Below are positions 1 to 64,000 of a stretch of DNA of 64,000 bases, piece after piece. The DNA is from Bdellovibrionales bacterium. GTDB taxonomy: Bacteria > Bdellovibrionota > Bdellovibrionia > Bdellovibrionales > UBA1609. Location: NCBI GenBank assembly GCA_027317865.1, contig DAHVQG010000002.1, positions 160,001 through 224,000 of the forward strand. Reading direction: 5' to 3'. Below the pieces are notes generated by a model, which did no database searches, was not told the origin of the DNA, and worked only from the letters and a program-made list of their open reading frames with translations. Each line of letters begins with the position of its first letter. The first letter of the stretch is position 1. The translations under genes were made by a program, and so were the position numbers.

Positions 1-97
1 CTTGTATATTTCGTTTACGCGAGCACGCCTTTTGCACAATTGTAAACATTGAAGACGAAGCCAAATGTTTGTGGGGCATAACTTGGGGGTAAAAATT

Positions 98-748
98 ATG
101 AAAACTCATATTATAGCCTACGCAATCGGCATCTCTGCCGTGGCATTATTCTTTCAAAACTGTGGCAAAGTGAGCTTTAGTAGCGCCAATTCAACGCGTG
201 CGCTTACGACGCAGACTGTTCCAAACTCTCCCAGCCCAACTCCAGGGCCAACCAATATAACAAATGGGTACGGTTCGAACACAAACACCACGGTAACGAA
301 TTCCGATACTAATACTAATACTAATACTGATGTTGATACGGATACTGATCCTGATGCGGTCGGTAGCAAACCAAGCTGTGCAGGACATGATACGAATTAT
401 GGCGACGATAGTAATTCCAACGATGACAACAATTATGATCACGATGATCCGGGCACGGACGATGCGAATTCAACACAATGGGTGGAATGTGACCTCGGCA
501 GCCCCAGCGTGAAGATCGTACTGACCGAAACCGGTAAGGGCCTTGACAGCAGTCAATCTAATGCCGAAACAACGCGAGTATGTATGTCGCCTGCTGCCTG
601 CGAAAGCATCAATACTTATGATCAAGGTGCGCAGGCGTTTCCGGGCAGTAACGGAACTTGTCACGATGCCGAATTGCTGACCGACGCACAAGTGGCCAGT
701 TTGCTAAAAAATAACGGAGGGCTTGTCGCTTCTAACGCCGGCAATTAG
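98..748 (+). CDS. Hypothetical lipoprotein with low-complexity T/N/D linker and Cys-containing C-terminal domain
   Basis: Signal peptide ending LFFQNC (lipoprotein-like). Start moved to ATG 98 after GGGGG. Confidence 0.75.
   Translation: MKTHIIAYAIGISAVALFFQNCGKVSFSSANSTRALTTQTVPNSPSPTPGPTNITNGYGSNTNTTVTNSDTNTNTNTDVDTDTDPDAVGSKPSCAGHDTNYGDDSNSNDDNNYDHDDPGTDDANSTQWVECDLGSPSVKIVLTETGKGLDSSQSNAETTRVCMSPAACESINTYDQGAQAFPGSNGTCHDAELLTDAQVASLLKNNGGLVASNAGN
305..358 (+). repeat. In-frame hexamer tandem repeat (GATACT/AATACT, then GATNNN) encoding TNTNTNTDVDTDTDPD
   Basis: gatact aatact aatact aatact gatgtt gatacg gatact gatcct gatgcg. Confidence 0.7.
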
Positions 749-755
749 CGTTAGT

Positions 756-1208
756 TTAGTTGCTTTTTTTGAGATTTCGAATTTCGCGCAAAACTTCTTC
801 GTAGGTCGCCTGATAGTTCATGAGCTTGATCTCTTGTTCTGTCGCGACCTTTTGCATGTGATGGATTCGTCCCTCGAAGCTATTAATCAGTTGGTTATGC
901 CGATCAAACAATTCTTGAGTTTTTGCCTCGGCCATGCGCCGTTCGTTGATTTTTGAATAAATCGTCGCGTTTTGCTTTGCAGTCGTCTCGGCTAGTATTT
1001 TGATCTGCTCGCCAAGAGCCTTTTGCCCGGCTGTCAACTTTTGAATCTTCTGTTCCATAAGATGGGCCCAGCGGTCCAACTTTTGATTAACAGCTTCAAT
1101 TTGGGCCTCGAGCTCACTAATTTGCTTTTCTTGCAAGGGTGCGCCGTCCACTTTCAAGATGGGGGTTTCAGTTGGACCGAACAATTGCGGGTTAAGCGTA
1201 CGAGCCAT
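756..1208 (-). CDS. Hypothetical coiled-coil protein
   Basis: ORF MARTLNPQLFG... with Q/E/K-rich helical sequence. Confidence 0.7.
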   Translation of the reverse strand: MARTLNPQLFGPTETPILKVDGAPLQEKQISELEAQIEAVNQKLDRWAHLMEQKIQKLTAGQKALGEQIKILAETTAKQNATIYSKINERRMAEAKTQELFDRHNQLINSFEGRIHHMQKVATEQEIKLMNYQATYEEVLREIRNLKKSN

Positions 1209-1313
1209 AGACAACACGCCAGCTTCAGTTCAGCTAACGCCTCCTCGTGTGATTATTTTGACACTTTTTCCTGGACTGTAAACAGAAAATCTCCCTATGG
1301 TGAGGATATGTTA

Positions 1314-2126
1314 ATGTCGGTAGGCGAAGTTGCACATTTTATTTTCGAACTTGAACCGCAGAAAAATCCCGCCCGGCTTGCCTTTTATTCTTATCTTAAT
1401 TCGTTTTTGCCGCCCGATAAAACATTTACCCAAGAAATGCTTGATGTGTTTTACGATCGTGCGCTCACTCTTGCCCATTGGCAAACAAACAAGCAACACT
1501 TGGGCGAAACGATTCGCGATGATTTGCTCAAGGTAAATGAACTGGGCAAAGAAAAGCAAACCGGGCTTGCGTTTGACCCCGATCAAGCGCTTCACTGTTG
1601 TGATTTTCAAGTTGTACCACTAGAGACTCCGCGAGATTTTCAAGCCCTTCTTGAAAAGGCTGTGGAAAAATTTGAAGGGTTCGGTGAAAAGGTTCGTTTA
1701 TTTGCGCTTAGAGACGGTTTCACTCATACGCGGCAAGAAGTTTTGGTTGTGCGATTGCAGAAAAGCGGTTCACTCATCGTTGATATTCAGCCCAATGTCG
1801 CCATTATTGTCGACGGCGAGTTGCAATTAGTGCGGCCCCATTCGCGCTTAACTTATTCACACTCGCTCGATCTTGAACCGGGGGTCGAACAAATTTTGGC
1901 CACTTCAGTTCTCAGGGTTGCACGGTTTCAAAAATCCGGCACAAATGTGGCCGGGGCATACATTCAAGGCATTAACTTCGCGCAATCCAGTCCTTTTGAA
2001 AAACCAATTAGCGAGATTCCAGAACTTCTGCGAGCAGTTAAACGAATTGAAAGGTATTACATTAACCCCGCATCTGATCCCTATTATCAAGATCTATATG
2101 AAACACTTAAAACAGATTCGCCTTAA
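1314..2126 (+). CDS. Hypothetical protein
   Basis: Long ORF. GAGGA SD at 1302-1306 favours ATG 1314 (or 1308) over 1023. Overlaps the rluB start. Confidence 0.7.
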   Translation: MSVGEVAHFIFELEPQKNPARLAFYSYLNSFLPPDKTFTQEMLDVFYDRALTLAHWQTNKQHLGETIRDDLLKVNELGKEKQTGLAFDPDQALHCCDFQVVPLETPRDFQALLEKAVEKFEGFGEKVRLFALRDGFTHTRQEVLVVRLQKSGSLIVDIQPNVAIIVDGELQLVRPHSRLTYSHSLDLEPGVEQILATSVLRVARFQKSGTNVAGAYIQGINFAQSSPFEKPISEIPELLRAVKRIERYYINPASDPYYQDLYETLKTDSP

Positions 2127-2859
2127 CAAGTTTATAGCCATGTCCGGGGTTGCGAGCCGGCGGCATGCCGATGACCTTATCGTTCAAGGTTTTGTTCGCG
2201 TAAACGGTAAAACAATTACCGATCTTGGCACTCGTGTTAGCCCTGAGCAAGATCGAGTATTTGTGCAAAATAAGCCGATTCATGCGGTTCGCGATCTCGT
2301 CTATATCGCTTTTCATAAACCCATTCACGTGGTCACAACGATGAATGATCCGCAAGGGAGGCCAAGTCTAGCCGAATACTTCTCGAAAGCGCGCATTCGC
2401 CTCTTCCCGGTAGGGCGATTGGACTGGGATTCTGAAGGGATTCTTCTTCTAACCAATGACGGGGCCTTTGCCCAAAAGGTTTCGCATCCAAAATATGGTG
2501 TCGCAAAAACTTATCTAGCCAAATTGAGCGGCCAACCTACTGATGAACAGCTGCAAAAACTTATGCGTGGTGTTTCAATTATTGGCGGCAAGGCCCGCGC
2601 GCAATACGTCGAACGAATTCGAAGCAGCGGCAAATACGATTGGGTTAAAATAATAATCGATGAAGGGCGGAACCGCCAGATTCGCCAAATGTTTCAAAAA
2701 ATCGGCTTTGATGTCAAAAAGCTCCAACGTGTGGCTATTGGGTCGCTTCGATTAGGCGCACTTGAGCGCGGAAAATTTCGAATTCTTACCGAAACCGATC
2801 TCGAAAAGGTTTTTCGCGCCCCGAAAGAACTCACGGCACGCGCGCGGTGGCTTGCATAA
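2098..2859 (+). CDS. rluB: 23S rRNA pseudouridine synthase (RluB/RsuA family, S4 domain)
   Basis: RLNKFIAMSGVASRR S4 domain; VGRLDWDSEGILLLTNDG; EGRNRQIRQM. Confidence 0.88.
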   Translation: MKHLKQIRLNKFIAMSGVASRRHADDLIVQGFVRVNGKTITDLGTRVSPEQDRVFVQNKPIHAVRDLVYIAFHKPIHVVTTMNDPQGRPSLAEYFSKARIRLFPVGRLDWDSEGILLLTNDGAFAQKVSHPKYGVAKTYLAKLSGQPTDEQLQKLMRGVSIIGGKARAQYVERIRSSGKYDWVKIIIDEGRNRQIRQMFQKIGFDVKKLQRVAIGSLRLGALERGKFRILTETDLEKVFRAPKELTARARWLA

Positions 2860-3646
2860 ACGAATCGAACGTAATGGCGTTCGGGTTTTTCATAACATCA
2901 TGAAATTCGCGCTTCATCGAATCGACAAGCTCTTTATCGACTTGCCCCGCCCGCAGAAGCTCATCTACGGCACTCAACATCAATTCTTCTCGATCGCGCA
3001 GCAGTTTTTCGCGCAGTTCCGGCTCGCGCTTGTCTGCGTACATAAGCTTCACGTTTGTGCGCACGTCGGTGTAGCCGGCATCGCGCAAGAAATTACCCAG
3101 TTTTACGCCGACAAATGGGTCGCCACTCCGATCGTATTGATAGTCGTTAAAAGCCATCCAAAACTTCCAAATTGCGGGGCAATAGGGGTCCAAGAAATAC
3201 GAGAAGTTCATCACCTCAGAAATGACAATCCGCGAACCCGGTTTAAGCACACGTCGAACTTCACCTAAAACACGCATAGGATTTGGCATGTGCTCCATCA
3301 CCCAACAGATAAAAGCTCCGCCAAACGTATTTTCCGCAAACGTCATTTTCTCAGCGTTCATTTTGTGAATTTCAAAGCGATCACGGGCGTAATCGAGTTG
3401 GCCAAGAGTCTCTCGTGCCGCCTGCAATTGTTCGTCATTTATGTCAATACATGTGATCTTTAGGTGCGGAAAGCGGCGAAGCAAAATTTGTGTCTGCGCG
3501 CCGACGCCACATCCGACTTCAAGCAAATGCTCAGTTTGTGAAAAATTGACGTCTTGATATATAACAAACTCAGTCAGCTCCGCTTGCCGACGGAGCCGAT
3601 CTTGTTCAACAGTCGAATAGCCATGAATGTATTTCTGTTCAGTCAT
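2831..3646 (-). CDS. Class I SAM-dependent methyltransferase
   Basis: LLEVGCGVG motif I; VLGEVRRVLKPG. Confidence 0.85.
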   Translation of the reverse strand: MTEQKYIHGYSTVEQDRLRRQAELTEFVIYQDVNFSQTEHLLEVGCGVGAQTQILLRRFPHLKITCIDINDEQLQAARETLGQLDYARDRFEIHKMNAEKMTFAENTFGGAFICWVMEHMPNPMRVLGEVRRVLKPGSRIVISEVMNFSYFLDPYCPAIWKFWMAFNDYQYDRSGDPFVGVKLGNFLRDAGYTDVRTNVKLMYADKREPELREKLLRDREELMLSAVDELLRAGQVDKELVDSMKREFHDVMKNPNAITFDSFMQATARVP

Positions 3647-4307
3647 CTGAATTGTCACACCGGCAGTGTTCTTTTCTTCGTTGCGCTCGCTTCCAAGCAC
3701 GATAACGTTCAGAATAATCCCGGTATTGCTCCAAAAATTCTTGTCGTTTATCTTCTAAGTTCGAATTAAAATCGTCAATCCGCTCGTGCCAGGCGGAATC
3801 AAAGTCGCCACGCTTTTGTATTTCGTTGGAATTGAAATTTTCTTCTTGATCAGCCTGTCGTTCAAAAAATCGTTCGCGTTCGGAAGCAGTATGGTGCTCG
3901 CTTAAAAATCGACGGCGCGCCTCGCGTTGTTTACGATCGAAAGCGTCACGCTCCCGCTGCTCTTTATGATCGTAATTTTCACGCGACCTCTCTTCTTTTT
4001 TATCAAATCGTTCGCGTTCACGCTCAAACATCCGTTCGTACCGTTCTTGAATGTTTTCTGGTGGCAATCGCACTTGGCCAAAAAATTTAAGCAGACTTTT
4101 GAGTTTATCATTAGCCCTTCGTCGATCTTTTGGAATAGCCGCGCGTAACTTTGCGATTTCAGCCTGATCGCTTTTAAGCGAAACATTGGCCAAATTGCTG
4201 TGTGAACCGTAGTGGCCCGAGTTCAGCGCGCAACCGTTTAAAAAAACTAGGGCCCCCAGACCCGCGACCAAGATCAGAATTGTGATCGACCAAAGATGAG
4301 TCTTCAT
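3639..4307 (-). CDS. Hypothetical lipoprotein with charged helical domain
   Basis: Hydrophobic N-terminus with FLNGC lipobox; R/E/D-rich helices. Confidence 0.7.
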   Translation of the reverse strand: MKTHLWSITILILVAGLGALVFLNGCALNSGHYGSHSNLANVSLKSDQAEIAKLRAAIPKDRRRANDKLKSLLKFFGQVRLPPENIQERYERMFERERERFDKKEERSRENYDHKEQRERDAFDRKQREARRRFLSEHHTASERERFFERQADQEENFNSNEIQKRGDFDSAWHERIDDFNSNLEDKRQEFLEQYRDYSERYRAWKRAQRRKEHCRCDNSDD

Positions 4308-4362
4308 GACCTCAATGATAGAAGAGCTTTTTTAAAAACACAATGAGGCGGTAACATGAATT

Positions 4363-5025
4363 ATGCTCCCACAGCAAGATTCACATTACCTTCAACCCTC
4401 CGGTTATACTCGCCGAAACAGCGGCTTTATAGATCGTGAATTTCAACTTAAATACACGCGTTATCTTTTATGGATGTCCGGACTGATCGCGCTCGTATTT
4501 TTACTGCCGCCGTTCTACTATTGCTTTCAAAACTACGGGATTTTTATACGCCTTGCCGATCTCAATGATCCGCGGCTTGCTCATTTTTTGATTAGCGAAC
4601 GGTTTTACCTGGTTGTTTACTTTGGTGTCGCGGCCCTGGCACAATTTGGATTTTGGATCGTGTTTAGCCGGCGTATGTCCGCCAAGATCGTTGGTCCGGC
4701 AAAGCTGTTGCGCAACCACATTAGGCTTATCAGCCGCGGTGATTTTTCTCTGCCTGCCCTTCGCATTCGCGATGACGATGAATTCAAGGACCTCATCGGC
4801 TCCTACAATTATTTCTATTCGCTTCTCAAAACGCAATATGAACGCGAACTCGAGGATCTAAACAATCTTAAAAAAATGACTACAAATGCGGGGGCGCTCG
4901 ATCTCATTAAAGAAATGACCGAGGTTCGCGCCAAGCGCCTTGGCCAAATTCCGCTTAACCCGAATGACCCCGCGAACTCGCTCGAAGAGCCCGCGACATC
5001 TCGCGATTCGCGTCACGCATCTTAA
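4363..5025 (+). CDS. Two-TM membrane protein with HAMP-like domain
   Basis: Two hydrophobic segments, then IVGPAKLLRNHIRLISRGDFS...RDDDEFKDLIGSYN. Confidence 0.7.
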   Translation: MLPQQDSHYLQPSGYTRRNSGFIDREFQLKYTRYLLWMSGLIALVFLLPPFYYCFQNYGIFIRLADLNDPRLAHFLISERFYLVVYFGVAALAQFGFWIVFSRRMSAKIVGPAKLLRNHIRLISRGDFSLPALRIRDDDEFKDLIGSYNYFYSLLKTQYERELEDLNNLKKMTTNAGALDLIKEMTEVRAKRLGQIPLNPNDPANSLEEPATSRDSRHAS

Positions 5026-5422
5026 TCGCGCTGCGCTTATCACCTTTCTTTTTACCTTTCACAATTGCGATTTCGACTTTCACGCGACCGTTTTTAAAAT
5101 ACATTTTAAGCGGCACGCATGACATGCCCTTTTCGTTAACCGCGGCCGAAATGCGGCTGATTTCATGCCGATTGAGAAGAAGTTTTCGCAATCGCTCGGG
5201 AGCATGATTATTATACGAACTCGCTTTGTACGGGCTAATGTGCGACTTTTGCAAAAACATTTCGTCACCCACAAAACTGATGTAAGCATCTTTTAGATTG
5301 GCGCCACCTTGCCGCAGCGATTTGACTTCGCTACCCAAAAGCGCGATGCCGGCTTCGTAAGTATCGAAAATATGGTAATCAAATCTCGCCTTGCGATTTT
5401 CAACAATGACTTTAATGCTCAT
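4955..5422 (-). CDS. smpB: SsrA-binding protein
   Basis: NRKARFDY..YEAGIALLGSEVKSLR; RKLLLN; GKKKGDKR. Confidence 0.97.
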   Translation of the reverse strand: MSIKVIVENRKARFDYHIFDTYEAGIALLGSEVKSLRQGGANLKDAYISFVGDEMFLQKSHISPYKASSYNNHAPERLRKLLLNRHEISRISAAVNEKGMSCVPLKMYFKNGRVKVEIAIVKGKKKGDKRSAIKMRDANREMSRALRASSRGHSG

Positions 5423-5423
5423 C

Positions 5424-6266
5424 TCAACCGCCAGCTATTTTGTTAAAAAGAGCCAAATATTGATCCACCGTAAGCTCCTCAGGTCGAGCCGTCTCACTTA
5501 AACCAAACCCTGTCAACAACCCCCTCACTTGCCCCTCGTAGCTTTTTAAATTTTTGACCAAAAGCTTTCGTCGGTATTGAAAGGCCTGTTTGATAAACGC
5601 TAAAAATTTTCGATCAGATGCCACTTCTTTTTTACGCGCAAACTTTAAAACTCGGCTTGAAACATTCGGCTTCGGATAGAAACATTCAGGTGACGCATCG
5701 ACTACCTTTTCTATTGTCCAATAAGCCTGCGCTATAACTGAGAGCAGGCCGTAATCGGCACTACGCGCCGAAGCCACTAATCGATCCGCAACCTCTCTTT
5801 GAAACATGAGTACCATAAACGGAATAGGGAAATCGTCAAAAGACCTTTCCACAACAATCCGCGAAGCGATCTGATATGGGAGGTTACTGACAAGTACAGA
5901 CTTGTTTATTTTTGACGCCCGATCATCTTGTTTTAAGTGTTCGCTCCAATCCATTTTGAGGGCATCATTTTCAATGACATTTTCGCCGCGCGACCGCCAA
6001 TAGGCCGCAAATTTTCGGTCAAATTCAATTAGGATACGGTCCTTTTCTAATTTAATAAGCTCGTCGGTCAACGCGCCTAACCCAGGGCCGATTTCGATGA
6101 TTTGCAGTACCGGTAACGCATTCACGGCCTTTACAATTTGGCTAACCACATATGGGTCGATCAAAAAGTTTTGACCCAGCGCCCGCTTGGGCCGCAGCTC
6201 CAACTCTTGCATCCGCTCAAGCAATTTTTCTTTGAGACTTTTTGTGTGCGCCCCACTGTCATTCAT
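5424..6266 (-). CDS. rsmA: 16S rRNA adenine dimethyltransferase
   Basis: LGQNFL, EIGPGLGALT, SNLPYQI, FYPKPNVSS. Confidence 0.95.
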   Translation of the reverse strand: MNDSGAHTKSLKEKLLERMQELELRPKRALGQNFLIDPYVVSQIVKAVNALPVLQIIEIGPGLGALTDELIKLEKDRILIEFDRKFAAYWRSRGENVIENDALKMDWSEHLKQDDRASKINKSVLVSNLPYQIASRIVVERSFDDFPIPFMVLMFQREVADRLVASARSADYGLLSVIAQAYWTIEKVVDASPECFYPKPNVSSRVLKFARKKEVASDRKFLAFIKQAFQYRRKLLVKNLKSYEGQVRGLLTGFGLSETARPEELTVDQYLALFNKIAGG

Positions 6267-7343
6267 CTAGAGTCGCTCATCCAAGCCGCTCAAATTCAAA
6301 TAAAAATCATTTTTTAGTGACGACGCCGAAGGCGCCAGACGCTGATCGGATCGCTCGCCGCGACGTAAACGCCACGCCCCGATCAAACCCACCATAGCCG
6401 CATTATCAGTACAATATTTAAGTGACGGCATAAAAAGTTTGAGACCGTTCTTGCGCGCCCATTTAAGGGCCAACTCACGAAGACGGGAATTGGCGCAAAC
6501 TCCACCCGTGATCACGATATTTTCATAACCCGTTCTCTTTTGCGCCGCCTCAAGTTTCAACATTAGACTTGAAACCACCGCTTCTTGAAAGCTTGCGCAA
6601 AGATTGTATTTTTCATTTTCTAATTCGCTTTTATTGAGCGACTCAACCATTCGAACTGCAGCTGACTTCAGGCCAGAAAAACTAAAATTCAAGTTTTGCG
6701 AGTCTTTCATTGTTATCGGAAAGTCATAGCGCGAAGAATCGCCAAGTTTTGCCATAGCGTCAACCTTTGCGCCGCCCGGAAATCCCAAACCCAGAACTTT
6801 ACCGAATTTATCAAGCGCTTCGCCGGCGGCGTCGTCTACGGTTCTGCCCAGCATTTGATATTCACCTATGCCTCGCACGTCGAACAGTTGAGTATGGCCG
6901 CCGCTCACGGTAAGTGCCAAATACGGAAATTGAACACCGCTTTGCCCAGTTTCTTGGTCAAACAAAAATGGCGCAATGAGGTGCGCTTCTTGGTGATTAA
7001 TGCCGACAAATGGTTTGCTGTAAATGAGCGCAAGAGTTTTCGCCGTGACCACCCCAACGAGTAAAGAGCCAATGAGGCCGGGCCGATTCGTCACCGCAAT
7101 TCCATCGATCTGTTGCCAAGACCAATTTGTCTTTTTTAAAACTTCGTCTAGCAGCGGAAGAATCTGGAGCGTGTGATTGCGACTGGCGATTTCAGGTACA
7201 ACGCCGCCGAACGGTTGATGGACTAAATCTTGATTAGCAGTCAAACAAATAACGACATAACCGTCAGATCGAACTATCGCAATTGAAGTATCATCACAGC
7301 TTGTTTCAATTGCCAGTACGTGTTCGAATCTGGAATCCATCAT
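6267..7343 (-). CDS. tsaD: tRNA N6-threonylcarbamoyltransferase
   Basis: AIETSCDDT, GGVVPEIASRNH, VSGGHT, DDAAGEALDK, CTDNAAM. Confidence 0.97.
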   Translation of the reverse strand: MMDSRFEHVLAIETSCDDTSIAIVRSDGYVVICLTANQDLVHQPFGGVVPEIASRNHTLQILPLLDEVLKKTNWSWQQIDGIAVTNRPGLIGSLLVGVVTAKTLALIYSKPFVGINHQEAHLIAPFLFDQETGQSGVQFPYLALTVSGGHTQLFDVRGIGEYQMLGRTVDDAAGEALDKFGKVLGLGFPGGAKVDAMAKLGDSSRYDFPITMKDSQNLNFSFSGLKSAAVRMVESLNKSELENEKYNLCASFQEAVVSSLMLKLEAAQKRTGYENIVITGGVCANSRLRELALKWARKNGLKLFMPSLKYCTDNAAMVGLIGAWRLRRGERSDQRLAPSASSLKNDFYLNLSGLDERL

Positions 7344-8011
7344 TTAAGCGCTTTTAATTTTTCAGCTGCCCGTTTGCCCCACAATGTTTTGGGATATTTT
7401 TGCGCAACTTCAGCGTAAAATGTTTTTGCGTCCGACTTCATCCCCAGTTTAGAGAATGAAAAGCCGATTTTATAGGTCGCTTCGGCGTAATGCAGGCCGT
7501 GCGGATAAATCTGCCGGTACTTTTGAAATTCAACGATAGCTTGTTGCCATTTTTTTTCAGCGAAACTCTGTCGCGCCTCTACAATAACATTTAAGTTGGG
7601 CCGCCTTGGTTCAAATCGTCTTTGCTTGCTGAGCTTGTCATAGCTTGTCCGCAAAGCTTCGATCTCTTGTTGAAGCTGCATGTATTCGGTATCGAGTTTT
7701 GTGAGTTCGCTTTCATAGACTTTATCGTTGCCTTCGATTGTCGTTACTCGTGAGTCAAGAGTCGATAAATCACTCGCATGGTTTGTTTGCATTGTATTTA
7801 CGCTGTTTTCAAGATCTCCGACCCGTCCGCGAAGATGGCGAATTTCTGAGTCAATTTGGTCCATTTGATTAACTTCGTTAGCTTGTTGAATTTGCTGATT
7901 GGTCGGCGGAACCGGCGCCACCGCTTGACGAATCTCACCACGAGTGACCAAACATCCGGATAGTAACCCGGACAACATGATCACTACTGCCATTTTGTAG
8001 ATACTCTTCAT
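7340..8011 (-). CDS. cpoB: Tol-Pal associated coiled-coil/TPR lipoprotein (CpoB/YbgF-like)
   Basis: LSGC lipobox, coiled coil, C-terminal TPRs; downstream of pal. Confidence 0.75.
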   Translation of the reverse strand: MKSIYKMAVVIMLSGLLSGCLVTRGEIRQAVAPVPPTNQQIQQANEVNQMDQIDSEIRHLRGRVGDLENSVNTMQTNHASDLSTLDSRVTTIEGNDKVYESELTKLDTEYMQLQQEIEALRTSYDKLSKQRRFEPRRPNLNVIVEARQSFAEKKWQQAIVEFQKYRQIYPHGLHYAEATYKIGFSFSKLGMKSDAKTFYAEVAQKYPKTLWGKRAAEKLKALK

Positions 8012-8058
8012 TTCTCGCCTCGCTCGCTCATAAGAAAATATCGTTTGCCAGAGGGCAC

Positions 8059-8361
8059 CTAATTCGCGTCACCGTCGTCAGATTTTTTTAACATCGTATA
8101 GTCTTCCGCTTTTTCAGCATATTGTCTGGCCAATGTAAAATCCTTACGAGCATCTGAATACTCGCGGTCACTAAAATTCCGCTGACCCTTAACGTAATAC
8201 TGTTGGGCTTTGATGTACAAGGTCGGAGCGTATTGAGCCGCTTCAGCTGACTTAGCGGCTAAGATTGCCGTGTTAGCTAACACGTATGCACCACGAGGTG
8301 CCGGCCCCACGCACCCTGACAACAAAAATGCTACAAAACCGGTTGTCAGGAGGCGGGTCAT
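8059..8361 (-). CDS. Small lipoprotein (DUF4398-like)
   Basis: LSGC lipobox; AKSAEAAQYAP...ARQYAEKAE. Confidence 0.65.
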   Translation of the reverse strand: MTRLLTTGFVAFLLSGCVGPAPRGAYVLANTAILAAKSAEAAQYAPTLYIKAQQYYVKGQRNFSDREYSDARKDFTLARQYAEKAEDYTMLKKSDDGDAN

Positions 8362-8371
8362 AATTAGATTT

Positions 8372-8890
8372 TTAGTCGTTTAGTGGGACAAAGTTAGCGC
8401 GACGATTTTTAGCCCATGCTGCTGGGTTATTGTGCGGGTCAATTGGTTTTTCTTTACCGTAAGAAATAACCGTCAAATGACTGCGGCTAACACCCAATCG
8501 TACAAGGTATGCGCGAACCGATTTTGCTCGACGCTCCCCTAGGGCTAAGTTGTATTCAACCGAACCACGCTGATCGCAATGACCTTCGATTTGAACTGTA
8601 ACTTGGCTGTGATTTTTCATCCACTCGGAGTCTTTGATTAATAGTTTGCGGTTGACCCCTGTAATAGCCGACGAGTTAAACGCAAAATGTATAGTGTAGA
8701 GACCAGGAATTTGACCGCTGTCGCTACCATCAGCAGGAAAGTTAAGCGGTGCTTGCGATATCGCTCCGCCATTTGCGCCCGCGCCGGTACCTTCTTTCAC
8801 CTTTTTGTGGGCACAAGAAACAGTAAATGCCAGGGCGACTGACAAAATGCCATAAATGCCAATTCGACGCAGTTGATGCTGATGTTTCAT
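8372..8890 (-). CDS. pal: Peptidoglycan-associated lipoprotein
   Basis: IEGHCDQRGSVEYNLALGERRA; ISYGKEKP; KNRR. Confidence 0.95.
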   Translation of the reverse strand: MKHQHQLRRIGIYGILSVALAFTVSCAHKKVKEGTGAGANGGAISQAPLNFPADGSDSGQIPGLYTIHFAFNSSAITGVNRKLLIKDSEWMKNHSQVTVQIEGHCDQRGSVEYNLALGERRAKSVRAYLVRLGVSRSHLTVISYGKEKPIDPHNNPAAWAKNRRANFVPLND

Positions 8891-9048
8891 TGCAATACTA
8901 CTCCTTAATGATTTTGTTCTTAGTTTTAAATTACAGTGTCACTGTCACAGTTTCGAAAAACGGACCAAAGTTGTCAAAATAATTCGGAACTCGGATGCAT
9001 TCGGTTCGTCGCGGCTCAGAGTCATCCAAAAACGACGAACTGCGACTT

Positions 9049-9140
9049 TGTACAGCTCTTGCATAACACCTCAAAACCAGAATGCAACGTTACGCGCCGA
9101 AAATTTAATCGGCGCTAAATAAACCGAAAGGAGCTGTACA
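9049..9140 (+). promoter_or_regulatory. Structured ssb leader whose outer stem covers the SD and start
   Basis: TGTACAGCTC (9049-9058) is the exact reverse complement of GAGCTGTACA (9131-9140). Internal stems at 9059-9064/9082-9087 and 9094-9100/9109-9115. Confidence 0.5.
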
Positions 9141-9544
9141 TGACAGGTCTTAATCGAATCTTTCTTATGGGTTACCTTGGGAGTACTCCTAAAATCGCCA
9201 TCTCAAGCAAGGGGACTCCATACACAACGCTCTCAATTGCGTCGCCTAAGAAAAAAGCGGAAGGCGAGACCGGAAGCGCAGTTGATTGGCACCAAGTACG
9301 AGTTTGGGGTAAACAAAGTGAATTGTGCGCAAAGTTTCTTAACAAAGGCCGCGTTGTGCTAGTTGAAGGATATCTGTCACAGTATGCACTTGAAAATGCG
9401 GGTAAAAAGGAGCGTCGCACCGCCATTAACGCGGTCCGCGTTGATTGGTTGCCGAGAGCACCCGAACGAGATGGTTTGATATCGGAACCGCATTCCGAAC
9501 AATTAGCGCTCGAACCACAAGAAAACGCTTCAGTACAAGCGTAG
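9140..9544 (+). CDS. ssb: Single-stranded DNA-binding protein (short paralog-type)
   Basis: LNRIFLMGYLG, DWHQVRVWGKQSE, KGRVVLVEG OB-fold. No DDDIPF-type C-terminal tip. Confidence 0.85.
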   Translation: MTGLNRIFLMGYLGSTPKIAISSKGTPYTTLSIASPKKKAEGETGSAVDWHQVRVWGKQSELCAKFLNKGRVVLVEGYLSQYALENAGKKERRTAINAVRVDWLPRAPERDGLISEPHSEQLALEPQENASVQA

Positions 9545-9663
9545 CTTGACTTTTCGACCGGCGCGTTGAATCCTATGTTTGCGCTCCGCAGCGCAATATG
9601 TGCCAGGCTTAGACATATCGCGAGATACGTCGGTTCGTGGCTACACATAGTGGGGGACAATGC

Positions 9664-10170
9664 ATGAAAGACTTGGGGCTTAACCACCTCGACTGGATTA
9701 AAGATCTGGTGCTCGCCGAGCAGCAAATGGAAGAAACTGGCGTTGTGAATCTCTCAACGGTCGACACAGAATCGCATTTAGAAGAACAAACAATTGAATT
9801 TCTTCGCGACGTGAAGGCCGCCATGGTTGAAGTGGCGGCGACTTTCAATCAGTTAAAAGGCTCAGGTGTCGGTACGCTTAAAATCTACGGCATCTCAAAT
9901 ACCAAAGCCGATTTTATGTTATTTCGAAACGGGTATAAGTTGATTTTTTCGATGCGCCATCCAGGTGAAATCGAAATTTATCACAGCTTGTTGACTTCGC
10001 ATTTTTTAAATCCCGTCGAAGGTGAAGCTCAAGGTCCCGAAAAGGATTTGATTCGAGCGCATTGGGCCGCTTTTGGTGAACTTCAGTGGCACCATAAAAA
10101 TTTGCCCGTACGCATTGATTTTTTAGTTCGGCATTATCTCACGCGATTTATTCACGAGAGTGCTAAATAA
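9664..10170 (+). CDS. Hypothetical protein
   Basis: ORF MKDLG... with GGGGGA SD. Confidence 0.75.
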   Translation: MKDLGLNHLDWIKDLVLAEQQMEETGVVNLSTVDTESHLEEQTIEFLRDVKAAMVEVAATFNQLKGSGVGTLKIYGISNTKADFMLFRNGYKLIFSMRHPGEIEIYHSLLTSHFLNPVEGEAQGPEKDLIRAHWAAFGELQWHHKNLPVRIDFLVRHYLTRFIHESAK

Positions 10171-10185
10171 ATCCGCGCCCGTGAC

Positions 10186-10947
10186 TTAGCCTATTCTTGG
10201 GAATTCAACTTTTCGAATTTTTGCCCGCGCGGAGGTAACAATGTGCCGCGCTGATTCGGACACTTGCCGCGCCGATTGTTTAACGGCTTGTACTCGTTCT
10301 TCGGCTTGACGTTTTCGCTCGGCATCGACGCGCTCCAGGTCTTCGGCATGTTTAACCGCCTCGCGAAATTGATTTTCAACACTTTTTAGCGCAGACAAAT
10401 CGGGATTCGGAGTTTGAAAGGTTGTCTCTTTGGGCTTTGCCCATTCCGGTAAGAGTGACGGCTCGAAGGTGAGTTCTTCGCGGTTGATTTTAGCGATGAA
10501 TTCGACTTCACTTCGGGGCAAATCGAGCGCTTGTACAATTTCATCGACCGTTCGCCCATCGTTGGCCATTTTTGCCGCTGTCACGTATTTTTGCGTTTGA
10601 CTTCTTTCAATAATTTCTTCGTGCGGAATTTTGTCTTGAAAAATTTCGGCCACATCAAGGCTCTTTTTCATGGAGTGGTCGATTTTAACGAGGAGTTCTT
10701 CGGCATCAAGAATTTTAGCTTGTAAGTGTTTTGAGCGCTCGTCGATAAACCGGGTGAGGCTTTGCACTTGTTGCTCCGTGCGTTCCGATAAATCTTCAAG
10801 AACGGCAATCTTACTCTGTAAAAGCTGTAATCCACGGGTAAGCCGCGGATCATCTTTAGGTTTACGCGCCTGACGTAACCACAAGATAATCACGGACAAA
10901 ACAAGAAATATTTGAACAGCAATTGCCGGCAAAACCCAAGTCGACAT
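10186..10947 (-). CDS. Membrane-anchored coiled-coil protein with DUF2802-like domain
   Basis: N-terminal TM; KYVTAAKMANDGRTVDEIVQALDLPRSEVEFI. Confidence 0.65.
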   Translation of the reverse strand: MSTWVLPAIAVQIFLVLSVIILWLRQARKPKDDPRLTRGLQLLQSKIAVLEDLSERTEQQVQSLTRFIDERSKHLQAKILDAEELLVKIDHSMKKSLDVAEIFQDKIPHEEIIERSQTQKYVTAAKMANDGRTVDEIVQALDLPRSEVEFIAKINREELTFEPSLLPEWAKPKETTFQTPNPDLSALKSVENQFREAVKHAEDLERVDAERKRQAEERVQAVKQSARQVSESARHIVTSARAKIRKVEFPRIG

Positions 10948-11019
10948 TATTTTTATTTTAGCTCGACTTAGAAGGCATGACCACGCGACTCCGATTTATT
11001 ACGACAAAAGGCGAGCCAT

Positions 11020-12213
11020 TTAGGCTAATTCGGCGACAAAATCTTTGAGACGCGCAAATGCCTCTTTCATACGCGGCTCTTTGAGCGCGTAACTCATACG
11101 AACATAACCTTCGAGACCGAACTCCACGCCCGGCACAACGGCTACTTTTTTGTGGTCAAGCAGTAGTGTTGAAAAATCGCTGGACGTTTTGACGTCTTGA
11201 CCTTTGTACTTGCGGCCCAAAAACTTCGAAATATTGGGCCAAAAATAAAATGCGCCATCCGGTTTGTTTACAGTTAGTCCAGGAATTTTCTCTAGTTCGG
11301 AGAGGCCGAGATCACGTCGAGTTTTTAGCTCTTGAAGCGCCGTTTTAAGTTCTGATGCTCCCTCGTTGATCGCAGTCAGCGTTGCCCACTGTGACACAGT
11401 GGGAGCTTGGCTAACTGACTGCGACTGATAATTTGTCATCGCCTTGATCCACTCCGTTGGTCCAAGCGCCCAGCCGACTCGCCAGCCGGTCATAGCAAAT
11501 GATTTCGATGCGCCATTCATAACTAAAGTTCTTGGCCGCAAATCCGGCGCCGCCTGCAAAATATGAGGCGCGACGGGCGTATCAAAAACCAACCGGTTGT
11601 AAATATCGTCGGATAAAACCAGAACATTTGGAAATTCACGCAAGACTTTAGCCAACTTTTCAAGCTCATCGCGGCTATACATAAGACCAGTTGGGTTACT
11701 GGGGCTGTTAAGAATCAGCATTTTGGTTTTCGCCGTTAAATGGCGACGCAAAAGTTCAGGTGTAAGTTTGAAATTTTCTTTATCTTTGCAAACCGCAAAA
11801 ACCGGACGTCCGCCGGCTAATTCTACCATCACCGGATAGCTCACCCAATACGGCGCCGGAATGATAACTTCGTCCCCTGGGTCAATCGTCGCCTGTATGG
11901 CCGAAAACAAAACAAATTTACCACCCGACGAGACTGTTACATCATTGAGCGAATATTCAAGGCCCAGGTCGCGGCTTGTTTGTTCCGCAATCGCTTTACG
12001 AAGCGCGGGCATTCCACTTGCAGGAGTGTATTTCGATTGACCCTTAACAATGGCATCGATACCGGCACGCTTGGCACACTCAAGTGTATCCCAATCCGGT
12101 TCACCGACAGAAAGCGAAATCACGTCATGGCCCTGAGCCGCAAGTTCTTTTGCCTTTGCCGCAAGCGCAAGGGTCGGAGAAGGCTTTAAATTTTGAGCTC
12201 GTTTTGAAATCAT
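11020..12213 (-). CDS. PLP-dependent aminotransferase class I/II (aspartate aminotransferase-like)
   Basis: VGEPD, NSPSNPTG, DDIY, SKSFAMTGWRVG. Confidence 0.92.
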   Translation of the reverse strand: MISKRAQNLKPSPTLALAAKAKELAAQGHDVISLSVGEPDWDTLECAKRAGIDAIVKGQSKYTPASGMPALRKAIAEQTSRDLGLEYSLNDVTVSSGGKFVLFSAIQATIDPGDEVIIPAPYWVSYPVMVELAGGRPVFAVCKDKENFKLTPELLRRHLTAKTKMLILNSPSNPTGLMYSRDELEKLAKVLREFPNVLVLSDDIYNRLVFDTPVAPHILQAAPDLRPRTLVMNGASKSFAMTGWRVGWALGPTEWIKAMTNYQSQSVSQAPTVSQWATLTAINEGASELKTALQELKTRRDLGLSELEKIPGLTVNKPDGAFYFWPNISKFLGRKYKGQDVKTSSDFSTLLLDHKKVAVVPGVEFGLEGYVRMSYALKEPRMKEAFARLKDFVAELA

Positions 12214-12719
12214 ATATTCCTCACTTTTTCTTTAAGAGCATCGGTCACACATTGAGGCACAAATGCACGTGTTTCACCGCCAAATAATGCCACCTCGCGA
12301 ACAAGAGACGACGATATAAATCCGTGTTCCGCAGACGCCATGATAAAAAATGTTTCAATTTCGGGCCACAGGCGGCGATTGGCGTCGGCCATTGCGTATT
12401 CATATTCCCAATCTGAAACCGTACGCACGCTGCGAGCGATAAGGTGTATGCCTTCACGCTTGGCAAACTCCACTGTAAGTTCGTTTGAACACTGCACATC
12501 AATATGTTTCAAATCGCTGCGGCTACCCGATCTTGCAATTTCGCCTACCGACTTCAAGATCAACTCACGTCGCTCAGTTTGCGAAAAAAAATAATTTTTT
12601 CTCGGCGAATCCGCCACCAGTACAACAACGCGATCAAATAAGTGGGCAAGACGGCCGATCACATCCAAATGCCCCAGAGTGATAGGATCAAAACTACCTG
12701 GATACAATATCGCCTTCAC
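12210..12719 (-). CDS. coaD: Phosphopantetheine adenylyltransferase
   Basis: YPGSFDPITLGHLD; ISSSLVREVA. GTG start at 12719 with AAGGAG SD. Confidence 0.95.
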   Translation of the reverse strand: MKAILYPGSFDPITLGHLDVIGRLAHLFDRVVVLVADSPRKNYFFSQTERRELILKSVGEIARSGSRSDLKHIDVQCSNELTVEFAKREGIHLIARSVRTVSDWEYEYAMADANRRLWPEIETFFIMASAEHGFISSSLVREVALFGGETRAFVPQCVTDALKEKVRNI

Positions 12720-13266
12720 CTGACTCCTTTCGATAAAACGATGCTGATTTATCACCGAATGCGCGACGATCCAAGAGATGAAATGAATTGTAATGATCTT
12801 CGATTGGTTCCCGCTTGGCACTTTCGATAACTACAATTGTATTTTTTTTTGCGGCTCGGCTCTGCGCAAGCGCCGTCATACACGCGTCAGCCAGGGCTTC
12901 GGTAAATGGCGGATCAATAAAAATCACCTGAAATGGCTCCCCTGCGTATTCTTTCAAATATTTAAATACATCGCGAGCCACTATTGAAAAGGGTTCGCTG
13001 ACCTGCAATTTATTCAAATTTTCACGAATAATTCGCAGCGAACGCGGATGCGATTCGACAAACTCCACATAAGCCGCCCCACGAGAAAGCGCTTCGATGC
13101 CTAAACTACCGGTACCCGAAAAAAGATCGAGAGCGCGAACTCCTGAAATGTCGCCCCTAAGGATATTAAAAATCGTCTCTTTGACCCGATCGGTTGTCGG
13201 GCGAATATGTGGCGCTTTGAAGCTGACCATTTGACGACCTTTGTACTTGCCGGAGATAATACGCAT
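12694..13266 (-). CDS. rsmD: 16S rRNA m2G966 methyltransferase
   Basis: MRIISG, RPTTDRVKE, LDLFSGTGSLGIEALSRGA, DPPF. Confidence 0.95.
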   Translation of the reverse strand: MRIISGKYKGRQMVSFKAPHIRPTTDRVKETIFNILRGDISGVRALDLFSGTGSLGIEALSRGAAYVEFVESHPRSLRIIRENLNKLQVSEPFSIVARDVFKYLKEYAGEPFQVIFIDPPFTEALADACMTALAQSRAAKKNTIVVIESAKREPIEDHYNSFHLLDRRAFGDKSASFYRKESGEGDIVSR

Positions 13267-13288
13267 TCCAACTCCAAAAAAGTTAAAC

Positions 13289-13678
13289 CTAACGATTTGA
13301 TCGGCGGCGAGTGGCGAGCGCCGCTTGTTTGAGTTTCATAAAATACCGGACAATCGCGACACGGTGTTTTTCTTGGATTCTTTGAAAATGCATTTCTACC
13401 AGTTTTTTGGGAGTCGGCAAAGCTTCGTTCGGCTCTGGCTTTTTTTTGGGAATTCTCCGAAAAAATCCGTCGTAATGTTTTATCGAGCGAACCCTCTCGG
13501 TCAACAATACGTCATCGAGAGTAAATGACACAGTTAAAAAACTGCCGACTTTAAAAGGAATGCGGTCAAGCTCCACCAGTATCCCCACAGTGTTGAGCTG
13601 CATTATAAAACCAGTTAATTTTTGGCTTTCTGTATCGAGCGTGACCGCAATCGGTTCTCTCAGTGCGCGCGAGGCCAT
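13289..13678 (-). CDS. Degenerate PilZ-like protein
   Basis: RALREPI...QLNTVGILV...MHF pattern resembles PilZ; canonical motifs altered. Confidence 0.5.
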   Translation of the reverse strand: MASRALREPIAVTLDTESQKLTGFIMQLNTVGILVELDRIPFKVGSFLTVSFTLDDVLLTERVRSIKHYDGFFRRIPKKKPEPNEALPTPKKLVEMHFQRIQEKHRVAIVRYFMKLKQAALATRRRSNR

Positions 13679-13702
13679 TTAAAACCGCCTTTTTTCGGTT
13701 TC

Positions 13703-14074
13703 TTAGCTTTTTTGCTGTTTATTTTTCACCAAATTTTCAGCCTGTTCAACTATTTCAAAAATGTTATGAAATGGCTTGGCTAAAAACAAATCGGCACCAA
13801 GCGCCTGAGCGCCTTTGACGTCATATTCACCGGTATACGCCGACATAAGTATGATTCGCGTGCCTGGCGAAGGTGAAATTTTTTGCAACATTTGTGGCCC
13901 CGTCAGCCCCGGCATCAAAACGTCAACGAGGGCTACGTCGAACAATTCTTTTTGCCAAATTGAAAGCCCCTCTTGCCCGTCACAACCGCACCTAACTTCG
14001 TGCCCGCGCGTCTCGAACGCGCGTTTCAGCGACCGACGAATAAGCGCTTCGTCGTCAACAATCAGAACATTCAT
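13703..14074 (-). CDS. Single-domain response regulator
   Basis: VLIVDDE, DVLMPGLTG, MSAY, AKPF. Confidence 0.93.
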   Translation of the reverse strand: MNVLIVDDEALIRRSLKRAFETRGHEVRCGCDGQEGLSIWQKELFDVALVDVLMPGLTGPQMLQKISPSPGTRIILMSAYTGEYDVKGAQALGADLFLAKPFHNIFEIVEQAENLVKNKQQKS

Positions 14075-15513
14075 GCTTCTCTCGCTAGCGGTAAAATCAC
14101 GCGAAATACCGTGCCCGCCCCCACTTCGGAATCAAATTCAATTCGCCCGTGTAATTTTTCAATAATATTTCGGCTCATACTTAACCCCAATCCCGTTCCT
14201 TCGTCGACTGATTTTGTAGTGAAAAAATAATCAAATATTTTGGGGCGAAGTTCCGGCGCAATTCCCGGGCCCGTGTCAGCAACAGACAAAATGGCTTCGT
14301 CACCGCGAGAAATTGTTGAAATTGTAAGACGCCCCGACTCGCCCATCGCTTGGCAAGCGTTTTTTACCAAATTAAACAACACCTGTTGTGTCAACTGGGC
14401 TTCTACAAAAACGGGAACCTCCGGGCGCGCCAACTCAAGAATTAATTCAAATCGCCGGGTCATAATTTTCAACAGTGAAAGCGTTTTATTCACGATTTCG
14501 TTTAAATCCACCCGCGTTTGCTTTTGCTCGTAATCGCCGCTTGAAAATTCGCGCAAATTAGTAATGATGTCTTGACACCGCTCGGCCGCGCGCTCGACTT
14601 CAACGAGATCATTTTTCAAATTTGCCCCCTCATCAGCTTGCGGTATAAGCAATTGTGCCAACGATCGAATTCCGGTTAGCGGATTATTCAACTCATGTGC
14701 AATGTGCCCGGCGAGTTGGCCCAAAGCTGCCATTTTTTCACCTTGTACCAGCTGCTTTTGCAGGCGTACGGCCGCCGTCACGTCCACATAATGATTGATA
14801 ATGGCGGCCGATTTTTCATTTTCTCCAAAGGTAATCGGATAAGAATGAACTTCATATTCCCTGCCATGATGTTCAATACGAGTTTGAAAAAGATAGTTTG
14901 TATCGACGCCCGTAAGTTGATCGGTGAAACTGCGATTGGCACGCAATATCTCTCGACCCGCACCAAAAATTGCCACTGGATCTTGCAGACCGTCAAACGT
15001 GCGCTCCCACATAAGAGAAGCTTCTTTTAAATGCTCTTCAAGAAACAAGCGATCGAGCGAAAGACTCAAGACCTGGGCGCGATGATCAATGAATTCTAAA
15101 AAATCTTTGGTTTCATTTTCTTTAAGTGCGTGCTCAAGATACAATACTCCGCCCACCCGCATTTTTTGCTCATCAAGCCGACGTCTTGACCGCACCGGTA
15201 TGGCAAGCAATCGTGCAAAGGGTCGCCCAAACACATTGGCTAAGTATCGGCTATCGTTCAAATCGTTAAATCGAATATCTTGACTCTGCGACCACGGCGA
15301 CTGCATTTTTGCTTCGTGCACTTCACGTCCGCGATAATAAACCACACGCAAATTCTGCCGAGAGTCGACAAAAGCTAAAATCGGGTCCTTAACTCGAGAA
15401 AAGCTGTGAAGTTCGCGGCGAACGCAACCCATTACGTCGTCGATTGTTTGCGCCGAATCGAGCGCCTCGACAAATTTTGTTAACGTTTTCGATTTTGATC
15501 GACGTGTCGGCAT
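14071..15513 (-). CDS. Cytoplasmic sensor histidine kinase (NtrB-like, PAS-like input)
   Basis: AHELNNPL H-box; NLVKNA, DTGPGI, FFTTK, GTGLGL. Confidence 0.93.
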   Translation of the reverse strand: MPTRRSKSKTLTKFVEALDSAQTIDDVMGCVRRELHSFSRVKDPILAFVDSRQNLRVVYYRGREVHEAKMQSPWSQSQDIRFNDLNDSRYLANVFGRPFARLLAIPVRSRRRLDEQKMRVGGVLYLEHALKENETKDFLEFIDHRAQVLSLSLDRLFLEEHLKEASLMWERTFDGLQDPVAIFGAGREILRANRSFTDQLTGVDTNYLFQTRIEHHGREYEVHSYPITFGENEKSAAIINHYVDVTAAVRLQKQLVQGEKMAALGQLAGHIAHELNNPLTGIRSLAQLLIPQADEGANLKNDLVEVERAAERCQDIITNLREFSSGDYEQKQTRVDLNEIVNKTLSLLKIMTRRFELILELARPEVPVFVEAQLTQQVLFNLVKNACQAMGESGRLTISTISRGDEAILSVADTGPGIAPELRPKIFDYFFTTKSVDEGTGLGLSMSRNIIEKLHGRIEFDSEVGAGTVFRVILPLAREA

Positions 15514-15528
15514 GAAGCTCCATTGATT

Positions 15529-16155
15529 TTATCGCGCCTCTCTTTGTCCTACCAACAAATTCCGCCATTTGTCGAGCGACGTTGAAAGTTCGTATTCCAA
15601 CACGTCGGCGAGCAATGACCAGTCTTCGGCTTGAAAGGCCTCGGTTAGTTCTCGTAAAGTGGCAATCATGTGATTTTCGTTTTCTTGCCAATTGTCGCTA
15701 AATTCGGCTGAAGAATTTTGCTCTTTAAGTATCGGCTTTAGCAAAATTAAGGCCTCGGTTAAAATCTGCGTATTTTTAATAACAGCTACAAAGCGGCTCC
15801 GCGCGTCGCTACCCGTTCTCGGATCGCGCTGAAAATTCCCACGATATACGTCGGCTAGGCGTATCACTTCGCTCGATAGAGCCTCTGAAAGCTGAATAAT
15901 TGTTAGAACGGAATTTTTCTTTAATTCGGCAACGCTTTCAGTTTCAACTTCAATTTCGTGTACTGTCGATAATTTAGATTCTGCCAGTCGCACTTCATCT
16001 GCTTCGGTTAAGACCATCCCGTTGACTTTGACTTGGCAAACAACGCGATCTTTCTTTTGCGCCTCGTTTTCGAGCACCTGAATCAGCTCGCAAAGGCGGT
16101 CGCAATTAATATAGGACTGAACGATTTCATCACTCGAAAGTTTTAGGACTTCCAT
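15529..16155 (-). CDS. Hypothetical protein with C-terminal DxxLLADVLEYEL motif
   Basis: Last gene of the TPR/GT9 cluster; overlaps the upstream GT9. Confidence 0.7.
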   Translation of the reverse strand: MEVLKLSSDEIVQSYINCDRLCELIQVLENEAQKKDRVVCQVKVNGMVLTEADEVRLAESKLSTVHEIEVETESVAELKKNSVLTIIQLSEALSSEVIRLADVYRGNFQRDPRTGSDARSRFVAVIKNTQILTEALILLKPILKEQNSSAEFSDNWQENENHMIATLRELTEAFQAEDWSLLADVLEYELSTSLDKWRNLLVGQREAR

Positions 16156-17578
16156 GATGACCCTCCTTATTGACTTCATTTTCGATTTCGAAATTTAGCC
16201 GGATTGTCTGGCAAATTTCATTCAGTTTAATAAAAAGCGCCTTTGTAGAACGAAGAATGTCTTCAAATTTCCCCGGAGGGATTCTCGACTTTTCAGTTTG
16301 GAACCATCTTACGACGGGTGATAAGTCAAAGGCGAGCTTGCCGACCTCCTCAATGAGAATATCAATCTGGTTTAGTATTTCGGCAGCCGTTGGTTGCGGC
16401 CCTTGATTTTCTAAGGTTTCGATCTGCTGTAAAGCAAGACTTGCAAGTTCCCCAAGCCGTTTGAAGCCAAGCGCGTTTATATTTGATAAAACCCTCGGCC
16501 AATCCGAATCGCCGTAAAGTGCGCGAATCAGATTCCACGAAAATTCGTCTTCTTCGTAACCGACCAAATCATAAATTACCCCAAATCGTTCAGCCTTTAA
16601 AATGACGGGCCACTTGGAATATGTGGCAGTTAACATGCAGACAACTTCTTGCGTGACTCGTTCAACATCGCAAGCTCCAGGCGATTCATACCAAATCACG
16701 CGACTGCCAGGGGCGCGCGGCCCCGTCTCCCAGAAGCGAACACCTTGAAATGACAAATTGAGGGTCGGCGTCTTAGTCAGAGTGGCAATATGGAGTCCGA
16801 CGCTATCGCAGCCGATAAATATTTTGGCGTCGGATAGGATTTGATACAAATCGTGCAAGCTCGTCTGCCCAACGCGATTTGTAACGTTTGTCAAAGACGC
16901 AAGTTTCGCCGCAAATGTTTCGTCGAGGTCGCACGCGGCGCCCACAAGCGTTACCTGTTCATCTGTGACTTTAGTTAGTTTATCTATAAGTTCAACCCAT
17001 CGTGCCGGCGGCAAATTCTTAAATTTTTGACTTGCGCCAATCTGCACAACAATGCCGGAGCGCGGCCTGGTCACCACCCCTTCGGGCGGGCGAAAATCTT
17101 CGTCGCTGAGTTGTGTTTGCGCCACCATGGCGAACACATCGGTTAAATGAATTCTATTGGAGCGATCGTTGCCGACCTGCGCGTAAAAGTAGCCGCTTGC
17201 CTCATCAGGAATAGCAAGATATCCGTCGGAATGCCGCGAATATCCCGAAACTTCATTTGCGCCAATTAGATCCGTTAGATAGCTTGATGCGGGCGAAAAT
17301 GAGAAATTGATGACCCGGTCGTATCCCCTCAAATTATGTTCAGATACCCAATCGTCGATAAGGTGGAGCGCTGTATTGGTGTCCTGCGCGAACCAGCTTT
17401 CAGTCGGTAATATAATGAGTCTGTTAATCACATCGAGACCGTCGGCCGCTTGCGCGAATCGTGAGCGAACGACCAAATCGATTTCGGCGTCGCCGAATTG
17501 CCGCCGCAAAGCTCTTAGCACGGGCCAAGTCTGATAGATATCACCGAGCCGCGCGAGTTGAAGGCAAAGAATTTTCAT
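16130..17578 (-). CDS. Glycosyltransferase family 9 (heptosyltransferase-like) with C-terminal extension
   Basis: MKILCLQLARLGD; QIGAS; IGCDSVGLHIA; ETGP. Confidence 0.85.
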   Translation of the reverse strand: MKILCLQLARLGDIYQTWPVLRALRRQFGDAEIDLVVRSRFAQAADGLDVINRLIILPTESWFAQDTNTALHLIDDWVSEHNLRGYDRVINFSFSPASSYLTDLIGANEVSGYSRHSDGYLAIPDEASGYFYAQVGNDRSNRIHLTDVFAMVAQTQLSDEDFRPPEGVVTRPRSGIVVQIGASQKFKNLPPARWVELIDKLTKVTDEQVTLVGAACDLDETFAAKLASLTNVTNRVGQTSLHDLYQILSDAKIFIGCDSVGLHIATLTKTPTLNLSFQGVRFWETGPRAPGSRVIWYESPGACDVERVTQEVVCMLTATYSKWPVILKAERFGVIYDLVGYEEDEFSWNLIRALYGDSDWPRVLSNINALGFKRLGELASLALQQIETLENQGPQPTAAEILNQIDILIEEVGKLAFDLSPVVRWFQTEKSRIPPGKFEDILRSTKALFIKLNEICQTIRLNFEIENEVNKEGHHGSPKTFE

Positions 17579-17741
17579 CTTGAATTTGCTCCCTCATAAG
17601 TTCGAGCAAAAAACGCATTTTTTTTATTTCGTCTGAGTAACCGTCTTTTTGATACGCTTGTTCAATATCTGCCTCTAGTTTTCTAAGGGAGCGCGAAAAT
17701 TGAGCTTGAATGGATTCGCTAGACCTTTCATTTTCGGTCAT
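17541..17741 (-). CDS. Small helical hypothetical protein
   Basis: ATGA-type overlap with the upstream GT9; fills the operon gap. Confidence 0.55.
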   Translation of the reverse strand: MTENERSSESIQAQFSRSLRKLEADIEQAYQKDGYSDEIKKMRFLLELMREQIQDENSLPSTRAAR

Positions 17742-19417
17742 ATGGGCTCCAGCGCGATTTGGCGGAACGTGCGCAATAACTTCAGTTTAATTTTTTGCTG
17801 AGCCAAAGCTTCGCTAAGAGAACCTTGCAAACGCCGAACGCGGTAAAGGCCTAAATCGGGGCGCAATTTCAAATTTTCGCTTAAGAAATGTCCAAGTTTA
17901 AGATCCGACTCAAGCTGACTCAATTCTTCGGCTAATTCATCACCTATAAAATCCATTGAATTAATCTCGGATGCAAATCGAATCTTGTGATTCATTTCGC
18001 TGATGGCACGCTCTAACCGGCTCTCGCGTTCGCGCGTGCTTTTCTCGATAACGTCGATATTGGGCAAAAGGCGCTCTTCAATAGATGATTGGTCGGTCGC
18101 CGTTTCGATCCAATTTTTAAACCTGACGCTCTCTGTACCGTATGCGCCAAGAATTTGCTCGTGTTGCCGATTCAACAAAAACCTCCAGGCCACACGGTCA
18201 AAGTATGATGCGACTTGCCCCTCGATTATGTCTGTGTCGAGATCAACGGGTAACCAAAATCCGCCGAGATCGGTAGACGCTTTTGTAAACCTCATTGTGT
18301 CACTGTATTCGCGCGCCAGTACTTTTAACGACATCCAGTCTTTTTGAATGAATTTGCTGATTGCAAGACCCACGGCTTGCGCGTCGATTTTTGCCGCGCA
18401 CGCATGATGATCTCGATGACACGGCGACGAGTGCGGACAGGGTGCGCAAGATTCGCGGCTCGAAATTAAAAGCGATCCGTTTTTGTAGGCCCCCGTTCGC
18501 GAAATGTCAGCACTGCCGACTGCAATCTCAACAATTCTGGTGGGAGTTAAATTCGCAAGATGTTTAATGCTTGTGTCGCCCGTTACAATAACGTCGGCCA
18601 CTTGCAAAAGCGAAAAAACACCTTCAAGGCTCATGGCGGCAAGGTCAATCTGAATATGGTTAGCCTGCGCGACGCTTTGGAATTTTTCGAGCCGGCGCTT
18701 TTCGTTCGGCGCGCCGAGTACTATAAATTGCGAGTCGGGCAAGTTGAGTTTGATGGTCTCAAGTGCTTTGATCCATGAAGAAGACGGCCAATTTTTTTTT
18801 GCGTCACTTGTAAATATTTGAAGCAATATTTTTGGACCGCCCTTGAACGAGTGAAAGCGCAGCCACTCTTCAAGTTCTTCTTTGCCTTTTTTGGTTTCGG
18901 CGGGTGTTGCGCGCGCAAAATTCAATTCGAGATCGCAAACGCTGCCGAATTTAAATATGTCCGAATAGTGAAAACCCAGTTGTGCGCCAGCACCCATCAC
19001 GTCGTTAAGATACCGAAACCATGGCGAACCAAACGACGCCTGCCCGCGGTGATTGATAACCATTCCAAGCTTTTCATTGGCCTCAACCGCAGCCGCTATA
19101 TATCCGCTAAATTTTGTTTGCGTAAGATTAATGATCGTATCGTACTTTTCGGAATTTAAACGGTCGACCAGTGATTTTAACCTATCAAGCGATTCAAAAA
19201 TGGGCCGGTCCGATCGCACCAAACCCTGCTGGAGGAGTTCACGGTCAATCGCATAGACTCGATGAACAGCAGGCAAAAACGAAACTACGCGCTCAACCCC
19301 TTTATTTACAAGTAAATCAATTTGCGCCGACGGATTTTTTGCCCGAATGGCGTCCAAGGCGTCTGCCGCCAAAAGTGCGTCACCCAAGCGCAATAAACTT
19401 AGAACCAATATTTTCAC
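17738..19417 (-). CDS. Glycosyltransferase family 9 with Cys cluster and helical C-terminal extension
   Basis: MKILVLSLLRLGD; KKNWP; VTGDTSIKHLA; CAPCPHSSPC...C. Confidence 0.87.
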   Translation of the reverse strand: MKILVLSLLRLGDALLAADALDAIRAKNPSAQIDLLVNKGVERVVSFLPAVHRVYAIDRELLQQGLVRSDRPIFESLDRLKSLVDRLNSEKYDTIINLTQTKFSGYIAAAVEANEKLGMVINHRGQASFGSPWFRYLNDVMGAGAQLGFHYSDIFKFGSVCDLELNFARATPAETKKGKEELEEWLRFHSFKGGPKILLQIFTSDAKKNWPSSSWIKALETIKLNLPDSQFIVLGAPNEKRRLEKFQSVAQANHIQIDLAAMSLEGVFSLLQVADVIVTGDTSIKHLANLTPTRIVEIAVGSADISRTGAYKNGSLLISSRESCAPCPHSSPCHRDHHACAAKIDAQAVGLAISKFIQKDWMSLKVLAREYSDTMRFTKASTDLGGFWLPVDLDTDIIEGQVASYFDRVAWRFLLNRQHEQILGAYGTESVRFKNWIETATDQSSIEERLLPNIDVIEKSTRERESRLERAISEMNHKIRFASEINSMDFIGDELAEELSQLESDLKLGHFLSENLKLRPDLGLYRVRRLQGSLSEALAQQKIKLKLLRTFRQIALEPI

Positions 19418-20022
19418 GCGATCAGTTCCCCCAAAGCTCGAACGAGTAAAACGTCGGATTGCTCCGCATGAGGCGACAGTGCCGCCATAATGTTTTTTAT
19501 AGAAATCCGCTCCTCATCGATTTGATGAACGCGTGAAAGTTGCGGCATTTGTTCGAACAGTGTTGAAAGTTCGGGACGGCATTTGAGTAGCGCCGCAAAA
19601 CTGATCTGCGTACGGCCAGAAATTAGCCCCTCAATCTCATCGTAAAACTCGGGGTCGCTAGCGGTCGCCGGCAGATATCGCGCAATTGTATAACTTTGCT
19701 TTACAAATTCAAAAATGGTGGTTGAAGATTTCGAACCCGGTCGCGCAAACAATTCACCCGGTGTACGAAGTGCTAAAAATTGTACTTCTGTCAATTCGAG
19801 TGCAAATCGTTTACGGCATTCGCGCCAATTTTCTGCATTTTTGTCGATAACGAGAATCTTCGACGGCGGAAAAATTTCAACGAGCCGCGCCAGGTGGTCG
19901 CCGCTGCCACATCCAACAACAATGAGGCGTGATATTCCACGCAGCTGAGGGGTGATACGCTGAATCCATCCGTGCGCATCAACCATTTTTGTGCCCTTGG
20001 GCAGTCGAGGCGTTACCCGCAC
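19414..20022 (-). CDS. Rossmann-like protein resembling the N-terminal domain of Maf flagellin-glycosylation factors
   Basis: LIVVGCGSGDHLARL...ILVID. Confidence 0.55.
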   Translation of the reverse strand: MRVTPRLPKGTKMVDAHGWIQRITPQLRGISRLIVVGCGSGDHLARLVEIFPPSKILVIDKNAENWRECRKRFALELTEVQFLALRTPGELFARPGSKSSTTIFEFVKQSYTIARYLPATASDPEFYDEIEGLISGRTQISFAALLKCRPELSTLFEQMPQLSRVHQIDEERISIKNIMAALSPHAEQSDVLLVRALGELIA

Positions 20023-21106
20023 GGCGAGATGCGATTTCGTCCTGGATTACATTCAAAACATCCGTTGCGCCTTCGAGCATGGGCTCCAGGTAAAGTGTCT
20101 TTTCAATCTCAACTAGCGCGGCATCGAGACGGCCGGAAAAGTACAAGAATTTTGCGTACCACATTGACACCATCGCGTGATCAGGGCGATTTTGCAAAAA
20201 GCGGTCAAGATAACGAATGGCGCGCTCGACCTCCATATCCTTCATTGCCCATTCACAGAGCAAGCGTATCGCGGATTCATTGTCTGAATTGATATCGAGG
20301 GCTTTTTCTAAATTCGCCCATGCGAGTTCGACGTCCCCGTATTTTCGGTGAATCATTGCGAGCCCGACCCATGCCTTGTCGTTTCGGTCATTGATCGACA
20401 CCGCTTCGCGAAAGCGGTCCAGCGCTCGATTTGAATCTCCGCGATAAAGTTCAAGTGAACCAAAATTGGTTAAAAGAGCGTCTGAATCCGGATCGATTGT
20501 GTACGCCTTGTTGTAAGACTCTTCTGCGCCGGCTACATCACCGAGTCGTAATTGCACGTTACCCATATTTTTGAAAACGTGAAAAAGCGTTTTTTCTTCT
20601 TCGACGTTTGCAGTCAGCACTTTTAAATACATGGCCAAAGCGTCTTCATTATATTCAAGCGCATAGTATTCATCGGCCAACAGAAGACAATTTGCCGCGC
20701 TCAGGTGAGATTGAACTAATTGCTTCAATACTTGTATCGCCTCATCGTGCCGCCCTAACTGTCGAGCGCATTCGGCAACACCACGAATGGCGACTTCACT
20801 TTTGCTGTCGATCTTTAAAATTGCTCGAAATAAATCGTGCGCGAGACGATATTCGTGTTCGCGCATAAGCGCCCGCGCATTGACTATAGCTTCTGAGATA
20901 TCGGCGCCCGAGCTTCGACTTAACTCAAACCGAGAGTCATTTTTATTTTTTTGCTCTAAAATAAATTCGGCATCGAATTCGGCCAGCGCCTGCTTACGCA
21001 AATTTAGCGGCCGCGCCAAAAGCGAGGGCCGTGATAAATCTGAACTTTCGTCGACGACATCGAATGAAAAATTTTTTTGTGGTAAATCTGACTCTGGTCT
21101 AGTCAT
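19979..21106 (-). CDS. Tetratricopeptide repeat protein
   Basis: Multiple TPRs (NMGNVQLRLGDVAGAEESYNKAYTIDP and others). Confidence 0.9.
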   Translation of the reverse strand: MTRPESDLPQKNFSFDVVDESSDLSRPSLLARPLNLRKQALAEFDAEFILEQKNKNDSRFELSRSSGADISEAIVNARALMREHEYRLAHDLFRAILKIDSKSEVAIRGVAECARQLGRHDEAIQVLKQLVQSHLSAANCLLLADEYYALEYNEDALAMYLKVLTANVEEEKTLFHVFKNMGNVQLRLGDVAGAEESYNKAYTIDPDSDALLTNFGSLELYRGDSNRALDRFREAVSINDRNDKAWVGLAMIHRKYGDVELAWANLEKALDINSDNESAIRLLCEWAMKDMEVERAIRYLDRFLQNRPDHAMVSMWYAKFLYFSGRLDAALVEIEKTLYLEPMLEGATDVLNVIQDEIASRRAGNASTAQGHKNG

Positions 21107-21136
21107 CTGGCGGGCTCCTTATTTAATGAAACAAGG

Positions 21137-21152
21137 AGCAACTTAAATGCCA
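21137..21152 (-). promoter_or_regulatory. sigma54 -24/-12 promoter for the TPR/GT9 operon
   Basis: TGGCAT-TTAAG-TTGCT. Confidence 0.75.
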
Positions 21153-21248
21153 GGTCTCAACCGCTTCTAATTTCAAGAAGAGAACGACTATCAGTCGATT
21201 TATTGACTAACCATACAGACTGGCCTGTCATCATTTTGTCGCTTAATT

Positions 21249-21674
21249 TTATACTTTTTCGCTCAGCCGCGATTTGTTGTTGCCGGAGTGATACGCGCCA
21301 ATCGCTTTTTTTGCGCTGCGGACTTGAGTCAATTCCTTAATAATTTCAGATTTTGCTGTTTCGAGAACCGAAAGAATATTCAAATCCTGTTCTAATATTT
21401 GCGTAACGAGAATATTTTTATGCTCCAACGCTTCCATCACTGATTTCTTGAGTGCTAAATCAATCTTTGACTGATCGCCTTCTGTTTGATTTACCCGCTC
21501 CAACATTTCATCAAGCTTTCGGATGATGTCTAAAATCCCTTCGCGCGTTTTGTAAAATTCTTCAAGATCAGAAAAGTCATCGGCCTTGAACTTTTCGAGC
21601 GCCGACTCATTTAGCCGATAAAAATCTTCAAGATGCATATTCTTTTCTTCTAATATGTCTATTGATGAGTTCAC
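21249..21674 (-). CDS. FliT/FlgN-like flagellar chaperone
   Basis: Helical ORF directly after fliS, ending ...KKAIGAYH. GTG start with AAGGAG SD. Confidence 0.55.
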   Translation of the reverse strand: MNSSIDILEEKNMHLEDFYRLNESALEKFKADDFSDLEEFYKTREGILDIIRKLDEMLERVNQTEGDQSKIDLALKKSVMEALEHKNILVTQILEQDLNILSVLETAKSEIIKELTQVRSAKKAIGAYHSGNNKSRLSEKV

Positions 21675-21687
21675 CTTTGCTCCTTGG

Positions 21688-22086
21688 CTAAGCCGATTCA
21701 CCCATTTTTCGTTCTGTTTTTAATTTTTCGATCGCCTGCGACCATCCATTATAAAGAATTTCCAGAATTCTAAGCGCGTCTTCGAGATGTTTAACCTTGC
21801 CCGAAATATTGGCCTGCACATATTGGTCGGAAATAAACATATAAAGTTGTTCTAAATTTTTTCCGAGATCGGGGCTTATTTTATGATTAAGAGTATTGTT
21901 GAGCTCGCTAATGATGTCGTAGGCTCGACCTATGTAATACCCGCGATCAGAGATATTATTTGCTTCGCATGCTTGAATCGCTTGCTTTGTAAAGCGGATT
22001 GCCGCCTCAAACAAAAGCAGCAGGATTTTTTCACGGCTTGCCGTTTGAACAGACTGGTTTTTATATTTTTTATGTGCATCCTTCAT
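21688..22086 (-). CDS. fliS: Flagellin export chaperone
   Basis: VQTASREKILLLLFEAAIRF; IISELNNTL; NLEQLY. Confidence 0.95.
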   Translation of the reverse strand: MKDAHKKYKNQSVQTASREKILLLLFEAAIRFTKQAIQACEANNISDRGYYIGRAYDIISELNNTLNHKISPDLGKNLEQLYMFISDQYVQANISGKVKHLEDALRILEILYNGWSQAIEKLKTERKMGESA

Positions 22087-22111
22087 TTACTAAGCGTCTC
22101 CATCTCTATTT

Positions 22112-22138
22112 TTATCGGCCCCCTTGCCGACATCTTTA
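22112..22138 (-). promoter_or_regulatory. sigma28 promoter for fliS
   Basis: TAAA-N15-GCCGATAA perfect consensus; the -35 overlaps the fliD TAA stop. Confidence 0.85.
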
Positions 22139-23521
22139 TGACTGAATGCTCATGCCGCTTAAATTCGGACCTTTGAAGGTCGCCGGCGCCATGGACGCGA
22201 TCGACGATCCTTGTTGTTTCAACTGCCCCATTGTCTGTTCAAGCCGGGCGAACTTCTCACGAAGCATTTGCGCTTTCTGCGCAAGCAAACGCTGCTGTTG
22301 AGCAATGTTTTGGTCCATTTGTGTAATTTCGTCTCTCAAGGATTGTTTTTTGTCTTCAATGGGACCATACCCCATAGCCGTCAGATTCATTACTGTCTGA
22401 TGCAGCAAGGGCGCAAAGCCCGTAGTTACGCCATTACCCGCAAAGAAATCTTTTACGGCGTCAGGTGACTTGGCCAGTGCCGATTTGAATTTGTCTGCAT
22501 TCAGCTTCAAAGTTCCACCTCTGGTGAAATGAATTCCAAGTTGCCAAAGATAATTTATTGGCCCGACGCCATACTGCGGTCGTTCGATGAGGTCTGTTAA
22601 CTGGCTTTGGACTTCATTTAAAAGAAAATCGCCGCCCAACGTCTTAGAAGTGTCAGTGTACCGGTTCAAATGGTTTTGCGATTGTATGAAGCCTAGGACG
22701 TCATTCATCGACTTCACAAATGTCGTAATTTTTGCGCTGACTTTTGCGGCGTTGGCTTTAACGGTTAAATTAACCGTACGCCCCGGTGCCGCTTGAAGTA
22801 AGTTGAGCGTAACTCCGGGAATAACATCCGACACTGAGTTACTGTCGGTTTGAAATTTGAATCCATCAACTTTAATAATTCCGTTTTTTGCGGGCCGCTG
22901 TTTGTCGATGTAGATGTCACGATCGCCATCCAAAAAATAAAGCGTCGGATATCCAACCTTCTTGTCGCCACCCACGCCGTTTCCGGTAATCATTAACCTG
23001 AACGGATCTTTTGGGTTTGTATGGTCTTCGACGACGGACGCCGTAACACCAATATCGGCGTTATTAATCGCATCCGCGGCACCCTGAAGCGTATCGTTTG
23101 AACTGTTGATATAAACACTCTTTTCACCTTTGGGAGTATTAAATCGAAAATACCCAGTGCCGATTTGTGTTTTATTTTTATCCGGGAACCCGTTTGTCAA
23201 AGCGGCCGCTCGTTGAGCAAGTTGGTCCACTTCGAGACTCCAACTTCCCTTTGGCGACGTCGAGTTTGCAGTTCCAGAAATGATCTTGGGGTCTGCGCTA
23301 TCGAGTTCAATGTCATTGAATCCGGTAACTGACGCAAGGTCGCCGAGTGACCCGTCTACCTTATTCACCATATTTCCGAGATAGTTCACCAATTTTAAAC
23401 GGGTTTCGACTTTGGCTTTTTTTGCTTCCATATTTTTGATGGGAATTTTTTCCGCCTTGATGAGATCATCAACTAAATTAGGCGGTAACCCTGTGTTAAT
23501 TCCACCAAATGTAATCCGCAA
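22136..23521 (-). CDS. fliD: Flagellar filament cap
   Basis: GGINTGL..LVDDLIKAEK; SNSVSDVIPGVTLNL; LREKFARLE. Confidence 0.93.
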   Translation of the reverse strand: MRITFGGINTGLPPNLVDDLIKAEKIPIKNMEAKKAKVETRLKLVNYLGNMVNKVDGSLGDLASVTGFNDIELDSADPKIISGTANSTSPKGSWSLEVDQLAQRAAALTNGFPDKNKTQIGTGYFRFNTPKGEKSVYINSSNDTLQGAADAINNADIGVTASVVEDHTNPKDPFRLMITGNGVGGDKKVGYPTLYFLDGDRDIYIDKQRPAKNGIIKVDGFKFQTDSNSVSDVIPGVTLNLLQAAPGRTVNLTVKANAAKVSAKITTFVKSMNDVLGFIQSQNHLNRYTDTSKTLGGDFLLNEVQSQLTDLIERPQYGVGPINYLWQLGIHFTRGGTLKLNADKFKSALAKSPDAVKDFFAGNGVTTGFAPLLHQTVMNLTAMGYGPIEDKKQSLRDEITQMDQNIAQQQRLLAQKAQMLREKFARLEQTMGQLKQQGSSIASMAPATFKGPNLSGMSIQS

Positions 23522-23611
23522 AGTGCTTCTCCCCTATAACACTATTTTCAACGATTACGCGCAATTTCTGTGAGTCAATAATATGTCGTGCGACTAGTGG
23601 CGAGGCTGGTT

Positions 23612-23989
23612 TTAGATTGCTCGGTCGAAGATTTGACCGACTTGCTTGTTTTGGTCGTCAATAAGCGCTCTCATTTCCCATTCGACAATACGCCTGACAA
23701 CATGGCCCGATTCGTCTTTGATTAAAAAGACGCGTAAATCCCCGGCTGGTTCGATTTCGATTTTGAGACCATTGGCTTTTAGGCCGGTTAAGTTATCTAA
23801 GTATTCACGAGCGCGTTTCATTTCTTCTTCATTAAGCGGATTTTTGTCAGGTTCTTGGTCGTGGTCCGAACGGCCATTTGGGTCTCGGTCCTCAGAGCTT
23901 GTATCGGTCACTACGCCACGAGAATTGTGCACTCGCTGTAAATCGACCGGTGTAATGGGATTCGAAATCGTCCGTATGTTCACGCTCAT
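23612..23989 (-). CDS. flaG: FlaG-like protein
   Basis: Lies between flagellin and fliD; IKDESGHVVRRI...GQIFD. Confidence 0.65.
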   Translation of the reverse strand: MSVNIRTISNPITPVDLQRVHNSRGVVTDTSSEDRDPNGRSDHDQEPDKNPLNEEEMKRAREYLDNLTGLKANGLKIEIEPAGDLRVFLIKDESGHVVRRIVEWEMRALIDDQNKQVGQIFDRAI

Positions 23990-24045
23990 CTTATCGTCTC
24001 GGCCACTAGAACATTCCACGGACTTTTAGCAGGAATTGTGTAAAA

Positions 24046-24081
24046 AAATAAAAATACCCTGGGGCGTGGGGTTCCCCAGGG
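24046..24081 (-). terminator. Intrinsic terminator after the flagellins
   Basis: CCCTGGGG/CCCCAGGG 8-bp stem (24057-24081) followed by a U-rich tract on the minus strand. Confidence 0.85.
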
Positions 24082-24149
24082 CGGGCTAAAGAGCGACGAC
24101 TTGGCTGTTGATCCGTGGGCGACAGATCTGAACCTCGTCGCCCTACGTT

Positions 24150-24980
24150 TTATTCATTAATCAATTTCAGTGCGGCTTCATTGTTCGTATTAGCTTGAGC
24201 CAATGTAGAGATAGCCGCTTGTCGCAAAACCTCAGCAGAGGCAAGTTGCGAACTTTCGTAAGCGACATCGGCGTCTGCAATACGCGACCGCGCAGCCGAC
24301 ACATTTTCGTATTCTGTTTCAACGGAGCTGTTAACTGATTGTAAGCGGCTTTGCACAGCGCCAAAGTCAGCTCGCATTTTATTAATGCGGTTAAGAGCTT
24401 CATCCACAGATGAGAGCGTATCTCGCGCGCTATCTTTGTCTGCAACCGAAAGGCCGTCGATTCCCAGTGCCGAATTAGTTGCATCAGCAGAAACATTAGC
24501 TCGAATCTCATCATTATGACTATTATACGGTCCAACTTGAAACACCATTTGACCGGCGTCTCCGGTTAGTAGTCGTCTGTGTCCAAATCGCGTACTCATG
24601 GCGATTCGATTTGATTCTTTTGTCAATTGTTGAGCTTCAATATTTAAATATTTACGGTCGCGATCCGAAACCGTATCACTCGCAGCCTCGACAGCTAGCT
24701 CTCTTAATCTGATTAATATATTCGAAATTTGGTTGAGACCGCCTTCACCGATTTGAATCATCGATTGCGCGTTCGATGCGTTTTGTTTGGCCATCTTAAG
24801 GCTGCCGACTTGCGCGCCGAGTTCGGAACTGATCGCAAGTCCGGCCGGGTCGTCCGACGCGTGAACAATTCGGTTACCCGACGCCAATGATTCTTCGGCA
24901 TGTTGCAACCGTTTTTGGTTGGAATACAAATGCCTTTGCGCATCTATCGCTGCTATGTTTGTATTAATTCGTAAGCCCAT
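24150..24980 (-). CDS. fliC: Flagellin (276 aa, lacking large D2/D3 domains)
   Basis: MGLRINTN, LASGNRI, RLRELAV, RADFGAVQSRL, SRIADAD, LAQAN. Confidence 0.95.
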   Translation of the reverse strand: MGLRINTNIAAIDAQRHLYSNQKRLQHAEESLASGNRIVHASDDPAGLAISSELGAQVGSLKMAKQNASNAQSMIQIGEGGLNQISNILIRLRELAVEAASDTVSDRDRKYLNIEAQQLTKESNRIAMSTRFGHRRLLTGDAGQMVFQVGPYNSHNDEIRANVSADATNSALGIDGLSVADKDSARDTLSSVDEALNRINKMRADFGAVQSRLQSVNSSVETEYENVSAARSRIADADVAYESSQLASAEVLRQAAISTLAQANTNNEAALKLINE

Positions 24981-25050
24981 AAATTAGCCCTCCAACAGGT
25001 TTTATTTTTTTGTTGGAGGCAACCAACGTGCTCCAACTTATTCAGGTGAC

Positions 25051-25078
25051 TCATCGACCAAGGTCCAGTTTTACTTTA
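25051..25078 (-). promoter_or_regulatory. sigma28 promoter for flagellin 24150-24980
   Basis: TAAA-N16-GTCGATGA. Confidence 0.65.
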
Positions 25079-25172
25079 GACCTTGGTCTAGGAATAAATT
25101 GGTGCGTTGCGTCTAGTTATTGTAATTAGACTAGAATGGCAGACGAAAATTTTTTATATATGCTTTGCGTCA

Positions 25173-26003
25173 TCACTCGCCGATAAGGCTGAGCGCCGCT
25201 TTTGGGCCGGCATTGGCTTGGGCCAAAACAGCCACAGCAGCTTGATTTAATATCTGCGATTTTACGAGCTTACTTGTCGCCCGTGCGACATCGGTATCAG
25301 CAATAGTTGATCGCGCTGACTCTTCGTTTTCCTTTTGCACATCCAGGTTATCTATCGCGTAATTCAGGCGACTTTGAACGGCGCCAAATCGCGCTCGTAT
25401 ATCGGCAACTTGATTGAGCGCCTCGTCGATAGACGAAAGCGCGTCTCGCGCGTCATCTTTTTCAGAAATGTCGAGGTCATCAATGCCGACTGCAGACGCC
25501 TGCGTATTGGCATCGGAGGTAAATTGAATTTGACTATTTCCTCCTGCGTCGGGACCAACCTGAAATAAATATTTATTATTTTCACCCGTTAGAAGACGTT
25601 TTGAACCAAACCGGGTTGTTCTTGCAATTTGGCTGAATTCTTGAATCAACTGTGTAAATTCGCGATTAGCATAACTGCGGTCTTTATCTGTCATCGTGTC
25701 ACTGGCCGCCCCCACGGCAAGTTCACGAAGGCGAATTAGAATATTATTTTGCTCGTTCAATGCACCTTCGGCTGTTTGGGTAAGCGATTGCGCCATCCGC
25801 GCATTGAGACGGGCTTGATCAAGACTTTTGGTTTGTGCTAGCAGTTCGTTACTGATGGCATATTGAGCGGGATCACTATGCGCAGAATTCAGGCGAAAAC
25901 CCGAGGCCAATTCACTAAGAGCGCTCTGAATTTGTTTTTGGTGATTAGCAATGCTTCGCCGTGCGATAAGCGACGAAATATTTGTATCTATTCTTAACGG
26001 CAT
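25173..26003 (-). CDS. fliC: Flagellin (276 aa, divergent paralog)
   Basis: MPLRIDTN, LASGFRLN, RLRELAV, RARFGAVQSRL, IADTD, LAQAN. Confidence 0.93.
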   Translation of the reverse strand: MPLRIDTNISSLIARRSIANHQKQIQSALSELASGFRLNSAHSDPAQYAISNELLAQTKSLDQARLNARMAQSLTQTAEGALNEQNNILIRLRELAVGAASDTMTDKDRSYANREFTQLIQEFSQIARTTRFGSKRLLTGENNKYLFQVGPDAGGNSQIQFTSDANTQASAVGIDDLDISEKDDARDALSSIDEALNQVADIRARFGAVQSRLNYAIDNLDVQKENEESARSTIADTDVARATSKLVKSQILNQAAVAVLAQANAGPKAALSLIGE

Positions 26004-26106
26004 ACGGGCACCCTCCTACCAACGACCAAGTATTTGCCTCCCCAATTAGGCAAATTTAAGCCTAGGACCTGTGCCCACGGATTATCTCTTACGAACCTCT
26101 ACTCAT

Positions 26107-26133
26107 TTATCGGTGCGCCGCGTTATATCTTTA
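26107..26133 (-). promoter_or_regulatory. sigma28 promoter for flagellin 25173-26003
   Basis: TAAA-N15-ACCGATAA. Confidence 0.8.
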
Positions 26134-26428
26134 GACCTTTCTTGTGCCGAGCGTTAAGTGCTAGATCGCGCTGCCAAATATAGCGCGAAAGAGCCACTGA
26201 CTTTAAACTTTTATTTCGTTGATTTCTCGATTTGAGATAATCTGCAAGCCGCACCAAAGTATCGCTCAAATTTTCAGTATGTTCCTTTGTTGAGTCGAGC
26301 GGATCTTGCTCGGTGGGATCAACTTCGCCTACGTCAATTGATGCTTCGTCGAGCGATTCCAAAACATTGTCGAGATCTTCGGCCGGTGGGCCCCCCAAGA
26401 CATGTGGCTCAAGTTTAGACACACGCAC
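26123..26428 (-). CDS. Small hypothetical protein (acidic N-terminus, basic C-terminus)
   Basis: The track ATG (26449) lies inside a sigma28 -10 box. A GGAGG SD precedes GTG at 26428 or 26422. Confidence 0.55.
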   Translation of the reverse strand: MRVSKLEPHVLGGPPAEDLDNVLESLDEASIDVGEVDPTEQDPLDSTKEHTENLSDTLVRLADYLKSRNQRNKSLKSVALSRYIWQRDLALNARHKKGLKI

Positions 26429-26445
26429 ACAAACCTCCGACGGAC

Positions 26446-26472
26446 TCATCGGAAGTCTAGTGAAATATTTTA
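26446..26472 (-). promoter_or_regulatory. sigma28 promoter for the small ORF upstream of the flagellins
   Basis: TAAA-N15-TCCGATGA. Confidence 0.65.
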
Positions 26473-26485
26473 ATGCTGCGCGTTA

Positions 26486-27373
26486 TTATTTCTTGAAAAA
26501 GTCATTTAACTGTTCTGGTGTATCAATTTGATAAACCAGATTGTGTAAGTGCGTTTCAATTTGATCACGCTTAAGTGCAACGGCTTCAGCCCTTAGCCGG
26601 TTCGGAGTGTTCCGTTTTTCCCGCCAAGGTTTTGTGCTCTCTTTGTTGAACCATTCAAGTAGCAAATCAATTCCTTGATCTTGAGCCGCCGACAAGGTCA
26701 ACACGGTAGCAGGATTTCGCTTTTCGCTCGATGCAAGTTGCGATTCAATTTCGTAACGAAGCGCTTCCGCTCCGGGCCGATCGCTTTTATTGACGACTAT
26801 GGCATCCGCTATTTCGATGACGCCGGCCTTTAAAACTTGTATCGAGTCCCCCGATTCGGGGACAAGCACCACCACCACAGTGTCAGCCACATTCATTACG
26901 TCTAACTCGGTTTGACCCACTCCGACAGTTTCGATGATCGCAACATCAAACTGACAAGCGTCGAATACGCGCGCCATTAGATAGGCCTGCGCGGCTAACC
27001 CTCCGAGACTTCCTCTTGTTCCTAGAGAGCGTACAAAAATATTTTGATCATTCAGTAGTTGTGTGTACCGAATGCGGTCGCCCAAAACGGCTCCGTGAGA
27101 TATCGGGCTTGTTGGGTCAATTGCCAACACTCCAACGCGCTTGTTCTCTATTTTAAACCGCTCAAGAAGACGGCCAATAAGAGTTGATTTACCGGCGCCA
27201 GGCGGGCCGGTAATACCGATTCGAAAGGCCATATTTTTTGGCTCGCGCAGTTCAGGAATTTCAAATATTTTTGCCCCCGCCCGCTCGACGGCCGACAACA
27301 ATTTTGCAACGGCAACAAAATTAGTACCCGAATTTGTAGCAGCTAACAGTTGGCGTAGATCGTCACTCACCAC
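26486..27373 (-). CDS. meaB: MeaB/ArgK family G3E GTPase
   Basis: IGITGPPGAGKST, AIDPTSP..GAVLGDRIR, ETVGVGQ, NKSD. Confidence 0.88.
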   Translation of the reverse strand: MVSDDLRQLLAATNSGTNFVAVAKLLSAVERAGAKIFEIPELREPKNMAFRIGITGPPGAGKSTLIGRLLERFKIENKRVGVLAIDPTSPISHGAVLGDRIRYTQLLNDQNIFVRSLGTRGSLGGLAAQAYLMARVFDACQFDVAIIETVGVGQTELDVMNVADTVVVVLVPESGDSIQVLKAGVIEIADAIVVNKSDRPGAEALRYEIESQLASSEKRNPATVLTLSAAQDQGIDLLLEWFNKESTKPWREKRNTPNRLRAEAVALKRDQIETHLHNLVYQIDTPEQLNDFFKK

Positions 27374-27499
27374 TTTTCTCCACAGTATGCTTCAACCTGT
27401 TGAAAATCTTAGGTTTTTTAAAGTGTGTTGTCCAACTGTCTCAATTTTAACCACCCACCATTTTTGCCCTTCGGTTAGGGGCAAGAACAACGTCAATGA

Positions 27500-27541
27500 T
27501 TTCAATTAGTTAGCGATCCTGGCTTCGGCATGCTTTCTGCG
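27500..27541 (+). promoter_or_regulatory. sigma54 promoter with upstream IHF-like site
   Basis: CGGCAT-GCTTT-CTGCG (27526-27541). TTTCAATTAGTTA (27500-27512) resembles WATCAANNNNTTR. Confidence 0.5.
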
Positions 27542-27564
27542 TAGTAAGTCGCATAGGAGGACTG

Positions 27565-28662
27565 ATGGAACAGTCTCAAAACAGAACTATGCTCATTGTT
27601 CTAATTTTGGCATTGGGACTTTTTTTTGAAGTTCTCAATGGGATACGCCGTTCTGAATCGGCAAACTCCAAAAGAGAATACGCGATCGGCGATGCGACCT
27701 TTTCGCCGTATCACGTGACGTCTCACCAAATGTTAGCGGACTCGCTCGCGGCGCGTGCGCGCCATCTAATCGGTATGCGCCTCCAAGGGTTGCCAACAAA
27801 ATTTAATTTTCAAAAATTACCAAAAAATGATGTTTCTCTTAAAAAAGCTTCTGGAAAAATTATCGCAAAGAAAAAAGTAACAAAATTAAAAAAGAAAAAG
27901 ACGGCAGCACGCGGTAAGAAGCCAGAAATAGAACCTCAATATTTAAACTCGCAGTTTGCCAATCATTTATTTAAGCCTTTAAAGAATACTTCGCCCCAAC
28001 CAACAGTGGGAATCATTACGGCGGCACCAAAACCTAAACTTAACCCCGGTGCGACGGGTACCACCAACAATCAAACAACTTACCAGGAATGGGTCCACCT
28101 TCTTTTGCCATCCACGAGTCAAGCGGTCGTTGCAAAATTCGTTCAATATTATCAGCGGGGTTTAGTAACCCCGAAAGTGTTTTACCAATTGCTTTCAGAA
28201 ATGGATTCCGAGCCGTCTAGCAATGAACAGTTATTAGCGATATACGCCGCAAACGCCGCCCCCAGTTCCGAGAGTTTTTTATTCTTGGTGAACGCTTTGA
28301 AAGCCGCTGGCAACAACACGTCAGTCATCTCGACCGGCTATCAATACATTGACAGCTATCAGTCATTATCTCTTGTGCCCATACTCAAGCAGGTTTTTGC
28401 GCAGTCTATAGAAGACGAGACGGTCGTTCAAATTGCCGCAAGCGTTCTCAACATGTCGACTTCCACGTACTTAGGAGTACGCACCCCGTCTTCGGCCGCT
28501 TCGACAGTCAGCTCAACAGACGTCGTTCGCGCTTACGCAGGATTTGTTCCCGTCATTGAGACCGTTATCAACGTTTATTCAAAAAACTCCGCTCTTGTCG
28601 GCGAACTGCAAAAGTCGTTGAATCTTATTAAGAACGTTGAACCATCCTCGGCGGCTAGTTAA
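27565..28662 (+). CDS. Hypothetical single-TM protein with Lys-rich linker and helical repeat domain
   Basis: AGGAGG SD; N-terminal TM; KKKVTKLKKKK tract. Confidence 0.75.
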   Translation: MEQSQNRTMLIVLILALGLFFEVLNGIRRSESANSKREYAIGDATFSPYHVTSHQMLADSLAARARHLIGMRLQGLPTKFNFQKLPKNDVSLKKASGKIIAKKKVTKLKKKKTAARGKKPEIEPQYLNSQFANHLFKPLKNTSPQPTVGIITAAPKPKLNPGATGTTNNQTTYQEWVHLLLPSTSQAVVAKFVQYYQRGLVTPKVFYQLLSEMDSEPSSNEQLLAIYAANAAPSSESFLFLVNALKAAGNNTSVISTGYQYIDSYQSLSLVPILKQVFAQSIEDETVVQIAASVLNMSTSTYLGVRTPSSAASTVSSTDVVRAYAGFVPVIETVINVYSKNSALVGELQKSLNLIKNVEPSSAAS

Positions 28663-28671
28663 TCTAAGAAA

Positions 28672-29439
28672 GTGCGAAACTGCCTTATTTTTCTTTTTTT
28701 TAGTTTTATTGCAAGGCCTTGCTTTGCCTTTCACCTGCCGAGCAATTTAATGAATTCGGATTTGAACGAAGTTACGCAAACTCTTGGCTATGAAACCAGC
28801 TCGAAATTTTTAAGCGATCCCTACCCGTTAGGCGGCTATTCCGGGCTTGAAGTCGGAGTCGCAACAGAGTTTATCAACGCAACTGACCTCTCGCGCTTAG
28901 GAACGGGCAACGGCAACGAAACCAATTTTGAATTTACCGGCGTTTCGATTGGCAAAGGTCTATTTGATAATCTCGATGTTTTTGTGGATTTCGTTCCATT
29001 TTCAAACGCCAACGACATTTCTAAATATGGCGCCATGGTGAAGTGGACATTTTTTGAGGCACAGGATTTGCCGCTTACGACTTCAATACTTGCGCATTTT
29101 GACACGATCAACATTGACGATGAATTTAATAACCAAACTCTCGGCGACGATCTCATGGAGGGAATAAATTTACAGAAATTCGCAATCTACTTTGGCGGTG
29201 GAATCCTTTATGGCACCAGCAAATTTATGTACAATATTTTAGATCTTTCAGATCCTGCAAATAGTGCCGCTGTTCCCTCGGCGAACCCTAGCGATCCCGA
29301 CGGATATTTAACGCAAAAGAGTCAACGCGATCACACCTTCATTGGAGTCGAAGTTAATTTTCATCCGATTTTTCTTGCCGCCCAAATCGATAACTACGCG
29401 CAAACAGTTTATAGTTTCAAAATTGGCTATCGGCTCTGA
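28672..29439 (+). CDS. Putative outer-membrane beta-barrel protein
   Basis: Signal peptide, alternating beta-strand pattern, C-terminal YSFKIGYRL. Confidence 0.65.
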   Translation: MRNCLIFLFFSFIARPCFAFHLPSNLMNSDLNEVTQTLGYETSSKFLSDPYPLGGYSGLEVGVATEFINATDLSRLGTGNGNETNFEFTGVSIGKGLFDNLDVFVDFVPFSNANDISKYGAMVKWTFFEAQDLPLTTSILAHFDTINIDDEFNNQTLGDDLMEGINLQKFAIYFGGGILYGTSKFMYNILDLSDPANSAAVPSANPSDPDGYLTQKSQRDHTFIGVEVNFHPIFLAAQIDNYAQTVYSFKIGYRL

Positions 29440-29443
29440 GCCT

Positions 29444-29911
29444 TTACTCTTTCATTTTTTTTATAAGATTGGTGGAGGAGTGCCCTTCAACAAATTGCAG
29501 AGACTTCACCTCGCCGCCATATGACTGCACAAACTTGGCTCCGACAATTTTATCGATTGGCCAGTCTCCACCTTTGACAAGTATGTCGGGCTTTACCTGA
29601 TGAATAAGCGACTCCGGGGTGTCTTCGTTAAAAAGTGTCGCAAGGTCGACACAACGAAGAGAAGCGATAATCTCGAGGCGATCTAATTCATTTTGAAGAG
29701 GCCGGTTCGGACCCTTAAGACGTCTAACGCTCGCATCGGAGTTTAGACCTACAACCAAATAGTCACCTAAGCTTCGTGCTTCTTGCAGGTAGCGGACATG
29801 ACCGACATGCAACAGGTCAAAACATCCGTTTGTAAAAACAACTCGGCGATTCTTTCTTTCAGATTCGAGTCTTTCTAAAAATTTCGTCAAATCAAAATAG
29901 AAGCGATCCAC
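29444..29911 (-). CDS. rfaE2: D-glycero-beta-D-manno-heptose 1-phosphate adenylyltransferase (RfaE domain II)
   Basis: VVFTNGCFDLLHVGHVRYL; NSDASVRRLKG; VKGGDW; SSTNLI. Confidence 0.92.
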   Translation of the reverse strand: MDRFYFDLTKFLERLESERKNRRVVFTNGCFDLLHVGHVRYLQEARSLGDYLVVGLNSDASVRRLKGPNRPLQNELDRLEIIASLRCVDLATLFNEDTPESLIHQVKPDILVKGGDWPIDKIVGAKFVQSYGGEVKSLQFVEGHSSTNLIKKMKE

Positions 29912-29950
29912 GTCGAAAAGCCATTCCGTTTTTGTAAGGGCGCGCTCTCG

Positions 29951-30787
29951 TCAATTTTTCTTGTACAACTGAAGCCCGCTCAGCCGCGCGGCCAAATCGC
30001 GATTTAAAATGAGCGACAAAAGAGGCAACAAAATTAACCCCGTCAACAAATTCATAATCGATCTCCAGAGCACAAGAGCCGGATAATGGGCCCGTTGAAC
30101 TTGATTTTCATCGCCAAGTTGAAGGTCAAATGTCCACTCCCCAATGGTAGAACTAAAAAAGCTTCGCGAAACAATTGCGTACATTTCAAAAACCGCAAGA
30201 TACAAAACGACGAGACTGAGCTGAGTCGTAAATTCACCTTGGGTACTTTGAATGACCTCTGGCAATTTAATCCCCGTCACGGCAACTAAACATACGAGAA
30301 AAATCAAAGACAACGCCAGTACGACTAGAGCATCCAAAAACAAAGCCGGTAAACTTACGGCCACCGGCGAAAGAGGTCTTACCATATTGTCATGAGCACC
30401 ACGCCGCGTACCAGTCGATTCATTAATCGCTTGATTGGGAATCTGAAATTTCACGCGCGCAAGAGGGTCGGCGGGCCGCGGTTTAGGATCCGGCACAATC
30501 GGACGAGTGGGGTTTACTTCACCTATTTCACGAGGCAAAATCGCGGATAACGAAACCGGCTTCGGTTTACTTTTTAGAGCGTCGTGAAGTTCATCGATCA
30601 ATTCCCGTGACGATCGCGCCCGAACGGCATCAGTCAATTCACTCGGTGGTGCTGACGGTAGCGCTTTACGAACCGAATGCTCCACTAGACTCGATTTAGA
30701 AATGTGCTCTTTCAGACTCACTGATTTTTTATGAAATCCCAAACCGGCTGTTAGCGGTTTCATTTCAAATTCATCAATTGGATCCAT
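29951..30787 (-). CDS. RDD-family membrane protein with N-terminal extension
   Basis: ALFLDALVV, three TMs, TIGEWTFDL; GGAGG SD. Confidence 0.65.
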   Translation of the reverse strand: MDPIDEFEMKPLTAGLGFHKKSVSLKEHISKSSLVEHSVRKALPSAPPSELTDAVRARSSRELIDELHDALKSKPKPVSLSAILPREIGEVNPTRPIVPDPKPRPADPLARVKFQIPNQAINESTGTRRGAHDNMVRPLSPVAVSLPALFLDALVVLALSLIFLVCLVAVTGIKLPEVIQSTQGEFTTQLSLVVLYLAVFEMYAIVSRSFFSSTIGEWTFDLQLGDENQVQRAHYPALVLWRSIMNLLTGLILLPLLSLILNRDLAARLSGLQLYKKN

Positions 30788-30833
30788 CCTTACCTCCGCG
30801 CCACCAAACAAAGCTTTCACGCATTAACGATCG

Positions 30834-31625
30834 TCAAGTTTTGGTCGAACCCATAACCATTAATCCCATTTCATACTTTATGACGCTCACTATTGCCAGG
30901 CAAGCCGTTTCGGCACGTAAGATTTGCGGCCCCATTGTAGACGGTATGACATTCATGGAGCGTATTTTCTCAACTTCGGTTGAACTAAATCCACCCTCCG
31001 AACCAACAATGGCCCATATCCGCTCGGGGTCTGATTTTTTGATGTCTTGAAGCGCGCTACGAATATCTTGAACGCATGGCCCCTCATAAGCAAATAGACA
31101 CGCGGACATTTCATTTCGGTGCATGCCATTGAGAAACTCGTCTAGTGATTTAGGGGCAAGAAGCTCCATCAAATCGCCGCGAGCGGTTTGCGTTGTCGCC
31201 GACCTGACTATCCGCTGCCACCTTTCAATTCGAGCGTCACGAATGTCTTCCGGTTTTTTTGCAAAACTGTTTTCAGTAAAAAGCGGCTGAAAAACCGAAA
31301 CGCCGAGCTCTACGGACTTTTCGATTACGCTCTCTGTAGTCTCCCATTTGCTTATGGCAAATGCGAGTTGCACCCGCGGCCGCCCTAGCGTCGGTAGACG
31401 GCGCAAAGATAAAACTTCTACCCGCGCCGATTTCTTTTTAATTTCAGTTATCCGCAAAGCCATCGCCTGTGGCTGCCCTGTTACTCCTTCAAATGTTTCG
31501 CCAGTTTCAAATCGTGAAACCTCAATCGCATGATGAAACGACGACGCGGGAAGTTCAAAAACATCACCCACGCTTAATGGGCTTGGAACTTCGCCCGGCT
31601 CGATCCATATTCTCCGCAAATTCAT
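30834..31625 (-). CDS. rsmE: 16S rRNA m3U1498 methyltransferase
   Basis: EKSVELGV, VGSEGGFS, MGPQILRAETA. Confidence 0.93.
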   Translation of the reverse strand: MNLRRIWIEPGEVPSPLSVGDVFELPASSFHHAIEVSRFETGETFEGVTGQPQAMALRITEIKKKSARVEVLSLRRLPTLGRPRVQLAFAISKWETTESVIEKSVELGVSVFQPLFTENSFAKKPEDIRDARIERWQRIVRSATTQTARGDLMELLAPKSLDEFLNGMHRNEMSACLFAYEGPCVQDIRSALQDIKKSDPERIWAIVGSEGGFSSTEVEKIRSMNVIPSTMGPQILRAETACLAIVSVIKYEMGLMVMGSTKT

Positions 31626-31642
31626 TTGGCGCGCCTCACGCA

Positions 31643-32542
31643 TTATTCGGTATCTCGTACAAAATAAACTCCTACCCACTCACCCATTTGACATTGTTTT
31701 ATAAATATAAATCCGCGAGAGTCGAAATTTTGCAAAAAGTGACCGGCTCGTTCTTGCAGTATTCCGGTTAAAAACAAATGCCCCGACGGACAAACATGAT
31801 CAACGATTTCTCGCTGAATCTTTAGCAAAACACCGTCCACAATATTAGCGACCACCACATCAAACTTGCCGGACAATTCGCCGATTTGTTCTTCGGCAAT
31901 TGTCACGTCGGCCAGTCCGTTCAGCCGAGCATTCTCACGTGCGACTTGCCTCGCGACGGAGTCAATATCAACTCCTACGACGTGAGCTAAACCTAGTTGC
32001 GCCATGAGCATTGCTAAAATGCCAGTTCCCGTACCGATATCAAGACCAGACTTACAGTGCGCGAACCGCTTTTGCTCTTGAATTAAAAATCGTGCGGCAA
32101 GCTTTGTCGTTTCGTGTGTGCCCGTACCAAAAGCCATGCCTGGGTCGATACGAATAACACGCTCGGCCTGTGCGGGTGTCGGCCGCCAACTCGGGACAAC
32201 CCAAATTGTTTGCTCGTCGTTGAGTGGAAAGGCTTCATATCCTTTCTTCCATTCTTCAAGCCAATCCTTCTGCTGTTCAACTTGCAAAGTGAATTGGGCA
32301 CCACCGTACTTGATCTTGAGTTCCTCGATCCATTTGGCCGATGGTGGTGACTCAAAATAGACTTTCAGCGAAATTAAATCGTGCGGCAGCGGCACGGGTT
32401 CGTACGTCTCGCCCGTTTGCGAAAAGGGCAAATCCTCTGTAACGCCACAGGCACCGTTATCAAACGCTACAGAAGTAAAAATGTCGCTTTCTAAAGGAGT
32501 TAAACCGTCAACAGTCAAAATGAAAAAATTGTCGCTCGCCAT
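31643..32542 (-). CDS. prmA: Ribosomal protein L11 methyltransferase
   Basis: DWLEEWK, IDPGMAFGTGTHETT, LDIGTGTGIL, VANI. Confidence 0.95.
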   Translation of the reverse strand: MASDNFFILTVDGLTPLESDIFTSVAFDNGACGVTEDLPFSQTGETYEPVPLPHDLISLKVYFESPPSAKWIEELKIKYGGAQFTLQVEQQKDWLEEWKKGYEAFPLNDEQTIWVVPSWRPTPAQAERVIRIDPGMAFGTGTHETTKLAARFLIQEQKRFAHCKSGLDIGTGTGILAMLMAQLGLAHVVGVDIDSVARQVARENARLNGLADVTIAEEQIGELSGKFDVVVANIVDGVLLKIQREIVDHVCPSGHLFLTGILQERAGHFLQNFDSRGFIFIKQCQMGEWVGVYFVRDTE

Positions 32543-32577
32543 GGCGGGCCCACTCTAGCAAACTCGCGCTCTTATGG

Positions 32578-33159
32578 CTATGGCGCGATCGGAACTGTAG
32601 CTTTCGCATCTGCAACTGTCGGCGATGTGGACTTTGGCCCCTTGATTTTTGCGCGCTTTGCACGGGTCTTTGCCTGAAGAGATGCAATAGCCGTTGCCAA
32701 GACTGACTTTTGCACCTTCGCGTTTGAAATCGCTGCAGTTTTCACAGAACCCATATGCCCAGTTGATAGATCAACATGATCGCCAATCATGATCGAGTCG
32801 TAATCAACGGCTGGACTATTTTCATAGTTAGCCAGTGCAACAACTCGCCCCACACTGAGATGATGTTGCACGTGAATGAGCCGGATTTTACCGACGGTAA
32901 AGACAAGATTATTGAGCGCCTTATTATTATACGTGTCGTATAGGGTTTGTTGTCGTTGTATCGAGAGTATTTCGCCCACTTTTAAACCATCAATTGAACC
33001 CGCATTGATATAAATATCTTTTGGCGGATGCTCGTTGTTGGTCATGGCGATCGGCCGATGCTCAGCAAACACAATTACACTTTTTGCATGAGCAACTGTT
33101 GATGCATATGTTATAAATAGGGTAAATAATACGGTTCGTAGTGACGCCGGCATCGGCAT
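32578..33159 (-). CDS. Secreted protein with FlgT C-terminal-like beta domain
   Basis: Signal peptide; IYINAGSIDGLKVGE...VGKIRLIHV...IMIGDHV. Confidence 0.55.
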   Translation of the reverse strand: MPMPASLRTVLFTLFITYASTVAHAKSVIVFAEHRPIAMTNNEHPPKDIYINAGSIDGLKVGEILSIQRQQTLYDTYNNKALNNLVFTVGKIRLIHVQHHLSVGRVVALANYENSPAVDYDSIMIGDHVDLSTGHMGSVKTAAISNAKVQKSVLATAIASLQAKTRAKRAKIKGPKSTSPTVADAKATVPIAP

Positions 33160-33162
33160 ATC

Positions 33163-33192
33163 TAACCCTTCCCTGGTTATGGCCGTCCTGGC
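33163..33192 (-). promoter_or_regulatory. Two CsrA-type GGA hairpins in a 5' leader
   Basis: GCC-AGGAC-GGC and UAACC-AGGGAAG-GGUUA directly before the start at 33159. Confidence 0.6.
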
Positions 33193-33333
33193 GCATGTCT
33201 CATCGACAAATTATTGTTATACAGCCCTCATAGCTGCCACTGATTACAATGGATGATTCGGATAATTGAAACGGCGACTTAAGAGCGCGCTTTGCCAAAA
33301 TGGTCCAGTCGCGTTTATAGCCGGACCGTTGTC

Positions 33334-33852
33334 TTATAATTCGGCGTCACGCTGAACGCGAACAACACCAATGTGTTGGGCTTGAGCTTTAAATGACGTA
33401 GCTGGATTTTGTACAATCCGCTGCTGAAGCTTTGAAAAAATCGGCTCGCGAATCGCAAGCGAGCTGTCTTGTAAAACGCATTGCCGTGCGATTTTCTTTT
33501 TGGGGTTTACAACAATCGGAGCCTTTAAGTTGGCCGTCATCTGCGTTGGATCGACGGGAATCGTGATAATAGTGAAAAATCGCGCCTCGTCCATCGACGC
33601 AAATCCTAGAGATTCGAAATCTGACTTTGAAAGATCAACAGTATAATGAGGCGAGAACATTTCTGGCTCTAAAACCGGAAACGCTATTTCTGAATCTTCG
33701 CAACTTTGAAGCCATGCAAAGATATCATCGTTTGGATCGTCCAAAAGTACAAACCGGCGCAGATGTCCAAAGCCGAGTAAGCCTTCGGCAAATTCAAGCA
33801 CGTCATCCTGAGTGACGGCCACATCCCCAAACCGTGTCGTTTGGATAGTCAT
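33334..33852 (-). CDS. fliW: Flagellar assembly factor / CsrA antagonist
   Basis: TTRFG, GLLGF, WLQS, MTANLKAPIVVN. Confidence 0.95.
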   Translation of the reverse strand: MTIQTTRFGDVAVTQDDVLEFAEGLLGFGHLRRFVLLDDPNDDIFAWLQSCEDSEIAFPVLEPEMFSPHYTVDLSKSDFESLGFASMDEARFFTIITIPVDPTQMTANLKAPIVVNPKKKIARQCVLQDSSLAIREPIFSKLQQRIVQNPATSFKAQAQHIGVVRVQRDAEL

Positions 33853-33938
33853 TCCCCCTCCATTTTCGAGGATGCCCTTAAAAATATGACACCGCAAGCC
33901 TAAATATAGGGAAAAATCTATCCCATTGGCGAGTTCAG

Positions 33939-34235
33939 CTACTCGTCGTCACTTGCTTTTGCGCTAATTGATATGCCTTTTTTTGGCGTAACACCGTCAG
34001 ATAAGGCGTCTGATTTCAACAGTTGCGAAACGGCACGCGTTGCGTCAGGGCGCGCAAGAGACGCGTCTTCATTTTGCTTTTTGATAGCTTGGTAGACCTC
34101 TTCACGGTAAATGCGCGTTTCTTTCGGCGCCTCGATACCAAGGCGTACCTGTTTGCCGCGGATTTTCTCAATCCGAATTTTAATATTGTCGTCGATTGTT
34201 ATACTTTCGCCCAGTTTGCGTGTGAGAACCAGCAT
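33939..34235 (-). CDS. csrA: Carbon storage regulator with long C-terminal helix (FliW-binding type)
   Basis: MLVLTRKLGESI, VRLGIEAPKE, REEVYQAIKKQNEDA. Confidence 0.97.
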   Translation of the reverse strand: MLVLTRKLGESITIDDNIKIRIEKIRGKQVRLGIEAPKETRIYREEVYQAIKKQNEDASLARPDATRAVSQLLKSDALSDGVTPKKGISISAKASDDE

Positions 34236-34240
34236 TGTGA

Positions 34241-34284
34241 AAGGTCTCCTTCAACATCCTAGTCAAAGACTATTCTGTGACCTT
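34241..34284 (-). promoter_or_regulatory. csrA leader with GGA site and SD enclosed by a stem
   Basis: ACUAGGAUGU (34254-34263) upstream of the AAGGAG SD; AAGGUC/GACCUU outer stem. Confidence 0.5.
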
Positions 34285-34354
34285 AACGGCAGCATCTTGC
34301 CGCCACTTTAGCTAAACTTTGGTGGGTAAAATGTCAAGGTTAACGCGATTGCCA

Positions 34355-35449
34355 TCACGTTTGTACAAAATCCATAAGACTTTTTTGCAGAATCTTACCG
34401 GACGTCTCGAGGGTTGCCTTGAGCGCGTCCTGTGCTTTGTTAATGTTACTTACGACATGAAATACATCAGCATCTTGAAGTTGCGAAATCGCTCCCTTGT
34501 CATCAACAAGATGCGTGTGCATGGAATTCAGCGTGCTGTTAATCGCTTTCATTCTAGAACCCAATGCTGAACGTGCAATGATCACTTGCTGTAAAGCATT
34601 TCCTAAATGATCAATCGACTCTTGAATTCCTTGTCGGTCATTTGTTGAAAGTGCGATTTGAAAATTCTTAAGCGCATTTAATACGTCCACTCCGTTTTTA
34701 GGTGGAATTGATTGATCTAATGGCGCGACATTTTCGCTGATTCCAATCGATGCCGGCCCTCGCGTTGATAGATCGGGTTGATTAATATCTCCACTGTTTT
34801 GTTTGCCGAACAGTTGGGGATCTTGTGTTTCTTGCTCTTTGAGTTGGCTGAGAGTTCGCGCCTGAGTCGGATCATGAAACCGCAAGCCGTCGGGCGAAAG
34901 TCCTTTACCCAAAAATGCGACTGACCCGGGCATATTCATGGCCATGTACGTGTCTTTATCGATATTGACTTTCATCTCGCCGTTATCGCCGCGATAGTAG
35001 CCATTCTGATCAAATGGCGGACGGGTGGTATCAAACCCGCCAAATATAAAACGATCGCCTAATTGCCGGTTACCAATTTGAATTGCCTCGTCATAAAGTT
35101 GTCGAACTTCGACGGCAACGCTCCGACGTGTCTCCGGGTTTGCACTGCCATCGTTAGACTGGCTAATTGCCAACTCTTTCGCGCGAATTAAAAGGTTAAC
35201 CAAATCTCCGAGCGACTGCGCAGAATATGCAAGAAAACTTTTAGCGTAGTTTAAATTTTTGATGAATTGCTGAGTCGCGCGCTCGTCAGTTCGCTCGCTC
35301 AACACTTGCGTAGCGGCGACCGGGTCGTCGGACGGCTTTGTCACTCGCAGCTGCGTAGCCGCTTCGTTTTGGTACTTTTCAAGTTCAGCCCGATTGCGGG
35401 CGATCCCGCGGTTGACTTGATCATAGGCCATAATATCGGCAACTCTCAT
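34355..35449 (-). CDS. flgL: Hook-associated protein 3
   Basis: RVTKPSDDPVA, FIFGG, SLMDFV. Confidence 0.95.
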   Translation of the reverse strand: MRVADIMAYDQVNRGIARNRAELEKYQNEAATQLRVTKPSDDPVAATQVLSERTDERATQQFIKNLNYAKSFLAYSAQSLGDLVNLLIRAKELAISQSNDGSANPETRRSVAVEVRQLYDEAIQIGNRQLGDRFIFGGFDTTRPPFDQNGYYRGDNGEMKVNIDKDTYMAMNMPGSVAFLGKGLSPDGLRFHDPTQARTLSQLKEQETQDPQLFGKQNSGDINQPDLSTRGPASIGISENVAPLDQSIPPKNGVDVLNALKNFQIALSTNDRQGIQESIDHLGNALQQVIIARSALGSRMKAINSTLNSMHTHLVDDKGAISQLQDADVFHVVSNINKAQDALKATLETSGKILQKSLMDFVQT

Positions 35450-35474
35450 ACTCTAATAACTCTCCAATTGCTCA

Positions 35475-36896
35475 CTAATCTTTGAGATGCATTACCGTGT
35501 TCATCATCTCATTTGCCACGTTGATCAACCTCGCTGAAGCTTCAAACATTTTTTGATACTCAATCATTTTTTCTGTCTCTTCATCGAGGCTCACGCCGCT
35601 TATACTGTCACGGATATTTTTAATTTGATCCACGATATCTTTCTGTGAAGCCTTTTCTGAATTAGCGCGAGCCGAAGTCGCCCCAACGTCGCCGACAATA
35701 TTATCGTAGAACCCGTCGAACGTACTTTGGCCCTTGCCCATTGCATTTTGATACTCAAGAGATGATATGAGGTTCGCCACGCGGTTGTCGCCAGGAGCGT
35801 TCGGCTGCGCTGCCGCCACTAAGCGACCTGGATCTTCAAGTACAAGTTGATTAACGGCCATTCGCGAAGCGGCGCCCTTTTTATTACCGACGACGAATAA
35901 ATCCACCCCAGGGCGGTTCAACCGATCATAGCCAGACTTATGAATTTGGTTAATTTGAGTTGCGAGCGTGTAGGCAAGGTCATCGACTTTGTCGAGTGTG
36001 TGATTAATGAATTGATCGCGAACTTGTAACAGACCCCCTAACGAACCACCTGTGATTTGTTTTGTAACAACCACCGGCGTTCCGTCGTTAGTGGCCTGAT
36101 AAAATATATCAACGTCACCTTCGGCCTTGCCCTTGCGACCTGGTGTCGACTCAACGGTAAGATTGCGATGCATAGATCCTGATACTAATATCGCGGAGTC
36201 GCCGGCAGTTACGGTGAGTTCGCCGGTTTTACTTTCCGCGTAACGGATATTGATCATTTTGCCGAGTTCTCTAACGAGCTCATCGCGTCGGTCACGTTCG
36301 TCATTAGCCGTAACGCCGTCAATCTCGACCGCCGCAATTTTTTTATTAAGCGAAGCGATTTCACCAGTTATTTTGTTTACGTTTGCAACTTCGTTGTGAA
36401 TTTCAAAATCCGCTTCGCCTTGAATATGCTGGAGGCGCCCGCTCACACCGCGAAAATCTTGAGCCATGAATTTTGCTTGTTCTTTAACCTGATCGCGTAA
36501 CGCGACATTTTCCGGATCGTTTGACATTTCTCGATAGGCATTAAAAAAGGCGTCAATAGACTTATTAAGGCCACCGTGCTGTTGCTCATTAAATACCTGA
36601 TCGACCCGCCCCAATAAACTGGCCCGCGCGTCCCGCTCTCCCTCGACGTTAATCGCCTGTTGAAGTTGCTTTTCAATAAAAGGGTTATGGATTCGTACAA
36701 TTCGCTTTGCAACGGCTCCGTTACCGAGAAGCAAGCGCCCGTCGACCGTTGGGTTAGCCGTTTCGATATCGACTCGCTGGCGGGAATAACCGGCTACGTT
36801 TTTATTGGCGATATTATGGCTGATCGTCTGAAGAGCCGTTTGGCTATTCATCATCGACTGCTTGCCGATATCCATGATCGACCAAATTCGAGACAT
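35475..36896 (-). CDS. flgK: Hook-associated protein 1
   Basis: SHNIAN..GYSRQ; SGVSLDEE..MIEYQ. Start at 36896 with CAGGAG SD. Confidence 0.96.
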   Translation of the reverse strand: MSRIWSIMDIGKQSMMNSQTALQTISHNIANKNVAGYSRQRVDIETANPTVDGRLLLGNGAVAKRIVRIHNPFIEKQLQQAINVEGERDARASLLGRVDQVFNEQQHGGLNKSIDAFFNAYREMSNDPENVALRDQVKEQAKFMAQDFRGVSGRLQHIQGEADFEIHNEVANVNKITGEIASLNKKIAAVEIDGVTANDERDRRDELVRELGKMINIRYAESKTGELTVTAGDSAILVSGSMHRNLTVESTPGRKGKAEGDVDIFYQATNDGTPVVVTKQITGGSLGGLLQVRDQFINHTLDKVDDLAYTLATQINQIHKSGYDRLNRPGVDLFVVGNKKGAASRMAVNQLVLEDPGRLVAAAQPNAPGDNRVANLISSLEYQNAMGKGQSTFDGFYDNIVGDVGATSARANSEKASQKDIVDQIKNIRDSISGVSLDEETEKMIEYQKMFEASARLINVANEMMNTVMHLKD

Positions 36897-36915
36897 CGTG
36901 TCTCCTGCCTTTTTT

Positions 36916-36939
36916 GCGAAATTCATCCGTGAATTTCGC
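36916..36939 (-). promoter_or_regulatory. CsrA-consensus hairpin in the flgK leader
   Basis: GCGAAAUUCA-CGGA-UGAAUUUCGC, perfect 10-bp stem; UCACGGAUGA fits (A/U)CANGGANG(U/A). Confidence 0.75.
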
Positions 36940-36972
36940 GCGCAAAATTCATTTTGCGCAAATATCGGGTTT

Positions 36973-37485
36973 CTATACCTCTTTACTTACCAATTGCCCG
37001 GAATCAGCCGGCGGCGCCACCATACCCCCCGATTTTCGGTAGGTGGGTTTATCACGCAGTTGATTACGTATGGAGCCAATTGCACCCGTGATATTTTCAA
37101 GGGCTGAATTTACCAACGCTTCATTTTGCTGATTGTGCTCACGTACACGACGTAACAGTAATTCCAATACCGATTGCCGACTACGTAACCGCTCGCCCGG
37201 CTCGCCGTCAAAATGCCGGGCAAAATCAATTAGTTTAGTTTGTTCTGGTAGGCCTTCAGCTTCGGCCAATAGGCGGGCTGCTTTTTGCCGCTCATCTTCA
37301 AGTTGACGGGCCTTAACCAACATTGTTTCTTTGGAATGATTGTTTTCGTTGAGCGCCTCTAGCTGCGCTGAAATTAAAATTTCGCGCTCTTGCCGAACAA
37401 CATTCAAAATCCCGCGATAAACTTTAATCAGATCGTCGAGAGACCGGTCGAGGTTTTCAAAAGCTTCTCGGGATTCTTCTTTCAT
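36973..37485 (-). CDS. flgN: Flagellar export chaperone
   Basis: Between flgM and flgK; NQQNEALV; KPTY. Confidence 0.85.
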   Translation of the reverse strand: MKEESREAFENLDRSLDDLIKVYRGILNVVRQEREILISAQLEALNENNHSKETMLVKARQLEDERQKAARLLAEAEGLPEQTKLIDFARHFDGEPGERLRSRQSVLELLLRRVREHNQQNEALVNSALENITGAIGSIRNQLRDKPTYRKSGGMVAPPADSGQLVSKEV

Positions 37486-37503
37486 TTCTCCATCCGTTTT
37501 AAT

Positions 37504-37821
37504 CTAGTCCGAGTTGTTATTCATTTTTAAGTGTTCGTCGACCAACCGATCGGCGATCGCCGACGAATCGACATTATACTTGCCTTCATCTATCAACTTT
37601 TGCAGACGCGCCACTTTGGCCTCGTTGATACCGTTTGGGTTTGCGAGCATTTTTGCTTTTTGTAAGGCTAAACCGTCAGGCGACATTTGCACCTGCGCCG
37701 AATCAAGCCGGTCCGCAATTCCCGTCCGTTCTTTATTACGAGCATTTTTCATTTCAAGATCGCCAAGATTTTTCAAATGCGCCGACATCAAAGCTGAATT
37801 TTTCGTATTGTTTATTTTCAT
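37504..37821 (-). CDS. flgM: Anti-sigma28 factor
   Basis: KVARLQKLIDEGKYNVDSSAIADRLV. Confidence 0.92.
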   Translation of the reverse strand: MKINNTKNSALMSAHLKNLGDLEMKNARNKERTGIADRLDSAQVQMSPDGLALQKAKMLANPNGINEAKVARLQKLIDEGKYNVDSSAIADRLVDEHLKMNNNSD

Positions 37822-37882
37822 CCCCGCTCCTTCTGCTATTACACCACGCGCCGAACTCGAGTTATCATCTTATAATATCGTA

Positions 37883-38563
37883 TCATACTGAGACATTGAT
37901 TTGCCATGCTAAACCTTGCGCTGTGGGAGCAAGAGTACCTAGCTTTTCGCCTGCACTCAGGCGTTCGCCCGGAACTAAGTCGCGACAATGCCCGACAAAA
38001 CTCAGAGTCGAGACAAGACCATTGTCGTGGGCGAGTTTAACCGTTTGACGGTCGTCATTGTGGCGAAAAGCCTGCAAAACCTCGGCGTCTAACGGTGACG
38101 TGACGTCACGAGACTCCAGTTTTGCGCCGTCATTCCACTCATATAAGAAGCTCAACTCTTTTTGCTTACTCGATTGCGGGGACGCCAGCGGTATGCCTAG
38201 AGGTTTTTTATTTTTTTCAATTTTGAACCGCACGTCCTTATTAATTGGAATCGGCCCCTTGATTGGTTGTACGGTGTTTGGGTCAAGATATCTATCTTTG
38301 AGTTGATTGTAGATCAATTGAGCAAGACCAACGCCACCCTGTTGGGACCATTTATCAACGTATTGCTGGTCCAATTGTTGACGGTAGAGCTGTTGGGCGA
38401 ATGTCGGCTTCTGGGCCGGCACAATCGTCTTACGCATGGCCTTAACCATTTCGTCAAGAAAGTATTCTTCATACTGCTTTGAAACGGCTCGCGCCCTGGC
38501 ATCTTCATTCTGCACGGGAGGCTGAAGAGACAATCCGTGCGCGACTTTAAAAACTTGGGCCAT
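37883..38563 (-). CDS. flgJ: FlgJ rod-binding domain plus degenerate M23-like domain
   Basis: VSKQYEEYFLDEMVKAMRKT; GVGLAQLIYNQL; C-terminal SPLDAEV...LAHDNG...GERLSAGEKLG. Confidence 0.8.
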   Translation of the reverse strand: MAQVFKVAHGLSLQPPVQNEDARARAVSKQYEEYFLDEMVKAMRKTIVPAQKPTFAQQLYRQQLDQQYVDKWSQQGGVGLAQLIYNQLKDRYLDPNTVQPIKGPIPINKDVRFKIEKNKKPLGIPLASPQSSKQKELSFLYEWNDGAKLESRDVTSPLDAEVLQAFRHNDDRQTVKLAHDNGLVSTLSFVGHCRDLVPGERLSAGEKLGTLAPTAQGLAWQINVSV

Positions 38564-38617
38564 ACAAGCCTCCGTGCGCCGGCTTTGTAACGCTGTCGCC
38601 GCCTCGCACTCTAGTTT

Positions 38618-38821
38618 AAAAAAATGAGGGAAAGTGAGTCAGGTGCTACGCGCATCCTGCGCGCTCTTCCAGCAAACTATCGGTAAACTTATCACCTAAA
38701 CATTTGCCCCATGTCTCCTGCCAGACATCTGGAATCTCTTGACCATCCATGGCCAAACGCTCTCTAACTCACTCCTCCCCCCGGGCGAAAAATCCACCAC
38801 ATCCATATGTCAGATTTTTCG
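38618..38821 (-). ncRNA. Candidate CsrA-binding (Csr/Rsm-like) structured RNA in the flgI-flgJ intergenic region
   Basis: Closing stem 38764-38780/38626-38642 (16 of 17 positions pair, with G-U pairs only on the minus strand) and U7 tail. Hairpin loops carry AUGGAU (x2), CAGGAG and CAGGAUG. Confidence 0.65.
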
Positions 38822-38824
38822 TTT

Positions 38825-39832
38825 TCATATAACCTTCAACTCCGCCTGCAGTGCGCCTGCGGCTTTAATAGCTTCTAAAATTGTAATCAAATCTTTCGGC
38901 GAAACACCCATTTGATTCATCGCTTTTACAATGGCTCCGACGCTTGCCGAGTTGTTCAGCATAAACATTTTGCCGCCTTTGCCTTTGGATTTTTCCGAAT
39001 TGCCAACGCGAATTGACAAATTACCGTGCGAAATAGCAACGGGCGAAATTTTAACGCCGCTGCCAATCACAACAGTTCCCGTATTTTCATCCACCACAAC
39101 TTCAGCCTTCATATCAGGTGAAACATTCAAGTTTTCAATCGTTGCAAGAAGTTCAACACCTTTGCCTTCGTATGAAGGGGGCGTGATGAGATTAATCGTG
39201 CCCGCGTCAAGAGCCGAGGCATATTGGCCGCCGAGCTCCATGTTAATCGCTTTTACGATTCGAGCTGCCGTCGTAAAATCGGGATTGTGCAGAGTTAAAC
39301 GAAACATGTTTCGGTCGGCGAAATCGCTGCCGAGATCGCGCTCAATGATCGCGCCGTCGGGTATGCGCCCAACTGTTTCATGAACACCGCCTGAATTCGA
39401 CCCGACAAGAATTGACCCTTGTGCTACCGCGTAGGTTTGTTGATTGGCAGCACGTAATGGAGTTTGAACGAGCATTCCCCCACGCAAACTTTTCGCATCG
39501 CCGATCGAACTCACCGTTACATCAATTTGGTTGCCGGCGCGTGCAAAAGGCGGGAGTGTCGCAGTCACAATCACGGCCGCCACGTTTTTTGTGGCTAAAT
39601 TTTTATTATTTAATTTCATTCCTAATCGGTCGAGCATGCGACCGACGCTCGTATTCGTAAATGGCATTTTGTTGTCGCCGGTCCCAGCGAGGCCCACGAC
39701 GAGCCCATATCCCACCAATTGATTTGTTCGCACGCCACGGACATTCGCGATATCTTTTATGCGCTCCGCGTGAGCATTCAAGCCCAATGCGACAATTACA
39801 ATGAGTATTTGTAAAACGATAAATGCTCGCAT
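38825..39832 (-). CDS. flgI: Flagellar P-ring protein
   Basis: RIKDIANVRGVRTNQLVGYGLVVGLAGTGD; AGALQAEL. Confidence 0.97.
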   Translation of the reverse strand: MRAFIVLQILIVIVALGLNAHAERIKDIANVRGVRTNQLVGYGLVVGLAGTGDNKMPFTNTSVGRMLDRLGMKLNNKNLATKNVAAVIVTATLPPFARAGNQIDVTVSSIGDAKSLRGGMLVQTPLRAANQQTYAVAQGSILVGSNSGGVHETVGRIPDGAIIERDLGSDFADRNMFRLTLHNPDFTTAARIVKAINMELGGQYASALDAGTINLITPPSYEGKGVELLATIENLNVSPDMKAEVVVDENTGTVVIGSGVKISPVAISHGNLSIRVGNSEKSKGKGGKMFMLNNSASVGAIVKAMNQMGVSPKDLITILEAIKAAGALQAELKVI

Positions 39833-39833
39833 G

Positions 39834-40586
39834 TCAGTAATCTCCCAGATCTGCGCCCTTTGCGCTGACAATGTCGAAGTTTCCGTTGAGGAGTTGGGTC
39901 GCGTCGATCCCCTGGTCGTTGAAATCTTCGGAGCGAACAATTCCCGAAACAATGACTTTATACTCGCGCGGCCCAATTAAAAATGTTTGCAAGCCGCGTA
40001 CGCGATAATTGCCATTCACCAATCGGCCAACAACGCGAGCTGGTACCATGTGAACCTTAAAGGCGTAGTTTGAACCGGGATTATTTAACGCCGGCGACTT
40101 CGCCGCTGCGCCTTTCGCACCTTTGACCGCAGTGTTGGCAGGTGCATTAGAAGTCGACGAAGGCGCACGTAAACCGACTATCATCCGCCGCCTTGCCGCC
40201 AACTGCGCCAGCAACTTTGCAATCACTTGCGCCTTAGCAGCAAGCTGAGCCTGAGGGTCGCCGTTAAGTATGATCGGAATCGGATCCCCGACCATGTGTA
40301 CAGTATTTTGCGAAAATAAGTAGGCGCCTTGACCTTGCATCACCCAAAGCGATCCGGCATCACTGCCAAGATGCGCCTGGTGTTCAAGATCTGCAGCCGT
40401 CACATGATGGTATTGCCGATAAATGCTTGGTTCGACATTATTTTGTTCGTTGTAAGTAAGTGGTTGGGGCGCCGCTGGAGCTGGCGAAACTCCGCCATTC
40501 ACAAAATTTCTCCACCGCTCACCGAGTGTCGTGCAATTCGTCAGAGAAAATAAAAATAAAGCAAGCATTATCGCTCTGACGGTCAT
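39834..40586 (-). CDS. flgH: Flagellar L-ring protein (divergent)
   Basis: LTNC lipobox; GSLW; VGD; ARVV..LVNGN; VSGIVRSED; position between flgA and flgI. Confidence 0.8.
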   Translation of the reverse strand: MTVRAIMLALFLFSLTNCTTLGERWRNFVNGGVSPAPAAPQPLTYNEQNNVEPSIYRQYHHVTAADLEHQAHLGSDAGSLWVMQGQGAYLFSQNTVHMVGDPIPIILNGDPQAQLAAKAQVIAKLLAQLAARRRMIVGLRAPSSTSNAPANTAVKGAKGAAAKSPALNNPGSNYAFKVHMVPARVVGRLVNGNYRVRGLQTFLIGPREYKVIVSGIVRSEDFNDQGIDATQLLNGNFDIVSAKGADLGDY

Positions 40587-41512
40587 TGCAACTCCACAAG
40601 TCCCGGCCCGACGACGCGGGCTGCGAAAACTTTTTTTGTTTCAATGTTTTTTACGTTAACAAAATCACCGACAAAACCCGCTTGCTCGGCTTTAGCTAGA
40701 AGACTGACCCGCCAAGAGCCGACACCGGACCTGACTCGCACGATCTGGCCGTATTGAACCGCCTGCTCTCTCACTAAAGAACTGCGCCAAATAATCTGGC
40801 CGGCGTTCATCATTGCCGCTATTTCGTGACCAAGCATTTGTTTCGCGTTAGGTGTGTTGTCTGTTGCATAGGTGACATTGCGCCATTCAAATCTGAAGTC
40901 ATCAGCCGTAATCCGCATTCCACCGTAAAGGCTGCGGGTGAGAACCGGAACGCGCTTTCGAATTTCTAATTCGCCATTTATCCAATAAATCGCGGGTTCA
41001 TGGGTTGCCGTCACAAAAATCAACTTTTGCGCAAAATGACCGCGCGGTACTTGATCGGGCTGCTCCAAAATCCATTTATCGTTGGCATACTTAGGTGAAA
41101 TCACCGGCATCTGAAGCTCTTTAATAATTAGCCGGCAATGGTCGCAAAGAGGCTGCCAGGCGGCCAGAAGCTTTTGCCGTATGGTCGACGCGTTTGCGGT
41201 ATATCCGTTGTTTACAACGGTAATGCTATGGGGAATTTGAAAATTGAACTTTCGTAAAGCGGGATGAATGCGAATGGCCATTGCCAATTTTTGAGCAGTC
41301 AATATGCGCTCGGCTCCCAATTTTGGAGCCCTACCTAATTTAACAGACTGAAGCGCTGCAACTGTTTCAGGGCTAAGGCCGTCCGATGAAACAAGATCGT
41401 TGAGAGAAATGATCGCCTTTTTTGTGACTTGATTATAAGGCCTCACCGAAATCACTTGCGCAAAAGCGACACTACTTAAAAATAAAACGATAACAGCTAA
41501 ACGAATTCGCAC
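40583..41512 (-). CDS. flgA: P-ring formation chaperone
   Basis: SAF-like domain; AEQAGFVGDFVNVKNIETKK..ARVVGPG. Confidence 0.88.
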   Translation of the reverse strand: MRIRLAVIVLFLSSVAFAQVISVRPYNQVTKKAIISLNDLVSSDGLSPETVAALQSVKLGRAPKLGAERILTAQKLAMAIRIHPALRKFNFQIPHSITVVNNGYTANASTIRQKLLAAWQPLCDHCRLIIKELQMPVISPKYANDKWILEQPDQVPRGHFAQKLIFVTATHEPAIYWINGELEIRKRVPVLTRSLYGGMRITADDFRFEWRNVTYATDNTPNAKQMLGHEIAAMMNAGQIIWRSSLVREQAVQYGQIVRVRSGVGSWRVSLLAKAEQAGFVGDFVNVKNIETKKVFAARVVGPGLVELQ

Positions 41513-41516
41513 AAAA

Positions 41517-42305
41517 CTACCTCAATGTGTTTACAGCTTGTAGCATTTGATCGGCGGCTTGAATCACTTTGCCGTCGGTTTCAAATGCTCTCTGCGCTGT
41601 GATCATGTTGACCATTTCATCCACAATATTTACGTTACTGCCTTCAAGTTGGCCCTGCGCAATCGTACCCAAACCGTTTTGGCCAGGTACGGCTTGCTGT
41701 GCAATACCGCTGGAATTCGACGGCACATACAAGTTGTCGCCGATGCTTTTTAACCCGGCCGGATTTATGAAATTCACAATCTGAATTTGACCGACGTTTT
41801 GCGGATTAATGTTGTTTGGGAGTGTCACCTGAACCATGCCATCGCTGGTGATCTGAACTCCGGTGGTATTTTCTGGTATGGTAATTTCGGGTTGCAAAAC
41901 ATTGCCGTTGTCATCTTGCAACCGGCCATCCGCGCCTTTTTTAAATTCACCGTCGCGAGTGTAGGCCGTTTGACCGTTGGCCATTTGCACTTGAAAAAAT
42001 CCTGGTCCTTCGATTTCCATATCAAACGGAGCATTCGTGACCTTCGACGGCCCTTGCGTAAATGTCTTTGTCACCGCCGCAGTTTTTGTCCCAAGGCCAA
42101 TTTGAACTCCTGTCGGAGAAACAGAATTGGCGCCGGTCGCCGTACCTGGGTCTTTGATGTTTTCGTAAAGCAAATCTTCGAACTCAGCACGCGCGCGTTT
42201 AAAGCCAACAGTTGAGACGTTCGCAATATTGTTGGCAATGACATCAATGTTGTTCTGCTGGGCCTTCATGCCGGTTGCAGCAGTGTTGAGTGCTTTAAAC
42301 ATCAT
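41517..42305 (-). CDS. flgG: Distal rod protein
   Basis: AATGMKAQQ..IANNIANV; YTRDG; SNVNIVDEMVNMITAQRA. Confidence 0.96.
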   Translation of the reverse strand: MMFKALNTAATGMKAQQNNIDVIANNIANVSTVGFKRARAEFEDLLYENIKDPGTATGANSVSPTGVQIGLGTKTAAVTKTFTQGPSKVTNAPFDMEIEGPGFFQVQMANGQTAYTRDGEFKKGADGRLQDDNGNVLQPEITIPENTTGVQITSDGMVQVTLPNNINPQNVGQIQIVNFINPAGLKSIGDNLYVPSNSSGIAQQAVPGQNGLGTIAQGQLEGSNVNIVDEMVNMITAQRAFETDGKVIQAADQMLQAVNTLR

Positions 42306-42317
42306 AGCTCCTTATCA

Positions 42318-43130
42318 TCACGGCGACACCACCTTCGGAACATCGTTATCAAGTTCACCCTCCATTTGATCAAAGGTGTGCATGGCATTTCGATTTGCTT
42401 GAAATGTCCGGGTCGCCTCGATCATTTTGGTCATTTCGTTCACAATGTTGACGTTACTCATTTCAAGATAGCCTTGATGTATCTTAAAATTGTTTGCCTG
42501 GTGTGGCGTTTCTTTGTAATTGGGCTTTAGGGTGTATAAACTGTTGCCAACTTTCTGGAGCGCGTCCGTATCTTTGACATTGACCACCGCCAATTTGCCA
42601 AGTGGATTATCGTTCTCGAAAATATCTCCGGAATATCCGATCGTAAGGTTACCGCTTGTTAAATGAATAATTCGATTGGAGGGATTGCTATTCCCGGCAC
42701 GTAAAACAGGATAACCGTCTGACGTAACGAGCTCGCCTTGCGCGTTAATCTTAAAAGCACCGTTGCGCGTAAGTTTTACTCCTGAAGGAGTTTGAACTTC
42801 AAAAAATCCGTGACCTTCGATCGCGACGTCCAAAGGGTTTCCGGTAATTTTTAATGCGCCCTGACCGAAATCGGTAAATGTCCCGTGTGAATCGACGTAA
42901 GCTGTTTCGGTGCCTTGAGTGTTGTAAAAACTGTTAACTGAGGCTGTTATTCTTGGAACGGTATTGGTCTCTATGGGTTTTTGCTCAACTGTCACGTAGT
43001 CGCTAAACACCTGGCCGTCCTTTTTGAATCCGGTTGTGTCGACGTTTGCAATATTGTTGGCAATTGTGTCGAGCCGTTGGCTTTGCGCCATTGCTCCACT
43101 TAACGCCGCATATATTCCGTTACCGCTCAC
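42318..43130 (-). CDS. flgF: Proximal rod protein
   Basis: GIYAALSG; ANNIANVDTTGFK; TGNPLDVAI; LEMSNVN. Confidence 0.9.
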   Translation of the reverse strand: MSGNGIYAALSGAMAQSQRLDTIANNIANVDTTGFKKDGQVFSDYVTVEQKPIETNTVPRITASVNSFYNTQGTETAYVDSHGTFTDFGQGALKITGNPLDVAIEGHGFFEVQTPSGVKLTRNGAFKINAQGELVTSDGYPVLRAGNSNPSNRIIHLTSGNLTIGYSGDIFENDNPLGKLAVVNVKDTDALQKVGNSLYTLKPNYKETPHQANNFKIHQGYLEMSNVNIVNEMTKMIEATRTFQANRNAMHTFDQMEGELDNDVPKVVSP

Positions 43131-43152
43131 CTAGACCTCCAACTTATAAAAA

Positions 43153-43168
43153 AGCAACGAGCATGCCA
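43153..43168 (-). promoter_or_regulatory. sigma54 promoter of the flgF operon
   Basis: TGGCAT-GCTCG-TTGCT. Confidence 0.8.
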
Positions 43169-43393
43169 CATCACTAAAAACTCGACCTTCGCTTTGTCTG
43201 CCTATTGGTCTAAGACACGTTTTTTTTAAAATTTCTCTGTAGTTATTTTAGAATTTTGCCGATGAGTCGCCGCTCAGACATTAGCCGGCCCCCGGTCATT
43301 CTAGTCTGAAGTCGAGTAAATTCCGCCAGAAACCTGACGCTAAACCATCGTCATTTTGACTGCGCAACAACTGAAGTTTTAAAATAAAAGTTC

Positions 43394-44371
43394 GTGAAAC
43401 GCTTATCTTTAAGTTACTTAACAATTTTGGCCACGGGCATTTGCACATCGTGGTGCGTATTCGCTTCGGTGAGTTTGGCCGCACCCACTTATCCGCTTCT
43501 GGCGCCTCCGCCGATACCTGTTCAACGGCAATTGAGAAGACGAAGTGAGTTTTCGGTAAACGGACCGTATTTCAATTTGCCTGTCACTTATAATTCAAGA
43601 GTCAAACAATGGATACAGTACTATCAAGGTCCCGGCCGGCATATTTTCAAAATCTGGCTTGATCGGTCATATCGTTATTTACCAAGAATCAAGCCGGTAC
43701 TTATCGCGCGTGGGCTCCCAAGCGATCTTGCTTATCTGGCTATGATTGAAAGCGGCTTCTCGCGCTTTGCCGTCAGTTCGGCTAATGCGGTTGGCCCATG
43801 GCAATTTATAAAATCAACGGCAAGGCGCTACGGCTTACGAGTGAGCTGGTGGATTGACGAACGTCGCGACGTCGTCAAAAGTACGATTGCCGCGGCAACC
43901 TACTTAAACCATCTCCATGTGATGTTTCACTCGTGGTATTTAGCGGCGGCCGCCTACAATATGGGTGAGCGTCGCGTTCAAGAGTTGATCGCGCGTTATC
44001 ATACCGACAATTATTGGATCTTATCGAAAAAGCGCGATTTTCCGCTCGAGACGGAACAATATATTCCCAAATTGATTGCGGCTATGCTGATAGCCAAGGC
44101 GCCCGGTTTATACGGTTTTCGCGATTTGGATCCGCTTTTACCGTTACGGTACGACGTTTTTAACGCCCCAGGCGGAACCGACCTCGTTTCGCTCGCTCGT
44201 TATTTGGGGTTGCCTAGCAATGCGATTACACATCTTAACCCTGAAATAATTAGAGGATTTATCCCCTATACCCTCCGTTCATTTAAAATACGAATTCCAA
44301 TCGGCGATCTGGCTAAGGCGCGCCGTTTCGCTCAATCACGATTTGCAATGACGGACGTAGCGACGGAATAG
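43394..44371 (+). CDS. MltD-like lytic transglycosylase
   Basis: LAMIESGF, AVGPWQF, AAAYNMGE, ETEQYIPK, LNPE. Confidence 0.9.
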   Translation: MKRLSLSYLTILATGICTSWCVFASVSLAAPTYPLLAPPPIPVQRQLRRRSEFSVNGPYFNLPVTYNSRVKQWIQYYQGPGRHIFKIWLDRSYRYLPRIKPVLIARGLPSDLAYLAMIESGFSRFAVSSANAVGPWQFIKSTARRYGLRVSWWIDERRDVVKSTIAAATYLNHLHVMFHSWYLAAAAYNMGERRVQELIARYHTDNYWILSKKRDFPLETEQYIPKLIAAMLIAKAPGLYGFRDLDPLLPLRYDVFNAPGGTDLVSLARYLGLPSNAITHLNPEIIRGFIPYTLRSFKIRIPIGDLAKARRFAQSRFAMTDVATE

Positions 44372-44417
44372 CGTCGCAGTTGCAATATTGTTCAACTTGT
44401 TCTACAGCCACAGTCAA

Positions 44418-45620
44418 ATGCCATCACAACTCTTTGTTTTGAAATTCGGCGGCTCAAGTCTTGCGACACCTGATAAGATCCAGTCAGTTGCCGAACGAAT
44501 AGCAACCATGGCAAAAATGGGCCGACAACTTGTCGTCGTCGTAAGTGCCATGGGTGAAACAACCAACGACTTGCTTCAACTTGCTCAAAGGGTGAGCCCA
44601 CATCCCAACCGTCGTGAACTTGACATGCTTCTCACTACCGGGGAGCGAATTTCAATGTCTCTCCTCTCAATGGCGCTGCACGATCGCGGATGTTCATCAA
44701 TCAGTTTCACCGGAAGCCAGGCTGGTGTTCTGACCGATGGCGCGTTTTCAAATGCCGATATTTTAGATATTCGCCCGATTCGTGTCGCACGCGAATTACG
44801 CCGCCGCCGCGTTGTCGTGCTGGCGGGTTTTCAAGGCGTTGATCCGAAAACGAAAGAAATTACCACTCTCGGTCGTGGCGGAAGTGATACGACTGCAGTC
44901 GCAATGGCTTCGGTATTGAAAGCGCGAAGTTGCGAAATATATAAGGACGTCGACGGTGTTTTAGGCGCCGACCCCAAAATTATTCCGAATGCACCACTGT
45001 ATAAAACTATCCCGCTAGATATTCTTCATGAGTTTTGTAACTGGGGAGCTAAAATTTTAAACGTTCGCTCCGTCGAATGGGCAATTCGCGGCCGTGTGCC
45101 TATTTCGCTCGGCCGTTCGAGCGATTTCGTGCTTGGTACCAAAGTTACAAACGATCAACGACGCAACCCCAATTCTCGCACCAATTTAAACGGCAAAATT
45201 ATCGGCGTTCACTCCCATTCCGATGTCGCAGAACTTTTCGTTAAGCGCCGAACCCAATCGCTTGCCGTGAAAACATTATGCCATGATCTCACGGCGCACT
45301 CATTGCCAATGCCAAAAATTCTCTATGCTCAAGACGAGAAATCGGGCGTGCGTCTATTTGTCACTCTTGACTCGGAAACACTGGCGCAAATCGTCCACGC
45401 GATACGAACCTCAAAGTCCATTGAACTTCAACGCGACGACCTTTCGTCAGTTGCGCTCACGCGGACACATTCTAAACGGCACGGTCAGCCTGCCGAAATC
45501 AAAAGTAATCAAGCCGTCTATTGTTTTAACACTCAATGGAGCGAGATTTCTATTCTACCTCGCTCCGAAAGAATTGATTTTATGAAATATGTCGGCGACA
45601 CGGTTTTTGCAAAACCGTAA
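44418..45620 (+). CDS. lysC: Aspartate kinase with degenerate ACT region
   Basis: KFGGSS, VVSAMGETT, TTLGRGGSDTTA, DVDGV. Confidence 0.85.
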   Translation: MPSQLFVLKFGGSSLATPDKIQSVAERIATMAKMGRQLVVVVSAMGETTNDLLQLAQRVSPHPNRRELDMLLTTGERISMSLLSMALHDRGCSSISFTGSQAGVLTDGAFSNADILDIRPIRVARELRRRRVVVLAGFQGVDPKTKEITTLGRGGSDTTAVAMASVLKARSCEIYKDVDGVLGADPKIIPNAPLYKTIPLDILHEFCNWGAKILNVRSVEWAIRGRVPISLGRSSDFVLGTKVTNDQRRNPNSRTNLNGKIIGVHSHSDVAELFVKRRTQSLAVKTLCHDLTAHSLPMPKILYAQDEKSGVRLFVTLDSETLAQIVHAIRTSKSIELQRDDLSSVALTRTHSKRHGQPAEIKSNQAVYCFNTQWSEISILPRSERIDFMKYVGDTVFAKP

Positions 45621-45627
45621 CTACAAT

Positions 45628-46668
45628 TCAAAGCCCGCCAAAGGGCGTGTAAACATGCATTGTATAACCCGAAAAGACCATGTCGCTCGGCGCGCAGATC
45701 GTTCCGTAAAAATCAACGCCGTTTGAACGCAGGTTTTGTTCGACCCGAGAGCGATCGGCCATGCACTCACCAAAAGTTTGATAGCGTATCGTGTCGGCAT
45801 CAATATCTTCGTCCACGCCGTTGGCGTACTTACCAATTGCAACAAGCTGATATTGAGCGGAATTGTCTTCATGACAAATCACATTCACGTCGGCCCTCTT
45901 GAAAGTGTTAAATATCATGTGCGCTTCTGGCAGCTGTACTTGACACTGCGATAGCTTATTAAAAAATGGGCCTGTCATATCCGAAATTTGCTCACCGATC
46001 GACGAATAGTAAAAGACAATCCGATTGTTATCAAAAACCACATGCCCACCGTATTTTTTGATCATAAGGCTTGCGGAGTGAACGATGTCAGAAACCGGCG
46101 CGCCAAAGCTCTCACTTGAAAATTGAAACGGTTTAAACCCATAAAGGTAAGCTTTCGATTGGCCGAAACCGTCGATCACAAGTGACCAACTTGCGTTGGT
46201 CAAATCATTACCCGAATCACAGCGGGCGTCGACTGCCTTAAGCCCCGAGTACCGCTCGAAATAAACGAGTTGTTGAGCGCGAGCCGATAAGCAGGCCCGA
46301 TAGGATGAAAAAAGGCCGCCTGAAACAGTCGAGCCGCCTTCAAAATCAATCCCACCAAAAATTGTTTTGTACGGAATCAATTGCCCGCTAGCCCTGTAAT
46401 TGACGACGACGACGTATTGCTTATAATTTTCGCCGAGATTACTGAGATTCTGCTCTGCCTGGCAAGAGCCCACCACGTCTTGGGCGTGTGTCGCGGCCAA
46501 GAATTTTTTTGCTAAGCTTTGCGCGGCGCTTTGACACGAAACTCCGTTGGCAGGAATCACAACCCGATAAGAATATGCGCTAAGTGATTGAGCTCGCGCA
46601 TTTGGAATGCTCGCACTAGCTACGACCCCAAACGAGATTGCCGCTAAAATTATTTGAAATGGCTTCAT
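45628..46668 (-). CDS. Secreted Cys-containing hypothetical protein
   Basis: Signal peptide ending ARA; paired Cys; GGGGGA SD. Confidence 0.75.
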   Translation of the reverse strand: MKPFQIILAAISFGVVASASIPNARAQSLSAYSYRVVIPANGVSCQSAAQSLAKKFLAATHAQDVVGSCQAEQNLSNLGENYKQYVVVVNYRASGQLIPYKTIFGGIDFEGGSTVSGGLFSSYRACLSARAQQLVYFERYSGLKAVDARCDSGNDLTNASWSLVIDGFGQSKAYLYGFKPFQFSSESFGAPVSDIVHSASLMIKKYGGHVVFDNNRIVFYYSSIGEQISDMTGPFFNKLSQCQVQLPEAHMIFNTFKRADVNVICHEDNSAQYQLVAIGKYANGVDEDIDADTIRYQTFGECMADRSRVEQNLRSNGVDFYGTICAPSDMVFSGYTMHVYTPFGGL

Positions 46669-46696
46669 GATTCCCCCCTTATTTGTGTCTTAAGGC

Positions 46697-47827
46697 TTAA
46701 TGTTTCTTCGGCGCTTTCTCCACAGTTTTTTCAACTCTTTCGGCTGCCACGGCTTTTGCGGCCGGTTCTTCTTGAGCCGCTTTGTCTTTGTGAATCGTGG
46801 CGCTTAAAATTTGCGCCCGCAAATCTTGAGTCACCTTAGGATTTTCTTTCAAATACCGAATCACTTGTTCGCGACCTTGTCCGATGCGCTCACTTTTGTA
46901 CGCATACCACGCGCCTGATTTGTCGAGCAAACTGTGTTTGACGCCAAGGTCGACAATATCTCCCTCGAGTGAAATGCCGTCGCCGTACATCAAGTCAAAT
47001 TCGACTTTTGCAAAAGGTGGCGCCATTTTATTTTTTACCACTTTGACAGCGGTTCGCGAACCTACGACATCTTCGCCATTTTTGATGGCACCGATACGAC
47101 GCACATCAAGCCGTACTGACGAATAAAATTTCAGCGCATTGCCGCCGGTCGTAGTTTCAGGGTTGCCGAACATCACGCCGAGTTTCATGCGAATTTGATT
47201 GATGAATATCACAAGTGTATTCGATCGTGCGATCGCCGCTGTGAGTTTGCGTAAAGCTTGCGACATCAGCCGCGCATGTAACCCCATGTGGGAGTCACCC
47301 ATTTCACCCTCAATTTCGGCTCGTGGTGTCAGCGCCGCAACGGAGTCAATAACCATAATGTCAACCGCTCCCGAACGCACGAGAGTTTCGGCGATCTCAA
47401 GTGCCTGCTCGCCGGTATCGGGTTGCGAGATGAGCATTTCTTTTGTGTTCACACCAAGTTTGTGAGCATAACCGGCGTCGAGCGCATGTTCGGCATCGAT
47501 AAACGCCGCTGTGCCGCCGGCTTTTTGCGCTTGTGCAATGGTCGAGAGAGCAAGCGTCGTTTTACCTGAACTTTCAGGTCCGAACACTTCAACAATACGG
47601 CCGCGCGGGAGGCCACCGATTCCAAGAGCAATATCGAGGCTCAAAGCGCCAGTTGAAATGATCGGCACGTTTTCAAACAAGCTTTGACCACCGCCGAGTT
47701 TCATGATGGAGCCTTTACCGAATTGCTTTTCAATTGCGGCAAGCGCGAGCTCCAACGCTTTAGCTTTGTCGTTGTCAGTGGTTCGATCTAATTTTTCTGT
47801 GTTGCGAGATTGCGAAATTGTGGACAT
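46697..47827 (-). CDS. recA: Recombinase A
   Basis: [23 protein letters not shown]. Confidence 0.99.
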
Positions 47828-48082
47828 TTTGCCTCCTTCTTATAAGCCTCATTTATCTCAACTGTTAGACACAAAAACCGTAGCAGTTCAGCCCACCCTT
47901 TGCAAAACGGCGTGCCGCCGTGAGCTGCAAATTGCGTCGTTGACAGTCTATTGCTTGTCCGCATAGATCCGGCTTTCGACCTCGTGCTGTGCATTTCCGG
48001 CTCAATGACTAAAGGCAGAGCCAAAGGATTTAGAAAAAATGACTTCCCAATTGGCACCAAGTCGGCGAAATCTCAAGCGTTT

Positions 48083-48832
48083 ATGAAAGCAAATAAGATC
48101 ATAGAGGCTCTCGTCCTTACCATTGCCCTGTCTCTTGGGATGGTTGCCGCAGCAGCTCCCAAATTACCGCCTGGCCGCGACGGAACAAAATGTGCGGCTG
48201 AACTGACGCAAAAACCCGCGCTTACCGTTGTAACCGACGCCTTTGCAAAGGTGGCGCGCGATGACCGATTTTTAAATGAACCCGTTACGGTTGCACTTAT
48301 CGTACCCACCCAGTGGGAGAGCGAAACAATGGCCACCCTTCGAAAACGATTATCCGCGCCAAACGGCAACCTTTTATTCTTTGACCTTGCGTTTTCATTT
48401 GATAACGAGACTCTGATTTATTTGCACTTGGACGGCCGGGATTTGCGCTACATTGCGCCTTATCCTGACGCTGCGGCGGTTGGCCTCGGGCACGTTCGAG
48501 CCTTTGATATCGAATTTGAAAGTAAGGTGAAGCTCGGACTTGATCCGTTTTTTTCTAATCACAAATTAAGTCCTGATCTTTTGAAATTTAATGCACGCTT
48601 ACTTGATCCGCTTATGCGATTTCCTGACTCGCAATTTCGCGTTCTTGTTGGCACCCGCAAAAAGGATTTTACCAAACTTGCCGAACGCCTGAGACAGCTT
48701 CATGAATTTGAAATTTTAGACCACAATGTCGGTGGTTTTGATCAATTTATACTTTTGCGCGGCAGCGGTGAAAACCTACTGAAATTGCGGGCCGTACGCT
48801 CCGTCACTTCGGTCGAGCCGGCACACAAGTAA
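48083..48832 (+). CDS. Secreted hypothetical protein
   Basis: Signal peptide MKANKIIEALVLTIALSLGMVAAA. Confidence 0.65.
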   Translation: MKANKIIEALVLTIALSLGMVAAAAPKLPPGRDGTKCAAELTQKPALTVVTDAFAKVARDDRFLNEPVTVALIVPTQWESETMATLRKRLSAPNGNLLFFDLAFSFDNETLIYLHLDGRDLRYIAPYPDAAAVGLGHVRAFDIEFESKVKLGLDPFFSNHKLSPDLLKFNARLLDPLMRFPDSQFRVLVGTRKKDFTKLAERLRQLHEFEILDHNVGGFDQFILLRGSGENLLKLRAVRSVTSVEPAHK

Positions 48833-48842
48833 AATTTAATAT

Positions 48843-49379
48843 TTAAAAGCCCAACAATGTTTCGAGTGCAAAAACGACCGAATTTTGTTGTATTAGCTCG
48901 CGCGAAACTGCCGGCTCATCTGGTGGAGAAAAATATTGGGTTGCCGTCTCTGAAACACCAGGACCAACAAAGCCGAAACAAACCATCCCCACCGGCTTTT
49001 CCTTTGTGCCGCCGGATGGCCCCGCCACGCCAGATACTGAAACAGCCCAAGTGGAACCCAGCGCTCGTTTCACGCCTTGTGCCATTCCTAAAGCCACAGG
49101 CGTGCTTACTTCGCCTAGCACTTCAATCGTTGGCATCGGGACATACAAAATTTTATTTTTAACACTGCGATGATAGGAGATGACGGCACCCAGATAAAAA
49201 CTTGAAGCTCCAGGTAAACTCGCTAGTGATGCTGACAGAAGTCCGCCTGTGCAACTTTCAGCAAATGCCAGGGTTTCGCCATGGTCATCAAAGCGTTTTT
49301 TCAAATGAATTAACAGTGGTCGGATCGACTCAAAAAAAGCGCTTGGAGCAAAGGTGGGTTTTACGTCAGGTGCATCCAT
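48843..49379 (-). CDS. pncC: CinA C-terminal domain / NMN deamidase
   Basis: AESCTGGL, PGASS, SGVAGPSGG..KPVG. Confidence 0.88.
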   Translation of the reverse strand: MDAPDVKPTFAPSAFFESIRPLLIHLKKRFDDHGETLAFAESCTGGLLSASLASLPGASSFYLGAVISYHRSVKNKILYVPMPTIEVLGEVSTPVALGMAQGVKRALGSTWAVSVSGVAGPSGGTKEKPVGMVCFGFVGPGVSETATQYFSPPDEPAVSRELIQQNSVVFALETLLGF

Positions 49380-49849
49380 TGCGCTCCCAACCAATGTGTT
49401 TGTGTATAAACAAACTGTAAAACCAAATTGGCGATCACGCCGGCCACAATGTCGTCTGTCACCGTTCCAAATCCGCCCTTCGCCCGTCGATCAATGGCGC
49501 TGATCGGAAACGGTTTGATAATATCGAGCACGCGAAATAATACAAATCCAGCCAAAAACGCCTGCCAGGTCAGCGGCAACCAAAACATTGTAATAAGAAA
49601 TCCCACGACTTCATCGATAACAATTTCTTTCGGGTCATGGTTTTGCACCGCTTGTTCATATTGTTCAGCAACATAAATGGCTATAAGCGCAAAAACAAAA
49701 ACGGCGCCCATATAACCGTATAATCCGAAGAGAGAAAATAAAAATACCAACGGGATGGCGCCCAACGTGCCCACAGTGCCCGGCATAGCCGGGGCCCGAC
49801 CGAGGTAGAAAAACGTCGCCAAAAGTTCGTTGATGCGTTGCCAACTCAT
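49361..49849 (-). CDS. pgpA: Phosphatidylglycerophosphatase A
   Basis: PGTVGT, HDPKEIVIDEVVG, FRVLDIIKP, DDIVAG. Confidence 0.95.
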   Translation of the reverse strand: MSWQRINELLATFFYLGRAPAMPGTVGTLGAIPLVFLFSLFGLYGYMGAVFVFALIAIYVAEQYEQAVQNHDPKEIVIDEVVGFLITMFWLPLTWQAFLAGFVLFRVLDIIKPFPISAIDRRAKGGFGTVTDDIVAGVIANLVLQFVYTQTHWLGAQWMHLT

Positions 49850-49908
49850 AGTTTTCCCTAAGTGATTTGCCGGTCAGAGCCTAGTGAACTTGACGAACAT
49901 CGGGGTTG

Positions 49909-49936
49909 TCAACTGTTCGCACGTAAATACCGATAG
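49909..49936 (+). promoter_or_regulatory. sigma28-like promoter upstream of pilT
   Basis: TCAA-N16-ACCGATAG. Confidence 0.45.
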
Positions 49937-50000
49937 TTAAACAGTAAGGGAGGGCTGAGCCGCAACCGCACATGTCGTGCGGGGTTCATATGCAAGGTTT

Positions 50001-51287
50001 ATGGGAATTACTTTAGACGATATTTTGCGCTTAGCGACTCAAAAAGGCGCCAGTGACGTGCATTTAAAAGCTTGGATTATTCCCGTAATCAGAAAGCACG
50101 GGCATCTTCGACCGCTCTCCGCTTCTTTACCTGCCCTTTCCGGTAAAGAAATCGAAGACATGGCTTTTCAACTTATGGACGAGCAGCAGAAGCGCATATT
50201 TCTAGAAAAAAAAGACATCGATCTATCGTACGGCCTTTCGGGCGTCGGCCGATTCCGTATCAACGCATTATTTCAACGCGGAACAGTCCGACTGGTAATT
50301 CGCAATATTCCGGATCAAATCTTAAACTTTGAACAGCTCAACCTACCGCCAATTATAGAAAAAATCGCGCAGCGCGAGCGCGGATTGGTCCTTGTAACAG
50401 GTGCGACCGGCTCCGGTAAAAGTTCAACACTTGCGGCGATGGTCGATTATATCAATCGCAATTACAGTAAGCACATTTTAATGATTGAAGATCCGACTGA
50501 ATTTTTAATCAAAGACCGCCGCAGCATTATCACTCAACGCGAGCTTGGTAGCGACACGTTAAGCTTTGCCCAAAGTTTACGCGCCGCTTTGAGACAAGAC
50601 CCGGACGTAATCTTAATCGGCGAAATGCGCGATCGCGAAACAATTGAGATTGCTCTTTTAGCTGCCGAGACGGGTCATTTGGTCCTATCAACCCTTCACA
50701 CACTGGACGCACAAGAAACAATCAATCGTATTCTCGCCGTGTTTGAACCGCACCAACAAATGCAGATGCGCATGCAATTGGCCTCGACACTTGCTTCTAT
50801 TGTTTGCCAAAGGCTTTGCGCGCGAAAAGACGGCAAGGGTTACGTTCCTACCCTTGAAGTTCTAATCAACAATGCCCGCATATCTGAACTCATCGCGCGA
50901 CCTGACGGCCTATCTGAAATTCGCGCGGCAATGGAAGAAAGCCAGGCCGTTTGGGGCATGTGCACATTTGATCAATCCCTCATGGATCTAATCGCCGCCG
51001 AAAAAATCTCGTACGAAGAAGCATTAAAGGCTTCAAGTCAGCCAGAAAACTTTGCCGTTCGTTACAATGGCGTTTCTCATATGGATGGGAAAAAATGGGG
51101 AGATCCCAATTACTTCGGCCGCCGGGCCGCACAAGCCTGGCAAGACCTTTCAACCATGGAAGTTGAAAACACAACGGGCAACCACCGTTTGCACAGTGAC
51201 AAAGCGGTCAAATTGCGCGACAAAAAAGGCCATGAAAAAAAGCCCTCAACATTCGGCCCCTTGGGGCTTTTCAAAAAAGCAAAATAG
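50001..51287 (+). CDS. pilT: PilT/PilU family type IV pilus retraction ATPase
   Basis: ASDVH, GATGSGKSST, LRQDPDVILIGEMRD, AETGHLVLSTLHT. Confidence 0.9.
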   Translation: MGITLDDILRLATQKGASDVHLKAWIIPVIRKHGHLRPLSASLPALSGKEIEDMAFQLMDEQQKRIFLEKKDIDLSYGLSGVGRFRINALFQRGTVRLVIRNIPDQILNFEQLNLPPIIEKIAQRERGLVLVTGATGSGKSSTLAAMVDYINRNYSKHILMIEDPTEFLIKDRRSIITQRELGSDTLSFAQSLRAALRQDPDVILIGEMRDRETIEIALLAAETGHLVLSTLHTLDAQETINRILAVFEPHQQMQMRMQLASTLASIVCQRLCARKDGKGYVPTLEVLINNARISELIARPDGLSEIRAAMEESQAVWGMCTFDQSLMDLIAAEKISYEEALKASSQPENFAVRYNGVSHMDGKKWGDPNYFGRRAAQAWQDLSTMEVENTTGNHRLHSDKAVKLRDKKGHEKKPSTFGPLGLFKKAK

Positions 51288-51753
51288 TCCGCACGTAAGC
51301 AGCGACGAAGCCCGCGCCTTTGAAAAATGTATGCGTCTTCTCGCGCGGCGCGACCATTCTGTAAAAGAACTGCGCGAGAAACTTTCACCGTTTTATACCA
51401 ACGAAGTCATTGAGTGCACGCTTACAAAACTAAATGCGCTTCGCCTTTTGAAATCTCCTGAAGAACTATCTCGATTGTGGAGCGAATCCCTTCATCGCCA
51501 AGGTAAAAGTTATCGCCAAATTGAAAATAAACTGCACCGGTTGAATTTACCGAGCACCCCCCGCGACAAAGAGCTAGAAAAAGAAAAATGCCTAAAACTC
51601 ATCGAGCGCCGTTTTAGTAAAAGTATGCAGCACACAGGCACACCGCATATCACTTTCGAAGACAAAGTGAAAATAAAGCGTTATTTGCTCTACCGCGGAT
51701 ATGATCATGAAACTATAATGAGTGTTTTGCGAGGACTTGATGAAAAGCGCTGA
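51232..51753 (+). CDS. recX: Regulatory protein RecX
   Basis: RLLARRDHSVKELREKL; KRYLLYRGY; immediately upstream of alaS. Start uncertain. Confidence 0.8.
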   Translation: MKKSPQHSAPWGFSKKQNSPHVSSDEARAFEKCMRLLARRDHSVKELREKLSPFYTNEVIECTLTKLNALRLLKSPEELSRLWSESLHRQGKSYRQIENKLHRLNLPSTPRDKELEKEKCLKLIERRFSKSMQHTGTPHITFEDKVKIKRYLLYRGYDHETIMSVLRGLDEKR

Positions 51754-54472
51754 AATCCGATCTCTTTTTTTGTCCTACTTTCAAAAAAATGGCCATCGCA
51801 TAGTCCCCAGTTCAAGGCTCATTCCTGATGGCGATCCAACGCTATTGTTTACCAATGCCGGAATGAACCAATTTAAGAATGTGTTTTTGGGCCTTGAAAC
51901 GCGCGATTATAAACGGGCGACCAGTTCACAAAAATGCGTGCGTGCCGGCGGCAAGCACAACGACCTCGAAAATGTCGGTTTCACAGCACGCCACCATACG
52001 TTTTTTGAAATGCTCGGTAATTTTTCGTTCGGCGACTATTTCAAAAAAGAAGCCATCCATTATGCTTGGGAGCTTGTAACAAAAGAATACCAACTTGATA
52101 GGTCGCGCCTCTACGTCACGGTTTTTCAAGACGATGACGAAGCCGCCGACATTTGGCACAAACAAGAAGGCGTCGATCGCGAACGCATTTTTCGCTTTGG
52201 TGAAAAAGATAATTTCTGGCGAATGGGCGCATCCGGACCGTGCGGGCCGTGCTCTGAAATTTTTTATGATTTTGATCCTAACGGTAAAACAAGCGCTTAC
52301 GATGAAATTAAAAACGGTACGGATCGTGTTGTCGAATTTTGGAATCTTGTTTTTATGCAGTTTAACGAGAGTGAAGACGGCAAACGCACGACGCTGCCCA
52401 AGCCGTCTGTTGACACGGGCTCAGGGCTAGAGCGTATGGCCACAATCCTTCAAGGTAAAACTTCAAATTATGACAATGATTTGTTTCAAGCCTTGATCGG
52501 CTCAGTTGAAAAAGTAACCGGTCTTGAATATGTACGCGAACGCAAACCTTCGGCTGAAGACGAACTGCGAAATGTCGCCATGCGTGTTCTTGCCGATCAC
52601 GCCCGGGCCTCGGCCTTTCTTGTAGCCGACGGCGTGCTGCCTTCTAACGAAGGTCGCGGATATGTATTACGCCGAATCATGCGACGGGCGCTTCGCTATG
52701 GCCGCAACCTTTCGGTTGAAAAAAGCATTCTCCCCTCAGTTGTTGAGCGCGTAATTGAAGAGATGAGCGAAGCGTATCCCGAACTTCGCACCCGACGGGA
52801 GCACGTTCTGTCGACAGTTCGAGACGAAGAAAAGAGATTTTTTTCTACTCTTGACCAAGGCATTCAGATTCTTGAGTCGGAGTTTACTGAAATGAAAAAA
52901 CGCGGCAGCCAAATTGTCGATGGTAAATTCGTGTTTAAATTGTACGACACGTTTGGCTTTCCGGCTGATCTGACGGCTCTCATGGCGCGCGAACGCGGAT
53001 TTCAAATCGACGAAAAAACGTTCGAGCGGCATTTAGAAGACGCGCGCGATTTAGCCCGCTCTTCGTGGAAGGGTAAAGGACTCTCAACAAGCGAAGCGCA
53101 TCTTATAAAAGTAACTCAAAATATCGCAAAAAAATCGGGACCAACCATTTTTACCGGTTACCATGGCGTTGTTAGCGATCAGGGCCATGTGCTTTTTCTT
53201 TCAAATGGATCTAATGAAGTTCCAGCGCTCTCACCGGAGCAAACGGGAGTTATTGTACTTGACCGAACTTGTTTTTACGCCGAAAGCGGCGGCCAAGTCG
53301 GCGACGTGGGCCAAATTGCCGGGGCTCGGGGTCTTGCTGAAGTACTCGACACGACAAAGCTGAATGACATTTATTTACATCACGTGCGGGTTGTCGACGG
53401 CGAGTTTAACATTTCAGATGAAGTACAAACCAAAGTCGACGCAGTAAAGCGCGCGGCAACCGCCAACAATCACTCCGCAACTCACCTTCTGCACGCCGCT
53501 CTAAGAACTGTACTCGGTACGCATGTATCGCAAGCTGGGTCACTCGTCGCGCCTGACAAATTGCGTTTTGATTTTACTCATAATAAGCCCATGAGCGCTG
53601 AAGAACTCAGCACCGTCGAAGCTATGGTGAACGAAGAGGTCGCGCGTGCACGAGTTGTTGAAACCACGATAATGACCCCCAAAGAGGCCATTGCGGCGGG
53701 AGCGATGGCACTATTCGGAGAAAAATACGGCGAAAAGGTGCGCGTTTTGAAAATGGGCGACTTCAGTATGGAGCTATGCGGTGGCACACACGTCGACAAT
53801 ACCGCGCAAATTCGCTTTTTCAAAATTGTGAGCGAAAGCGGGGTTTCTTCAGGAGTTCGGCGCATCGAAGCCATTACCGGAGAAACTGCTGCACGATTTT
53901 TAATGAAGCACACGCGCGAAAATACAGAAGCCCGCACGGCATGCGGACTTCACGAAAACTGGCAACAATTTATGCAGTCGGATTCACGAGTTGCTCTTTG
54001 GGTCGAACGTGCTAAAGAGCAGCAACGCCTGCTCGAGCGCGAAATTCAATCGCTAAAGGGCGCAAAAATTAACGTCGATGAACTTTTGACGTCGGCGGTA
54101 GCCTTTAAAATTGCTAATGCGAAAAATGCGAGCGAAACCCTCCACGGGCGGTTGGTGTTTGCCAATCTTGAAATCAATGACCGCGCGCTGTTAAGTCAAA
54201 TTAGCGATCGACTTCGCGATAAAATTCAATCTGGAGTTGTCGTTTTGATCGGCCGCGCCAGCGAAGACAGTGGTCGTGAGGGCGCTCATCCGATCATAGT
54301 GACTGTAACCAAAAATCTTGTGCCGACATTAAACGCGGGCAAAATTTTGGGGGCTGTTGCTACTGCGATGGGCGGAAAAGGTGGCGGCCGTCCCGATTTC
54401 GCCCAAGGCGCTGGCCGCGATCTATCAAAAGCTAAAGAAGCTTTGGGTGCCGTGAACGCTTTTTTAAAATAG
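51740..54472 (+). CDS. alaS: Alanine--tRNA ligase
   Basis: TLLFTNAGMNQFK, HHTFFEMLGNFSFGDYFK, HSATH, ELCGGTH, GGGRPDFAQG. Confidence 0.99.
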   Translation: MKSAEIRSLFLSYFQKNGHRIVPSSRLIPDGDPTLLFTNAGMNQFKNVFLGLETRDYKRATSSQKCVRAGGKHNDLENVGFTARHHTFFEMLGNFSFGDYFKKEAIHYAWELVTKEYQLDRSRLYVTVFQDDDEAADIWHKQEGVDRERIFRFGEKDNFWRMGASGPCGPCSEIFYDFDPNGKTSAYDEIKNGTDRVVEFWNLVFMQFNESEDGKRTTLPKPSVDTGSGLERMATILQGKTSNYDNDLFQALIGSVEKVTGLEYVRERKPSAEDELRNVAMRVLADHARASAFLVADGVLPSNEGRGYVLRRIMRRALRYGRNLSVEKSILPSVVERVIEEMSEAYPELRTRREHVLSTVRDEEKRFFSTLDQGIQILESEFTEMKKRGSQIVDGKFVFKLYDTFGFPADLTALMARERGFQIDEKTFERHLEDARDLARSSWKGKGLSTSEAHLIKVTQNIAKKSGPTIFTGYHGVVSDQGHVLFLSNGSNEVPALSPEQTGVIVLDRTCFYAESGGQVGDVGQIAGARGLAEVLDTTKLNDIYLHHVRVVDGEFNISDEVQTKVDAVKRAATANNHSATHLLHAALRTVLGTHVSQAGSLVAPDKLRFDFTHNKPMSAEELSTVEAMVNEEVARARVVETTIMTPKEAIAAGAMALFGEKYGEKVRVLKMGDFSMELCGGTHVDNTAQIRFFKIVSESGVSSGVRRIEAITGETAARFLMKHTRENTEARTACGLHENWQQFMQSDSRVALWVERAKEQQRLLEREIQSLKGAKINVDELLTSAVAFKIANAKNASETLHGRLVFANLEINDRALLSQISDRLRDKIQSGVVVLIGRASEDSGREGAHPIIVTVTKNLVPTLNAGKILGAVATAMGGKGGGRPDFAQGAGRDLSKAKEALGAVNAFLK

Positions 54473-54487
54473 TCCCCCCGAAATAAC

Positions 54488-55453
54488 TCATCGGAGTTTT
54501 TTTTGTACCATCAGGCCCATGAGTTCAAACATGGTGTCAACAGCTGCGAGTGCTGTGATTTCGGCGTGATCAAAAGGGGGCGAGACTTCGACGATGTCGG
54601 CCCCCACGAGGTTTTGAATTTTCAGCGCACGCAAAATGCGCTGAGTTTCGTAGGTCGTAAGTCCACCCGGAACCGGCGTGCCGGTGCCCGGAGCGCAAGA
54701 CGGATCAAGACAATCAATGTCAAAACTAATATAGGTGGGCGGGCATTTTGAAGATTCATCGAAATTTGGCAAACCGGCAATAAACTTTTCAAGCCCCCCG
54801 ATGCGAATATCGTCAACCGTTGTGGAGCGAATTTTATAATCACGCGCAACTTTTAAATCATTTTCATCGACAAGGGGCCCGCGCAAACCAATTTGCAAAG
54901 TATGCTTCGGATCAATGAGCTTTTCGACCAGCGCGTGACGCACAAACGTGCCGTGATGGTATTCGCAATCCCACGCCGCGGGATACGTGTCGAGGTGCGC
55001 ATCGAAATGGATGAGCGCCAGTTTTCCGTATTTTTTGTGAAGTGCGCGCAACACCGGCAACGTCGTGGAGTGATCGCCACCGACTGAAACAAATCGCTTA
55101 TTAAGTTTCATGAGCTGCCCGAAAAACTTTTCGATCCGTTCGTAGGTCATCTCTTGATCGACCGGTACCGTCGGGCAGTCACCGATGTCAGCAAAACGCA
55201 GACTTGACCACAAATGTGTACCCCGCGCCCAATTGTAACCGCGCCCAACAGACGATGCTTGGCGCACAGCCGTGGGGGCAAAGCGCGCGCCCGGCCGGTA
55301 ACTCGTACCGCCATCGTACGGAACACCCATCAATCCCACGTCGTAATCGGCATCGACCGGAACATGCGGCAAACGAAAAAATGTTTTTATCGCTGAAAAC
55401 CTCGGGAACTCCCGCCCGCTGATCGGTTCATATTTAATGTCATCGCTTTTCAT
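54488..55453 (-). CDS. speB: Agmatinase / ureohydrolase
   Basis: GGDHS, DAHLD, SFDIDCLDPSCAPGTGTP. Confidence 0.9.
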   Translation of the reverse strand: MKSDDIKYEPISGREFPRFSAIKTFFRLPHVPVDADYDVGLMGVPYDGGTSYRPGARFAPTAVRQASSVGRGYNWARGTHLWSSLRFADIGDCPTVPVDQEMTYERIEKFFGQLMKLNKRFVSVGGDHSTTLPVLRALHKKYGKLALIHFDAHLDTYPAAWDCEYHHGTFVRHALVEKLIDPKHTLQIGLRGPLVDENDLKVARDYKIRSTTVDDIRIGGLEKFIAGLPNFDESSKCPPTYISFDIDCLDPSCAPGTGTPVPGGLTTYETQRILRALKIQNLVGADIVEVSPPFDHAEITALAAVDTMFELMGLMVQKKLR

Positions 55454-55454
55454 T

Positions 55455-56102
55455 CTAAAACACTCCTAAATTGCCGCGTTGGCGTCCGCAATGCCATACA
55501 ATTTTTCGAACGACCTCAATGCGCGACGCTAATTTCAAATGTTTCACCTGTGCGCTCAAACCATGCGGAACGGGCGGGTCAACCAAAAATTTGCCGCTAG
55601 CCAACTGCTTCCGCTTTTGTAACGAAAGTTCAAGGTCTTGTTTTAGATGACCGTTTCGCCACTCATAAACAAACCATTTTTGCGTTTGAATACCTGTTGT
55701 TTTGTCAGGAGCCGCCCAAAGTTGAATTTCAATCAGCCGTCGCTTGCCAAAAGTTCTTAATCGCACAAAGCTCCACTGAACCTTTGGGCCAGCATCGGGG
55801 AGCGTAATTGTGTCGCGATGGCGCACGTCGTGGACTAAGATTTCATTTTGCCACACTTCAACATTAAAACCGTGATCATAAAACCGGCAATCTTTCAGAG
55901 CCCGCCATTTCTCGGCGCATATAAATGCGTAACGATGACTACGATGCACAAACATCGCCCGCCGACTGGTTTTTTTGACCAAAACAGCATGTGCGGTTGT
56001 CATGAATAGTGATGCAAAACATGAAACTAGTAACACCTTGACGGCAAAAGCTAAGGCTCGCGATACTATTTCGCACGGAGTTTGATTTGAACCCTGTTTC
56101 AT
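55455..56102 (-). CDS. Basic secreted hypothetical protein
   Basis: Signal-like segment ending TAHA; K/R-rich. Start uncertain. Confidence 0.6.
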   Translation of the reverse strand: MKQGSNQTPCEIVSRALAFAVKVLLVSCFASLFMTTAHAVLVKKTSRRAMFVHRSHRYAFICAEKWRALKDCRFYDHGFNVEVWQNEILVHDVRHRDTITLPDAGPKVQWSFVRLRTFGKRRLIEIQLWAAPDKTTGIQTQKWFVYEWRNGHLKQDLELSLQKRKQLASGKFLVDPPVPHGLSAQVKHLKLASRIEVVRKIVWHCGRQRGNLGVF

Positions 56103-56217
56103 CTATCGTAAAATTAAGCTCTGTCTGGTCAATCAGCAAGCCCGAAAGCGTCGAGCCGAAAACGATACGCGCAGACGGCACGCGAAGACGGCAGTCGTAA
56201 GCGAGTCGTGAGGCAGA

Positions 56218-58455
56218 ATGAACGTTCAAAAGCGGATTGAAGATTGGTATCTTGAAAACAGGCGCGATTTGCCGTGGCGCCGCGACCGCGATCCATATCA
56301 AATTTGGATATCTGAAACTATGCTCCAACAGACCACTGTTACGGCCGTTATTCCTTACTACGAGCGATTCTTAGAAAAATTCCCAACCCTTTATGATTTA
56401 GCAAATGCAAAAATTGAAGACGTTTTACGTTTGTGGGCGGGGCTAGGTTATTATTCACGTGCGCGAAATTTGCACGAAGCCGCAAAAATCTTGGCCAAGC
56501 AAAAAAGCTTTCCGCGTACCTATAGTGAGCTCATAAAATTACCGGGGTTCGGGCCGTATACCGCGCGTGCCGTTAGTAGTCTTGCCTTTTCTGAACCCGT
56601 GGGAGTTCTCGATGGTAATGTAATTCGCGTGTTAACGCGCCTCCATTCACTGCGATGGCAGTGGTGGCGGCCGCAAATGCGCTCGCAATTACAAAGATTG
56701 GTTGACCAATTCATCGCACCAGGCCCCGTAAACATCCTCAATCAAGCTTTAATGGAACTTGGATCGCAAGTCTGCACTTCGAAAAATCCAAAATGCCGTC
56801 AGTGTCCGCTAGCTAAGGATTGCCTGGCACAAAAAAACTCCTTGTGGGGTGTATTGCCTCTAAAAAAACCACGAAAAGCCGTTGAAATATGGCAATGGAC
56901 CGCAATGATCGAAATGCGTGACGGCCAAGTACGACTCACTAAAAACGAGGCGCCGTTTTTGCACGGCCACTGGCTTTTACCGGGGCTGGCTAAAAAGTTA
57001 AAAAAGGCGCCTAAAAATTTTGATTTCCGTCATCGAATTACCCATCACGACATCTATGCAACAGTTCAACAGTTGGCGCGCCCGGATCGGCAAAAGTCAC
57101 GCTCCCAAAAAGATAAGGCATCGCGCTGGGTTTCAATTCAAGATCTCGATGCCGTTTCCCCATATTCACTAATGAGAAAAGCTTGGATGAGCCAGGCAAA
57201 GTTAAACCGGATATCCGGCAAAGCTACCTTGCGCGTCGTTATGTTCGCTTGGTTTATAACTACGATTTTAACGGCGCTGTTACTCATGTTTGCAGGTTGC
57301 CAGTCGATTAAAGTTGCGCCGATTTCGGCGAAGCCTTCACGCCCCGCCGAAAAAGTCGGCACCTACACGTTACTTACTCAACAGGGTGTGAATCGCACCC
57401 CGCGATTGTCGCCGAACGGGAATCGACTGCTCTACGTGAGTTCAAAACGCCGATCGCACAGAAACCCCCAGTTATATGAACTCAACCTCAAAACCGGAGT
57501 CGAAAACCGGCTGACATTTCAAGATGGCGAAATTTTTGATGGTGTTTTTAATCGAACGGGTAGACGGATCATCTACTCAAGCAGCACTGATGAAATTAAA
57601 GAAAATCCAGTTTATTTGATCGAAGCCATCGATCAGTTCAACAATGGCGGAGAACCGTTGAGCCCCGAAGAAATTCAGTCCGATGATTTGGCTGACCCAA
57701 AAAATTTTTGGGGCGCTAAACTCCCACCGACGGACATATACGAATCTATGATCGATGGCAGCCACCTCCTTCGTTTTACGCGAACCGACTCGTTCGATGG
57801 CGAAATAAGCGCCAATCCCCAGTCGAATGAAATTGCGTTCGTCGCGTACCAAAATAATCGGCTTGTACTTTACCGAATGAATTTGAGAACCCGCCGAATA
57901 AATAAATTATCGCCGATTCCCTCTTCGATTGCGACGGTGCATTCGGCCGACGAATGGCCGCGGTTTAGCCCGGATGGGCGAAAGTTAGTATGGGTTCATG
58001 AAATCGGACCGAAAAAAACCGCGATTTGGATCGCCAATGCGGACGGTTCAGACTCGAGACGACTGATTGGCGGTAACGCCATTTACTGGACGCCGACATG
58101 GCTATCTAAAAACAATGAAATATTATTTTCTTCAAACCGCAGCGACCCTTCAATATTTGAACTCTACGTTGTGAAGACCGACGGCTCCTGTTTGCGGCAA
58201 ATTACGAGAAACTCGAAATTGCATAAGTTTTTTCGAATGTGGCAGGCTGAAATCGATCCGAAAGAAGAACACATTTATTTTACTTCTGATGTAAGCGGCA
58301 CAGACCAAATTTACAAATGGACTTTGAGCAAACGAATACAATCAATTATAAATCATCCGTGCCCGCCGGCCGCGTCACCTACAAAGGCTCCAACCGCTGC
58401 AGCTACCGCCGCTTGCACTCCACCAGCGTCATGTGTACCATCAAAGGCGAAATGA
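56218..58455 (+). CDS. mutY: A/G adenine glycosylase MutY in frame with a TolB/PD40-like lipoprotein
   Basis: RDLPWR, SETMLQQT, GLGYYSRARNL, DGNVIRV, CxxxxxxCxxCxxxxxC. Then internal lipobox FAGC (Cys 57298-57300) and PD40 repeats (SPNG, SPDG, FSSNR). Confidence 0.85.
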   Translation: MNVQKRIEDWYLENRRDLPWRRDRDPYQIWISETMLQQTTVTAVIPYYERFLEKFPTLYDLANAKIEDVLRLWAGLGYYSRARNLHEAAKILAKQKSFPRTYSELIKLPGFGPYTARAVSSLAFSEPVGVLDGNVIRVLTRLHSLRWQWWRPQMRSQLQRLVDQFIAPGPVNILNQALMELGSQVCTSKNPKCRQCPLAKDCLAQKNSLWGVLPLKKPRKAVEIWQWTAMIEMRDGQVRLTKNEAPFLHGHWLLPGLAKKLKKAPKNFDFRHRITHHDIYATVQQLARPDRQKSRSQKDKASRWVSIQDLDAVSPYSLMRKAWMSQAKLNRISGKATLRVVMFAWFITTILTALLLMFAGCQSIKVAPISAKPSRPAEKVGTYTLLTQQGVNRTPRLSPNGNRLLYVSSKRRSHRNPQLYELNLKTGVENRLTFQDGEIFDGVFNRTGRRIIYSSSTDEIKENPVYLIEAIDQFNNGGEPLSPEEIQSDDLADPKNFWGAKLPPTDIYESMIDGSHLLRFTRTDSFDGEISANPQSNEIAFVAYQNNRLVLYRMNLRTRRINKLSPIPSSIATVHSADEWPRFSPDGRKLVWVHEIGPKKTAIWIANADGSDSRRLIGGNAIYWTPTWLSKNNEILFSSNRSDPSIFELYVVKTDGSCLRQITRNSKLHKFFRMWQAEIDPKEEHIYFTSDVSGTDQIYKWTLSKRIQSIINHPCPPAASPTKAPTAAATAACTPPASCVPSKAK

Positions 58456-59006
58456 ATAACGGGTTGAAAAAACGGCTTCTTATTGGTTTAACTATTTTGA
58501 TTTCATTCTTAATGGCGCCAACAGTCTTTGCCGCCCCAATGCCGCTGACTTCGTCATCTATTTTTATTTCTGGTAAAAATGGCGTTTTTTATTCGCCGCT
58601 TGGTTTCAGCCTTAACGCTGCTAATACCGACTGGGATCTAACGCCAAAGCCAAAAAATAATCGTTTTATCAAAACGATTTATCGGTCACCTAATGACCCG
58701 GAAGCCTTGCTTACCGTACGCGCTGACAAAATTGCCCGACCGGTAAATGTCGTCCAATATGCGAAAAAATGGTTAAATGATTACCCGCGGTTTGGCTTTC
58801 AAGTTTTGCAAGCAAAGCGCGTGAAAGTCTCGGGTCAGCCCGCCTATCTGGTCGATCTCTTGAGCCATGAGAGCGGAAAGCAGCTCCGGCAAGTTTTGTT
58901 TGTCAAAGGCGATACTGCAATTACGCTTACGTGTCGCGATAGCATCAAACATTTCGGCCAGACGCTAAAATCTTGCGATAAAATCATTCGCACTTTTCAG
59001 TGGTAA
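58452..59006 (+). CDS. Secreted PsbP/DcrB-like hypothetical protein
   Basis: ATGA overlap; signal peptide; C-terminal DKIIRTFQW. Confidence 0.6.
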   Translation: MNNGLKKRLLIGLTILISFLMAPTVFAAPMPLTSSSIFISGKNGVFYSPLGFSLNAANTDWDLTPKPKNNRFIKTIYRSPNDPEALLTVRADKIARPVNVVQYAKKWLNDYPRFGFQVLQAKRVKVSGQPAYLVDLLSHESGKQLRQVLFVKGDTAITLTCRDSIKHFGQTLKSCDKIIRTFQW

Positions 59007-59022
59007 ATTGTCTTCATGGTTA

Positions 59023-60693
59023 TTACTTAAATATTCGTCGAAAAAAGCCTTTTACTTTTGCCACCATACCGTCGGGGTGGGCATTATTCGATTCAACTGC
59101 TGCCGTCATCGGAGCCGTGCGCGCTGCAAACGATGTGCGATGTTGATTCGCCGCAGACTCAGGTCTGACTTGAGCTTTTGAATGCGGACGATGGGTATAA
59201 CCCGTTTTTTGAAAATTGGATTTTGGCCGAGAGCGATGGCCCGCATTTTGAACCGCTTTCGGTCCGCCTTGTTGAGCCCCGCCTTTTTGTGTTCTTCGAC
59301 TTCGATCTTGGTAATTTCGATCCTGGCCGTTTCGATCCTGGCTTTTTCTATTTTGAAAATCCGCAGGTCGGCGACCGCGCGAAATACCATTTGGCCGTTG
59401 ATCACGAACGGGCTGCCAGGAACTTCGCTGATGCGTTGTCTCACTTATGAATGGTTTATATTCTTTAACAATATCCGAATCTTCAAGCCAAGCAATCGTC
59501 ACTTTATGACCCAAATAGCTTTCGATTCGTTGTAGAGCCTCGACGTCACGATCACTGACTAAACTGAATGCTCGCCCATTGGCACCGGCGCGACCGGTGC
59601 GGCCAATTCGATGCACATAATTTTCAGCATCATCGGGGAGTTCAAAATTGATGATCATGTCGACGCCACGGATATCGAGCCCGCGGGCCGCCAAATCAGT
59701 TGCAACTAAAACATTACGATCATTGCCTACATCTTTAAACATACCCATTATACGCGTGCGCTGTGCTTGCGAAATAAGGCTTGAAATGCCCAATGCAGGT
59801 ACACCGTTTGCAGTTAAAAACTTCGTCACCCGATCAATGTTATGTTTGAAATTGCTAAACACGATGACTTGCTTAGGTTGATATTTTTGAATCAATGACA
59901 AAAGAAATTGCGGCTTTTCGTTCTGCCCAATGTGAAAAATTGCGTCGTCAACGTTTTCCGCCTTAGCTTGATCGCGACTTACGTTCACTTCAACTGGGTT
60001 AGCTCCAAACTCATAAGCCGTGTTGAGAACATCAAAATTGAGTGTCGCGCTAAAAACCAGAAACTGCCGCTCTTTCGGAATCCGCCGCAAAATGTACTTC
60101 ATGTCGTCTTTAAAGCCCATGTCAAACATGCGATCGGCTTCGTCAAAAACAATGGCGCGAACCTGACTGAGATCAACTAAATGTTCTTTGTATAGATCAA
60201 TAAGCCGACCGGGCGTGGCCACAATAAACTCCACGGCTGATTTGAGCGCCGCTTTTTGAGCATCGTAACCTGTGCCACCGTAAATCGCCGACGCTCGTAG
60301 ACCCGCACGAGTGCCAAACAATTTAGCATTTTCGCAAACCTGCTCGGCCAGTTCGCGCGTCGGCACTAAAACCAAAATGAAGTTCGATTTTCGCCAATTC
60401 TTAAATATCGGGCGCGAGGTTTCTTCCTTAGTCGGCAGGCCTTCTTTTACCGGTGCTTCTACGACATCAGCGGTTGAAACATTTGCGGCGTCACGTGAGC
60501 GCAAAAGCCGGTCCATCAAAGGCAGTAAAAATGCGGCCGTCTTGCCGGTTCCGGTTTGAGCAAGGCCCGCGACATCATGGCCTTCTAAAATATGAGGAAT
60601 GGACGACTCTTGTATGGGGGTACATTCGACGAATTTCAATTCGTCAATCCCCGCCTGGATAGACGGGTGCAAATCCAAATCGCTAAAATTCAC
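59023..60693 (-). CDS. DEAD-box RNA helicase (RhlB/RhlE-like)
   Basis: AQTGTGKT, PTREL, DEAD, SAT, HRIGRTGRAG. Confidence 0.95.
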   Translation of the reverse strand: MNFSDLDLHPSIQAGIDELKFVECTPIQESSIPHILEGHDVAGLAQTGTGKTAAFLLPLMDRLLRSRDAANVSTADVVEAPVKEGLPTKEETSRPIFKNWRKSNFILVLVPTRELAEQVCENAKLFGTRAGLRASAIYGGTGYDAQKAALKSAVEFIVATPGRLIDLYKEHLVDLSQVRAIVFDEADRMFDMGFKDDMKYILRRIPKERQFLVFSATLNFDVLNTAYEFGANPVEVNVSRDQAKAENVDDAIFHIGQNEKPQFLLSLIQKYQPKQVIVFSNFKHNIDRVTKFLTANGVPALGISSLISQAQRTRIMGMFKDVGNDRNVLVATDLAARGLDIRGVDMIINFELPDDAENYVHRIGRTGRAGANGRAFSLVSDRDVEALQRIESYLGHKVTIAWLEDSDIVKEYKPFISETTHQRSSWQPVRDQRPNGISRGRRPADFQNRKSQDRNGQDRNYQDRSRRTQKGGAQQGGPKAVQNAGHRSRPKSNFQKTGYTHRPHSKAQVRPESAANQHRTSFAARTAPMTAAVESNNAHPDGMVAKVKGFFRRIFK

Positions 60694-60748
60694 TTTTCCC
60701 TTTCCAACCCAAAAATCAGATCGGTTCTATCGACTCTTGCGCCAAAAG

Positions 60749-61588
60749 TCAAAGTGACGCCAAGAATTCGTCTAAAACCGATATAAATCCTGAAGGATTA
60801 TCAAAATGCACCCAATGTCCAGCACTTGGCACCTCAACCCCACGAATATTGGGGTTATGCAATGCCAGTACTTTTTCAAATTCATCTTTCGGAAAGTCGC
60901 CAGAATGCTCTCCGCGAATAAATAGCGTTGGAATGGTTAAGTCACGAACAGCATCCCACCGAGGCTGAAAATGACCGAGGCGCAAACTGGATAAAATGGC
61001 ATCTTTTGAAAATCGCCAGCTTGCCGTACCGTCGGCACGCGATTCAATGTTGGTGTAAAAATACTGTGCCAAAATATGCGCACGCTGAACAGCATCTGGC
61101 CCTTTTGAATTTTCGGCTAAAACCCGTTCAAACTCGTTGTCGAAATATTGTTTCGCCGCAAATTTATTAGCAAAAGGTACAGGCACCATCTCGACCATGC
61201 GAATGGTCTTTTCCATCGCCGCAAAATTACCTTGTGGGCCTATATCTTCGATGACGAGCCCTTCAAGGCGTTGGGGATATTTTTGCGCAAAATGCAGAGC
61301 ATTTCGACCACCCATCGAATGGCCGATGAGCACGACTTTGTTCCAGTTGAGTTCATCCAAGATCATTTTAAGATCAAGCGAATAGTCTTCGGGAGCATAA
61401 CCCGATTTGGGCTTGAAACTCCAACCGTGCCCGCGTTGATCATAGGTAAGAATACGGTAAGTCTCTTGAAAGTGCGGTACGACTCGACGCCAGTTGGCAC
61501 CAGACCCCATAACTCCATGAAGAAAAACAAGCTTGCGCCCTTCTAGCGGGCCAGAAATTTCGTATTTGAAATTCTCCAGATAGCTCAA
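60749..61588 (-). CDS. Alpha/beta hydrolase (YbfF-like esterase)
   Basis: FLHG, DQRGHG, GHSMGG, AGHWVH. Confidence 0.9.
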   Translation of the reverse strand: MSYLENFKYEISGPLEGRKLVFLHGVMGSGANWRRVVPHFQETYRILTYDQRGHGWSFKPKSGYAPEDYSLDLKMILDELNWNKVVLIGHSMGGRNALHFAQKYPQRLEGLVIEDIGPQGNFAAMEKTIRMVEMVPVPFANKFAAKQYFDNEFERVLAENSKGPDAVQRAHILAQYFYTNIESRADGTASWRFSKDAILSSLRLGHFQPRWDAVRDLTIPTLFIRGEHSGDFPKDEFEKVLALHNPNIRGVEVPSAGHWVHFDNPSGFISVLDEFLASL

Positions 61589-61640
61589 GGACCTGTCCTC
61601 ATTTGACGCTCGCGTGAGTCGCGTTCATTATGCATGGGTG

Positions 61641-62933
61641 ATGCAAAAGACGCAAACTTCGTCGAAACCTCTTCGCTTGGATCACAAAGCCATCGACCCC
61701 GCCGCGCTTGCCATTGTCGATTCACTGCAATCCCGCGGGTTCACTGCCTATCTTGTTGGCGGCTGCGTGCGCGATTTACTGTTAGGTAAACGCCCAAAAG
61801 ACTTCGATATTGCCACAACTGCACTTCCGCAACAAATCCGCCGGGCTGTCCCCAACGCGTTTATTATCGGCAAACGATTTCGCTTGGTTCTCGTAAAGCG
61901 CGGAAATGTACAATACGAAGTGGCGACTTTTCGCCGCGATGCCCGGCCAAATGAAAACCTTGAAGAATTGCCTCCGGGCGACAACATTTTCGGCACTCCC
62001 CAAGAAGACGCCAAACGCCGCGACTTTACAATCAATGCGCTTTTTTACGACCCTCAATCTGAAGATTTGATTGACTACGCTGGGGGGCTAAAAGATCTCG
62101 ACGCCGGCATAGTTCGAATGATCGGCGACCCCAACGTGCGCCTTATAGAAGACCCGATTCGCATCCTGCGCGGCATTCGCCTTGCGCACATGATTCGTTT
62201 TCGTTTGGAATCAGGTCTTAAATCCTCGATGGGCAAAACCGCACCCGAACTCAAAAAAACCGCCTTACCAAGAAGGCGCGAAGAAATTCTGAAATTTTTA
62301 AGACTTGACGATCCCTCGCTGGCCTTTTTGACCGCCTACGATTTGGGCGTTCTCGCGTCTGTAAGCCCCACACTCGACAAATTTTTATCGCACGGTACTT
62401 ATGCCGAAACTTTCGTACAACATCTCTCCTCATTTCACGACCACGAACTGAGCACGCCGGTTGAACTTTTCGGCGGCATGATGTTGGCCTTTTTGCTCAC
62501 CGAAACAGGCGGCGAACTCGTTGGCCATTCGGGCGACGAATTCCGGGCTCGGGATATTCTCGAACACAAAACGCTACACCCGATGATGCAAACTGAACTT
62601 GGCATGTTTAAAAACGAACAAACCGTTTTTGCTAAAGCCGTGCAGCTTATGGCATTGCTAAAAAAACGCCGCGAATTTGAAAGACGCGGAGAACGTCGCC
62701 AAAAAGCGGTCGTTTTCAGCGAAGCCTTCCCGTTAGCGCTCAAGCTCGCGGAACATATTCACTGGCTTTCGCCAAGTGATCTGCATTTTTGGCGCGAAAT
62801 CGGCGCAAAGTCAGGACGAAGCCGACCGAAGCGACCGCGCAGAAGGCGCCGTCGTCATCCGCCAACGGCACCTGGCCCAGCTGCTCCAGCACCTGAAGGG
62901 GCGGAACACAAATCGTCAAAATCAACAGCATAG
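61641..62933 (+). CDS. pcnB: Poly(A) polymerase I
   Basis: LVGGCVRD, KDFD, IIGKRF signature, RRDFTIN, EDPIRILR, Arg-rich tail. Confidence 0.88.
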   Translation: MQKTQTSSKPLRLDHKAIDPAALAIVDSLQSRGFTAYLVGGCVRDLLLGKRPKDFDIATTALPQQIRRAVPNAFIIGKRFRLVLVKRGNVQYEVATFRRDARPNENLEELPPGDNIFGTPQEDAKRRDFTINALFYDPQSEDLIDYAGGLKDLDAGIVRMIGDPNVRLIEDPIRILRGIRLAHMIRFRLESGLKSSMGKTAPELKKTALPRRREEILKFLRLDDPSLAFLTAYDLGVLASVSPTLDKFLSHGTYAETFVQHLSSFHDHELSTPVELFGGMMLAFLLTETGGELVGHSGDEFRARDILEHKTLHPMMQTELGMFKNEQTVFAKAVQLMALLKKRREFERRGERRQKAVVFSEAFPLALKLAEHIHWLSPSDLHFWREIGAKSGRSRPKRPRRRRRRHPPTAPGPAAPAPEGAEHKSSKSTA

Positions 62934-63976
62934 CCTTGAAGTCTCGCGTTGTTTTCAATCGTCGTGAAAAATCTCTCCCGCGAATCGTCGTCCTGAAACT
63001 TCAGTCCAATTTTGCAGGCATTTAAAGCCGCATCATGAAATTCCGTCGGAGTTAGGTCGAAAGCTTGCAGATTCTCATAGACTTGCATTGTCCCGTCGAG
63101 GTCCGAGGACGAATTATCAAGCAAAGTCTTATCAAGCGCGTTTAGATAAGCACCACGCACATCCGCATCGCTATGAATCGTTGCCTTGCCAAACTGACTG
63201 AAAAACGCAACCTTGGCCGGCCCCTGAACGGACGCGTTTTCGTTAAATGTATCAATTAATTCTTGATCGCTCAGGTTTCGCTCGGCTAACAGTTTTGCCG
63301 CGTAAATTTGCACGTTATTTTGCGGTATACGAAGGGCTCTCATGACTTCTTCATTCGACGCCTGGGCGACCGAAAAACCATTTGCTTCCGCATCATAAGC
63401 GTAGTTAAGCGCCCGCCACAAAATAGTTTCTAGCGGATGCTGCCCGTCGATCCTATAATTTGAACCCAGATCTTTCACGCCACAGGCCTTAGGAGCAATT
63501 AAACAGTTCGTAACGCTATTAATGAGTACTCCGGACGCTTTAACATATTGCTGAATATCATTGTAATTATCCTCGCCGAATAGCGACGAAAAATCTTCAC
63601 CTTTACCAAGAATTCCAAGAAAATTAACCACATCCGGGCGCGTGGCAAGCGACGCCAACACGGGATGGTCTAGAAGCTCGGCCACATATGTATTTTGATC
63701 GGCAACCGCGCGCGCGACCGATGTTGATATTCCACTACCGCCTTTTGCTTGGTTTTCAATCGGCGCATTTTTTGTAACTGCCGGCTGAACATTGTTTTTT
63801 ACTAAATATTTTTTATTTGAATCATGGCGCGGCGTTAACGGCGCACCTGTATTTCTAACTGTTTCCCTTGCTTGAGCCGATCTTTTAATAATTTGCCAAC
63901 TTGAAGCTCCCACCCAAAGGCTCAGCCCTGTGATTACGATTAATAATGTAATTTCAATCAGCGTCAGGTTTTTCAT
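62855..63976 (-). CDS. Single-TM exported hypothetical protein
   Basis: N-terminal TM and long ORF; overlaps the pcnB 3' end. Confidence 0.7.
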   Translation of the reverse strand: MKNLTLIEITLLIVITGLSLWVGASSWQIIKRSAQARETVRNTGAPLTPRHDSNKKYLVKNNVQPAVTKNAPIENQAKGGSGISTSVARAVADQNTYVAELLDHPVLASLATRPDVVNFLGILGKGEDFSSLFGEDNYNDIQQYVKASGVLINSVTNCLIAPKACGVKDLGSNYRIDGQHPLETILWRALNYAYDAEANGFSVAQASNEEVMRALRIPQNNVQIYAAKLLAERNLSDQELIDTFNENASVQGPAKVAFFSQFGKATIHSDADVRGAYLNALDKTLLDNSSSDLDGTMQVYENLQAFDLTPTEFHDAALNACKIGLKFQDDDSRERFFTTIENNARLQGYAVDFDDLCSAPSGAGAAGPGAVGG

Positions 63977-64000
63977 CTTCAATCTCAATTCGCGCCCGCA

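Follow-up and report, generated by a model that had tools for sequence, protein, structure and literature searches.

The spacer between flgI and flgJ in the window (the whole 64,000-nt stretch of DNA that was analysed) encodes a non-coding RNA of around 205 nt which is probably a multivalent sponge for the RNA-binding protein CsrA and belongs to an order-wide family together with APsRNA1 of Bdellovibrio bacteriovorus HD100. This functional assignment rests on the loop motif, the structure and the linkage to csrA-fliW. The original prediction had called the RNA novel, which holds for the reading of its function but not for the transcript, since that was reported as APsRNA1 in 2013; what is new is therefore the functional reading only, and no publication proposing it for APsRNA1 was found in the literature searched. 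In its predicted fold, a long 5' hairpin (H1) is followed by a multi-branch domain (H2 to H5) that is closed by a 20-bp long-range stem (P1), and P1 together with a U7 tract ends the transcript. The GGA-bearing loops would bind CsrA dimers, two or three per RNA, and keep the bound protein off mRNA targets such as flagellin, which would make the RNA an antagonist of CsrA alongside the protein antagonist FliW.

The flgI-flgJ spacer and its predicted RNA fold

The spacer (38564-38824) is bounded on the minus strand by the end of flgI at 38825 and the start of a flgJ-like gene at 38563, and csrA and fliW follow downstream:

38825-39976, minus strand: flgI, P-ring protein (Pfam FlgI PF02119, 1.7e-117)
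37883-38563, minus strand: flgJ-like rod-binding protein gene (Pfam PF10135, 2.9e-11)
33939-34235, minus strand: csrA (98 aa), proposed partner of the RNA (Pfam PF02599, 7.9e-25)
33334-33897, minus strand: fliW, protein antagonist of CsrA (Pfam PF02623, 1e-37)

The CsrA encoded here is 66% identical over 74 aa to that of a csrA ORF in genome G166, which also carries the APsRNA1 locus (see below). The minus strand of the spacer contains 9 GGA triplets and the plus strand 2; of 1275 segments of 261 nt taken from the minus strand of the 64 kb, just 0.16% contain 9 or more. This recount agrees with the original prediction, and the coordinates likewise bear out its placement of csrA-fliW 4.4 kb downstream on the same strand. 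Its description of the gap as free of ORFs needs amending: mechanical ORFs of 20-36 aa are present, and the part that stands is that none of them is conserved among relatives, for which reason a small protein was rejected. When the sequence of the closest relative is read through, the ATG frame that begins in the H1 loop ends there after 12 codons, and the indels in alignments of the gap have lengths that are not multiples of three.

On the minus strand the minimum free energy (MFE) fold reaches -96.1 kcal/mol (z -4.21; none of 200 shuffles as good), and the plus strand also folds somewhat better than its shuffles (z -2.76; 2 of 200 as good). The elements of the predicted RNA, all on the minus strand, are the following:

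38615-38826, minus strand: whole predicted small RNA (covariance-model R1 match G000:C22:198615-198826 (-), 176.2 bits, E 4e-49)
38786-38821, minus strand: H1, long 5' hairpin with a 10-bp lower stem CGAAAAAUCU/GGAUUUUUCG and a 4-bp upper stem (MFE fold)
38759-38781, minus strand: 5' strand of P1, the long-range closing stem, GGGGGAGGAGUGAGUUAGAGAGC (MFE fold)
38738-38757, minus strand: H2, hairpin UUUGGCCA-UGGA-UGGUCAAG with GGA at 38748-38746 (MFE fold)
38709-38732, minus strand: H3, CCA..UGUCU-GGCAGG-AGACA..UGG (MFE fold)
38671-38708, minus strand: H4 arm, outer stem GGCAAAU/GUUUGCU and inner hairpin UUAGGUGA-UAAGU-UUACCGA (MFE fold)
38668-38670, minus strand: GGA left unpaired in CUGGAAG, the H4-H5 junction (MFE fold)
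38648-38664, minus strand: H5, GCGCGCA-GGA-UGCGCGU with GGA at 38657-38655 (MFE fold)
38626-38646, minus strand: 3' strand of P1, GCACCUGACUCACUUUCCCUC (MFE fold, covariation)
38618-38624, minus strand: U7 tract after P1 (sequence)
38571-38573, minus strand: GGA within the flgJ Shine-Dalgarno region CACGGAGGCUUGUAUG, on the 3' side of the terminator (sequence)

The core RNA holds 8 GGA, of which three lie in hairpin loops (H1, where the loop UGGA at 38805-38802 forms the cap, H2 and H5), one is partly in a loop and partly in a stem (H3, 38718-38716), one is unpaired in the junction and two are buried in the 5' strand of P1, while the H4 loop of this genome is without GGA. Several GGA, most of them in the loops of short hairpins, are also what distinguishes CsrA/RsmA-sequestering small RNAs. 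P1 joins 38781-38759 to 38646-38626 by 20 pairs including 3 G-U and is followed by an A and then U7, a G+C-rich stem plus U tract that resembles the end of an intrinsic terminator. The fold drawn by hand in the original prediction thus reappears with all its main hairpins, closing stem and U7, except that UUCCA/UGGAA is absent and competes with lower H3, and that the closing stem has 20 pairs and 3 G-U instead of 16 of 17 pairs and 4 G-U. By analogy to the HD100 homologue, the RNA would begin near 38826-38821 and stop within the U tract (38624-38618).

The flgI stop codon is located around 4 nt upstream of the H1 stem with no spacer in between, and the window RNA may therefore be the tail of a flgI transcript. 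A simple scan of 38300-39200 found no sigma-70-like promoter, and upstream of the RNA there is no non-coding DNA; with neither a promoter-like site nor a flgI-H1 spacer, a free small RNA is thus not assured in this organism. The corresponding terminator scan of 38300-39200 also found none, because the "loop" of the P1-U7 terminator is a 112-nt multi-branch insert above the limit of the scanner. Further downstream, the GGA at 38571-38573 could serve as a CsrA site on read-through or flgJ mRNA.

Known RNA families and repeats were rejected as explanations of the spacer. A cmscan of 37500-40000 against Rfam with E up to 10 gave only chance matches (snoTBR6, AsdA and SOX2OT_exon4) and thus none to CsrB, CsrC, RsmX, RsmY, RsmZ or a riboswitch aptamer. 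The RNA is present as a single copy in its own genome, where other matches span at most 21 nt with E 0.6 or worse, which speaks against a dispersed repeat.

Conservation, covariation and synteny across Bdellovibrionales

Covariance model R1, built from the window and 12 relatives, finds a single copy of the RNA in 59 of 109 genomes of the family and in 112 of 151 genomes of the order Bdellovibrionales with all 13 families represented; under laxer filters, the RNA also appears in 5 of 6 flgI spacers of genomes that were "negative" with R1. Its position is fixed: of 118 loci, 116 have the flgI C-terminus just upstream of the RNA and 106 are followed by a flgJ-like gene. Among 127 genomes from outside the order, R1 gave one weak match only (G278, E 1e-3), and this was set aside as chance because it is on a different contig than flgI. 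By hand cross-tally, csrA is found in 108 of the 112 RNA-positive genomes of the order, the other 4 being fragmented assemblies, and of 87 genomes paired by hand, 83 have it on the strand of the RNA, 4.0-7.6 kb downstream. Twelve genomes without flgI have kept csrA and are without the RNA (hand tally), so that the presence of the RNA follows that of the flagellar cluster and not that of csrA. A single genome (G172) has lost the RNA while retaining flgI, flgJ and csrA.

The structure is conserved beyond its sequence. In an alignment of 85 RNAs, 82.3% of cells are paired compared to 71.1% after shuffling, and both partners have changed at 50 of 54 pairs. The covariation score of 0.296 compares with 0.138 for shuffled alignments (0 of 500 shuffles reach 0.296) and with 0.05-0.07 when partners are slid; these counts were made on alignment A3 and lean towards the model's own structure. 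A MAFFT alignment, which is not fitted to structure, still has compensatory changes at 7 of 42 pairs. All 6 modelled pairs of H1 covary with 92% of cells paired in the 85 RNAs, and its GGA-capped hairpin forms with at least 7 pairs in 98 of 117 loci. P1 has changes on both sides at each of the 15 pairs of helix 3 (85 sequences), and a U run follows it on the 3' side in all 13 of the first relatives. H5 has 98.6% of cells paired and 37 double changes at one pair (U-A 46, C-G 32). H2 is conserved in its upper 3-4 pairs and weak below them (helices 4-5), and the pairing register of H3 differs between the window's genus and other genera; H3 and lower H2 are poorly counted because the seed alignment mixes the two registers.

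The GGA loops are nearly invariant. GGA is kept at H1 in 78, at H2 in 84, at H3 in 73, at H4 in 65 and at H5 in 79 of the 85 aligned RNAs, and 55 of the 85 have it at all five loops. The H1 loop most often reads AUGGAUG, and H1 of most relatives has the sequence ACACAUGGAUGUGU; H3 retains GCAGGA in 73 of 85 RNAs and H5 carries CAGGAUG in 63 of 85. The H4 loop is A/U-AGGA-U/A in 65 of the 85 relatives including the two closest ones (G005 and G006); the window's H4 has undergone a lineage-specific loss of its GGA. A(N)GGA(N)G, which is the target motif of CsrA dimers, is displayed by four hairpin loops of the window RNA, whereas most relatives have five such loops, on stems that covary; the junction motif CUGGAA is common to the window's genus and one further genome (G007). 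These values replace a count of GGA in any hairpin of at least 3 pairs (5.2 per RNA versus 3.1 after shuffling), which is too unspecific. The alignment of 85 RNAs thus contains the invariant GGA loops and covarying stems that had been expected, and the search results given above likewise agree with the expectation that the RNA is neither an unrelated Rfam family nor a dispersed repeat. With 118 loci, a covariance model and clear boundaries, the RNA family is well defined, ready for Rfam and testable in a culturable organism.

Some spacers and leaders outside this set are worth recording. Two genomes of another order (L206 and L207) have a short flgJ leader with two GGA hairpins, one of which adjoins the start codon, and this is the classical layout of a CsrA-repressed mRNA. 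A GGA-rich spacer downstream of flgI in G234 had no significant fold (z -1.58). Upstream of the RNA, 29 of 117 relatives share an inverted repeat TGTTTC-N5-GAnACA located 8 nt ahead of a TAnAAT box, which appears to differ from the palindrome through which GacA/UvrY drives transcription of CsrB/RsmXYZ-type RNAs; no such palindrome stood out on inspection.

The HD100 homologue APsRNA1

On G166, R1 matches 499,371-499,590 (+) with 80.2 bits, and the gene coordinates published by Karunker et al. translate on this genome to complete FlgI, FlgJ-like and FliW ORFs. APsRNA1 of B. bacteriovorus HD100 was placed at 499,375-499,581 (+) with a length of 207 nt (Karunker et al. 2013, PLoS One 8:e61850, PMC3627812). 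By sequence and structure, APsRNA1 is homologous to the window RNA, and both are found in the flgI-flgJ spacer with the same layout of H1, P1, H2-H5 and U tract. They differ in that the HD100 copy follows flgI after a 43-nt spacer and has a TACAAT box and an inverted repeat upstream, whereas the window copy abuts the flgI stop codon and, unlike APsRNA1, is without a GGA in H4.

According to the 2013 study, attack-phase cells contain APsRNA1 at 50,451 RPKM (growth phase: 3,181) but its neighbours at only 15.0 (flgI) and 7.7 RPKM (flgJ; PMC3627812 Table S1), which puts the RNA at around 3400 times the abundance of flgI and 6500 times that of flgJ. The same source maps a TAP-enriched start, located 5 nt upstream of the H1 stem, and its coordinates locate the 3' end at the third U of the U7 tract (PMC3627812). 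A second terminator follows APsRNA1 in HD100, and expression falls more than 1000-fold across the terminator of APsRNA1 itself. In HD100, to which these data refer, the RNA is thus a discrete and highly abundant primary transcript, and the 207-nt RNA with its end in the U tract is in line with the original prediction of a discrete RNA ending there. The further suggestion that the RNA is probably processed is contradicted in HD100 by the TAP-enriched start and the excess over flgI. The 2013 article leaves the function of APsRNA1 unassigned, reports no homology outside B. bacteriovorus and contains no mention of CsrA (PMC3627812).

These data also bear on the idea that the spacer is a cis-acting element, either a terminator or insulator between flgB-I and flgJ-flgM-flgN-flgK-flgL-csrA-fliW or a CsrA-binding 3' UTR or leader that would serve as an autoregulatory attenuator of read-through or stability and hence of csrA and fliW expression. 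P1 and U7 do lie inside a cluster of genes on the same strand, the window RNA begins directly at the flgI stop codon, where no promoter is apparent, an extra GGA is present in the flgJ Shine-Dalgarno region, and the L206/L207 leader has two GGA hairpins in the arrangement of a CsrA-repressed mRNA. We nevertheless consider such an element unlikely, given that the HD100 RNA has a start site of its own and exceeds its neighbours by the factors reported above, that a second terminator follows it and almost no read-through occurs in HD100, that non-systematic inspection of the alignments noticed no conserved antiterminator pairing, and that five conserved sites of the high-affinity type far exceed what a terminator needs. 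An attenuator for flgJMNKL, which had been suggested as an option, finds no support from an alternative fold, nor from the steep drop in expression across the HD100 terminator.

Beyond HD100 transcript mapping, the homologous stretch of G166 is present in 14 RNA runs of 6 studies. In the 4 runs examined, contigs of 9-13 kb span the whole stretch and are uninformative on start, end, strand and level.

Candidate partners of the RNA and known systems of CsrA control

Control of CsrA is generally ascribed to either of two modes: sponge RNAs under BarA-UvrY in Gammaproteobacteria, and the protein FliW in most other flagellated bacteria. CsrB/CsrC and RsmX/RsmY/RsmZ are the CsrA/RsmA-sequestering small RNAs of Gammaproteobacteria. 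Like these, the window RNA is non-coding, presents repeated GGA in hairpin loops, ends in a terminator, is abundant (in HD100) and comes from a genome with csrA, and we propose the same mechanism of titration for it. It differs by matching no Rfam model in sequence or structure, by its place within a flagellar gene cluster and by its architecture, with the GGA hairpins inside one domain whose long-range stem doubles as terminator in contrast to the string of hairpins with a separate terminator in CsrB/RsmXYZ. The window RNA also co-exists with FliW, and fliW is reported to be absent from Gammaproteobacteria (PMC7652899). The same source describes the presence of FliW as anti-correlated with that of the BarA-UvrY genes, which are needed for transcription of Csr small RNAs (PMC7652899), and the prior for an RNA antagonist in this lineage is therefore low; the loss of GGA from H4 of the window and the partial enclosure of the H3 GGA in a stem weigh against the sponge reading as well. 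The same text lists RUACARGGAUGU as the optimal CsrA ligand obtained by SELEX, where 51 of 55 ligands had their GGA in a hairpin loop (PMC7652899), and a 2026 paper states that CsrA of B. bacteriovorus represses a GGA-dependent hag reporter (PMC13443453).

Improbable in our view, but with arguments in its favour, is a structured small RNA with another partner, which could be a different protein, a small ligand (as proposed for the riboswitch-derived merRNA) or UCC-containing mRNAs that pair with the GGA loops, so that the likeness to CsrA targets would be incidental. Outside the loops, GUGAGUUAGAG / GUGAGUUAG and UCAAGAG are invariant in relatives, and this strong conservation exceeds the need of a pure sponge and may point to a specific tertiary fold or to a further partner. 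The closed multi-branch architecture unlike known Csr/Rsm sponges, the lack of an Rfam Csr/Rsm match and the co-variation of the RNA's presence with flagellar genes and not with csrA point in the same direction. However, recurrence of one heptamer-like motif in five separate loops on drifting stems is the mark of a protein with several sequence-specific contacts, as opposed to one ligand pocket; the motif is close to the CsrA consensus (PMC7652899), and the linked gene for an RNA-binding protein is csrA. An ordinary intergenic terminator with GGA richness and fold due to chance or composition is hardly credible, even though the plus strand also beats its shuffles (z -2.76) and the unspecific GGA count separates real and shuffled RNAs only weakly, since it is contradicted by order-wide conservation, compensatory changes, invariant loops, fixed synteny and the abundant HD100 transcript.

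If the RNA is a CsrA sponge, as we favour, a function would be assigned to APsRNA1, which has been unexplained since 2013 and ranks among the most abundant RNAs of this predator in attack phase, and a conserved RNA with five CsrA-type hairpins in the gene cluster of csrA-fliW would show that sponge RNA and FliW modes can co-exist. The CsrA-FliW-flagellin switch (B. subtilis hag, C. jejuni flaA) involves the same type of CsrA with fliW beside csrA in a flagellar cluster, and CsrA is counteracted there by a protein and, if by an RNA at all, by one of its target mRNAs, whereas we propose a dedicated non-coding RNA here; the C. jejuni flaA mRNA is reportedly a dual-function CsrA target, as is said to have been described by Dugar et al. 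in 2016. We tentatively suggest, as a possibility that is somewhat less likely than not, that Bdellovibrionales control one FliW-type CsrA by two antagonists acting at opposite stages of the life cycle and that the sponge derives from CsrA sites in the flgJ leader. FliW would then be active while flagella are built and the sponge RNA in the swimming attack phase; in HD100, the fliW message amounts to 3,077 RPKM late in growth phase, compared with 41 in attack phase. The ancestral CsrA sites would still be visible as the two GGA hairpins of the sister order, and the flgJ leader would have multiplied its hairpins and acquired a closing stem that terminates transcription. If true, this would be the first CsrA RNA decoy outside the BarA/UvrY-Csr world. 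The RNA would also offer a handle on CsrA in B. bacteriovorus, about which very little is known according to the 2026 paper, which refers to a transposon screen linking csrA to predation (PMC13443453).

A second massively expressed attack-phase RNA of B. bacteriovorus, merRNA, has been proposed to sequester c-di-GMP in the 2013 study (PMC3627812). It resembles APsRNA1 in its massive expression in attack phase and in its proposed action by sequestration, and differs in being a riboswitch aptamer for a small-molecule ligand with an unrelated sequence at a different locus.

Two flagellin genes of the window (24150-24980 and 25173-26003), which have no clear two-site CsrA layout in their leaders, carry sigma-28-like promoters there and GGA in their Shine-Dalgarno regions.

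Fold and genomic setting of the flgI–flgJ spacer RNA

The candidate RNA is a real feature of the flagellar cluster of the window, in which flgH, flgA, and two rod genes are the upstream neighbours of flgI and the following order applies downstream:

38825–39976, minus: flgI (Pfam FlgI, 1.7e-117)
38564–38824, minus: spacer with the candidate RNA, between flgI and a flgJ-like rod-binding gene
37883–38563, minus: flgJ-like rod-binding gene
37504–37821, minus: flgM, downstream of the flgJ-like gene
36973–37485, minus: flgN, downstream of flgM
35475–36926, minus: flgK, downstream of flgN
34355–35449, minus: flgL, downstream of flgK
33939–34235, minus: csrA, downstream of flgL
33334–33897, minus: fliW, downstream of csrA

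The original prediction had counted 9 GGA on the minus strand of the spacer against 2 on the plus strand, which is correct, and at least 9 are reached by 0.16% of 1275 windows of 261 nt on the same strand of the 64 kb. Its hand-drawn fold agrees nearly helix by helix with the computed minimum free energy (MFE) structure, which comprises hairpins H1–H5 and a long-range closing stem, P1:

38821–38786, minus: H1 of the MFE fold, loop UGGA
38781–38759 with 38646–38626, minus: P1 closing stem, 20 pairs, then A and U7
38757–38738, minus: H2, inside P1, loop UGGA
38732–38709, minus: H3, inside P1, loop GGCAGG
38708–38671, minus: H4, a two-tier arm inside P1, loop UAAGU, without GGA
38664–38648, minus: H5, inside P1, loop GGA
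38624–38618, minus: U7 tract, directly after P1 and A

This fold is conserved and strand-specific and ends in a terminator-like stem with a U tract; its MFE of -96.1 kcal/mol (z -4.21) is equaled by none of 200 shuffles, and the plus strand reaches -67.5 (z -2.76). CsrA-type motifs are found at H1, H2, H3, and H5, with an additional unpaired GGA at 38670–38668. At H4 (38682–38696) the hairpin is kept but its loop reads UAAGU versus AAGGAUU in the two closest relatives, so that one putative CsrA site has been lost recently.

No Rfam family matched even at E up to 10, and a dispersed repeat is ruled out by its single copy in its own 2.65-Mb genome. We rejected a small protein in the gap, where ORFs of 20–36 aa are present without conservation. 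By sequence reading, a frame starting in the H1 loop meets a stop after 12 codons in the closest relative, and indels between relatives are not multiples of three.

Distribution, synteny, and covariation

BLAST detected the stretch in all 6 genomes of the window's genus and in several further genera, and the RNA lies between flgI and flgJ in 13/13 loci examined. A covariance model (R1; 218 positions, 54 pairs) built from a MAFFT alignment of 13 loci (A1) matched once and only once in 59/109 genomes of the window's family, covering 22 of 35 genera. It matched 112/151 genomes of an order sample, with at least one match in all 13 families; two copies in one genome stem from a contaminated assembly. 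In a phylum sample, R1 again recovered 20 of 24 order members, and outside the order 1/127 genomes gave a weak match (E 1e-3) on a different contig from flgI. An exact-pattern scan over one genome per species (185,579 species) returned 55 records, all metagenome-assembled genomes, 53 of them titled Bdellovibrionales, Bdellovibrionia, Bdellovibrionota, Bdellovibrio sp., Pseudobdellovibrionaceae, or Bdellovibrionaceae and the remaining two "Proteobacteria bacterium" and "Streptomyces griseus." Mislabelling or contamination of the bin probably explains the latter (L094), as all other matches come from Bdellovibrionota.

Linkage of the RNA to a flagellar cluster that also contains csrA-fliW is fixed. 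The flgI C-terminus lies directly upstream on the same strand in 116/118 R1 loci (median gap 36 nt; the other two are cut off by contig ends), and 106/118 have a flgJ-like gene next. Of 87 hand-paired genomes with both the RNA and csrA on one contig, 83 have csrA on the same strand, 4.0–7.6 kb downstream of the RNA. FlgI was found in 133 and CsrA in 140 of the 151 order genomes.

Table. Cross-tally of the RNA with FlgI and CsrA in 151 order genomes.
FlgI present: RNA found 111; RNA not found 22
FlgI absent: RNA found 1; RNA not found 17
CsrA present: RNA found 108; RNA not found 32
CsrA absent: RNA found 4; RNA not found 7

The sole RNA-positive, FlgI-negative genome is 84% complete with its R1 match at a contig edge, and the 4 genomes with the RNA and no CsrA have fragmented assemblies. 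Within the window's family, each of the 7 members of the order sample without the RNA lacks flgI and has csrA; csrA can persist without the RNA. Among the 22 RNA-negative, FlgI-positive genomes, we inspected six spacers, and laxer filters recovered a divergent or truncated copy in five (G128, G025, G146, G171, and G191). In the sixth genome (G172, genus g28), the stop codon of flgI and the start codon of flgJ overlap (L204:2440–2460), and the RNA has therefore truly been lost; its genus mate G128 has a diverged copy with 8 GGA (L138:1239–1465). Together, the tallies and recovered copies indicate that almost all flagellated members of the sample carry the RNA along with the flagellar cluster.

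On A1, which was not fitted to any structure, RNAalifold predicted H1, P1, H4, and H5 with compensatory changes at 7/42 pairs. When 85 order-wide RNAs were aligned to R1 (A3), 82.3% of cells pair versus 71.1% after shuffling, both sides change at 50/54 pairs, and the covariation score is 0.296 versus 0.138 shuffled (reached by 0/500 shuffles) or 0.05–0.07 with partners slid by 1–3 columns, though A3, being fitted to the structure, is biased towards it, and related sequences can outscore shuffles without structure. H5 is 98.6% paired (one pair being U-A in 46 and C-G in 32 RNAs), H4 93.2%, H1 92.2%, and P1 84.6–93.7%, while H3 and lower H2 are undercounted owing to a seed alignment in which two pairing registers are combined. 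H1 is longer than in R1, with a lower stem that differs wholly between genera and keeps its complementarity, and a GGA-capped H1 hairpin of at least 7 pairs forms in 98/117 loci. That the candidate RNA is nothing special and its features are due to chance is hardly conceivable and excluded by these comparative data.

Across A3, stems drift while loops retain one motif, and CsrA-type motifs are invariant in four to five loops. Counts that take in truncated matches place GGA at H1 in 78, H2 in 84, H3 in 73, H4 in 65, and H5 in 79 of the 85 RNAs, and 55 retain all five. The commonest contexts are AUGGAUG (H1), A/C-A/U-GGA-U/A-G (H2), CAGGAAA (H3), AAGGAUU (H4), and CAGGAUG (H5). SELEX with CsrA gave the consensus RUACARGGAUGU with invariant ACA and GGA, and GGA lay in a hairpin loop of 51/55 ligands (Pourciau et al., PMC7652899); H1 of most relatives, ACACAUGGAUGUGU, agrees with this consensus at 10/12 positions by our own count.

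APsRNA1, the homologue in B. bacteriovorus HD100

Karunker et al. (2013, PMC3627812) reported eight attack-phase small RNAs in B. bacteriovorus HD100, including APsRNA1 (499,375–499,581 (+), 207 nt; start from TAP-enriched start-site data), which carries no FliA promoter flag. Their Table S1 places flgI (Bd0535) at 498,325–499,332 and flgJ (Bd0536) at 499,642–500,349, and APsRNA1 therefore lies within the same spacer as the candidate RNA. On genome G166, the paper's coordinates yield complete FlgI, FlgJ-like, and FliW ORFs, and R1 matches 499,371–499,590 (+). On this sequence the published transcript starts 5 nt ahead of the H1 stem and ends within the U7 tract past P1, at its third U. In HD100 the RNA is a discrete primary transcript and exceeds its neighbours several thousandfold in abundance.

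Table. Expression in HD100 (RPKM; PMC3627812); GP3, late growth phase.
APsRNA1: attack phase 50,451; growth phase 3,181
flgI: attack phase 15.0; GP3 9.0
flgJ: attack phase 7.7; GP3 41.5
flgM: attack phase 92; GP3 1,344
Bd0543: attack phase 41; GP3 3,077

Bd0543 (G166, L137:6758–7285) is FliW by Pfam (4.2e-37) and was entered in the 2013 expression table as "putative transmembrane protein"; the csrA ORF (L137:6265–6492), whose product shares 66% identity over 74 residues with the window CsrA, has no row there. Both circumstances may explain why APsRNA1 had not been linked to CsrA. The paper proposes no function for APsRNA1, does not mention CsrA, and states that these RNAs lack homology outside B. 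bacteriovorus. Within the literature searched, no other paper names APsRNA1 or claims a sponge for a Bdellovibrio RNA; the RNA is already known as a transcript, and its family, breadth, and likely function are, as far as these searches go, not in print. Work on B. bacteriovorus CsrA shows repression of a B. subtilis hag reporter and cites a transposon screen that implicates csrA in predation (PMC13443453).

In 29/117 relatives including HD100, a conserved inverted repeat TGTTTC-N5-GAnACA stands 8 nt before a TAnAAT box (in G166 at L137:1440–1470, spanning roughly -36 to -20 as counted from the published APsRNA1 start), an arrangement suggesting that a dedicated transcription factor binds there as a dimer. 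The repeat is missing from most of the window's family and from upstream of the window RNA, where our promoter scan found no sigma-70-like site and H1 begins about 4 nt past the flgI stop codon; the window RNA may therefore form the 3' end of the flgI transcript, with or without processing, or arise from a promoter within flgI. Between the RNA's own terminator and flgJ, G166 has another hairpin with a U run that resembles a terminator (L137:1694–1725).

Candidate functions and possible origin

We favor, with some reserve, that the RNA acts as a CsrA sponge. CsrA dimers with two RNA-binding faces each would bridge pairs of GGA loops, and one RNA would hold two or three dimers and lower free CsrA. 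This putative working is shared with the Csr/Rsm sponges, but the RNA is not a member of these families, whose models did not match it. RNA and FliW may, as two antagonists, serve different phases of the life cycle because the RNA peaks in attack phase and the fliW message in late growth phase.

Five repeats of one protein-type motif speak against a partner other than CsrA, which we regard as unlikely even though conserved non-loop sequence and the closed architecture point to one. Similarly improbable is a purely cis role as a terminator/insulator or as a CsrA-sensed leader of flgJ...csrA-fliW, which is consistent with the window layout and with two-hairpin flgJ leaders of another order but at odds with the abundance of the HD100 RNA and the expression drop across its terminator. 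At L206 and L207 (genomes G235 and G278, family f21), the gene after flgI has a short leader with two GGA-loop hairpins, one adjoining the start codon, and shares this classical layout with CsrA-repressed mRNAs. A leader of this kind may represent the ancestor of the putative sponge.

In G234, a genome of another order of the phylum, a spacer of about 300 nt after flgI (L205:2452–2765) contains 13 GGA, several in neat hairpins such as AUGCA-AGGA-UGCAU. R1 finds no match in this spacer, whose fold does not reach significance (z -1.58) and which may encode an analogous or strongly diverged RNA. The window also encodes tandem flagellin genes (24150–24980 and 25173–26003, minus strand), both with GGA within the Shine-Dalgarno region and preceded by sigma-28-like promoters (24981–25110 and 26004–26140) of the form TAAAG-N15-GTCGATGA and TAAAG-N15-CACCGATAA.
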